Origin: a virus
Lineage: Duplodnaviria > Heunggongvirae > Uroviricota > Caudoviricetes
Virus record (IMG/VR): IMGVR_UViG_2663762945_000009
Length of the DNA: 5,682 nucleotides
Reading direction: 5' to 3' (one strand)
In this document: piece after piece, positions 1 through 5,682 of the stretch
Layout of the letters: every line of letters begins with the position of its first letter
Position numbering within the stretch: the stretch's first letter is position 1
The notes under the pieces: model-generated
What the model was told of the DNA's origin: nothing
Databases searched by the model: none
What the model saw: the letters and a program-made list of their open reading frames with translations, nothing else
Program-made: the position numbers and the translations under genes

Positions 1-60
1 GCTAAAAGAACCGGAAAAAACAAGGTGATAATTCATTCAAAATAAACACCTTTTTAAAAT

Positions 61-107
61 ACAGCCCCAATAAACTGCAGAATATTATCCCATATAATAT
101 CCTGCAG
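61..107 (-). terminator. Putative rho-independent terminator downstream of the tfa remnant
   Basis: At 75-107, ctgcagaatattatcccatataatatcctgcag gives a ~14-bp stem (one G-U position) with a 5-nt loop. On the - strand it is followed by TTTATT. Stem is AT-rich, so strength is uncertain. Confidence 0.35.
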
Positions 108-118
108 TTCGTAATGCA

Positions 119-214
119 CTATTCGATAATGGGTACTGTTGGCCATTCAATATCCGGTGCAGTTGTTGTATTAACACGGTTCAGCAACACCCGATACTTC
201 TTCCAGGCTTCCAG
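119..214 (-). pseudogene. tfa: Tail fibre assembly protein, C-terminal 31-codon remnant (lambda Tfa-like)
   Basis: The - strand frame encodes [31 protein letters not shown] then a stop at 119-121. This matches the C-terminal motif of lambda Tfa as I recall it, and the same EAW..Y..L..RVDT..P.WP motif closes the intact Tfa at 1515-2042; the convergent copy at 2071-2604 ends differently (KLTEWMLYAQKVESTDTSGLPVTFPEQPE). No N-terminal part is present. Confidence 0.6.
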
Positions 215-444
215 CACCAGCACGACAAGATGCCGCATACAGTGACCCAGTCAGTCCAGTTTCCAGACAACCAGTGCGTCACCTTTTTGAAGGCGCTTTA
301 AAGCACGTTTAATCCAGGTCGGCCTGTCCTTATTCCGCTTAATTTATCTTCAAATATTTGTTCACATCCTGCACAAACAAGAGCGTTTCGTTGCAGGTCT
401 GTATTCTGGTCATTTGTTGATACCCTTACATAGCCAATCAGCAC
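215..444 (-). pseudogene. pin: Serine DNA invertase (Pin/Gin/Hin/Cin family), N-terminal fragment with frameshift and in-frame TGA
   Basis: From GTG at 442-444 the - strand encodes MLIGYVRVSTNDQNTDLQRNALVCAGCEQIFEDKLSGIRTGRPGL (catalytic-serine motif YVRVSTNDQ). A -1 shift near 308-312 then gives KRALKRLQKGDALVVWKLD, an in-frame TGA sits at 251-253, and [12 protein letters not shown] follows. A GGGAGA Shine-Dalgarno lies 6 nt upstream of the GTG. The C-terminal helix-turn-helix domain is absent. Confidence 0.7.
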
Positions 445-498
445 GCTGAATCTCCCGTCCAAAAGCACAAATCATGCCATGCAGGCCAGAAACCGCCA

Positions 499-524
499 TT
501 ATCTAAAACCTCGGTTTACAGGAA
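499..524. other. gix/pix/hix-type inversion crossover site (26 bp, imperfect dyad)
   Basis: TTATCTAAAACCTCGGTTTACAGGAA has the same half-site layout as Gin/Hin sites (TTATC..AAACC / GGTTT..GGAA). It sits between the invertase start and the 5' end of the tail-fibre variable ORF, as gixR does in Mu. Confidence 0.6.
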
Positions 525-548
525 ACGGTAAACAGGGCCAGGAACGCC

Positions 549-1511
549 GTGCAAAAGAATGGCGATACCTTGTCCGGTGGGCTTACTTTTGAAAACGACT
601 CAATCCTTGCCTGGATTAGAAATACTGACTGGGCAAAGATTGGTTTTAAAAATAATGCCGACAGCGACACTGATTCATACATGTGGTTTGAAACAGGCGA
701 CAACGGCAATGAATATTTCAAATGGAGAAGCCGCCAGAGCACCACAACAAAAGACCTGATGACTCTTAAATGGGATGCTTTGTCTGTCCTTGTTAAAGCC
801 CTTTTCAGCAGTGAAGTAAAAATATCGACAGTCAATGCACTGAGGATATTTAATTCATCTTTTGGTGCTATTTTTCGTCGTTCTGAAGAATGCCTGCATA
901 TCATCCCTACACGAGAGAATGAGGGAGAAAATGGTGATATAGGGCCACTACGCCCCTTTACGCTTAATCTCAGAACTGGTCGGATAAGCATGGGGCATGG
1001 TCTTGATGTTACAGGGGATATATTTGCAAACCGTTTTGCAATTAACAGTAGTACCGGCATGTGGATTCATATGCGTGACCAGAATGTTATTTTGGGACGC
1101 AATGCGGTATCCACCGATGGTGCGCAGGCATTACTTCGTCAGGACCACGCTGATCGCAAATTTATGATTGGTGGACTGGGGAATAAGCAATTTGGCATCT
1201 ACATGATTAATAACTCAAGGACAGCCAATGGCACCGATGGTCAGGCGTACATGGACAACAATGGCAACTGGCTTTGCGGTGCGCAAGTTATTCCCGGCAA
1301 TTATGGTAATTTTGACTCACGTTATGTGAGAGATGTCCGACTTGGTACACGTGTTGTTCAGACTATGCAAAAAGGCGTGATGTATGAGAAATCAGGTCAT
1401 GCAATTACGGGGCTTGGCATTATCGGTGCAGTTGATGGCGATGATCCGGCAGTATTCAGACCAATACAAAAATACATCAATGGCACATGGTATAACGTCG
1501 TACAGGTGTAA
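549..1511 (+). CDS. stf: Side tail fibre protein, variable C-terminal (receptor-binding) portion
   Basis: 320-aa ORF with phage tail-fibre motifs (WFETGDNGNEYF; C-terminal RPIQKYINGTWYNV). The frame is open from 507, directly after the gix site. An AGGA lies 5 nt before GTG 549. Stop codon is 3 nt before the tfa start. No constant N-terminal fibre shaft is present upstream. Confidence 0.75.
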   Translation: MQKNGDTLSGGLTFENDSILAWIRNTDWAKIGFKNNADSDTDSYMWFETGDNGNEYFKWRSRQSTTTKDLMTLKWDALSVLVKALFSSEVKISTVNALRIFNSSFGAIFRRSEECLHIIPTRENEGENGDIGPLRPFTLNLRTGRISMGHGLDVTGDIFANRFAINSSTGMWIHMRDQNVILGRNAVSTDGAQALLRQDHADRKFMIGGLGNKQFGIYMINNSRTANGTDGQAYMDNNGNWLCGAQVIPGNYGNFDSRYVRDVRLGTRVVQTMQKGVMYEKSGHAITGLGIIGAVDGDDPAVFRPIQKYINGTWYNVVQV

Positions 1512-1514
1512 TTT

Positions 1515-2042
1515 ATGCAGCATTTAAAAAATATTAAGTCTGGAAATCCAAAAACAAAAGAACAATATCAGCTAACAAAGAATTTTGATGTTATCTGGTT
1601 ATGGTCCGAAGACGGAAAAAACTGGTATGAGGAAGTGAAAAACTTTCAGCCAGACACAATAAAGATTGTTTACGATGCAAATAATATTATTGTCGCCATC
1701 ACCAAAGATGCCTCCACGCTTAACCCTGAAGGTTATAGCGTCGTTGAGGTTCCAGATATTACAGCCAACCGCCGCGCTGATGATTCCGGTAAGTGGATGT
1801 TTAGGGACGGAGCTGTGGTTAAACGGATTTATACGGCAGACGAGCAACAACAACAGGCCGAATCACAAAAGGCCGCATTGCTTTCCGAAGCTGAATCAGT
1901 CATCCAACCGCTGGAACGCGCTGTCAGGCTGAATATGGCAACAGACGAGGAACGCACACGACTGGAAGCATGGGAACGCTACAGTGTTCTGGTCAGCCGT
2001 GTGGATACGGCAAATCCTGAATGGCCACAAAAACCAGAGTAA
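1515..2042 (+). CDS. tfa: Tail fibre assembly protein (Tfa; Mu U / e14 TfaE-like chaperone)
   Basis: 175-aa ORF starting [22 protein letters not shown] and ending [31 protein letters not shown] Shine-Dalgarno 6 nt upstream. Tightly coupled to the preceding stf. Confidence 0.85.
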
Positions 2043-2070
2043 AAATTAAGGCCCGATAGCGGGCCTTCTC
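2043..2070. terminator. Bidirectional hairpin terminator between the convergent tfa genes
   Basis: Stem aaggcccg / cgggcctt with loop atag at 2048-2067. On the - strand it is followed by AATTTTTA; the + strand tail is weaker. Confidence 0.45.
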
Positions 2071-2604
2071 TCATTCTGGTTGTTCGGGAAACGTTACTGG
2101 CAGGCCGGAAGTGTCTGTAGATTCGACTTTCTGCGCATAGAGCATCCACTCGGTTAATTTTTGTTTATTCTCGTCGGAAATGATGCCCAGCCGTAGCTGT
2201 GAGTCCCATAGCTGGGTTTTATCCCTGACAAGTTGCAACAGGCTTTGCTTTTCATTTTCCGCTTGTTGCCTCTGCTCTTCCTCGGTATAAGTTCGCTTTA
2301 TCACTACGCCATCTTTGAACATCCATTTCCCCGAAATATCAGCCCGGCGATTTGCTGTAATATCAGGTAATTCAACGACGCTTGCACCCTCTGGATTAAT
2401 TGCTGAAACATCCTTTTCAATACAAATAATAACGCCGTTATGGTCATAGACCATTTTCAAAGTGTCTGGCTGGAAATTCTTTTGTTCCTCATACCAGTTT
2501 TTTCCATCATCTGAATAAAGCCATTTGATGTTAAATTGCTTTGTTAGCTGGTATTGCTCTTTTGTTTTAGGGTTGCCAGCAGTAATGTTTTTTAAGTGCA
2601 TCAT
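2071..2604 (-). CDS. tfa: Tail fibre assembly protein (second, inverted copy; Mu U'-like)
   Basis: 177-aa [25 protein letters not shown], a paralogue of the + strand Tfa with a diverged C-terminal half. GGGGAG Shine-Dalgarno inside the 3' end of the upstream stf fragment. Confidence 0.85.
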   Translation of the reverse strand: MMHLKNITAGNPKTKEQYQLTKQFNIKWLYSDDGKNWYEEQKNFQPDTLKMVYDHNGVIICIEKDVSAINPEGASVVELPDITANRRADISGKWMFKDGVVIKRTYTEEEQRQQAENEKQSLLQLVRDKTQLWDSQLRLGIISDENKQKLTEWMLYAQKVESTDTSGLPVTFPEQPE

Positions 2605-2606
2605 CG

Positions 2607-2840
2607 TTAAATACTCCCCGCGTTATACCACGTCCCATTAATGCAATACTGAATTGGCCTTGCCTGAGTTGTATCAATTAATTCATCACGGTTTCCGTTA
2701 ACTGAACCCGTAACGACATAACCTGACCTGTCAGACCAGCCGGGGCCTTTCCATGTCTGAACAGATGACAGACCGCCAAGGCGAATACCTGTAATAAACC
2801 TTGAGTTACATTCTGCCTGCGTATATGCACCAACATCTCG
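2607..2840 (-). pseudogene. stf: Side tail fibre protein, second variable tip, truncated to its C-terminal ~75 codons
   Basis: The - strand encodes ...GAYTQAECNSRFITGIRLGGLSSVQTWKGPGWSDRSGYVVTGSVNGNRDELIDTTQARPIQYCINGTWYNAGSI, alignable to the last ~75 aa of the 549-1511 ORF (shared RLG...RPIQ.Y/CINGTWYN). The 5' portion and its expected gix site are replaced by lambda-like sequence. Confidence 0.6.
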
Positions 2841-2888
2841 CCTTTGAAAAAATCCAGATATCCGCCGGAATGGTGCAGAAATGTCGGT

Positions 2889-3164
2889 ATACGGATAACG
2901 GCTACTCCGTGTTTGAGCAGTCACTGCTGCGGTATATCGCTGCCGGGCTGGGTGTCTCGTATGAGCAGCTTTCCCGGAATTACGCCCAGATGAGCTACTC
3001 CACGGCACGGGCCAGTGCGAACGAGTCGTGGGCGTACTTTATGGGGCGGCGAAAATTCGTCGCATCCCGTCAGGCGAGCCAGATGTTTCTGTGCTGGCTG
3101 GAAGAGGCCATCGTTCGCCGCGTGGTGACGTTACCTTCAAAAGCGCGCTTCAGTTTTCAGGAAG
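2889..3164 (+). pseudogene. B: Portal protein B, internal fragment (lambda gpB-like)
   Basis: Encodes TDNGYSVFEQSLLRYIAAGLGVSYEQLSRNYAQMSYSTARASANESWAYFMGRRKFVASRQASQMFLCWLEEAIVRRVVTLPSKARFSFQE, which I recognise as an internal stretch of lambda B. It ends abruptly at 3164. Confidence 0.8.
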
Positions 3165-3688
3165 GCGGCACTGGCAAGCAGCTGACCTGCACTGCAGTTC
3201 ATGTCGTTGGCCAGCGCCCATACCGGTTTTATGTCACGCACACGGGCGATGATGTCAGCGCAGTCAAATGCCCCCGCCACCATCCCGCCGGGCGTGTCCA
3301 TATCGAGCAGAATGCCGTCCACCATCGGATCGCTGGCAGCCTGTTGCAGACGGGCGATAATGCCGTTGTAACCGGTCATCCCCGAGTACGGCTGCAGCGC
3401 CCGCGTCCGGCTGACCAGCGTGCCGGACACCGGCAGCACGGCGATGCCGTTCATGACCTGATAACTGCGGGCCTGTCGTGGTCCGTCATCATCACCGGAT
3501 AATGCCAGCGTCGCGGGTGCCTCCTGGGCAGTCAGGCTGTCGCCGGACACCGCATCCGTCAGGCGGCTGATCCCAAGCTGGCCTGCAAGCGCACAAAAGA
3601 AAACCCGCGCATAGGCGGGTTCAAGCATCAGCGGCTCATTAAAAGCCATGCTGGCAATATGCGGGAGATTACGCAGCTCTGCTGTCAC
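3165..3688 (-). pseudogene. C: Head protease/scaffold protein C (S49 ClpP-like), N-terminal ~173 codons
   Basis: From GTG at 3686-3688 the - strand encodes VTAELRNLPHIASMAFNEPLMLEPAYARVFF...MNCSAGQLLASAA, the lambda gpC N-terminus as I recall it. It overlaps the B stop by ~20 nt as in lambda. Reading continues into unrelated sequence after 3165. Confidence 0.8.
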
Positions 3689-3958
3689 TCTTCTCCTCCT
3701 CTGTTGATTGTCGCAGCCCGGATTCAAATGCTGCAGCCGCCCAGGCGGGCGGTTTAAGACCGGCTGCGCGGCGCTCCATCGTTTCACGGACCTGCTGGGC
3801 AAAAATTTCCTGATAGTCGTCACCGCGTTTCGCGCACTCTTTCTCGTAGGTGCTCAGTCCGGCTTCTATCAGCATCACCGCTTCCTGAACTTCTTTCAGA
3901 CCATCGATGGCCATACGACCGGAGCCTATCCAGTCGCAGTTCCCCCAGGCACTGCGGG
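3669..3958 (-). pseudogene. B: Portal protein B, C-terminal ~95 codons
   Basis: The - strand encodes ARSAWGNCDWIGSGRMAIDGLKEVQEAVMLIEAGLSTYEKECAKRGDDYQEIFAQQVRETMERRAAGLKPPAWAAAAFESGLRQSTEEEKSDSRAA then a stop. This is the direct continuation of the + strand B fragment that ends at 3164, but on the opposite strand. Confidence 0.8.
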
Positions 3959-4154
3959 CTCCCGGCGTCTGGTCACGCAGACCGCCCGGACAGGCTCCAT
4001 CGGCGTCATGATGGCTCACAGTAATTACGGTGCTGCGCTGGAGAAACAGGGTGTGGAAATCACTCTGATTTACAGCGGCAGCCATAAGGTGGATGGCAAC
4101 CCCTACAGCCATCTTCCGGATGACGTCCGGGAGACACTGCAGTCCCGGATGGAC
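3959..4154 (+). pseudogene. C: Protein C, internal fragment continuing from the - strand C fragment
   Basis: Encodes SRRLVTQTARTGSIGVMMAHSNYGAALEKQGVEITLIYSGSHKVDGNPYSHLPDDVRETLQSRMDAT, the residues that follow ...QLLASAA in lambda C. Strand is opposite to the C N-terminal fragment. Confidence 0.75.
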
Positions 4155-4470
4155 GCAACCAGATAAGGGTGTTGCGCTGCTTATGCTCTATGAAGTAGGC
4201 ATAAACACCCAGCAGCATTTTGGAATAACCGACACGGGCAGACTTCACCACATTCACCTCACGGATGTAGTCGCTGCCCATCGCATTCATGATGGCCCGC
4301 TGAAAGGGCAGTGTTTCCCAGCGCCCTTCCTGGTATGCGGATTCTTTCGGGAGATAGTAATTGGCATCCGCCCATTCAACGGCGGTCTGTGGCTCCGGCC
4401 TGAACAGTGAGCGAAGCCCGGCGCGGACAAAATGCCGCAGCCTGTTAACCTGACTGTTCGATATATTCAC
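4155..4470 (-). pseudogene. A: Terminase large subunit A, N-terminal ~105 codons only
   Basis: From GTG at 4468-4470 the - strand encodes MNISNSQVNRLRHFVRAGLRSLFRPEPQTAVEWADANYYLPKESAYQEGRWETLPFQRAIMNAMGSDYIREVNVVKSARVGYSKMLLGVYAYFIEHKQRNTLIWL. It overlaps the Nu1 stop as in lambda. Homology ends at ~4155; this N-terminal piece is the Nu1-interacting region, and the ATPase and nuclease domains are missing. Confidence 0.85.
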
Positions 4471-4990
4471 TCAGCAACCCCGGTATCAGTTCATCCAGCG
4501 CGGCTGCTTTGTTCATGGCTTTGATGATATCCCGTTTCAGGAAATCAACATGTCGGTTTTCCAGTTCCGGAAAACGCCGCTGCACCGACAGGGGGATCCC
4601 GTCGAGAATACTGGCAATTTCACCTGCGATCCGCGACAGCACGAAAGTACAGAATGCGGTTTCCACCACTTCAGCTGAGTCTCTGGCATTCTTCAGTTCC
4701 TGTGCGTCGGCCTGCGCACGCGTAAGTCGATGGCGTTCGTACTCAATAGTCCCTGGCTGGAGATCTGCCTCGCTGGCCTGGCGCAGTTCTTCAACCTCCC
4801 GGCGCAGCTTTTCGTTCTCAATTTCAGCATCCCTTTCGGCATACCATTTTATAACGGCGGCAGAGTCATAAAGCACCTCATTACCCTTGCCACCGCCTCG
4901 CAGAACGGGCATTCCCTGTTCCTGCCAGTTCTGAATGGTACGGATACTCGCACCGAAAATGTCAGCCAGCTGCTTTTTGTTGACTTCCAT
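4445..4990 (-). CDS. Nu1: Terminase small subunit Nu1, full length
   Basis: 181-aa ORF MEVNKKQLADIFGASIRTIQNWQEQGMPVLRGGGKGNEVLYD...SEYIEQSG with intact start and stop. It matches lambda Nu1 as I recall it. It lies immediately downstream (on the - strand) of cosB. Confidence 0.9.
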   Translation of the reverse strand: MEVNKKQLADIFGASIRTIQNWQEQGMPVLRGGGKGNEVLYDSAAVIKWYAERDAEIENEKLRREVEELRQASEADLQPGTIEYERHRLTRAQADAQELKNARDSAEVVETAFCTFVLSRIAGEIASILDGIPLSVQRRFPELENRHVDFLKRDIIKAMNKAAALDELIPGLLSEYIEQSG

Positions 4991-5167
4991 TGTTCATTCC
5001 ACGGCCAAAAACAGAGAAAGGAAACGACAAAGGCCCAAAAGTTCGTTTTCAGCACCTGTCGTTTCCTTTCTTTTCAGGGGGTATTTTAAATAAAAACATT
5101 AAGTTACGACGAAGAAGAACGGAAACGCCTTAAACCGGAAAATTTTCATAAATAGCGAAAACCCGCG
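4991..5167 (-). promoter_or_regulatory. cosB-like terminase-binding region (R-site repeats)
   Basis: Three R-element-like repeats of the cgtttcc(t/g)ttc(t) type at ~5012-5033, ~5054-5071 and ~5110-5126, between cosN and the Nu1 start. This is the layout of lambda cosB. Confidence 0.6.
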
Positions 5168-5179
5168 AGGTCGCCGCCC
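5168..5179. other. cosN cohesive-end sequence (12 nt)
   Basis: aggtcgccgccc is the reverse complement of the lambda 12-nt cohesive end GGGCGGCGACCT. Sequence beyond 5180 resembles the lambda right end (cosQ side), so the two genome ends are joined here as in a prophage or concatemer. Confidence 0.7.
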
Positions 5180-5378
5180 CGTAACCTGTCGGATCGCCGG
5201 AAAGGACCCGAAAAATGATAATGATTATCATCTGCATGTCACAACGTGCATCTACGCCATCAAACCACGTCAAATAATCAATTATGACGCAGGTATCGTA
5301 TTAATTGATCTGCATCAACTTAACGTAAAAACAACTTCAGACAATACAAATCAGCGACACTGAATACGGGACAACCTC

Positions 5379-5612
5379 ATGTCAACGAAGAACAGAACCC
5401 GCAGAACAACAACCCGCAACATCCGCTTTCCTAACCAAATGATTGAACAAATTAACATCGCTCTTGATCAAAAAGGGTCCGGGAATTTCTCAGCCTGGGT
5501 CATTGAAGCCTGCCGCCGGAGACTGTGCTCAGAAAAAAGAGTTTCTCCTGAAGCAAACAAAGAAAAGAGTGACATTACTGAATTGCTCAGAAAACAGATC
5601 AGACCAGATTGA
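5379..5612 (+). CDS. Hypothetical small basic protein (77 aa), possible ribbon-helix-helix DNA-binding fold
   Basis: ORF MSTKNRTRRTTTRNIRFPNQMIEQINIALDQKGSGNFSAWVIEACRRRL... has a basic N-terminus, then a short beta-like segment (NIRFP) and two helix-like segments. Only a weak GGGA Shine-Dalgarno ~7 nt upstream. It lies in sequence resembling the lambda right-end region; whether it is expressed is unknown. Confidence 0.35.
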   Translation: MSTKNRTRRTTTRNIRFPNQMIEQINIALDQKGSGNFSAWVIEACRRRLCSEKRVSPEANKEKSDITELLRKQIRPD

Positions 5613-5682
5613 AGCAATTTAGATAATCGTGCAGACTACGCTCCCTCATATCACATGGAAGGTACTACAATGGCTCAGGTTG

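Follow-up and report, generated by a model that had tools for sequence, protein, structure and literature searches.

A decayed tail-fibre inversion switch of the Mu G/Shigella boydii B kind with a single remaining crossover site

Introduction

The closest described counterparts of the locus reported here are the B segment of Shigella boydii with its invertase gene pinB (Tominaga et al. 1991, D00660), the G segment of Mu, the C segment of P1 and P7, and the P segment of e14. In Mu, and also in D108 and SfMu, the order is Sv-U convergent with U'-S'v, followed by a crossover site and the invertase gene. The C segment, inverted by Cin, follows a like inversion logic; it is larger, at 4.2 kb (PMC12529663), its carrier is a plasmid prophage, and in the P1 record it is 93% identical to the pinB locus. 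The P segment of e14, with its invertase PinE, is 1.8 kb long and actively inverting, and inversion there joins one or the other C-terminus to a constant part (PMC4272514, PMC12529663). Invertases of other prophages can also act on this segment, as PinQ and PinR do in trans, making StfE2 (Kirigo et al. 2025, PMC12529663).

The DNA that we analysed, hereafter the window, is a whole stretch of 5,682 nucleotides from a viral record (IMGVR_UViG_2663762945_000009), and the feature within it is a decayed tail-fibre inversion switch of this known kind, i.e., a case of ordinary decay and not a new system. Its region 215–2840 is a degraded copy of the Mu G/S. boydii B invertible tail-fibre segment, with 85% nucleotide identity to Mu itself, aligned over 499–2839, and 91–94% to the G/C segments of D108, SfMu, P1, P7 and other phages (~91% over S/U/U'/S' for the C segment of P1/P7). 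The module is common to Mu, D108, SfMu, P1, P7 and lambdoid prophages, at 85–94% nucleotide identity.

Comparison with the described segments

The gene order in the window is that of Mu G, and its tips and chaperones belong to the same Mu-type family as those of the S. boydii B segment. Unlike the pinB locus, the window copy has an invertase gene of 77 codons fused to a tfa fragment, and both bixL and the Stf shaft are deleted. At the protein level the identities to Mu were 94% (U), 97% (U') and 98.7% (S' tip; residues 2–77 of tip B against S' residues 253–328), and just 70% for tip A against Mu Sv (S residues 169–504, with no internal stop), where the match is a mosaic in two blocks that include the extreme C-terminus. 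A Mu-like prophage with an intact gin (L006) was 94% identical over window positions 255–778. The window further differs from Mu in its carrier, which is lambda-like and has a lambda-type Stf shaft in its ancestry and not the Mu S constant part, in its dead invertase, and in the missing second site.

The likeness to e14 is chiefly one of arrangement, e14 being likewise defective and lambda-like, with a fragment of Stf next to its invertase gene. Over its first 45 residues the pin remnant has 82% identity to PinE, and codons 65–77 are pinE-like at the nucleotide level; BlastP identified no match between the tips and e14 StfE/StfP or the Rac StfR tip, and just weak partial matches between the chaperones and e14 TfaP and Rac TfaR. 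An earlier note on this DNA, made from the letters, had called the switch Mu-G/e14-P-type; the Mu G part of this name holds, whereas the e14 part is an analogy only.

Prophage setting

The carrier is very probably a defective lambda-like prophage, seen here at its bio-proximal (right) end, in the attLambda site of E. coli or of a closely related host. Relatives that are 99.5–99.8% identical to window positions 1–2837 carry a full-length Stf with bixL, and their gene order is bioA-ybhB-[diguanylate cyclase]-pin remnant ... int-ybhC, which places this prophage between ybhB/bio and ybhC. A diguanylate cyclase cargo gene lies to the left of the cassette, followed by the chromosomal ybhB and bioA, and packaging and lysis genes lie to the right. 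These late genes include Nu1, identified by Pfam (E = 9e-101); positions 4155–5682 are collinear with phage PhiR49_1, and 60/60 bases at 5120–5179 match what we take to be the lambda left-end cos sequence.

Table 1. Features of the decayed segment, with positions in the window.
Feature	Position	Strand	Remarks
tfaR/tfaQ-like tail-fibre assembly gene, 3' fragment	119..216	-	~30 codons; stop TAG 121-119
Gin/PinB-type serine invertase remnant	215..444	-	codons 1-77 of ~193
Putative Fis-dependent recombinational enhancer (sis homologue)	360..423		inside 5' end of invertase remnant
Inverted-repeat arm enclosing bixR, 42 bp	495..536		aligns inverted to bixL arm, L001 15540-15582
Crossover site bixR, 26 bp	499-524		core TC/GA at 511-512
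Tip A (Mu Sv homologue), complete variable C-terminal part	507..1511	+	silent invertase-proximal position
Chaperone A (Mu U homologue), intact, 175 aa	1515..2042	+	94.3% to Mu U; Caudo_TAP E = 1e-37
Hairpin, GC-rich, terminator-like	2048..2067		between convergent chaperone genes
Chaperone B (Mu U' homologue), intact, 177 aa	2071..2604	-	97.2% to Mu U'; Caudo_TAP E = 2e-36
Tip B (Mu S'v homologue), last 77 codons of alternative tip	2607..2840	-	cut at 5' side
Deletion junction	2835..2838		lost: rest of tip B, bixL, Stf shaft, lom, most of J
Scrambled late-gene debris	2838..4160		coordinates against L003

Crossover site and invertase remnant

A search that tolerated up to 3 mismatches placed the crossover site, TTATCTAAAACCTCGGTTTACAGGAA, at a single position in the window, where 200 shuffles gave an expectation of 0. 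Its reverse complement agrees in all 26 bases with the bixR published for the B segment of S. boydii, and the partner site found in near-identical E. coli prophages is the published bixL, with a GA core in both (a comparison at site level, with the sites listed in PMC3241671). The site is 1 base different from Mu gix and mismatches 1 of the 17 specified positions of the Din consensus used here (TTC....AAACC NA GGTTT....GAA); in contrast, the cix sites of P1/P7 have an AA core and other half-sites, and the pix sites of e14 are also unlike it. While two inverted sites are present in six relatives (L001, L002, L004, L007, L011 and L012), no second Din-type site was found in the 5.7-kb window, either with up to 5 mismatches or by a Din-consensus scan. 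Two candidates, at 2826–2851 and 2954–2979, were rejected as they mismatch 6 of the 17 consensus positions, and by our own binomial estimate ~7 such matches are expected by chance in the window.

Next to the crossover site there is a remnant in place of an intact serine invertase of ~190 residues with catalytic domain, helix E and C-terminal helix-turn-helix. Bases 444–255 correspond to Mu gin nt 1–191 (96.9% identity), and homology to e14 pinE extends to nt 231, i.e., codon 77; the match to the Pfam Resolvase N-terminal domain covered just profile positions 2–54 of 145, and once corrected for its frameshift the remnant spans residues 2–64 of 193 in the Gin structures 3UJ3 and 4M6F. The frameshift is a 1-bp deletion at 307/308 that is specific to the window (the extra T was present in 6/6 relatives compared), and it is accompanied by an in-frame TGA at 253–251. 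Position 215/216 is the point where the remnant passes, without a change of direction, into a tfaR-like 3' end; bases 216–137 of the latter share 90% identity with nt 488–567 of K-12 tfaR, and this fragment also had 100% matches to genes annotated as tfaQ. The truncated pin allele in relatives, annotated in RefSeq as WP_001378636.1, is fused to the same tfa fragment, and the equivalent tfa stretch is labelled there as 'tail fiber assembly protein, missing N-terminus'.

The pin remnant with these lesions is catalytically dead. Its 5' end may retain the recombinational enhancer: the segment listed in Table 1, placed on the basis of PMC3798978 and of its sequence identity to Mu gin, is base-for-base identical to the latter, and the centres of two Fis-like G-N13-C 15-mers lie at distances of 95.5 and 144.5 bp from that of the crossover site.

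Tips and chaperones

Judged by their sequences, both tips and both chaperones are homologues of the Mu S/U/S'/U' proteins. The frame of tip A is open for 334 codons and, from its first start codon (GTG 549), gives an ORF of 320 residues that matches the Pfam Gp34_trimer domain and has no constant N-terminus; RefSeq calls the equivalent ORF a pseudogene for this missing N-terminus. Both chaperones are full length with matches to Pfam Caudo_TAP, and in the hairpin between their genes 6 of the 8 base pairs of the stem are G-C, a T-rich tail coming next on the minus strand. Residues 2–77 of tip B are 100% identical to residues 870–945 of the 945-residue Stf of strain C2, and intact relatives express a full-length Stf that ends in tip B. 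A constant fibre N-terminus joined to two convergent tips with their chaperones, as present in L001 and L011, is thus not what the window has, its shaft being absent and its tip B cut to the last 77 codons.

A crude promoter scan found no promoter-like site upstream of tip A. The motif AGGA precedes GTG 549 by 5 nt. Transcription could also reach tip A by read-through from the diguanylate cyclase gene, located upstream on the same strand; no terminator-like site was found on the plus strand between that gene and tip A.

The anatomy given in the earlier note stands, with every element that it listed lying where it had been placed or a few bases away. This holds for a unique gix-type site at 499–524 with no second one in the window, a pin broken by frameshift, in-frame TGA and fusion to foreign sequence, the convergent layout of stf-tip plus tfa against tfa' plus stf'-tip, the intact 320-residue tip in the silent, invertase-proximal position, a second tip that it had put at ~75 codons, and the lack of a constant Stf N-terminus.

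Inversion in relatives and the loss of bixL

In three relatives (L001, L002 and L011) a 3.09-kb segment lies between inverted copies of bixR and bixL, with bixL inside the full-length Stf gene. Between L001 and L011 a stretch of 3,087 bp is cleanly inverted, with the 42-bp repeats as its limits and the outer half-sites staying with the flanks, and a junction of Stf shaft, bixL and tip A that we built in silico had 100% full-length matches in real genomes. The two orientations of the shaft-side junction were found in 126 and 356 genomes, tip A being joined via bixL to the Stf shaft in the 356. On the side of the pin remnant the two orientations were found in 97 and 58 complete genomes, with the same truncated pin allele in both, and the flanks of orientation-A and orientation-B genomes were identical (0 differences in 1,800 bp); inversion therefore continued after pin had been truncated. 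No single strain was found assembled in both orientations when the orientation-A matches listed were compared with the full orientation-B list.

The pin-less relatives were probably flipped by an invertase acting in trans. Among the 5,426 complete E. coli genomes, 1,179 carried full-length pinE-like genes and 203 gin-like ones, counted over all 5,426 together and not per flipped genome; cross-complementation among Gin, Cin, Pin and Hin has long been described, and such servicing fits it. The action of PinQ and PinR on e14 is a precedent for flipping across prophages, although in contrast to that case the window copy cannot flip, and a defence function and expression are features of StfE2.

The earlier note had described the switch as frozen by loss of its invertase, its second gix site and the constant fibre shaft. 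For the invertase this does not hold, as the same dead pin occurs in both orientations, and our comparisons support bixL loss as the decisive lesion in the window. Similarity to intact relatives ends at 2837, the Stf constant region being absent; window positions 1–2837 match L001 12001–14838 and positions 2835–2860 match L001 19213–19238, inside gene J, the two matches overlapping by 3 bp at the junction. On these alignments bixL and the shaft were lost at 2837/2838, and because a single crossover site is left, local inversion is impossible in the window. The cassette is indeed locked, as had been claimed, with bixL loss as the cause, and that it is a Mu-G-type switch no longer invertible locally agrees with the ancestral layout seen in near-identical prophages.

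A neighbouring invertase pseudogene alone is accordingly no ground for calling a tail-fibre switch "locked"; the lock on a given copy is the loss of one of its two 26-bp sites, and where pin-less cassettes at attLambda occur in both orientations the resident invertases of other prophages probably service them. The value of the both-orientations result lies in annotation and in work on phase variation, while the window itself matters little: what it holds is a relic of the textbook switch of phage host range, left in a prophage from which nearly all structural genes are gone as well.

Proposed history and alternatives

By far the best explanation, and one that we hold with high confidence, is that the locus is a decayed Mu G/S. 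boydii B segment that once sat in the side tail-fibre gene of an attLambda prophage. The ancestral order would have been Stf shaft, bixL, [tip B and chaperone U'] convergent with [chaperone U and tip A], bixR and pin. By analogy with the Gin and Hin literature, a Gin/Pin-family serine invertase would have swapped strands at the GA core of both 26-bp sites, assisted by Fis at the enhancer that this gene carries within its own 5' end, and the 3.09-kb flip would have put either tip A or tip B in frame with the shaft, to be expressed with its own chaperone. Three lesions would then have followed: an old illegitimate deletion that joined pin codon 77 to the tfaR-like 3' end, a fusion common to hundreds of E. 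coli prophages; the 1-bp deletion in the pin remnant, specific to the window; and a deletion with rearrangement at 2837/2838, again specific to the window, by which bixL would have been lost together with the shaft and almost every late gene. As the tips lack a shaft or a known promoter (the latter on a crude scan), the cassette would now be a silent fossil.

A combined reading, in which the invertase-less cassettes of relatives are flipped from elsewhere and the window copy is kept because tip A and its chaperone are transcribed by read-through from the diguanylate cyclase cargo gene, with a receptor-masking anti-phage role like that of StfE2 or as a donor for incoming phages, appears very improbable. 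The switch might still be active, with some other invertase of the Din family in the cell, supplied by e14, by an element like Mu or P1 or by a further prophage, acting in trans on bixR and a distant partner site, which predicts inversions or fusions larger than the window. For Din invertases to act, both sites must lie inverted within a single supercoiled domain, and recombination drops with distance; the 5.7-kb window has no second site, the partner site sits in the Stf gene in all relatives examined, i.e., in the part deleted here, and no site is expected in the flanks, which are the cargo gene, ybhB and bioA on the left and packaging and lysis genes on the right. We therefore regard continued activity as very unlikely, even though dead-pin relatives occur in both orientations, pinE-like and gin-like genes are found at the frequencies given above, the part of pin with the putative enhancer is retained and identical to Mu gin, and the P segment of e14 can be flipped in trans by PinQ, an invertase of Qin (PMC12529663).

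We give similarly little credence to co-option by the host, by which tip A and its chaperone would be made from GTG 549, perhaps through diguanylate cyclase read-through, and, like the e14 StfE2 chimera, would mask a receptor or exclude superinfecting phages, or would be retained as a module that incoming phages could acquire by recombination. Stops are absent from tip A and both chaperones, next to a decayed pin remnant and decayed late genes, AGGA precedes the GTG, the plus strand has no terminator-like site after the diguanylate cyclase gene, the module is shared by unrelated phages at 85–94% nucleotide identity, and there is precedent for an invertase-proximal Stf fragment that acts against phage T2 (PMC12529663). 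However, the cassette has just 1–3 SNPs in 2,313 bp relative to its relatives, a divergence at which selection is undetectable, so that its intactness is explained by recency; the crude scan found no promoter-like site, and RefSeq calls the equivalent ORF a pseudogene. The silent tip of Mu, too, is not known to be expressed. That the cassette could serve as a recombination donor to another fibre gene, as the earlier note had suggested, is plausible.

Rearranged late genes

To the right of the deletion junction in our preferred history, the debris consists of 26 bp of J and 29 bp of inverted terminase A, and a 1.27-kb portal/protease block inserted inverted, the central 798 bp of which is re-inverted. 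The junctions show overlaps of 2–6 bp, typical of illegitimate recombination. An ENA metagenome contig (L009) is identical to window positions 3552–4624 (1,073 bp, 100% identity) and spans two of the odd junctions; this independent assembly support applies to that stretch, and the 2837/2838 junction lies outside it. The arrangement of the window had no match in the 5,426 complete E. coli genomes, in species-representative genomes or in JGI metagenomes, and exact-match scans for the 2837/2838 junction and for the pin frameshift allele found none in species-representative genomes and JGI metagenomes. That the truncation and the scramble after 2837 are assembly artefacts, the true locus having an intact Stf and bixL, is suggested by this absence and by the presence of pieces as small as 26 and 29 bp, but is exceedingly unlikely given the metagenome contig, the junction overlaps, and the different, independent decay of the same prophage in four relatives (L002, L004, L005 and L010).

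Cassette anatomy and the crossover site

The tail-fibre cassette, at the right end of a defective lambda-like prophage, comprises two alternative tail-fibre C-termini (tips A and B), each with a tail-fibre assembly chaperone, and when we mapped its features in the window the coordinates of an earlier note all proved correct to within a few bases.

Features of the cassette and of the rearranged stretch that follows it
Feature	Position	Strand or orientation	Remarks
Tail-fibre assembly gene (tfa), 3' fragment	216-119	minus	
Serine invertase (pin) remnant	444-215	minus	first 77 codons; co-directional fusion with the tfa fragment
Crossover site	499-524		26 bp
Tip A	507-1511	plus	open frame
Chaperone A gene	1515-2042	plus	
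Hairpin	2048-2067		GC-rich
Chaperone B gene	2604-2071	minus	
Tip B	2840-2607	minus	last 77 codons
Gene J fragment	first after 2837		26 bp
Terminase A fragment	after the gene J fragment	inverted	29 bp
Portal/protease block	next	inserted inverted	1.27 kb (4885-6154 in L003, the reference for these coordinates)
Centre of portal/protease block		flipped back	798 bp (L003 5085-5882); breakpoints exactly reciprocal
Terminase A N-terminus, Nu1, cos, ynfO-like gene	4155 onward	collinear	

The 26-mer at 499-524 is present once where no copy is expected by chance; neither a search allowing up to five mismatches nor a consensus scan found another Din-type site in the window, which bears out the earlier claim that a second gix site is missing from it. 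The reverse complement of the site, TTCCTGTAAACC GA GGTTTTAGATAA, is identical letter for letter to bixR from the Shigella boydii invertible B segment, and Mu gixL/gixR are one base away (PMC3241671, Table 3). The Stf gene of E. coli strain C2 (L001), which carries the same prophage, contains TTATCGAATACCTCGGTTTACAGGAA in inverted orientation, the reverse complement of which is the published bixL.

Phage Mu is 85% identical in nucleotide sequence to window 499-2839, and for the cassette the identity is 91-94% both with D108 and SfMu (G segments) and with P1 and P7 (C segments). Chaperone A is 94% identical to Mu U, chaperone B 97% to Mu U', and the truncated tip B 98.7% to the terminal part of Mu S'. 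For tip A and Mu S residues 169-504 the figure is 70%, the differences falling in two blocks that include the extreme C-terminus. A BlastP comparison of both tips with e14 StfE/StfP and the Rac StfR tip gave no match, and the chaperones matched e14 TfaP and Rac TfaR only weakly and in part. Of the earlier designation "Mu-G / e14-P-type", the Mu G half therefore holds and the e14 P half is an analogy; judged by these similarities, the cassette's relatives are the G segment of Mu and the S. boydii B segment, not e14 P. A Mu-like prophage of E. coli 22KM0354 (NZ_CP151071.1, 885163-895687) carries com, an undamaged gin (197 aa) and a G-type segment that is complete, and is 94% identical to window 255-778; its invertase-proximal site is bixR and its distal site a different one, TTATCCAAAACGTCGGTTTACAGGAA. 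This prophage is likely the type of donor from which the lambda-like prophage acquired its cassette.

The invertase remnant

The pin gene is broken in each of the ways the earlier note described, by a frameshift (a 1-bp deletion at 307/308), an in-frame TGA at codon 65 and a fusion to tfa sequence at 215/216. The fusion and the TGA are common to all relatives examined, in which RefSeq labels the fused remnant a 64-aa 'recombinase family protein' (WP_001378636.1), while the 1-bp deletion is found in the window and not in the relatives; the remnant is old, with this one lesion private to the window. With the frameshift corrected it corresponds to just residues 2-64 of the 193 in the Gin structures, and its sequence is 96.9% identical to Mu gin nt 1-191 and pinE-like from there to nt 231. 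The stretch expected to hold a Fis-dependent enhancer is kept, base for base the same as in Mu gin, and this putative enhancer has Fis-like 15-mers whose centres lie 95.5 and 144.5 bp away from the crossover.

Prophages that are more diverged and lie elsewhere on the chromosome, e.g., that of EC958 near trp, also have the fusion (95.7-97.6% identity). The joining of pin codon 77 to tfa (window 215-216; 5988-6314 in L007, a relative with both crossover sites) is found at several chromosomal sites with differing downstream context and is sometimes paired with different tip cassettes, as in EC958; among lambda-like prophages, this dead-invertase module has become widespread.

Inversion in relatives with the same dead invertase

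Many E. coli genomes have, at the attLambda site between ybhB/bioA and ybhC, a lambda-like prophage whose right end is 99.5-99.8% identical to window 1-2837. In strain C2 the truncated tip B is continued as a full Stf gene (945 aa) with lom and J ahead of it, and as this full Stf carries an inverted bixL, the ancestral element was a canonical 3.09-kb invertible segment. Between the tail-fibre end and ybhB the prophage has a cargo gene for a 443-aa sensor diguanylate cyclase (window 1-45; L001 10714-12045), transcribed toward the silent tip A, and no terminator-like site was found between the two.

The earlier note held that the switch had been frozen by loss of its invertase together with a second gix site and the constant fibre shaft. 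Loss of the invertase does not freeze it: relatives with the same dead pin occur in both orientations. On the pin-remnant side, 97 genomes matched (at least 80% coverage) a 700-bp probe running from the tfa fragment through the pin remnant and bixR into tip A; when tip B followed this left half instead, 58 genomes matched. On the shaft side, the junction of shaft, bixL and tip B was found in 126 genomes, and that of shaft, bixL and tip A, which we built in silico, in 356 genomes overall, with 100% identity matches in real genomes. In strain BS15R-A (L011), with the same locus and the same dead pin, the full-length Stf ends in tip A and tip B is silent; structurally it departs from C2 in one respect, an inversion of 3,087 bp that ends cleanly in the 42-bp repeats, the outer half-sites each remaining with their own flank. 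The 1,800 bp to the left of bixR show no differences between L001 and L005, with tip A beside the pin remnant, and L010, with tip B there, while other genomes of the two orientations (L002, L011) have 11-17 differences in this stretch. Both orientations beside the same dead pin and identical flanks mean that inversion happened after pin was truncated.

The simplest cause would be an invertase encoded elsewhere that acts on these dead-pin relatives. Gin, Cin, Pin and Hin have long been known to cross-complement. The e14 P segment is inverted in trans by PinQ of Qin (PMC12529663). Over all genomes, full-length pinE-like genes are present in 1,179 of 5,426 and gin-like genes in 203 of 5,426.

The 498 bp to the left of bixR in the window have five private SNPs and a 1-bp deletion compared with the closest relatives, against 1-3 SNPs in the 2,313 bp of the segment. 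The same contrast is seen when relatives are compared with each other, with 11-17 SNPs per 1,800 bp of flank and 1-5 per 3,027 bp of segment; the segment may have been homogenised by recombination between prophages.

Loss of bixL and rearrangement of the adjoining region

Similarity to L001-type relatives ends at 2837. As bixL is gone, local inversion of the window copy is impossible, and as the shaft is gone, neither tip can join a fibre. The earlier reading of a frozen Mu-G switch thus stands in that the cassette is locked, but the decisive lesion is the lost crossover site rather than the lost invertase; the system is of a known kind, of which the window sequence is a decayed member. A promoter scan of the window found no promoter-like site before tip A. 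Tip A might conceivably have been exapted as a receptor-masking protein, or the cassette might serve as a recombination donor, though both proposals are unsupported. Tip A and both chaperones are intact, but segment 525-2837 (2,313 bp) has just 1-3 SNPs relative to its closest relatives, so this intactness is uninformative about selection.

The nested rearrangement at 2838-4160 has junction overlaps of 2-6 bp and no IS elements, and looks less like the product of IS activity than of template switching or a series of illegitimate inversions. Its exact arrangement was absent from the complete E. coli genomes searched; however, a metagenome contig identical (100%) to window 3552-4624 crosses two of the junctions, making an artefact unlikely, the match covering that interval and not 2837/2838. 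Although the large terminase gene is reduced to its first ~100 codons, stretch 4445-5179 still has an intact Nu1 small terminase gene (181 aa, Pfam E = 9e-101), and adjoining it 5120-5179 (minus strand) exactly matches, over 60 bp, the lambda left cohesive-end sequence. In this the stretch is reminiscent of the nohA/nohD remnants in Qin and DLP12 of K-12. Just beyond cos is a 77-aa ORF of the YlcI/YnfO family (5379-5612), conserved in relatives and in PhiR49_1, a phage whose annotation calls it a hypothetical protein.

Follow-up and report, generated by a model that had tools for sequence, protein, structure and literature searches.

Close to one end of a 5,682-nt stretch of DNA from a Caudoviricetes virus (IMG/VR record IMGVR_UViG_2663762945_000009; the whole stretch is called the window here), the start of a DNA invertase gene seems to run without a break into the end of a tail fiber assembly (tfa) gene. 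A first-pass annotation, made from the letters alone, read positions 119 to 444 as an in-frame pin::tfa pseudogene born of illegitimate recombination and then hit by two further lesions. The questions raised by this locus are whether such a fusion truly exists, from which parents and by which route it came, and whether anything in or around it still acts.

The locus is a true scar of recombination and has ceased to function as a gene. On the minus strand, positions 444 to 215 are codons 1-77 of a Gin-type serine DNA invertase gene, with a GTG start at 444-442 and the Ser9 nucleophile region kept, and positions 214 to 119 are the last 31 codons and the stop of a lambda-type tfa, joined in frame. 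As a feature, the tfa remnant spans 119-216, i.e., codons 164-194 and the TAG stop at 121-119 plus, in this allele, 2 nt of codon 163. The minus-strand junction falls within 213-217, where it was placed by codon comparison with the pinE, gin, and tfa parents, a five-locus alignment, and BLAST end-points. Two lesions interrupt the invertase part. An in-frame TGA at 251-253 occupies codon 65, which specifies Arg in intact relatives (CGC in Gin, CGA in PinE), and a run of three T's at 308-310, four in relatives, marks a 1-nt deletion that shifts the frame after codon 45 and brings in a TAA at 300-298. The frame opened by the GTG reads VLIGYVRVSTNDQNTDLQRNALVCAGCEQIFEDKLSGIRTGRPGLNVL up to a stop, the open reading frame (ORF) at 298-468 terminating as NVL and a stop codon, and the neighboring minus-strand frame carries the rest of the fusion through to 121-119. 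The 39-aa ORF at 119-238 has no exact match on record. Since chance alone joins two genes in frame one time in three, the in-frame state by itself carries no weight.

Both halves were recognized when the frameshift-corrected conceptual product was compared with Pfam, the two scores exceeding the curated cut-offs: Resolvase at residues 3-85 (E = 9.8e-21; profile 2-93 of 145) and Caudo_TAP (PF02413) at residues 78-105 (E = 3.4e-11; profile 103-130 of 131). The fusion and its coordinates thus stand, and the residues after LVVLV, which had been taken for the C terminus of a lambda-type Tfa, do align to Tfa and not to an invertase. At the nucleotide level, window positions 120-216 are 87.6% identical to the 3' end of lambda tfa (orf-194), and the remnant is 100% identical over 67 nt to many alleles of tfaQ and tfaR from the Qin and Rac prophages. 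The stub has the GYVRVST motif with Ser9, in a Resolvase domain that is incomplete and broken by the TGA and the frameshift. Everything from residue 78 onward is absent and replaced by Tfa, including the E-helix and the C-terminal helix-turn-helix DNA-binding domain, compared with 184 to 193 aa in intact relatives. Deprived of its E-helix, its DNA-binding domain, and the end of its catalytic domain, the fusion product cannot act as a recombinase. Codons 1-163 of tfa are gone; what remains, 31 of 194 codons, is a conserved C-terminal block (including the EWP motif) that covers 28 of the 131 profile positions of a domain of about 130 residues, and it cannot act as a chaperone. Automatic annotation (PGAP) already knows both halves as partial genes: the tfa part in strain C2 is a "tail fiber assembly protein, missing N-terminus", and in relatives the invertase frame, read through to the TGA, is the 64-aa "recombinase family protein" WP_001378636.1. 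No paper describing this invertase::tfa joint was found in the literature.

The stop, the frameshift, or the join might be sequencing or assembly errors laid over an intact invertase, and the frameshift does sit in a homopolymer run, a typical error site. We regard this as practically negligible. The junction, with the TGA, is found in 538 of 5426 complete and independently assembled Escherichia coli genomes, about a tenth (141-nt query spanning the joint). The frameshift allele recurs at 100% identity in two unrelated short-read assemblies, over 1384 nt in Logan SRR32130100 and 696 nt in the ENA gut-metagenome contig ERZ943760, so sequencing error was rejected as its cause. Correcting both lesions, moreover, yields no intact invertase; the 77-codon fragment is still fused to Tfa.

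The lesions are not of one age. The single T missing from TTTT (TTT at 308-310 in the window) is present in C2 and 13C1065T, as an alignment with both shows; these two near-identical loci read through to the TGA and thereby contain the 64-aa ORF. The junction and the TGA also occur together in a diverged copy, about 93.6 to 95% identical over the junction query, in a lambdoid prophage beside trpA/ompW. The TGA must be old because it is common to the att-lambda and the trpA/ompW prophage lineages. The scar is therefore old and common; it is found at two integration sites and in no fewer than two prophage lineages. Multi-hit inactivation, as first proposed, is correct with the qualification that the hits are of very different ages, the fusion and the TGA being old and widespread and the frameshift lineage specific. 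In the phage collection, none of the 20 matches listed contains the fusion junction, all of them starting at or beyond window position 255; a further 106 records matched beside these. As a separate observation, an ST131 genome and strain Ec-U5 hold trpA/ompW copies (L014 5970-6296 and L015 5970-6296) with an extra TGG→TGA change in the stub. Their prophage differs in the variable cassette and the downstream genes, with a SAM-dependent methyltransferase gene in place of the cyclase gene.

Of the name pin::tfa, the serine invertase stands but the Pin type does not. Codons 1-64 show about 94.5% nucleotide identity to Mu-like gin, with three amino-acid differences from Mu-like Gin, compared with some 73 to 76% to pinE, whose homology begins at window 215/216. 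The match to gin extends past the gene: window positions 255-778 are 94.5% identical to the end of gin and the adjoining G-type segment of a Mu-like prophage with an intact 193-aa invertase. An identity as pinE, pinQ, or pinR was consequently rejected, PinE likeness being confined to codons 65-77, which match PinE (MRHLVVLV) and not Gin (MKHLISLV). By sequence comparison the stub itself thus reads as a mosaic whose Gin-like part gives way to a PinE-like one at codon 65. An intact invertase of just this Gin/PinE makeup was not found. A PinE-like patch is also seen in an invertase fragment beside ypjA in K-12 MG1655 (L012 2450-2617; about 84% identity to window 215-284). The ypjA-side fragments of K-12 and strain C4 were considered as a parent and discarded as an unrelated pseudogene.

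The two parental arrangements can be read in extant genomes. The window comes from a decayed lambdoid prophage at att-lambda, of which it forms the bio-proximal end; relatives show the order bioA–ybhB–diguanylate cyclase–tfa remnant–invertase remnant–gix–Sv'–tfa–tfa–stf–lom–J. Window positions 1-45 are the 3' end of the gene for a 443-aa MASE4-GGDEF diguanylate cyclase, which is probably dgcX of O104:H4 and other strains, judging by its position at att-lambda next to lambdoid prophage DNA. The unfused parent, whose search in related strains had been advised, exists: in strains T2 and Z226-5 a complete 585-bp, 194-codon tfa lies equally far from the cyclase gene and follows stf, lom, and J, and the Z226-5 locus is 100% identical to window 1-216. 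The end of the cyclase gene together with the 3' end of tfa occurs in 767 genomes, and those beyond the fusion carriers include unfused prophages. The donor type of module is found in a Mu-like prophage of Z0117EC0036, in which an intact 193-aa invertase gene adjoins com and a gene at the mom position. This prophage has the same arrangement of variable tail-fiber ends and the same 528- and 534-bp tfa genes, with 94.5% identity to window 255-778 and 90.5% to 1293-2839. Compared with an unfused prophage (L004 5217-7254, 2038 bp), the C2 locus has a block of 3757 bp (L001 6217-9973) in its place, between flanks that are 97.9% and 93.7% identical.

Replacement of a module is the most likely origin of the scar, i.e., recombination of a Mu/P1-type G segment into a resident stf-tfa region. 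The starting point would be a lambdoid prophage at att-lambda with the order J–lom–stf–tfa–dgc–attR–ybhB–bioA, and the DNA gained would be a Mu/P1-type module, gixL–Sv–U–U'–Sv'–gixR, with the start of its invertase gene. In what was presumably a single double-crossover event, the left crossover would lie in stf, and the right one would be the illegitimate join of invertase nt 231/232 (codon 77/78) to tfa codon 163/164. The cassette and the 5' end of gin would thus have taken the place of the 3' part of stf and of tfa codons 1-163, leaving the first 77 Gin-type invertase codons in frame with the last 31 codons of the resident tfa. Codon 65 would later have changed from CGA to TGA, and one nucleotide would then have been lost from the T4 run in the lineage of the window. 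No intermediate of the replacement, in one event or in several, was seen. The account as a whole, with a Mu/P1-type module entering the att-lambda prophage, a dead invertase::tfa scar left behind, and a fossil of it in the window, is one that we hold with good confidence.

Deletion between neighboring genes is less likely. A complete invertase gene followed by a complete, co-oriented tfa could have lost everything between invertase codon 77 and tfa codon 164, a model that accommodates both the co-oriented, contiguous remnants and the junction microhomology of no more than 2 bp, as expected of an illegitimate deletion. Its parent should have had the cassette, an intact invertase gene, and a full tfa in series, a configuration that is absent from all 5426 genomes, every match of at least 95% identity to window 200-530 being fused already. 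The closest intact invertase gene lies in a Mu-like prophage beside com/mom, not beside tfa; comparison with the unfused prophage gives a clean block replacement between homologous flanks; and the parent that deletion demands would have had a superfluous third tfa behind U and U'. We therefore think a simple internal deletion improbable and retain the module replacement.

At the right-hand joint, read along the minus strand, the pinE-type parent has GTC GTG CTG GTG GAG GAG and the tfa parent ACC TCG TTG CTG GAA GCC. The majority fused allele, shared by C2, MSI001, and both ompW-lineage loci, reads GTC GTG CTG GTG GTG GAA GCC; the allele of the window, GTC GTG CTG GTG CTG GAA GCC. Identity to tfa ends at 213 (216 in the window allele) and identity to the invertase at 214/215. 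The parents overlap by 0 nt in the majority allele and by 2 nt in the window allele. With 0 to 2 nt of parental overlap the join is illegitimate, in agreement with the original proposal of an illegitimate join within a CTGGTG/CTGGAA stretch at about 212-217. GTG is the majority junction allele and is also that of the divergent ompW lineage; the window has CTG, with G at position 214.

In the majority allele the Chi octamer GCTGGTGG lies on the minus strand of the C2 locus (L001 6214-6221; window equivalent, 214-221), and its 3' end is the junction. The same octamer is found at the same codons of intact pinE (nt 225-232; L007 4000-4007); the window allele has lost it through C→G at 214. When RecBCD resects a DNA end, the Chi strand retains what lies 5' of Chi. 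This suggests, in a speculation made after the fact, that the incoming donor DNA entered the joint with an end resected by RecBCD and terminating at Chi. Such an end fits because the DNA 5' of Chi here is the retained invertase 5' part plus the cassette.

Patchy divergence also leads up to the joint. Five substitutions (positions 3, 32, 36, 135, and 214) separate window 1-216 from C2, the window being identical there to the unfused Z226-5 allele, and the 1-nt deletion is the only difference from C2 over 217-560. This pattern suggests a recombination end-point that would lie at or very near the joint. A second type of tfa 3' stub, found in 86 genomes (e.g., strain M3, L003 5119-5240; window equivalent, 119-213), ends at the identical tfa nucleotide and is joined via 19 unmatched bp to a bet/exo region, within a prophage integrated at dsdC/torI. 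That a single tfa nucleotide should have served for two independent joints is an unexplained coincidence. Lambda bet/exo was tried as the second parent of the M3-type stub; the match to lambda is limited to the last 11 nt of bet (TGGCAGCATGA) and its continuation into exo, and the 19 bp stay unmatched.

Upstream of the stub, the window preserves part of the imported module. A perfect 26-bp gix-type crossover site (TTATCTAAAACCTCGGTTTACAGGAA) at 499-524 on the plus strand, 55 bp upstream of the stub start codon, is the sole match in the window, and none was found in 200 shuffles. On the plus strand it is followed by the silent variable tail-fiber cassette Sv' (510-1511), which has a Gp34_trimer domain, is labeled by PGAP in C2 as "phage tail protein, missing N-terminus", and is 91 to 94% identical to the G segments of SfMu and D108 and the C segments of P1 and P7, and by a tail fiber assembly gene of 175 aa (1515-2042; Caudo_TAP E = 1e-37, full profile). 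A second, convergent assembly gene of 177 aa lies on the minus strand (2071-2604; Caudo_TAP E = 2.2e-36, full profile), as does the 3' end of the variable part of stf in expressed orientation (2607-2837). There homology to C2 and other strains stops, the rest of stf and the second gix site having been deleted. In C2, stf continues for 2838 bp, with the second gix site inside it. The two inverted crossover sites that flank Sv–U–U'–Sv' in C2 are thus reduced to one in the window. No gix-like sequence was seen at the other window joints (2837, ~3160, ~3960, and ~4155). With a dead invertase, an orphan gix site, and a truncated fiber gene, nothing in the window can flip or function, and the locus there is a fossil.

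In relatives the segment has flipped. C2 has two inverted gix sites (L001 6500-6525 and 9553-9578) 3.0 kb apart, the second within stf, and the two regions are identical over 22 bp of their inner arms. Genomes were scored with the unflipped junction and with a flipped query, i.e., the C2 sequence as expected after inversion at the gix centers: 229 hold the former and 135 the latter at full length, with 100% identity among the matches listed. Between C2 and MSI001 the only break in collinearity is a precise inversion of 3087 bp whose ends lie at the gix repeats, with 99.74% identity in the inverted segment, and both carry the same fusion and TGA stub. Because the fusion kills the invertase and would have arisen once, at least one inversion should postdate it. 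We infer that inversion in these relatives is catalyzed in trans by other resident Gin/Pin invertases. A near-full-length pinE-like gene is present in at least 2386 of the 5426 genomes.

Both orientations could instead have been brought about by homologous replacement of the whole locus or by RecA recombination between the short inverted repeats, a reading that we consider rather unlikely, if worth keeping in view. E. coli prophage regions do recombine often, cf. the patchy divergence around the junction, and the 22 identical bp in the inner gix arms allow no finer placement of the crossover. However, the usual minimum length for RecA exchange is 22 bp or more. Both break-points fall at canonical gix sites in an otherwise collinear, nearly identical segment, and no lambdoid version with a live invertase was found that could have supplied the other orientation. 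Inversion in trans by a paralogue, moreover, is documented: PinQ of the Qin prophage has been shown experimentally to invert the P segment of e14 (PMC12529663).

Inversion in trans leads to the question of why the dead stub persists. In the Hin and Gin systems, some 100 bp separate one crossover site from the Fis-dependent enhancer, which is contained in the invertase gene (PMC3798978), and its position inside the gene is also attributed, by a citing paper, to Kahmann et al. 1985. By analogy with Hin/Gin, a presumed Fis-dependent recombinational enhancer may be placed in the retained 5' part of the stub, at about 342-412, where the window, C2, and MSI001 do not differ and the ompW lineage shows 2 substitutions. 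The stub still carries cis-acting DNA, namely the gix site and, putatively, this enhancer region. We propose, tentatively and without quite leaning toward it, that the stub persists for these cis elements of a nonautonomous invertible segment. If so, lambdoid prophages at two integration sites would possess a Mu-type switchable side tail fiber with no invertase of their own, one that is flipped only by Gin or Pin of other resident prophages and is in the flipped state in about 37% of carriers.

Selection might otherwise have kept the stub because it encodes a small protein with a function, be it the 64-aa N-terminal peptide or a chimera made by read-through. The 64-aa ORF is indeed conserved and is annotated as a protein in many genomes, a conservation that cis-acting DNA or recent common descent would explain equally well. 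Its product is without all elements for dimerization and DNA binding, and the ORF has been hit again independently, by TGG→TGA in the ompW lineage and by the frameshift in the window. A small protein is accordingly very improbable.

How does this locus compare with known systems? It is of the same working type as the Mu G/P1 C inversion system and descends from it, although neither a live invertase nor a complete Tfa domain is found at the scar. Mu (with D108 and SfMu) and its G segment and Gin, and P1/P7 with the C segment and Cin, show the same order of site, variable end, two convergent tfa genes, variable end, site, and invertase, whose gene starts about 67 bp from the site, together with a 26-bp gix-type site, 91 to 94% nucleotide identity in the cassette, and about 94.5% in the 5' part of the invertase gene. 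Unlike in Mu and P1, the module here lies in a lambdoid prophage downstream of J–lom–stf, its invertase gene is cut at codon 77 and fused to tfa, and, in the window, the second crossover site is gone. Likeness to the P segment and PinE of e14 lies elsewhere. That is also a tail-fiber segment of a cryptic prophage, found in both orientations among sequenced E. coli and flippable by an invertase encoded elsewhere (PMC12529663), and codons 65-77 of the stub are PinE-like, including the position of the Chi octamer. In contrast, e14 has a working pinE, while the adjacent invertase is dead here and any flipping must come entirely in trans; crossover sites and cassette also differ.

Exchange of tail-fiber and chaperone modules among unrelated phage families, by recombination within or beside these genes, has long been known. 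Haggard-Ljungquist and coworkers reportedly described tail-fiber mosaicism between lambdoid, Mu, P1, and P2 phages in 1992, and Sandmeier is said to have treated tail-fiber gene mosaicism between phage families in 1994. The present case departs from the usual mosaicism in that the two parental states are still legible, as is the exact right-hand joint, and in that this joint cuts the invertase gene and is not intergenic.

For the window itself, all this is of little importance: it holds a correctly read pseudogene in a heavily decayed prophage. Beyond it, the locus is an example of an exchange between Mu/P1-type and lambda-type tail-fiber modules whose two parents and precise joint are legible, and the scar, present in about 10% of complete E. 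coli genomes, is a convenient marker. Further work might pay off only for the segment of the relatives that apparently has no invertase and still flips, a natural test of an invertible tail-fiber segment run wholly by invertases encoded elsewhere. The question of trans inversion has gained relevance since PinQ-driven inversion of e14 has been linked to phage defense.

The remainder of the window bears on its decay. Positions 2838-5179 are scrambled lambda head and packaging genes: 2889-3173 correspond to lambda 3872-4156 (portal), 3160-3963 to lambda 4946-4143 (end of portal and start of C, inverted), 3950-4160 to lambda 4933-5143, and 4155-5179 to lambda 1026-1 (start of A, intact Nu1, and cos). 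The inverted 804-bp piece is bounded by imperfect inverted repeats of about 14 bp that are unlike gix. This arrangement was found in no complete E. coli genome, and none covers at least 80% of the window. Farther on, an intact 77-aa ORF of the YlcI/YnfO family (DUF3950) occupies 5379-5612, as it does downstream of Nu1-like genes in relatives. Other states of decay of the same prophage were also observed. In Z0117EC0098 the cassette is flipped and joined to the region of a DUF1398 gene, and in strain 1409 about 300 bp of the flipped variable end are left before the gene for the terminase small subunit.

Follow-up and report, generated by a model that had tools for sequence, protein, structure and literature searches.

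Serine invertases of the Gin, Hin and Cin type share a mode of action in which invertase dimers bind a crossover site and its inverted partner, synapse on a Fis-bound enhancer, cut and rotate. Such Fis- and enhancer-dependent enzymes normally require two inverted sites on one supercoiled domain. In Mu-type switches, one site lies within the fibre gene at the constant/variable junction, and the other lies beside the invertase gene, where it abuts the silent tip. P1 (cixL/cixR), e14 (pix) and Salmonella (hix) carry sites of the same 26-bp family (12-2-12) served by Fis/enhancer-dependent serine invertases, and in these systems, as putatively at the locus described here, the enhancer sits within the 5' part of the invertase gene. 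Their core dinucleotide is AA, whereas it is GA in our site, and Hin controls a promoter and not a fibre gene.

The locus lies in a viral DNA stretch of 5,682 nucleotides, referred to below as the window. By sequence it belongs to the Fis-dependent systems for tail-fibre inversion of the Gin/PinB class, i.e., it is an already described site in a decayed copy. Its site is identical over 26 bp to one of the PinB/B-segment system of Shigella boydii/sonnei, and the partner found in related E. coli is bixL. The two loci are also alike in segment length (about 3.05 kb) and in the G-gin order of Sv, tfa, tfa', Sv' and an invertase transcribed away from the segment. Unlike the PinB/B-segment system, the window has a frameshifted and truncated stub in place of the invertase, has lost bixL and the constant fibre part by deletion, and belongs to a decayed lambdoid prophage beside bioA-ybhB. 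Window positions 499-2839 are colinear with gixL-S-U-U'-S' of Mu at 85% identity, and 255-536 match gixR-gin at 92.6%. Unlike in Mu gixR, one outer-half substitution (G to A) creates a TAA that closes the fibre frame. The two sites of Mu are identical, whereas the outer halves of bixR and bixL differ, and the host of the present cassette is lambdoid, not Mu.

We conclude, with a probability of about 0.9, that 499-524 is the bixR-type, invertase-proximal site of a tail-fibre cassette of the Mu G-segment/Shigella B-segment type, and that it is an inert relic here because the partner site and the constant fibre part have been deleted. The cassette host is a decayed lambdoid prophage in the bio-proximal lambda attachment region of an E. 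coli/Shigella-type chromosome. The features of the cassette are as follows.

220-444, - strand: pseudogene of a pin/gin-family serine invertase (resolvase N-terminal domain by Pfam; homology to gin)
355-426, - strand: homologue of the Fis-dependent recombinational enhancer (invertase nt 19-90; identical to Mu gin)
445-498, - strand: spacer between site and pin, 54 nt (also 54 nt in the relatives recovered by anchored search)
499-524, - strand: invertase crossover site of bixR type, 26 bp, reading TTATCTAAAACCTCGGTTTACAGGAA in window direction (26/26 to published bixR; inversion breakpoints inside it in relatives)
507-1511, + strand: silent variable C-terminal part of the tail fibre, Mu Sv homologue (Gp34_trimer by Pfam; Mu colinearity from gixL onward)
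1515-2042, + strand: tail-fibre assembly gene, Mu U homologue (Pfam Caudo_TAP, E = 1e-37; Mu colinearity)
2071-2604, - strand: alternative tail-fibre assembly gene, Mu U' homologue (Pfam Caudo_TAP, E = 2e-36)
2607-2837, - strand: 3'-terminal stretch of about 77 codons from Sv', the alternative variable part of the fibre (identity to E. coli C2 ends at 2837)

Read on the pin strand, 499-524 is TTCCTGTAAACC GA GGTTTTAGATAA, with the central exchange dinucleotide at 511-512, the inner half (513-524) towards the invertible segment and the outer half (499-510) towards pin. The dyad is imperfect (7 of 12 half-site positions are symmetric), which is normal for the gix/bix site family, and it contains a perfect palindromic core, AAACC-TC-GGTTT, at 506-517. 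The core occurs once in the window, as does the 26-mer with up to 3 mismatches allowed (0.00 chance matches expected). Din-family invertase target sites are compiled in table 3 of PMC3241671, where bixR is given as TTCCTGTAAACC GA GGTTTTAGATAA (GenBank D00660) and gixL/gixR of Mu as TTCCTGTAAACC GA GGTTTTGGATAA, 1 position apart from bixR. This is a secondary table for the bix reference sequences, which it credits to D00660 / Tominaga, Ikemizu and Enomoto 1991. The window site agrees with bixR of the PinB/B-segment system at 26/26 positions and with Mu gixL/gixR at 25/26, the GA core being common to all, and both its sequence and its core are those of a Din-family crossover site.

An earlier note made from the letters of this DNA had called the site gix-like and had named a lack of similarity to known gix/hix sites beyond chance as a possible refutation. 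The similarity is there and the claim stands. The sequence facts on which that note drew, namely the 26-bp dyad, the pin GTG, the frame from 507 and the promoter-like strings, were all found in place, and the remainder of its interval, 525-548, is merely the first part of the fibre-tip coding sequence. Among species-representative genomes, the full 26-bp site gave 0 matches and a 20-mer core gave 4. Because about 4 are expected by chance according to our own estimate, these four are background, and in the Xenorhabdus match, the one examined of the 4, the core alone matches.

The position of the site within the switch had been given as the constant/variable junction of the fibre gene, and here our results differ. 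The site at 499-524 is the invertase-proximal one (the gixR equivalent), which abuts the silent copy of the fibre tip and is not the junction of an expressed gene; the junction site, of bixL type, lies at the far end of the segment in relatives and is deleted in the window. This distinction is also seen in 137 classified site instances in 120 IMG/VR viral contigs, in which a bixR-type outer half was followed by a Gin-like start in 54/57 instances and a bixL-type site was preceded by a long open fibre frame in 69/71. Coding sequence (..IEYLGLQETVN..) runs through the outer half of the bixL type, as it does in P2 gene H, and the bixR-type outer half holds the frame-closing TAA. In the window this TAA stands at 504-506, after which the frame is open from 507 to the stop codon at 1509-1511, confirming that the fibre frame opens at 507 inside the site. 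The frame comes without the constant N-terminal part and is annotated by PGAP as 'phage tail protein, missing N-terminus'. In a BLAST comparison with phage records, homology to Mu sets in at precisely 499, a position annotated in the Mu record as the boundary of the G segment. The window orientation places the Mu-S-like tip next to pin, i.e., in the silent position. The site adjoins a pin/gin homologue and abuts a fibre-tip frame, as the earlier note had it, and a check of relatives for the 26-mer away from a fibre-gene junction did not overturn this, since the site is invertase-proximal in the 54/57 instances above and related genomes show a clean inversion at it. A 185-aa ORF at 503-1060 (- strand) also begins within the site and runs antisense to the fibre-tip gene; it is in all likelihood spurious.

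Codons 1-46 of pin are intact (444-307). Near 307, an A run is 1 nt shorter than in C2 and Mu, and this deletion shifts the frame into a stop at 300-298, and further on the Arg codon at 253-251 is replaced by TGA. Homology to invertases extends to about codon 75; there the remnant has become fused with a 3' fragment of a tail-fibre assembly gene (about 119-219), and the C-terminal DNA-binding domain is missing. No intact serine invertase gene thus adjoins the site. In relatives, PGAP annotates the same region as a 64-aa 'recombinase family protein' and a partial tfa. The deletion near 307 is without counterpart in complete E. coli genomes. However, the frameshifted allele is no sequencing artefact of the window because it is also carried by 2 independent metagenome/SRA contigs (L127 and L128), which are 100% identical to window 1-1384 and 1-696, respectively.

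The enhancer homologue is intact, since window 355-426 aligns with the Cin inversion enhancer that the P1 record annotates at cin nt 19-90, and window 331-444 and Mu gin nt 1-114 share 100% identity. This likeness suggests that 355-426 could function as an enhancer, and invertase and Fis would be expected to bind at this locus. A strict Fis-motif scan returned Fis-like motifs centred 107 and 144 bp from the site centre; these are 37 bp apart compared to the 48 bp that separate Fis sites in invertase enhancers, and we do not rely on the scan result.

In an intact system of this kind, Pin/Gin serine invertase dimers would bind the site and its inverted partner within the fibre gene, and synapsis would take place on the Fis-bound enhancer in the 5' end of the invertase gene. 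Cutting at the central GA/TC dinucleotide and rotation would then flip about 3.05 kb, and the constant fibre part would thereby be connected with either of two tips, which have an assembly chaperone each. The site seen in the window abuts whichever tip is off, and the outer-half TAA keeps the silent copy closed. The switch is defunct here, and only one end of it survives, with the site, the 54-nt spacer, the enhancer homologue and the dead invertase stub. As this DNA has a single site and lacks both an invertase and the constant fibre part, it can by itself support neither inversion nor fibre expression.

The window holds no second site, either with up to 3 mismatches, in an inverted-repeat check or as a second AAACCNNGGTTT core. 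An inverted pair, 3011 nt apart, is present in the relatives L001, L002 and L003. E. coli C2 (L001) is 99.8% identical to the window over 1-2837, and its partner site reads TTCCTGTAAACC GA GGTATTCGATAA, which is the published bixL. The 945-aa tail-fibre gene that contains this partner neighbours lom and J in a lambdoid prophage adjacent to bioA-ybhB. Homology between the window and this intact locus stops at 2837, inside Sv', and the partner site of C2 is 716 bp further on. As homology ends at this point, the bixL-type partner, the rest of Sv' and the constant fibre part are gone from the window, and the partner has been lost by deletion beyond 2837. No complete E. coli genome covering at least 80% of the window was found, and a search with the ORF that crosses the 2837 junction gave no match. 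Within the retained part, the assembly gene at 2071-2604 forms an inverted repeat with 1515-1675. The window differs from C2 at 7 places over the 2837 nt, 6 of them within the first 307 nt (T for C at 3, 32 and 36, A for C at 135, G for C at 214, and the 1-nt deletion); the seventh is at 1773, and the cassette is otherwise identical.

Natural inversion of the segment can be followed in these relatives. E. coli Z0117EC0098 (L003) has the same 3053-bp segment as C2, inverted relative to its flanks. Between the crossover centres, 1 base differs over the 3053 bp; outside them, no difference is seen in 512 nt on the pin side or in the initial 165 nt on the side of the constant fibre part. Inner flanks and outer half-sites, both polymorphic, are reciprocally exchanged between the two strains, which places the exchange inside the 26-mers. 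Locus-specific 700-nt junction queries against 5,426 complete E. coli genomes found the locus in 155, with the window orientation in 97 and the flipped orientation in 58. Both orientations, with exchange within the sites, are thus found for the locus in relatives, and the window itself has one site. In L001 and L003, the one representative read for each orientation, the truncated 64-aa pin remnant has the same protein accession, with the same TGA and the same truncation. Since the dead pin and the 512-nt flanks are identical in these two, at least one flip would have occurred after pin was inactivated, and such a flip would imply an invertase acting in trans.

The stretch between the site and pin is conserved in length. 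Exactly 54 nt (445-498) separate the site from the pin GTG at 444-442 (- strand), with a ribosome-binding site, GGGAGA, at 456-451. The same length of 54 nt was found in all relatives retrieved when the search was anchored on a Gin-like start at most 120 nt from the site, and the 67 nt between site centre and invertase start codon are the same in the window and in Mu, where they separate gixR from gin. Across 42 unique relatives, which were pre-selected for the 54-nt spacing, the block TGCATGGCATGATTT (483-469, - strand) is almost invariant and neighbouring positions vary. Within this block, TGgCATGAT (479-471) is a candidate extended -10 element for the invertase gene, and such an element would set its -35 region against the outer edge of the site.

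The earlier note had proposed that the pin promoter overlaps the site, and it could be argued that the present-day main role of 499-524 is that of a pin promoter/operator, with TAGATAAT as -10 and TGTAAA as -35. Both strings are indeed present on the - strand, TAGATAAT at 505-498 and TGTAAA at 520-515, and GATAAT at 503-498 agrees with TATAAT at 5/6 positions. Moreover, a pin start 54 nt downstream of the site means that the promoter must be in or near it, and autoregulation through invertase binding is plausible. However, TGTAAA and GATAAT are only 11 nt apart, compared to the 16-18 nt expected between -35 and -10 hexamers of adequate consensus match, and a sigma-70 consensus scan of 380-640 on both strands found no promoter, nor was a terminator found there. 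The half-site consensus itself requires GATAA, so its conservation cannot be credited to a promoter, and the better-conserved candidate TGgCATGAT lies outside the site. P1, invoked as a parallel for a promoter overlapping the site, is a wrong analogy. According to its record, P1 transcribes cin in the direction of cixL, with the cin stop codon 4 nt away from the crossover and the predicted promoters about 600 bp from the cix site. A phrase search for a gin, cin or pin promoter found none in the literature covered. As pin is a pseudogene here, the question is moot for the window, and we regard a promoter as the main role of the site as unlikely.

It is barely credible that the likeness to crossover sites reflects only conserved tail-fibre coding sequence with no role in recombination. 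P2 shows that such a likeness can occur, as its gene H contains TTATCGAATATCTCGGTTTACAGGAA, encoding ..VIEYLGLQETVN.., a 26-mer one base off bixL at the same place in the fibre protein. This match is fully coding and wholly within gene H, with no invertase annotated under it, and to our knowledge P2 has neither an invertase nor an inversion. The outer half of the window site, in contrast, is non-coding, with a stop codon inside followed by pin leader and not by fibre sequence. In addition, the exact variant is invertase-proximal in 54/57 instances, and the relatives differ by a precise inversion at the 26-mer. A different objection to an inert relic is that the site might still be a working substrate, paired by a Pin-family invertase of another prophage, in trans, with a gix-type site outside the window. 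In its favour, the window retains both the site and the enhancer homologue intact, and the dead pin and identical 512-nt pin-side flanks of the two orientations suggest that at least one flip needed an invertase in trans. On the other hand, no partner is present within the 5.7 kb of the window, and a single site contrasts with the usual need for two inverted sites on one supercoiled domain. Such pairing would predict larger chromosomal inversions or deletions, but no rearrangement in the window ends at 511/512, and the deletion endpoint at 2837 is not at a site. We therefore find this pairing very improbable, and retain the reading of 499-524 as an inert invertase-proximal relic.

The main value of these results is correct annotation, i.e., an orphan crossover site of bixR/gixR type adjoining a pin pseudogene; the ORF of 320 aa, a 'tail protein', is better labelled a silent fibre-tip cassette. 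As a mildly useful by-product, the pin-less cassette found in both orientations may serve as natural evidence that invertases of other elements service defective switches, given that L001 and L003 combine the dead pin and the identical 512-nt flank with opposite orientations. Servicing of this kind would not be new, as cross-complementation is reported to have been described experimentally before; Tominaga is said to have shown it in 1991 among Hin, Pin, Cin and PinB. More generally, we consider it quite unlikely that an orphan bixR site with an intact enhancer homologue still serves Pin-family invertases supplied in trans by other prophages. If it did, and as flips in relatives would have postdated the death of their own pin, orphan sites could be hidden hot spots of invertase-driven chromosomal rearrangement between prophages.

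To the right of 2837, the window is a patchwork of fragments of lambda-like terminase A, portal B and protease C, after which come Nu1, cos and ynfO.

2858-2890: piece of terminase A
2889-3173, + strand: match to lambda 3872-4156
3160-3963, inverted: match to lambda 4946-4143
3950-4160, + strand: match to lambda 4933-5143
4445-4990, - strand: intact Nu1
5379-5612: gene of the YlcI/YnfO family (DUF3950)

The lambda matches between 2889 and 4160 show that a piece of about 800 bp over the portal/protease boundary is inverted in place, and overlaps of about 14 nt (short imperfect inverted repeats) are seen at both of its junctions. No invertase-site motif is present at the junctions of the patchwork (2838-4160). 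Invertase action at quasi-sites was considered as an origin for the 2837 deletion or for the inversion of the lambda piece 3160-3963, and was rejected because the junctions are not at a site and have no AAACC..GGTTT core. In the region 4155-5682, Nu1, the 5' part of terminase A (N-terminal) and the lambda left cohesive end are 98.5% identical to lambda, and lambda nt 1 corresponds to window 5179. When read, the bases beyond 5179 resemble the lambda right end, and cos may be complete. The same arrangement of Nu1, terminase A, cohesive end and YnfO is also found in strain Z0117EC0098. At the other end of the window, a near-perfect hairpin at 73-109 (AACTGCAGAATATTAT / ATAATATCCTGCAGTT, 94% complementary, 5-nt loop) follows shortly after a MASE4-GGDEF diguanylate cyclase gene, whose 3' end is near 45, and may be a terminator or a rearrangement scar.

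Follow-up and report, generated by a model that had tools for sequence, protein, structure and literature searches.

Nested inversion and deletion of lambda-type terminase, portal, and protease gene fragments in a defective att-lambda prophage of Escherichia coli

INTRODUCTION

Strains of Escherichia coli B carry a 12.1-kb lambda-B prophage at attB (PMC4395058), and an element of the same type occurs in strain 13C1065T (locus L001 below), a defective prophage of ~12 kb with the order int-xis-IS1-lysis-DUF1398-ynfO-tail fibre-tfa-pin′. DLP12 of K-12 (ylcI-nohD-aaaD′-tfaD) retains nohD, an intact homologue of Nu1, next to cos and ylcI, together with an N-terminal stump of A (the pseudogene aaaD) that has a short overlap to tail-fibre-assembly DNA. 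Two other K-12 prophages, e14 and Qin (aaaE′, beeE, jayE′, stf/tfa/pin), are classic examples of prophage decay, with truncated terminase, portal, and tail genes lying by a Pin-type invertible tail-fibre cassette. Two bodies of work bear on how such loci can be rearranged: the MMBIR/template-switch model, whose source sets out hallmarks of complex microhomology rearrangement (PMC2621351), and reports of spontaneous inversions mediated by short repeats in Salmonella (PMC3411829).

Here we describe a lambdoid locus in which fragments of the head genes A, B, and C alternate in strand over little more than a kilobase. The window, by which we mean the whole 5,682-bp stretch of DNA analysed (IMG/VR record IMGVR_UViG_2663762945_000009), belongs to a prophage that is related to the 12-kb lambda-B element of E. 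coli B (REL606, BL21) but less extensively deleted. With lambda-B and L001 the element shares its site between ybhC and the bio operon, a truncated pin, pix, the stf/tfa cassettes, the dgc cargo, and the cos/ynfO/DUF1398/lysis side. The DLP12 features named above recur in it as well, and the DLP12 A stump ends at lambda 1018, 8 bp from the end at 1026 in the window; however, DLP12 shows a single simple deletion (lambda 1019-22118), has no inverted B/C fragments, and sits at argU. The truncated terminase, portal, and tail genes by a Pin-type cassette are likewise common to e14, Qin, and the window, but the fragments of e14 and Qin are collinear, with no annotated nested inversion, and their pinE and pinQ are full length, in contrast to the 56-codon pin found here.

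RESULTS

We aligned the window to phage lambda (NC_001416) by local BLAST, adding short-word BLAST for tiny islands. Segment E-values range from 1e-102 to 0, which excludes chance matches, and the resulting map contains four strand switches at 98 to 100% identity to lambda. A scramble of A, B, and C fragments had been proposed from the sequence alone; BLAST against lambda confirms it, and Pfam agrees. The segments are as follows.

2835-2857, minus strand: J island of 23 nt, lambda 17969-17947, 22/23 identical, in native orientation relative to Nu1
2858-2890 (unique part 2858-2888), plus strand: internal island of A (terminase), ~33 nt, lambda 2056-2088, by BLAST; inverted relative to Nu1-A′
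2889-3164, plus strand: fragment of portal gene B, codons 346-437, lambda 3872-4147, 100% identical; inverted relative to Nu1-A′
3163-3960 (unique part 3165-3958), minus strand: central B/C piece, lambda 4943-4146, 99.0% identical, in native orientation
3959-4160, plus strand: fragment of protease/scaffold gene C, codons 176-242, lambda 4942-5143, 99.5% identical; inverted relative to Nu1-A′
4155-4470, minus strand: A′, the first 105 codons of the terminase large subunit, lambda 711-1026, by BLAST and Pfam (GpA_ATPase)
4445-4990, minus strand: Nu1 (terminase small subunit, 181 aa), intact, in native orientation, 98.5% identical to lambda
5168-5191, minus strand: cosN, with the lambda ends (1 / 48502) joined at 5179/5180
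5180-5524, minus strand: lambda 48502-48158, by BLAST

Read in the orientation of Nu1, the order is J, inverted A, inverted B, native B/C, inverted C, and native A′-Nu1. Segment order and strands are as the sequence-only reading had them: by BLAST, the B-to-C block runs opposite to Nu1-A′, except for its central ~794 bp, which has returned to native orientation. That piece runs from B codon 438 to the B stop (3669-3671) and then through C codons 1-175 (start at 3688), while window 4155-5179 on the minus strand forms one A/Nu1/cos block corresponding to lambda 1026-1 at 98.5% identity. The left end had been assigned to B, with B reading to FSFQE at 3164; instead, 2858-2888 is the A island and is preceded by the 23-nt J island, both overlooked, and the FSFQE end lies at 3163. 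The earlier deletion estimate stands for most of A and all of W but must be revised for B, where the loss of ~380 codons comes down to 345. No phage, and none of 5,426 complete E. coli genomes, aligns collinearly with the region. Between 2835 and 5179 every base has its counterpart in lambda, and the joints therefore contain no insertion sequence or other mobile element.

The head genes have been reduced accordingly in this map. A keeps 105 of its 641 codons, B is without its first 345, W, D, E, and the tail genes are missing, and A, B, and C persist only as fragments on alternating strands. Pfam matches follow the same divisions: Phage_portal_2 matches the B fragment (E = 5e-16) over the last 54 profile positions only, Peptidase_S49 matches the C fragment at 3959-4154 (E = 1e-17), the central piece has weak matches to Peptidase_S49 and NfeD1b_N, and Phage_Nu1 covers the Nu1 ORF at full length (E = 9e-101). 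Rfam reported no RNA families in the window. Three chimeric ORFs in the ORF list span the joints, and a fourth, of 233 aa (2801-3502, plus strand), has no called-gene record.

3137-3688: chimeric ORF of 183 aa containing C′ (the N-terminal part of the S49 protease)
3669-4112: chimeric ORF of 147 aa, with no Pfam family match
4060-4470: chimeric ORF of 136 aa, A′ running into antisense C

These three frames are open and are called by gene finders, and they lie in a locus where Nu1 and cos are intact, as might be expected had they been domesticated for a host function. We regard that reading as highly improbable. The S49 domain is divided between the strands, one ORF holding profile positions 3-28 and a second holding 26-95, and the 147-aa product is without a Pfam match. 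In 15 billion sequences the exact 183-, 147-, and 136-aa proteins turn up on just 5, 5, and 1 contigs, with no divergence between copies within 2838-4470. None of the fragments can give a working A, B, or C protein, leaving Nu1 and cos as the only intact survivors, and no function is indicated for the scar.

We then resolved the six joints by aligning each to both of its parent sequences.

2835-2837: stf/J joint, 3-bp overlap ATC, where the J island meets the variable C-terminal cassette of stf (joint alignment)
J/A joint and A/B joint: ambiguous overlap of ~0-3 bp each (alignment to both parents)
3163-3164: left crossover of the inner inversion, AG, common to B (lambda 4146-4147) and the reverse complement of C (4943-4942)
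3959-3960: right crossover of the inner inversion, CT, the exact reciprocal of the left crossover
4155-4160: C/A joint, 6-bp GCAACC, lambda 5138-5143 being the reverse complement of 1021-1026

The GCAACC shared by both sides of the C/A joint had already been noticed from the sequence, and the joint alignment recovered it as the overlap at 4155-4160. A second proposed motif fared less well. Copies of GGCACTG do exist near both ends of the inner inversion, but both are on one strand, at 3167-3173 and 3948-3954, 2 to 5 nt inside the piece, and the crossover itself is AG/CT. We considered GGCACTG as the mediating repeat and rejected it: its copies are direct rather than inverted, both within the inverted piece, and a direct repeat could not itself have mediated the inversion. 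The motif is quasi-palindromic and adds only to an imperfect inverted match, in which 8 of 12 positions agree between the two breakpoints (P ~0.004 among random lambda site pairs). An exact run as long as the 6-bp one at the C/A joint occurs in ~0.2 to 0.5% of random lambda site pairs, and similarity at the joints exceeds that of random lambda pairs overall (P ~0.002 to 0.01). The 2-bp overlap is by itself unremarkable, since 45% of site pairs drawn at random contain an exact run of 2 or more within 12 nt. Verified Salmonella inversions have at least ~12 bp of junction homology (PMC3411829), compared with an exact 2 bp within the imperfect 8/12 match here. A repeat scan of the window found no inverted repeats flanking the 794-bp piece and no repeat families at the joints.

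The inner inversion is reciprocal to the base. The lengths of its pieces (276 + 798 + 202 - 4) sum to 1272 nt, exactly lambda 3872-5143, and thus no base was lost or gained. An exchange this clean would be expected of a conservative recombinase or a topoisomerase more than of sloppy end joining. Serine invertases make a conservative exchange with a 2-bp staggered cut, and a flip of the 794-bp piece by a site-specific recombinase, either the neighbouring Pin or a Gin/Hin-family enzyme acting in trans on quasi-sites, would account for a reciprocal exchange whose 2-bp overlap is identical at both sites in inverted orientation. The window also holds a pix site (499-524), and it and the pin remnant lie 2.7 kb from the piece. 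The remaining evidence makes this explanation very improbable. Against pix half-sites taken from L001 and the window, the 26-bp sequences with the two crossovers at their centres score 5/24 and 7/24, whereas the background mean over lambda is 7.3; scores at least as high are reached by 92% and 64% of random lambda positions. The piece has no flanking inverted repeat, a 2-bp overlap arises in 45% of random pairs, and only 56 codons of pin remain (positions 2-54 of the 145 in the Resolvase profile), leaving no functional invertase in cis. The contigs that reach the piece all show it in a single orientation. One pix-like half-site, AGTTTTCAGGAA (lambda 4134-4145), does lie by the left breakpoint; its predicted crossover is 13 bp off, and we set it aside as a coincidence. 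A programmed inversion of the 794-bp piece is therefore largely refuted.

Carriers of the structure were sought by exact look-ups of the chimeric ORFs and by scans for joint-specific strings. Another 11 contigs, drawn from about six separate sources, carry the structure at 99.3 to 100% identity; they include the following.

L007: 37.7-kb scaffold from ENA metagenome ERZ28577164, 99.95% identical over all 5,682 bases
L009 and L011: contigs of NCBI draft GCA_000945895.1
L012: NCBI draft GCA_000938575.1
L010 and L013: Logan ERR738832 and ERR738837
L016 and L017: Logan SRR12495213 and SRR12495212
L005: ENA metagenome assembly ERZ27246823 (MEGAHIT-style contig name)
L018: IMG/VR UViG 2671180828, the sole IMG/VR match, with the full structure

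Each joint is present in every carrier contig that reaches it, and the inner piece has one orientation in all carrier contigs reaching it; most of these were retrieved through joint-spanning ORFs, L018 through the outer joints alone. The copies are identical within 2838-4470, the sole variant being L011 with 24 clustered single-nucleotide differences in Nu1-cos, and the carriers are essentially one clone.

This recurrence bears directly on whether the strand switches could be assembly chimeras, a concern raised by the fact that the window is a whole 5,682-bp contig (CDRC01000534.1, reverse strand) of a fragmented draft (GCA_000939695.1, contig 534). The same joints were recovered across projects and assemblers, in three NCBI drafts, the Logan runs, two ENA metagenome assemblies, and IMG/VR, and an assembler would not be misled by overlaps as short as 2 to 6 bp, so that an artefact is practically out of the question. 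Identical joints in independent assemblies thus answer the doubt about chimeric assembly that accompanied the original observation.

Outside these sources the structure was not found. Whole-scar and joint-spanning queries detected neither the full scar nor any of its joints in 5,426 complete RefSeq E. coli genomes, and scar and joints were also absent from GTDB species representatives and JGI metagenomes. No intermediate with only some of the joints appeared in the 5,426 complete genomes, GTDB representatives, JGI metagenomes, or IMG/VR. A search on the accession numbers of the source assemblies returned no literature. The allele is genuine, inherited, and rare.

One candidate for an un-reinverted intermediate was examined, a C′ protein of 243 aa (C residues 1-242, then Arg and a stop; P0046) found on 28 E. 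coli contigs, and was rejected. Residue 243 of native C is likewise Arg, the P0046 records are labelled "partial," and a common polymorphic site (lambda 5148) follows directly after C codon 243; on these grounds P0046 is best explained as native C truncated at contig ends. Where a genome holds two similar prophages, its assembly would be expected to break at such a site.

The longest carrier places the scar within its element. On one side of L007 lie replication gene P, ninB, dam, ninX, rusA, Q, a porin gene, lysis genes, KilA-N, and DUF1398, followed by cos-Nu1 and the scar; beyond the scar come two opposed tfa/stf cassettes, the truncated pin, the diguanylate-cyclase (dgc) cargo, an attP-arm remnant, and ybhB-bioA-bioB-bioF. 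The remnant (lambda 27471-27742) adjoins ybhB, and the chromosomal flank is 99.15% identical to locus L001 of E. coli strain 13C1065T. The host element is a defective lambdoid prophage at att-lambda, by the bio operon, of an E. coli lineage: it is homologous to lambda and embedded at the att site, and essential morphogenesis genes are missing or broken, such that no virion is possible.

Comparison with L001 separates what is old in this locus from what is particular to it. L001 is 98.6 to 99.5% identical to window 1-2837 and 4967-5682, the left homology ending at 2837, but between these arms it has lost, collinearly, everything from Nu1 codon 8 to the tail fibre except a 25-nt C island. It is without A′, the B/C fragments, and all six window joints, and it retains two things now gone from the window, the N-terminal part of stf (tail-fibre DNA) and a second pix site. 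Since L001 is free of the scar yet keeps DNA lost from the window, the two are independent decay products of a common ancestor. Other sister loci carry independent damage in the same gene block, namely a 145-nt inverted A island (L004) and an inverted cos-Nu1-A block (L002), and close relatives of the right arm (L022) are nearly complete prophages with a normal, collinear Nu1-A-W-B-C...J order.

DISCUSSION

We interpret the locus as an inert decay scar in a defective att-lambda prophage, produced by microhomology-mediated illegitimate recombination through either a series of two inversions and three deletions or a single complex event, and consider this reading probable at roughly 80%. The joints carry overlaps of a few base pairs (3, ~0-3, ~2-3, 2, 2, and 6) with no transposable element or long repeat, as is characteristic of microhomology scars. 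We infer the order and number of events, and their enzymology, as follows. From a normal order of cos-Nu1-A-W-B-C...J-stf, the shortest path would consist of two inversions and three deletions. A deletion running from the stf cassette into J may have come first, followed by a large inversion with ends in J (~17947) and A (~2056) or, equivalently, in C (5143) and A (1026). A second deletion would then have created the C5143/A1026 joint (or the J/A joint, depending on the choice of inversion ends), and a third would have removed lambda 2089-3871, forming the A/B joint. The final step would be the precise reciprocal re-inversion of lambda 4146-4943. The likely chemistry is RecA-independent break-and-join or template switching at microhomology, as opposed to site-specific or homologous recombination, because the joints share ~0 to 6 bp without an insertion sequence or long repeat.

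Five serial events with no surviving intermediate are somewhat unparsimonious, and all six joints might conceivably derive from one replicative event of the MMBIR/FoSTeS type, in which templates were switched serially at a collapsed fork, the polymerase jumping from strand to strand and place to place inside the prophage. The joints are packed into 1.3 kb, with short microhomology, alternating orientations, and tiny templated islands (23 nt from J and 33 nt from A), and in the contigs and genomes searched they always occur together, never singly; similar islands are found at deletion joints in the sister prophages L001 and L004. Clustered breakpoints, short junction homology, mixed deletions and inversions, and short islands are likewise shared with MMBIR-type rearrangements, and features of this kind are hallmarks of MMBIR (PMC2621351). 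Against this stands the exact reciprocity at both ends of the inner inversion, which two independent switches would produce by coincidence, unless the same imperfect repeat guided both. Moreover, the carriers are near-clonal, which makes missing intermediates weak evidence. A single-event origin is therefore a candidate only, and in our view a rather unlikely one.

Whether reached in several steps or in one, a scar left by illegitimate recombination at microhomology is ordinary prophage decay, and the tidy nested inversion is its only curiosity. The locus provides a base-by-base record of how a lambda-like prophage at att-lambda was dismantled through short-homology rearrangements, a record of little biological weight, and it is a clean natural case of microhomology-mediated inversion with a known ancestral sequence. 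For annotation, the 183-, 147-, and 136-aa ORFs should be treated as pseudogene chimeras, and the six unique joints can serve as specific markers for a rare E. coli lineage. If the single-event origin were true, the scar would be a prophage-local bacterial counterpart of the MMBIR/chromoanasynthesis-like events known from human copy-number variants, and a clean natural example in which the "parent" (lambda) is known to the base. For the prophages themselves, it adds one allele to the lambda-B/DLP12 family of cryptic prophages.

Tail-fibre cassette and left end of the window

The left half of the window holds a Pin-type invertible tail-fibre cassette (298-524 and 549-2837) that is now frozen, with the following components.

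298-468, - strand: pin remnant, 56 codons, truncated
499-524: pix site TTATCTAAAACCTCGGTTTACAGGAA, the single copy in the window
549-2042, + strand: first stf-C-terminus/tfa cassette, opposed to the second
2071-2837, - strand: second stf-C-terminus/tfa cassette, opposed to the first

The lambda-B-type prophage at att-lambda in E. coli strain 13C1065T (locus L001) keeps the partner pix site at 9553-9578, whereas the window has it deleted, and the tail-fibre segment is therefore no longer able to flip. Immediately past the truncated pin, 76 nt survive from a tail fibre assembly gene of lambda type (141-216, equivalent to lambda 22535-22460, 95% identical), a remnant that the lambda-B-type loci L001 and L002 also carry. 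Farther left, where the region of the diguanylate-cyclase cargo gene ends, a near-perfect palindrome of 16+16 nt (73-109, AACTGCAGAATATTAT/ATAATATCCTGCAGTT) is possibly a terminator or operator.

Head-gene joints in related prophages

The deletion joints of three sister prophages bear mini-islands and inversions of their own. L001 carries a 25-nt C island (10965-10989, equivalent to window 3405-3429) flanked by tail-fibre and Nu1 remnants, L004 carries an inverted 145-nt A island (8477-8620, lambda 1754-1898) with B 3465 on one side and A 1281 on the other, and in L002 a cos-Nu1-A(1-2224) block (4803-7025) is inverted relative to the lysis genes. In the K-12 cryptic prophage DLP12, the terminase A pseudogene aaaD (L019 7355-7663) stops at lambda 1018, where it is fused to tfa at lambda 22119; the A stump of the window (4155-4470) stops only 8 bp away, at lambda 1026. 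Gene A could have a hot spot for breakage here, or the proximity could be coincidence.

A 243-aa protein record (P0046; NCBI EEW1244876.1 and others), found on 28 E. coli contigs, exactly matches the predicted product of the un-reinverted intermediate, the hypothetical precursor in which the inner 794-bp piece had yet to flip back. These records are probably native C cut off at contig ends, adjoining a polymorphic site at lambda 5148.

Variation and integrity of the Nu1-cos region

Assembly GCA_000945895.1 carries the scar of rearranged head-gene fragments on two contigs. One of them, L011 (CCCJ01002246.1), shows 24 SNPs relative to the window, every one of them within a cluster in Nu1-cos (window-equivalent 4676-5371). 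Either this tract was acquired by recombination with a different lambdoid prophage, or the assembly is mixed or uncollapsed. In the window, Nu1 (181 aa) and cosN/cosB are intact (4445-5191) and the rest of the prophage is dead. In principle, the terminase of a helper lambdoid phage could cut the chromosome at 4445-5191 and package towards the bio operon.

Follow-up and report, generated by a model that had tools for sequence, protein, structure and literature searches.

An intact lambda-type cos site and nu1 gene in a rearranged lambdoid prophage remnant

Gene content of the remnant

The window analyzed here is the whole stretch of 5,682 nucleotides from the Caudoviricetes record IMGVR_UViG_2663762945_000009. 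It was annotated by combining a listing of open reading frames (ORFs) with Pfam scans and a BLAST map against phage lambda (NC_001416). Taken together, these describe the whole window as a patchwork of lambdoid late genes, which are listed below with their window positions, the strand where assigned and the corresponding lambda positions.

1-45: 3' end of a diguanylate cyclase gene
119-468: tfa gene remnants and a truncated Pin-type invertase gene
549-2604: C-terminus of stf and two convergent tfa genes
2858-2890, plus strand: internal 33-bp piece of A (lambda 2056-2088), fused to the B fragment
2889-3173, plus strand: fragment of the portal gene B (lambda 3872-4156)
3160-3963, minus strand: 3' end of B and 5' part of C, inverted (lambda 4143-4946)
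3950-4160, plus strand: fragment of the protease gene C (lambda 4933-5143), inverted relative to nu1
4155-5541, minus strand: first 316 bp of A, nu1, cos and the lambda right end (lambda 1026 back via bp 1 / 48502 to 48141)
4060-4470, minus strand: truncated A (large terminase), of which codons 1-105 (4156-4470) are protein-identical to lambda gpA and are followed by 31 out-of-frame codons
4445-4990, minus strand: nu1 (small terminase, nohA/nohD-type), a complete ORF of 181 amino acids with a Pfam Phage_Nu1 match
5379-5612, plus strand: ynfO/ylcI-type gene (Pfam DUF3950)

The small terminase gene had been described as complete in the initial annotation, which is confirmed by a full-length match to the Pfam profile PF07471 (Phage_Nu1; positions 1-164 of 164, E = 9e-101). 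Its product is identical to lambda Nu1 in 180 of 181 residues, with L132I as the only replacement next to four synonymous changes in the gene. The same annotation considered A to be truncated and the portal and protease genes to be fragmented, and both the lambda map and the ORFs agree with this. A proportion of 105 out of 641 gpA residues is kept, and the stub matches the Pfam profile GpA_ATPase at positions 3-64 of 247 only. A functional gpA (641 amino acids, comprising ATPase, nuclease and portal-binding parts) is missing, codons 1-105 and the 33-bp internal scrap being all that is left. The B fragment matches the profile Phage_portal_2 solely in the C-terminal 54 positions of the latter, and the C fragment yields a partial Peptidase_S49 match. 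Neither W nor an intact B or C is present within the 5.7-kb window, which, together with the cut in A at codon 105, upholds the earlier claim that this element cannot package itself. An Rfam scan of the window gave no matches.

The cos site

The interval 4445-5230 contains a complete lambda-type cos (cosQ, cosN, I2, R3, I1, R2 and R1) in addition to the full nu1 gene. The subsites are arranged as follows.

5203-5209, minus strand: cosQ (GGGTCCT), the packaging-termination subsite; same as lambda by alignment, where we take it to occupy 48473-48479
5166-5181, minus strand: cosN, consisting of the 12-nt cohesive-end sequence GGGCGGCGACCT at 5168-5179 and 2 bp on either side; same as lambda
5130-5162, minus strand: I2, an AT-rich spacer separating cosN from cosB (lambda bp 18-50); same as lambda
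5115-5130, minus strand: R3, the cosB site critical for Nu1/TerS binding (lambda bp 50-65); same as lambda
5072-5114, minus strand: I1, the interval between R3 and R2 that holds the IHF site; two changes relative to lambda (73 A>G and 102 T>C)
5056-5071, minus strand: R2, an inverted Nu1 binding site (lambda 109-124); fully the same as lambda
5015-5030, minus strand: R1, an accessory Nu1 binding site (lambda 151-166); core CGTTTCCTTTCT same as lambda

In a base-by-base comparison with NC_001416, identity to the window is unbroken from lambda position 48487 to 72, a segment that takes in cosN, I2 and R3. The definition of cosN as a 16-bp site and that of R3 with its contact base pairs were adopted from the literature (PMC9026076); the R3 contacts (bp 55-63) are unchanged. 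I2 is needed for initiation, and scrambling it is lethal for packaging (PMC4856287), while R1 has been classified as an accessory site (PMC4669245). Differences from lambda occur at positions 48486, 73, 102, 134, 138 (a 1-bp deletion), 139, 145, 151 and 176, and are confined to the spacers and the outermost base of R1. The distance from cosQ to cosN is the same as in lambda, no indels are found between cosN and R2, and the spacing between cosN and R3 is retained as well. R2 and R1 together make up an inverted repeat.

The majority of these variants are also seen elsewhere in E. coli, including the cos copies of the K-12 prophages DLP12 and Qin. Both changes in I1 are common to the DLP12 and Qin cos sites, and the change between cosQ and cosN (48486 T>C) is also found in DLP12. 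The 1-bp deletion in the spacer between R2 and R1 is common to all E. coli copies examined, among them that of E. coli B, which is otherwise identical to lambda over a stretch of 883 bp. The window also agrees base for base with phage PhiR26_1, a deposited phage genome with MG1655 as listed host, from 5210 to 4920 (cosQ, cosB and into nu1). This agreement includes position 48486, the I1 interval and the outermost R1 base (C>T at lambda 151). An intact cosN and an R-site-bearing cosB had been reported before, with the advice to compare both to those of a helper phage. The correspondence with lambda extends to every defined subsite, and cosN, R3, R2 and the R1 core proved unchanged relative to both lambda and PhiR26_1. 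Judged by its identity to the PhiR26_1 cos and by the published function of the near-identical DLP12 cos, this cos should remain functional for nicking by a terminase of lambda specificity.

When up to two mismatches are allowed, GGGCGGCGACCT has a sole match in the window (5168-5179, minus strand). A 14-nt cosN-like inverted match was observed inside the B fragment (3039-3052). As a candidate cosN it was rejected and attributed to chance: it is present in lambda's own B too and fails the 12-mer search at up to two mismatches.

Origin and relatives of the remnant

The 1,528 bp from position 4155 to 5682 are 100% identical to a lambda-like prophage of the ST131 strain TUM18780. This prophage is apparently intact, as it has annotated full-length A, W, portal, protease and capsid genes, and the B and C fragments of the window are 98.6-99.8% identical to it. 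All coding differences between the A stub and lambda are synonymous, as are four of the five in nu1, which points to divergence between functional phages rather than to drift after decay. The block of cos, nu1 and truncated A still equals its counterpart in an apparently intact prophage at every base. Decay has therefore had no time to set in, and the intactness of Nu1 is no sign of retention. The locus would thus be the packaging module from the left end (cosQ-cosN-I2-cosB and nu1) of a lambda-type prophage recently wrecked through deletions and inversions on short microhomologies. We consider it likely that we are dealing with the plain decay of a recent lambda-type prophage, in which cos is still cleavable and the module is intact through its youth and not through retention. 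Plain decay was the fallback explanation in the initial annotation and becomes the best-supported one with the 1,528-bp identity to the TUM18780 prophage.

The rearrangements themselves can be traced in detail. The truncated A is joined to the C fragment at 4155-4160 on a 6-bp microhomology (GCAACC), lambda 4143-4946 is reciprocally inverted relative to both flanks at an imperfect 14-bp inverted match, and lambda 2089-3871 is deleted. Such junctions at microhomologies of 6-14 bp are typical of illegitimate recombination. The exact A'/C' junction occurs in none of 5,426 complete E. coli genomes and has no match in the GTDB species representatives. Its sole match is a 1-kb metagenome contig from ENA (1,073 bp), which is 100% identical to window positions 3552-4624 and spans two junctions. 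Given its absence from the complete genomes and the GTDB representatives, this particular rearrangement is rare and shows no sign of spread. In related E. coli genomes, the flank with the diguanylate cyclase and tail-fibre genes is located beside ybhB-bioA, the lambda attachment locus, and related loci at this same chromosomal site have int/xis present and replication genes absent.

The module as such is widespread. A 786-bp query (window 4445-5230; at least 80% coverage) detected cos-nu1 in 3,915 of the 5,426 complete E. coli genomes, where it occupies 8,957 places in total (median, two per genome). For the 3' 1.5 kb of a lambda-type A (again at least 80% coverage), the count was 4,880 places in 3,243 genomes. 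The excess of cos-nu1 places (8,957 versus 4,880) implies that many copies are orphans. The window has the layout of the nohD/nohA-type remnants, i.e., a DUF3950 gene, cos, nu1 and a truncated A within decayed late genes, and adds one more to this known kind of cryptic remnant, which is ubiquitous in E. coli. The noh names reportedly go back to Kotani et al. in 1992, who are also said to have dealt with the cutting of these E. coli chromosomal sites by lambda terminase.

Two such orphans are present in K-12. In DLP12 (ylcI-cos-nohD-aaaD), the gene order is that of the window, with the DUF3950 gene first, followed by a complete Nu1 homologue of 181 amino acids and an A that is likewise cut after approximately 103-105 codons (aaaD, an A pseudogene of 309 bp). 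Both sequences share 97.6% DNA identity over 1,379 bp and have cos spacer variants in common. Nonetheless, DLP12 adjoins appY/ompT, whereas relatives of the window's flank adjoin ybhB/bioA; its A ends 8 bp sooner (lambda ~1018, against 1026 in the window) and runs into tfaD instead of an inverted C fragment; and one base at its R3 edge is changed, which is not so in the window. The K-12 junction between A and tfaD is found essentially in K-12-derived strains, most other matches running into A past that breakpoint. Recombination of lambda with the cos region of DLP12 is about 100-fold more frequent than with Rac or Qin and has its junctions concentrated at cos; nohD is functional in lambda, yielding viable recombinants (PMC3945230).

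Qin (ynfO-cos-nohA-stfQ-tfaQ-pinQ) similarly has a Nu1 homologue near a Pin-type tail-fibre module and no large terminase, and is 97.5% identical to the window over 1,219 bp. Here, a deletion has taken all of A and the nohA ORF (570 bp) overlaps stfQ, whereas the window retains a complete nu1 and 105 codons of A. Conversely, pinQ is annotated as full-length in Qin, while the Pin-type gene of the window is truncated. The order ynfO-cos-noh-stf-tfa-pin suggested at some point that the window could be K-12 Qin itself, but its best flank matches lie beside ybhB/bioA. An identity with either Qin or DLP12 was also rejected on the basis of only ~97.5% sequence identity and different junctions. That cos-nu1 persisted in prophages which decayed independently of one another (this remnant, DLP12 and Qin) could hint at retention; orthologous remnants with one common junction are limited to narrow lineages.

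Helper terminase, alternative readings and significance

Helper terminases are able to cut and package repressed, and even partial, chromosomal prophages in trans, and such passive prophages are packaged from the upstream to the downstream cos with a yield of about 1-4 virions per cell (PMC4669245). The initial annotation had presented the resident Nu1 as part of what a helper needs. This does not hold, as the terminase that cuts passive or partial prophages in trans is encoded by the helper (PMC4669245), and neither the Nu1 of the remnant nor its gpA stub of 105 residues would be required. Initiation requires cosN and cosB, while termination requires the cosQ and cosN of a second site (PMC9026076, PMC4856287, PMC4669245). 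Cos-type terminases have been stated to require a second cos, and lambda has been described as lacking generalized or lateral transduction in a paper on P22 lateral transduction (PMC8575938).

Given the sequence identities described above, a helper phage could probably cleave this cos. It would serve as a substrate in trans for the lambda-specificity terminase of a superinfecting or co-resident lambda-like phage. Nu1 dimers would bind R3 and R2 over an IHF bend at I1, after which gpA would nick cosN at 5168-5179. Remaining bound beside nu1, the terminase would then translocate DNA in the direction of decreasing window coordinates, a path that in related loci would lead past the tail-fibre remnants and the gene for the diguanylate cyclase towards ybhB and bio. 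For lambda packaging, the second cosQ-cosN has to be present in the same orientation, approximately one genome length (38-51 kb) downstream. Because a second cos is required and the window contains one cosN, a helper would be expected to cause a double-strand break in the chromosome, to create a hot spot of recombination with incoming lambdoid phages and to give rise to one-ended, docL-like defective heads that are filled towards bio; efficient transduction is not expected. According to Sternberg and Weisberg (1975) and Sternberg (1986), docL particles reportedly begin at cos and end in bacterial DNA. The proposed course is analogous to that of the passive and partial prophages studied by the Feiss lab, where a chromosomal cos is cut in trans and packaging proceeds from cos in the direction of Nu1 and A. 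In those assays, however, a second cos one genome length downstream leads to viable virions, whereas the locus in the window has a single cos.

The single cosN also bears on the proposal of the initial annotation that the locus could be a transduction hotspot similar to the cos-type satellites, which is not sustained given the need for a second cosQ-cosN. It would imply that a helper packages the locus and its flanks into infectious particles at a raised frequency, either as a cos-type satellite or as a terminase-defective prophage rescued in trans, and we regard this as improbable. An intact cos that matches those of live phages is compatible with the proposal, as are the presence of a lambda-type A as a possible terminase source in ~60% of complete E. 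coli genomes and the aforementioned packaging of passive prophages by helpers. The lambdoid prophage Sp4 of O157 Sakai offers a further precedent: its nu1 is disrupted by an IS, leaving it without a working terminase, yet it is still packaged in trans, probably by the terminase of the co-resident prophage Sp14, whose cos is identical (PMC2669165). Both precedents nonetheless concern DNA of near genome length between two cos sites, a situation attained via excision and amplification or in tandem prophages. Sp4 undergoes excision and amplification and enters capsids as a prophage genome, whereas this remnant has lost most of the segment from A to the tail-fibre genes and most of its structural genes.

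The comparison with known satellites leads in the same direction. Gram-negative PICIs carry cosQ and cosN but no lambda-like cosB; their Rpp retargets the TerS of the helper, and they excise, replicate and block the helper (PMC9026076). The cos-type PICIs (e.g., EcCICFT073) resemble the window in having a cosQ and cosN close to those of lambda and a small winged-HTH gene at the position of terS. In contrast to their rpp next to a cos devoid of lambda-like cosB, the window comprises an ordinary lambda cosB with R3, R2 and R1, a genuine nu1 and no other PICI gene. P4-like elements are marked by a P2-type cos and the genes sid, psu, delta and alpha, whereas the cos analyzed here is of the lambda type and the corresponding domains are absent from the window ORFs. 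Among the 10 largest ORFs of the 5.7-kb window, no genes were found for an integrase, an AlpA-type regulator, replication, Rpp, capsid size or capsid remodelling. Together with the lack of any sign of spread of the exact rearranged locus (0 of 5,426 complete genomes), nothing within the 5.7-kb window suggests that the locus is a mobile satellite, as far as its sequence can tell.

A further possibility is that the module has been domesticated, with Nu1, perhaps along with the gpA stub and/or cos as a decoy, disrupting or redirecting lambdoid terminase and protecting the host in an Rpp-like or dominant-negative way. In one version, Nu1 could form mixed oligomers with a heterologous lambdoid TerS and divert the terminase to the resident cos, like Rpp; in another, a chromosomal cos decoy could waste terminase and break the chromosome in infected cells. 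The recurrence of cos-nu1 with a truncated A in independent remnants is in line with such a role. The first ~48 residues of gpA suffice for Nu1 binding. The stub lies within the N-terminal part of TerL that has been assigned as the TerS-binding domain, and the Rpp of PICIs is a Nu1-like winged-HTH protein that heterodimerises with TerS (PMC9026076). Moreover, the N-terminus of Nu1 matches the PADLOC model mad1 (E = 1e-11). This match is limited to the generic winged-HTH domain, however, and was discarded as generic similarity. The module and its counterpart in an apparently intact prophage are 100% identical, which leaves nothing in it that has been selected or altered; Nu1 is one conservative residue away from lambda Nu1; and the scan upstream of nu1 provides no promoter evidence (two promoter-like sites versus 1.2 ± 1.0 in shuffled sequences). 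The replacement of nu1 by nohD in viable lambda recombinants argues against an inhibitory protein as well (PMC3945230). Overall, we deem domestication very unlikely. The same low expectation applies to the more general idea that orphan modules of cos and Nu1, with or without a gpA stub, are proto-satellites or anti-phage devices, since nothing in the locus points there.

Finally, it is hardly credible that the head-to-head joins of A, C and B fragments reflect a misassembly or chimera and that the true locus is an intact prophage: although the exact junction is missing from the complete E. coli genomes and GTDB species representatives and the separate pieces match intact prophages at 98.6-100%, an independent metagenome contig with the same two junctions makes an assembly artefact unlikely, the joins are reciprocal and located on microhomologies as in real illegitimate recombination, and other strains have different, equally rearranged versions of the locus.

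Plain decay of a recent lambda-type prophage thus remains the preferred explanation, and in itself the finding is minor: one more lambda cos-Nu1 orphan, like nohD and nohA of K-12. If such modules did act as proto-satellites or devices against phages, their recurrence in most E. coli genomes would mean retention. If two co-oriented cos sites were located one head-length apart, the intervening DNA would be transducible, a question that the window does not raise. In strains used for the production of cosmids or phage particles, an orphan cos is a potential unwanted packaging start. More broadly, an orphan cos may expose the chromosome to breakage by an infecting lambda-like phage and, where that phage exchanges its own end with cos and terminase for the host copy, may add to the mosaicism of lambdoid phages.

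Rearrangement junctions and the breakpoint in gene A

Short microhomology is found at every rearrangement junction of the window (3160-3173, 3950-3963, 4155-4160 and 2886-2892). At one junction it comprises the 6-bp motif GCAACC. At another, lambda 4143-4946 (coordinates of NC_001416) was reciprocally inverted by way of an imperfect inverted match of 14 bp. The only other place in which the resulting rearranged A'/C'/B' structure was found is a metagenome contig of 1,073 bp (ENA ERZ27246823, contig k141_12425, 1-1073), which is 100% identical to window 3552-4624.

The large terminase gene A is cut at lambda bp 1026 in the window (4155-4163) and at about bp 1018 in aaaD, the A pseudogene of the cryptic prophage DLP12 of K-12 (position 7662 of L007, the ylcI-cos-nohD-aaaD locus). 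The two breakpoints thus lie just 8 bp apart, whereas the partner joined to A differs, being an inverted fragment of the protease gene C in the window and tfaD in DLP12. Their nearness may be a coincidence or may reflect a fragile spot.

An invertible tail-fibre segment

The left part of the window carries the following features:

298-468, invertase remnant, the gene being cut to 56 codons
~499-524, crossover-site-like sequence TTATCTAAAACCTCGGTTTACAGGAA
495-2837, Pin/Gin-type invertible tail-fibre segment, comprising the stf C-terminus and two convergent tfa genes

Homology to L002, the locus of another genome compared with the window, switches strand exactly at the crossover-site-like sequence, and the tail-fibre segment therefore appears to lie in opposite orientations in the two genomes. 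The breakpoint at 2837 seems to have removed the right-hand crossover site. With the invertase truncated as well, the tail-fibre switch would therefore be frozen.

Nu1, cos and the adjacent small genes

Residues 1-55 of the small terminase Nu1 (window 4826-4990), which form its winged-HTH domain, match the PADLOC model mad1 of the MADS defence system (E=1e-11). This match looks like generic MerR-like HTH similarity and not like a defence function.

In the spacer between the Nu1 binding sites R2 and R1, the alignment shows one G of the lambda reference (bp 138; window ~5042/5043) to be missing in each of the seven chromosomal cos copies from E. coli that were compared. Among these seven is the copy of E. 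coli B (BLR(DE3)), which is otherwise identical to lambda across the 883-bp cos-nu1 stretch compared. It is reference lambda that is the odd one out at this position.

An intact ynfO-type DUF3950 gene followed by the start of a DUF1398 gene occupies window 5379-5682. Both are homologous to the right end of lambda (lambda 47440-48290), in which the sequence matching the ynfO part has no annotated gene. This homology and the missing annotation suggest that lambda itself has the two small genes, in decayed form, upstream of cos.

Follow-up and report, generated by a model that had tools for sequence, protein, structure and literature searches.

The stretch of DNA analysed here (the window; 5,682 nucleotides) reads the lambda-type packaging region in reverse. 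The gene for the small terminase subunit Nu1 was located at 4445..4990 on the minus strand (Phage_Nu1, E = 9e-101; 99.1% DNA identity to lambda nu1), and the 12-nt cohesive-end sequence cosN, the reverse complement of GGGCGGCGACCT, was found at 5168..5179 on the same strand, 100% identical to the lambda end junction. A GGGTCCT element at 5203..5209 (minus strand) aligned to lambda 48473-48479, and we take it to be cosQ. Beyond it lie a perfect 17-bp palindrome, ATGATAAT-G-ATTATCAT, at 5215..5231, and on the plus strand a conserved promoter-proximal leader (5281..5378), an open reading frame (ORF) at 5379..5612 that is transcribed divergently from Nu1, and the start of a ydfO-like DUF1398 gene (5670..5682; Pfam DUF1398, E = 3e-43), which is cut by the window end. 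The segment 4155-5682 is collinear with the intact prophage L001 and 100% identical to it. The adjoining segment 2889-4160 is a patchwork of head-gene pieces from the portal and protease region, some of them inverted when compared with L001, and the segment 298-3008 looks like an invertible tail-fibre segment, with a tail-fibre C-terminal gene and assembly gene on the plus strand, an alternative pair on the minus strand and a fragment of a Pin-like recombinase. No complete E. coli genome in the collection covered at least 80% of the window in one place, and this prophage copy is rearranged and defective.

The ORF at 5379..5612 starts with ATG and comprises 77 codons plus a TGA stop, and its place in the ORF list agreed with the earlier note, which had described a 77-aa ORF facing away from cos. 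The same note had put it beside cosQ; it is indeed near the cosQ-position element, but the two are 170 bp apart and do not overlap. The product is basic (pI 10.55; 17 Lys and Arg against 9 Asp and Glu), and its N-terminus is Arg/Thr-rich as claimed, with four Arg and five Thr among residues 1-14. We found that it matched Pfam PF13132 (DUF3950) with 74.8 bits (E = 5e-21; cut-off, 25 bits), NCBIfam NF041551 (YlcI/YnfO family protein) with 35.7 bits (cut-off, 30 bits) and PHROG 949 with E = 8e-34. Both motifs of the DUF3950 family, K/R-x-I-R-F-P and N-F-S-A-W-V-x-E/D-A-C, are present, as R13-N-I-R-F-P18 and N36-F-S-A-W-V-I-E-A-C45, and R16 and F37 were invariant in all 34 members aligned. Moreover, in E. 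coli DNA that is 100% identical, RefSeq names the ORF ynfO, YlcI/YnfO family protein. The window protein is a direct member of this family (the K-12 genes are ynfO in Qin and ylcI in DLP12) and is 95-96% identical to proteins that bear the family name; adjacency to a Nu1 homologue and a DUF1398 neighbour are shared as well, and there is no substantive difference. The window ORF is thus a real prophage gene of the already catalogued YlcI/YnfO (DUF3950) family, and we refer to it as ynfO. The libraries searched assign no function or fold to this family, and no published function, binding site or phenotype of ynfO, ylcI or DUF3950 was found in the literature.

Seventeen ORFs of at least 77 aa are present in the window, many of them plainly spurious, and therefore length alone is no proof of a gene. 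The earlier note had left room for a chance ORF, whose conservation would then come from cis-acting DNA flanking cos and not from a protein. Two observations are compatible with this. The Nu1-cos-ORF block is 95-99% identical among lambda-type phages, so that comparisons among these alone cannot separate coding constraint from cos-flank constraint, and the reference record of lambda does not annotate the ORF: the lambda homologue is a 64-codon ORF, complement(48109..48303), with the window ATG aligned to lambda 48303, and positions 47945 to 48502 of NC_001416 are free of annotated features. For the lambda record it is accordingly correct that this DNA counts as non-coding, whereas E. coli RefSeq genomes do annotate the ORF. 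The copies next to an HNH endonuclease gene, on the other hand, have wholly different flanks and yet keep the reading frame. In codons 1-50, the window and Lys8385Vzw differ at 22 synonymous and 8 non-synonymous sites (pS 0.64, pN 0.069, ratio 0.11); the ratio was 0.14 against BP-4795, and across copies in differing genomic backgrounds pS was 0.50-0.67, pN 0.05-0.09 and the ratio 0.08-0.17. As a control, the two other forward frames of the identical DNA gave ratios from 1.05 to 7.6. Homologues with 30-54% identity also occur in other genera, away from cos. These comparisons, which had been proposed as a check of the ORF, demonstrate strong purifying selection on its codons 1-50; the chance-ORF option is effectively refuted, and we give it almost no credence. 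The DNA of window positions 5100-5682 matched 4635 of the 5426 complete E. coli genomes (about 85%), at a median of 2 places per genome and up to 13.

All eight phage-type copies examined were found between the lysis and packaging genes, immediately upstream of the first packaging gene, and on the strand opposite to the late operon. Four of them adjoin Nu1 (this window together with L001, lambda, 2H10 and a variant, P0036), while the four HNH-type copies (BP-4795, Lys8385Vzw, a prophage in E. coli CP027459 and a variant, P0107) are located 41 bp from the HNH endonuclease gene that precedes TerS-TerL. The far side differs among copies: some variants have a DUF1398 gene there, and others have no same-strand gene. 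In L001, 57 nt separate the ynfO stop from the start of the DUF1398 gene, and direct reading of the sequence between them revealed no hairpin or T-run; in the window, the two genes are probably co-transcribed. The K-12 gene ydfO has been reported to be stress-inducible (PMC4077768). The BP-4795 copy has a strong Shine-Dalgarno sequence and, about 130 nt after its stop, a hairpin with a T-run, and it therefore looks like a self-contained accessory unit. With respect to the marks of a phage moron, we thus found antisense orientation in 8/8 copies, the hairpin of BP-4795, and a window copy that has no consensus promoter. In lambda, the DUF1398 gene is lambdap78, which was labelled 'head protein' in the record copy examined, and the opposite-strand gene lambdap79 lies in the 533-bp gap between lambdap78 and the unannotated ORF. 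A CRISPRi study scored lambdap79 as essential, while earlier literature describes it as non-essential (PMC10695390); this score may have arisen through polarity on the late transcription that runs into cos and nu1.

The conserved core of the protein is encoded by codons 1-50 (5379..5528, plus strand), and carries a basic arm, a beta-strand at about residues 12-18 (T-R-N-I-R-F-P), a helix at 19-32, a G-S-G-N turn and a helix at 37-52. The remaining residues, 51-77 (5529..5609, plus strand), form a variable C-terminal tail, a weakly predicted helix (pLDDT 54-59). These tails vary among family variants, and a mosaic junction lies at the start of the tail, where identity to lambda drops from 96% (codons 1-50) to 76% with gaps. 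The AlphaFold monomer model, for which a cleaned alignment of 34 family sequences was the input, had a pLDDT of 78-87 over residues 11-50, with an extended segment at 14-18 and helices at 19-32 and 37-52. An independent model of the satellite homologue P0259, which is 28% identical to the window protein (alignment A7), showed a strand at 8-13 and helices at 16-29 and 35-52. A strand-helix-helix topology in about 45 residues was thus predicted for both proteins, and the beta-helix-helix arrangement that the earlier note had read from the sequence, with structure prediction as its suggested check, reappeared in the models in the order of ribbon-helix-helix (RHH) proteins.

The agreement in predicted topology was not matched by a significant hit to RHH proteins in the structure and profile searches. 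Foldseek against PDB and BFVD gave no usable match, and none of the three alignments used for profile HMM searches of PDB produced a significant hit; the best match was a CopG-family RHH protein, in register, with E = 0.6, and a core-only profile matched no RHH protein in PDB. Pfam RHH_6 was touched by only one of the 34 members (E = 0.09). With hhalign, nothing was obtained against CopG, and a single 22-residue stretch was obtained against Arc at a probability of 4%. A sequence-profile relationship of DUF3950 to the RHH family was therefore not detected with PDB profiles, Pfam or hhalign. The stretch aligned to Arc places T12-R-N14-I-R16-F-P on Q9-F-N11-L-R13-W-P, so that the window N-I-R-F-P is in register with N-L-R-W-P of Arc, and N14 and R16 coincide with the base-contacting Asn11 and Arg13. 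Gln9, Asn11 and Arg13 are the operator-reading residues of Arc (PMC12645479). Altogether, the models make RHH the best structural hypothesis for the window protein, as a prediction and not as demonstrated homology, and a ribbon-helix-helix domain is the most likely structure of the conserved residues 1-50.

The leader at 5281..5378 is retained in all lambda-type copies, even in the L091/L092 variant, which has lost cosN and 43 bp upstream. The Shine-Dalgarno sequence of the window ORF is weak (GGGA at 5368-5371, 7 nt from the ATG), and a promoter scan identified no plus-strand consensus sigma-70 site upstream of the ORF. The scan did return a minus-strand site at 5242-5215 (GTGACA-16 nt-TATCAT, 10/12 matches) that points toward cos and nu1 and whose -10 overlaps the 17-bp palindrome; we know of no promoter at this position in lambda. 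The palindrome (5215-5231) sits 6 bp from the cosQ-position element and is the sole perfect one in the window with arms of 8 or more and a spacer of 3 or less, a result reached by 19 of 2000 shuffles. Among the copies its arms are conserved while the centre base is G, A or T, and it is retained in the variant without cosN. It is thus a candidate protein-binding site, with nothing in the sequence that ties it to YnfO over terminase or a host factor. Repeat statistics for the 150-bp upstream regions of three copies (window, BP-4795 and Lys8385Vzw) did not rise above chance, and an Rfam search of the window gave no match.

A DUF3950 search of 1.84 billion representative proteins returned only 182 clusters, and most of these, which were discarded, came from frameshifted reads of lambda control DNA. 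Such noisy reads inflate the apparent diversity of DUF3950 proteins, and lambda right-end DNA was also found in dozens of unrelated assemblies (Streptomyces, Pseudomonas, Cohnella, Pedobacter, an Arcanobacterium 'plasmid' and others), with many contigs of about 3.5 kb; these scattered copies are almost certainly contamination with lambda control DNA. About 30 genuine divergent members were left, all from Enterobacterales. About 19 of their 27 genomic loci share a layout in which an integrase gene, usually with an AlpA-like gene (its identity as AlpA was confirmed), lies downstream and is convergent with the DUF3950 gene, while upstream, and divergent from it, there is a small Icd-like gene and then a primase operon. 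Loci with this layout are P4/PICI-type satellites, and their DUF3950 genes face the promoter region of the main operon. A few members are chromosomal orphans: those in L080 (Rouxiella; 6001-6180) and L081-L083 lie outside any recognisable phage or satellite, one directly after cytochrome bd oxidase genes and another with fimbrial usher/chaperone genes on one side and a type I restriction-modification system on the other. Unannotated DUF3950-like ORFs were also seen in L011 (LR881103, 'phage vB_KppS-Ant'; 4001-4174) and L012 (OR544138, 'Pasteurella phage Pmp7'; 4001-4159), two satellite-like records of 10-16 kb with integrase and primase and a capsid or large terminase gene. In each record a long CDS has been annotated across the ORF on the other strand; in L011 this CDS extends over the promoter and repeat region as well, and is probably a misannotation there.

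Iterated 11-12-bp motifs occur at conserved positions within the 150 bp that precede the DUF3950 start in the satellites: two to four copies are spaced at about 21-24 bp, and a further one covers the -10 of the DUF3950 gene itself. CTTGAC, the would-be -35 of the leftward promoter, directly adjoins the second copy. The motif is uniform within an element and different between elements. In 6 of 12 satellite regions the exact repeats were reached by at most 5 in 1000 shuffles, and by a count measure three further regions lie above, or nearly above, their shuffles. The motif class tracks residue x of the strand K-x-I-R-F, which is the position of Arc Asn11: (T/A)AACAC-type motifs go with G, GTGC...CCACAC motifs with K, and GTAC/GCGC palindromes with N. 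Since gene and motif are physically linked, this co-variation is only suggestive. The clearest individual example is the capsid-encoding satellite in L003 (E. coli CP027459, 3711563-3727925), which contains an integrase, an AlpA-like gene, two DUF3950 genes, a primase and its own TerS. It is inserted in terL of a BP-4795-like prophage, which itself carries a DUF3950 gene next to HNH. This arrangement matches the helper-embedded satellites described previously (PMC10111431). Upstream of the 60-aa paralogue in this satellite, two perfect TGGTACGTACCA palindromes bracket TATAAT and end at the ATG, whereas the 120-aa paralogue has, after a hairpin, four to five copies of GTT(T/A)AACAC. Two different repeat sets, each upstream of its own paralogue, make primase iterons an unlikely source and argue for recognition of its own promoter by each protein. 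Judged from these patterns, the repeats over DUF3950 promoters seem operator-like and element-specific. The motifs GGTACGTACCA and GTGTGCGCACA, from the satellites with the most phage-like strand, are absent from the window, and direct sharing of operators between phage and satellite is therefore unsupported. The satellite genes occupy a slot analogous to that of Stl/Rpr in Gram-positive PICIs, divergent from the replication and packaging operon and with repeats that overlap both divergent promoters; they differ from Stl/Rpr in fold and size, and the window gene is phage-borne, not satellite-borne. In Gram-negative PICIs, AlpA has been reported as an activator, and the existence of a repressor has been called unclear (PMC6092414).

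In two satellite proteins, P0259 (the 120-aa paralogue of L003) and P0208, DUF3950 is naturally fused to the DNA-binding domain that forms the N-terminus of a Terminase_2 small subunit. Each of the two domains exceeds its Pfam cut-off, and the terminase-type domain of P0259 was predicted with a pLDDT of 93-98. This domain is 64-66% identical to TerS residues 2-54 of BP-4795-type phages, the phages that carry a DUF3950 gene beside HNH-TerS, and 53% identical to the satellite's own TerS. The fusions and their match to helper-type TerS keep a packaging-related role alive as a rival, in which the window protein would be an accessory factor that binds cos-adjacent DNA, such as the palindrome, and assists terminase or tunes its action when packaging is initiated or terminated. 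The adjacency of all phage-type copies examined to packaging genes of two unrelated modules (Nu1/A and HNH-TerS-TerL) and the closeness of the conserved palindrome to the cosQ-position element point the same way. However, the gene lies antisense to the terminase transcript in every phage copy examined, so its orientation does not fit a gene that the late transcript would express together with terminase, and its expression should drop at the time when packaging occurs. Moreover, most of the divergent members lie by the integrase and primase of satellites or are chromosomal orphans far from any cos or terminase gene, and the lysis-packaging junction is a general site for accessory genes, at which bor and the DUF1398 gene are also found. 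On this evidence we regard a packaging factor as unlikely.

A further rival is that the window protein is the antitoxin of the downstream DUF1398 protein, with an autoregulating RHH domain and a variable C-terminal tail that would neutralise the partner. A DUF1398 gene follows in some variants, but, in contrast to the CopG/ParD/TacA-type RHH antitoxins and plasmid regulators, we found no conserved co-directional toxin-like partner: HNH-type phage copies and satellite copies lack one, and the DUF1398 gene of lambda is separated from the ORF by the 533 bp and the opposite-strand gene described above. A PADLOC search, which covers defence and toxin-antitoxin models, gave no meaningful match for either protein, and YdfO overexpression has been cited as raising resistance to oxidative stress, with no description of it as toxic (PMC4077768). 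An antitoxin function is accordingly very doubtful. A Mnt-like role over nearby KilA-N/Ant genes was also considered and dropped, because no divergent coupling links these genes to the ORF and they are missing from lambda. Taking the satellites into account, DUF3950 proteins might be element-specific, operator-binding repressors in a large class of Gram-negative P4/PICI-type satellites, with the lambdoid relatives beside cos (the unannotated lambda ORF among them) engaged in helper-satellite conflict and the TerS fusions acting as decoys or tethers where the helper packages its DNA; we hold this wider proposal to be improbable as a whole.

We consider it rather probable that the window protein is a lysogeny-phase RHH regulator, made by the quiescent prophage, which acts as a dimer and represses the small unit to which it belongs. 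In such a dimer, the N-terminal strands of the two subunits would form a two-stranded sheet that inserts into the major groove of DNA; contacts to bases and phosphates would be made by the polar strand residues T12, N14 and R16 and by the basic arm rich in Arg and Thr. Because the gene points against the late operon, we infer that ynfO is expressed in the quiescent prophage from its own, weak promoter, and it would be silenced after induction by convergent late transcription. YnfO may thus be a small transcriptional repressor or autoregulator of the unit formed by ynfO and the DUF1398 gene, perhaps with other targets, and autoregulation could possibly operate through the conserved palindrome at 5215-5231. 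Arc and Mnt of phage P22 are likewise small, basic and phage-borne, with the same order of elements, and the mnt gene is embedded among late genes and read against them, as the window gene is. The window protein differs from them in that it has no significant sequence similarity to them by hhalign, and its gene has neither a divergently coupled antirepressor gene nor a defined operator.

Taken together, these results show that the reference annotation of lambda, the best-studied temperate phage, omits a gene under selection 200 bp from cos. To the catalogued family, the present analysis adds a fold assignment at the level of prediction, the proof of selection, the antisense placement that is kept next to packaging modules of two kinds, and a further habitat of DUF3950 in satellites, where operator-like repeats and terminase-domain fusions accompany it. 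Placement in the RHH class gives DUF3950 a testable role, that of a lysogeny-phase regulator. If the protein is only an autoregulated accessory regulator, the result would be an ordinary one, and the annotation gap would still be fixed. In the satellites, DUF3950 in the regulatory slot is a concrete candidate for satellite silencing and helper recognition, and if its reading as a satellite repressor is true, DUF3950 would be the 'missing' repressor of Gram-negative satellites.
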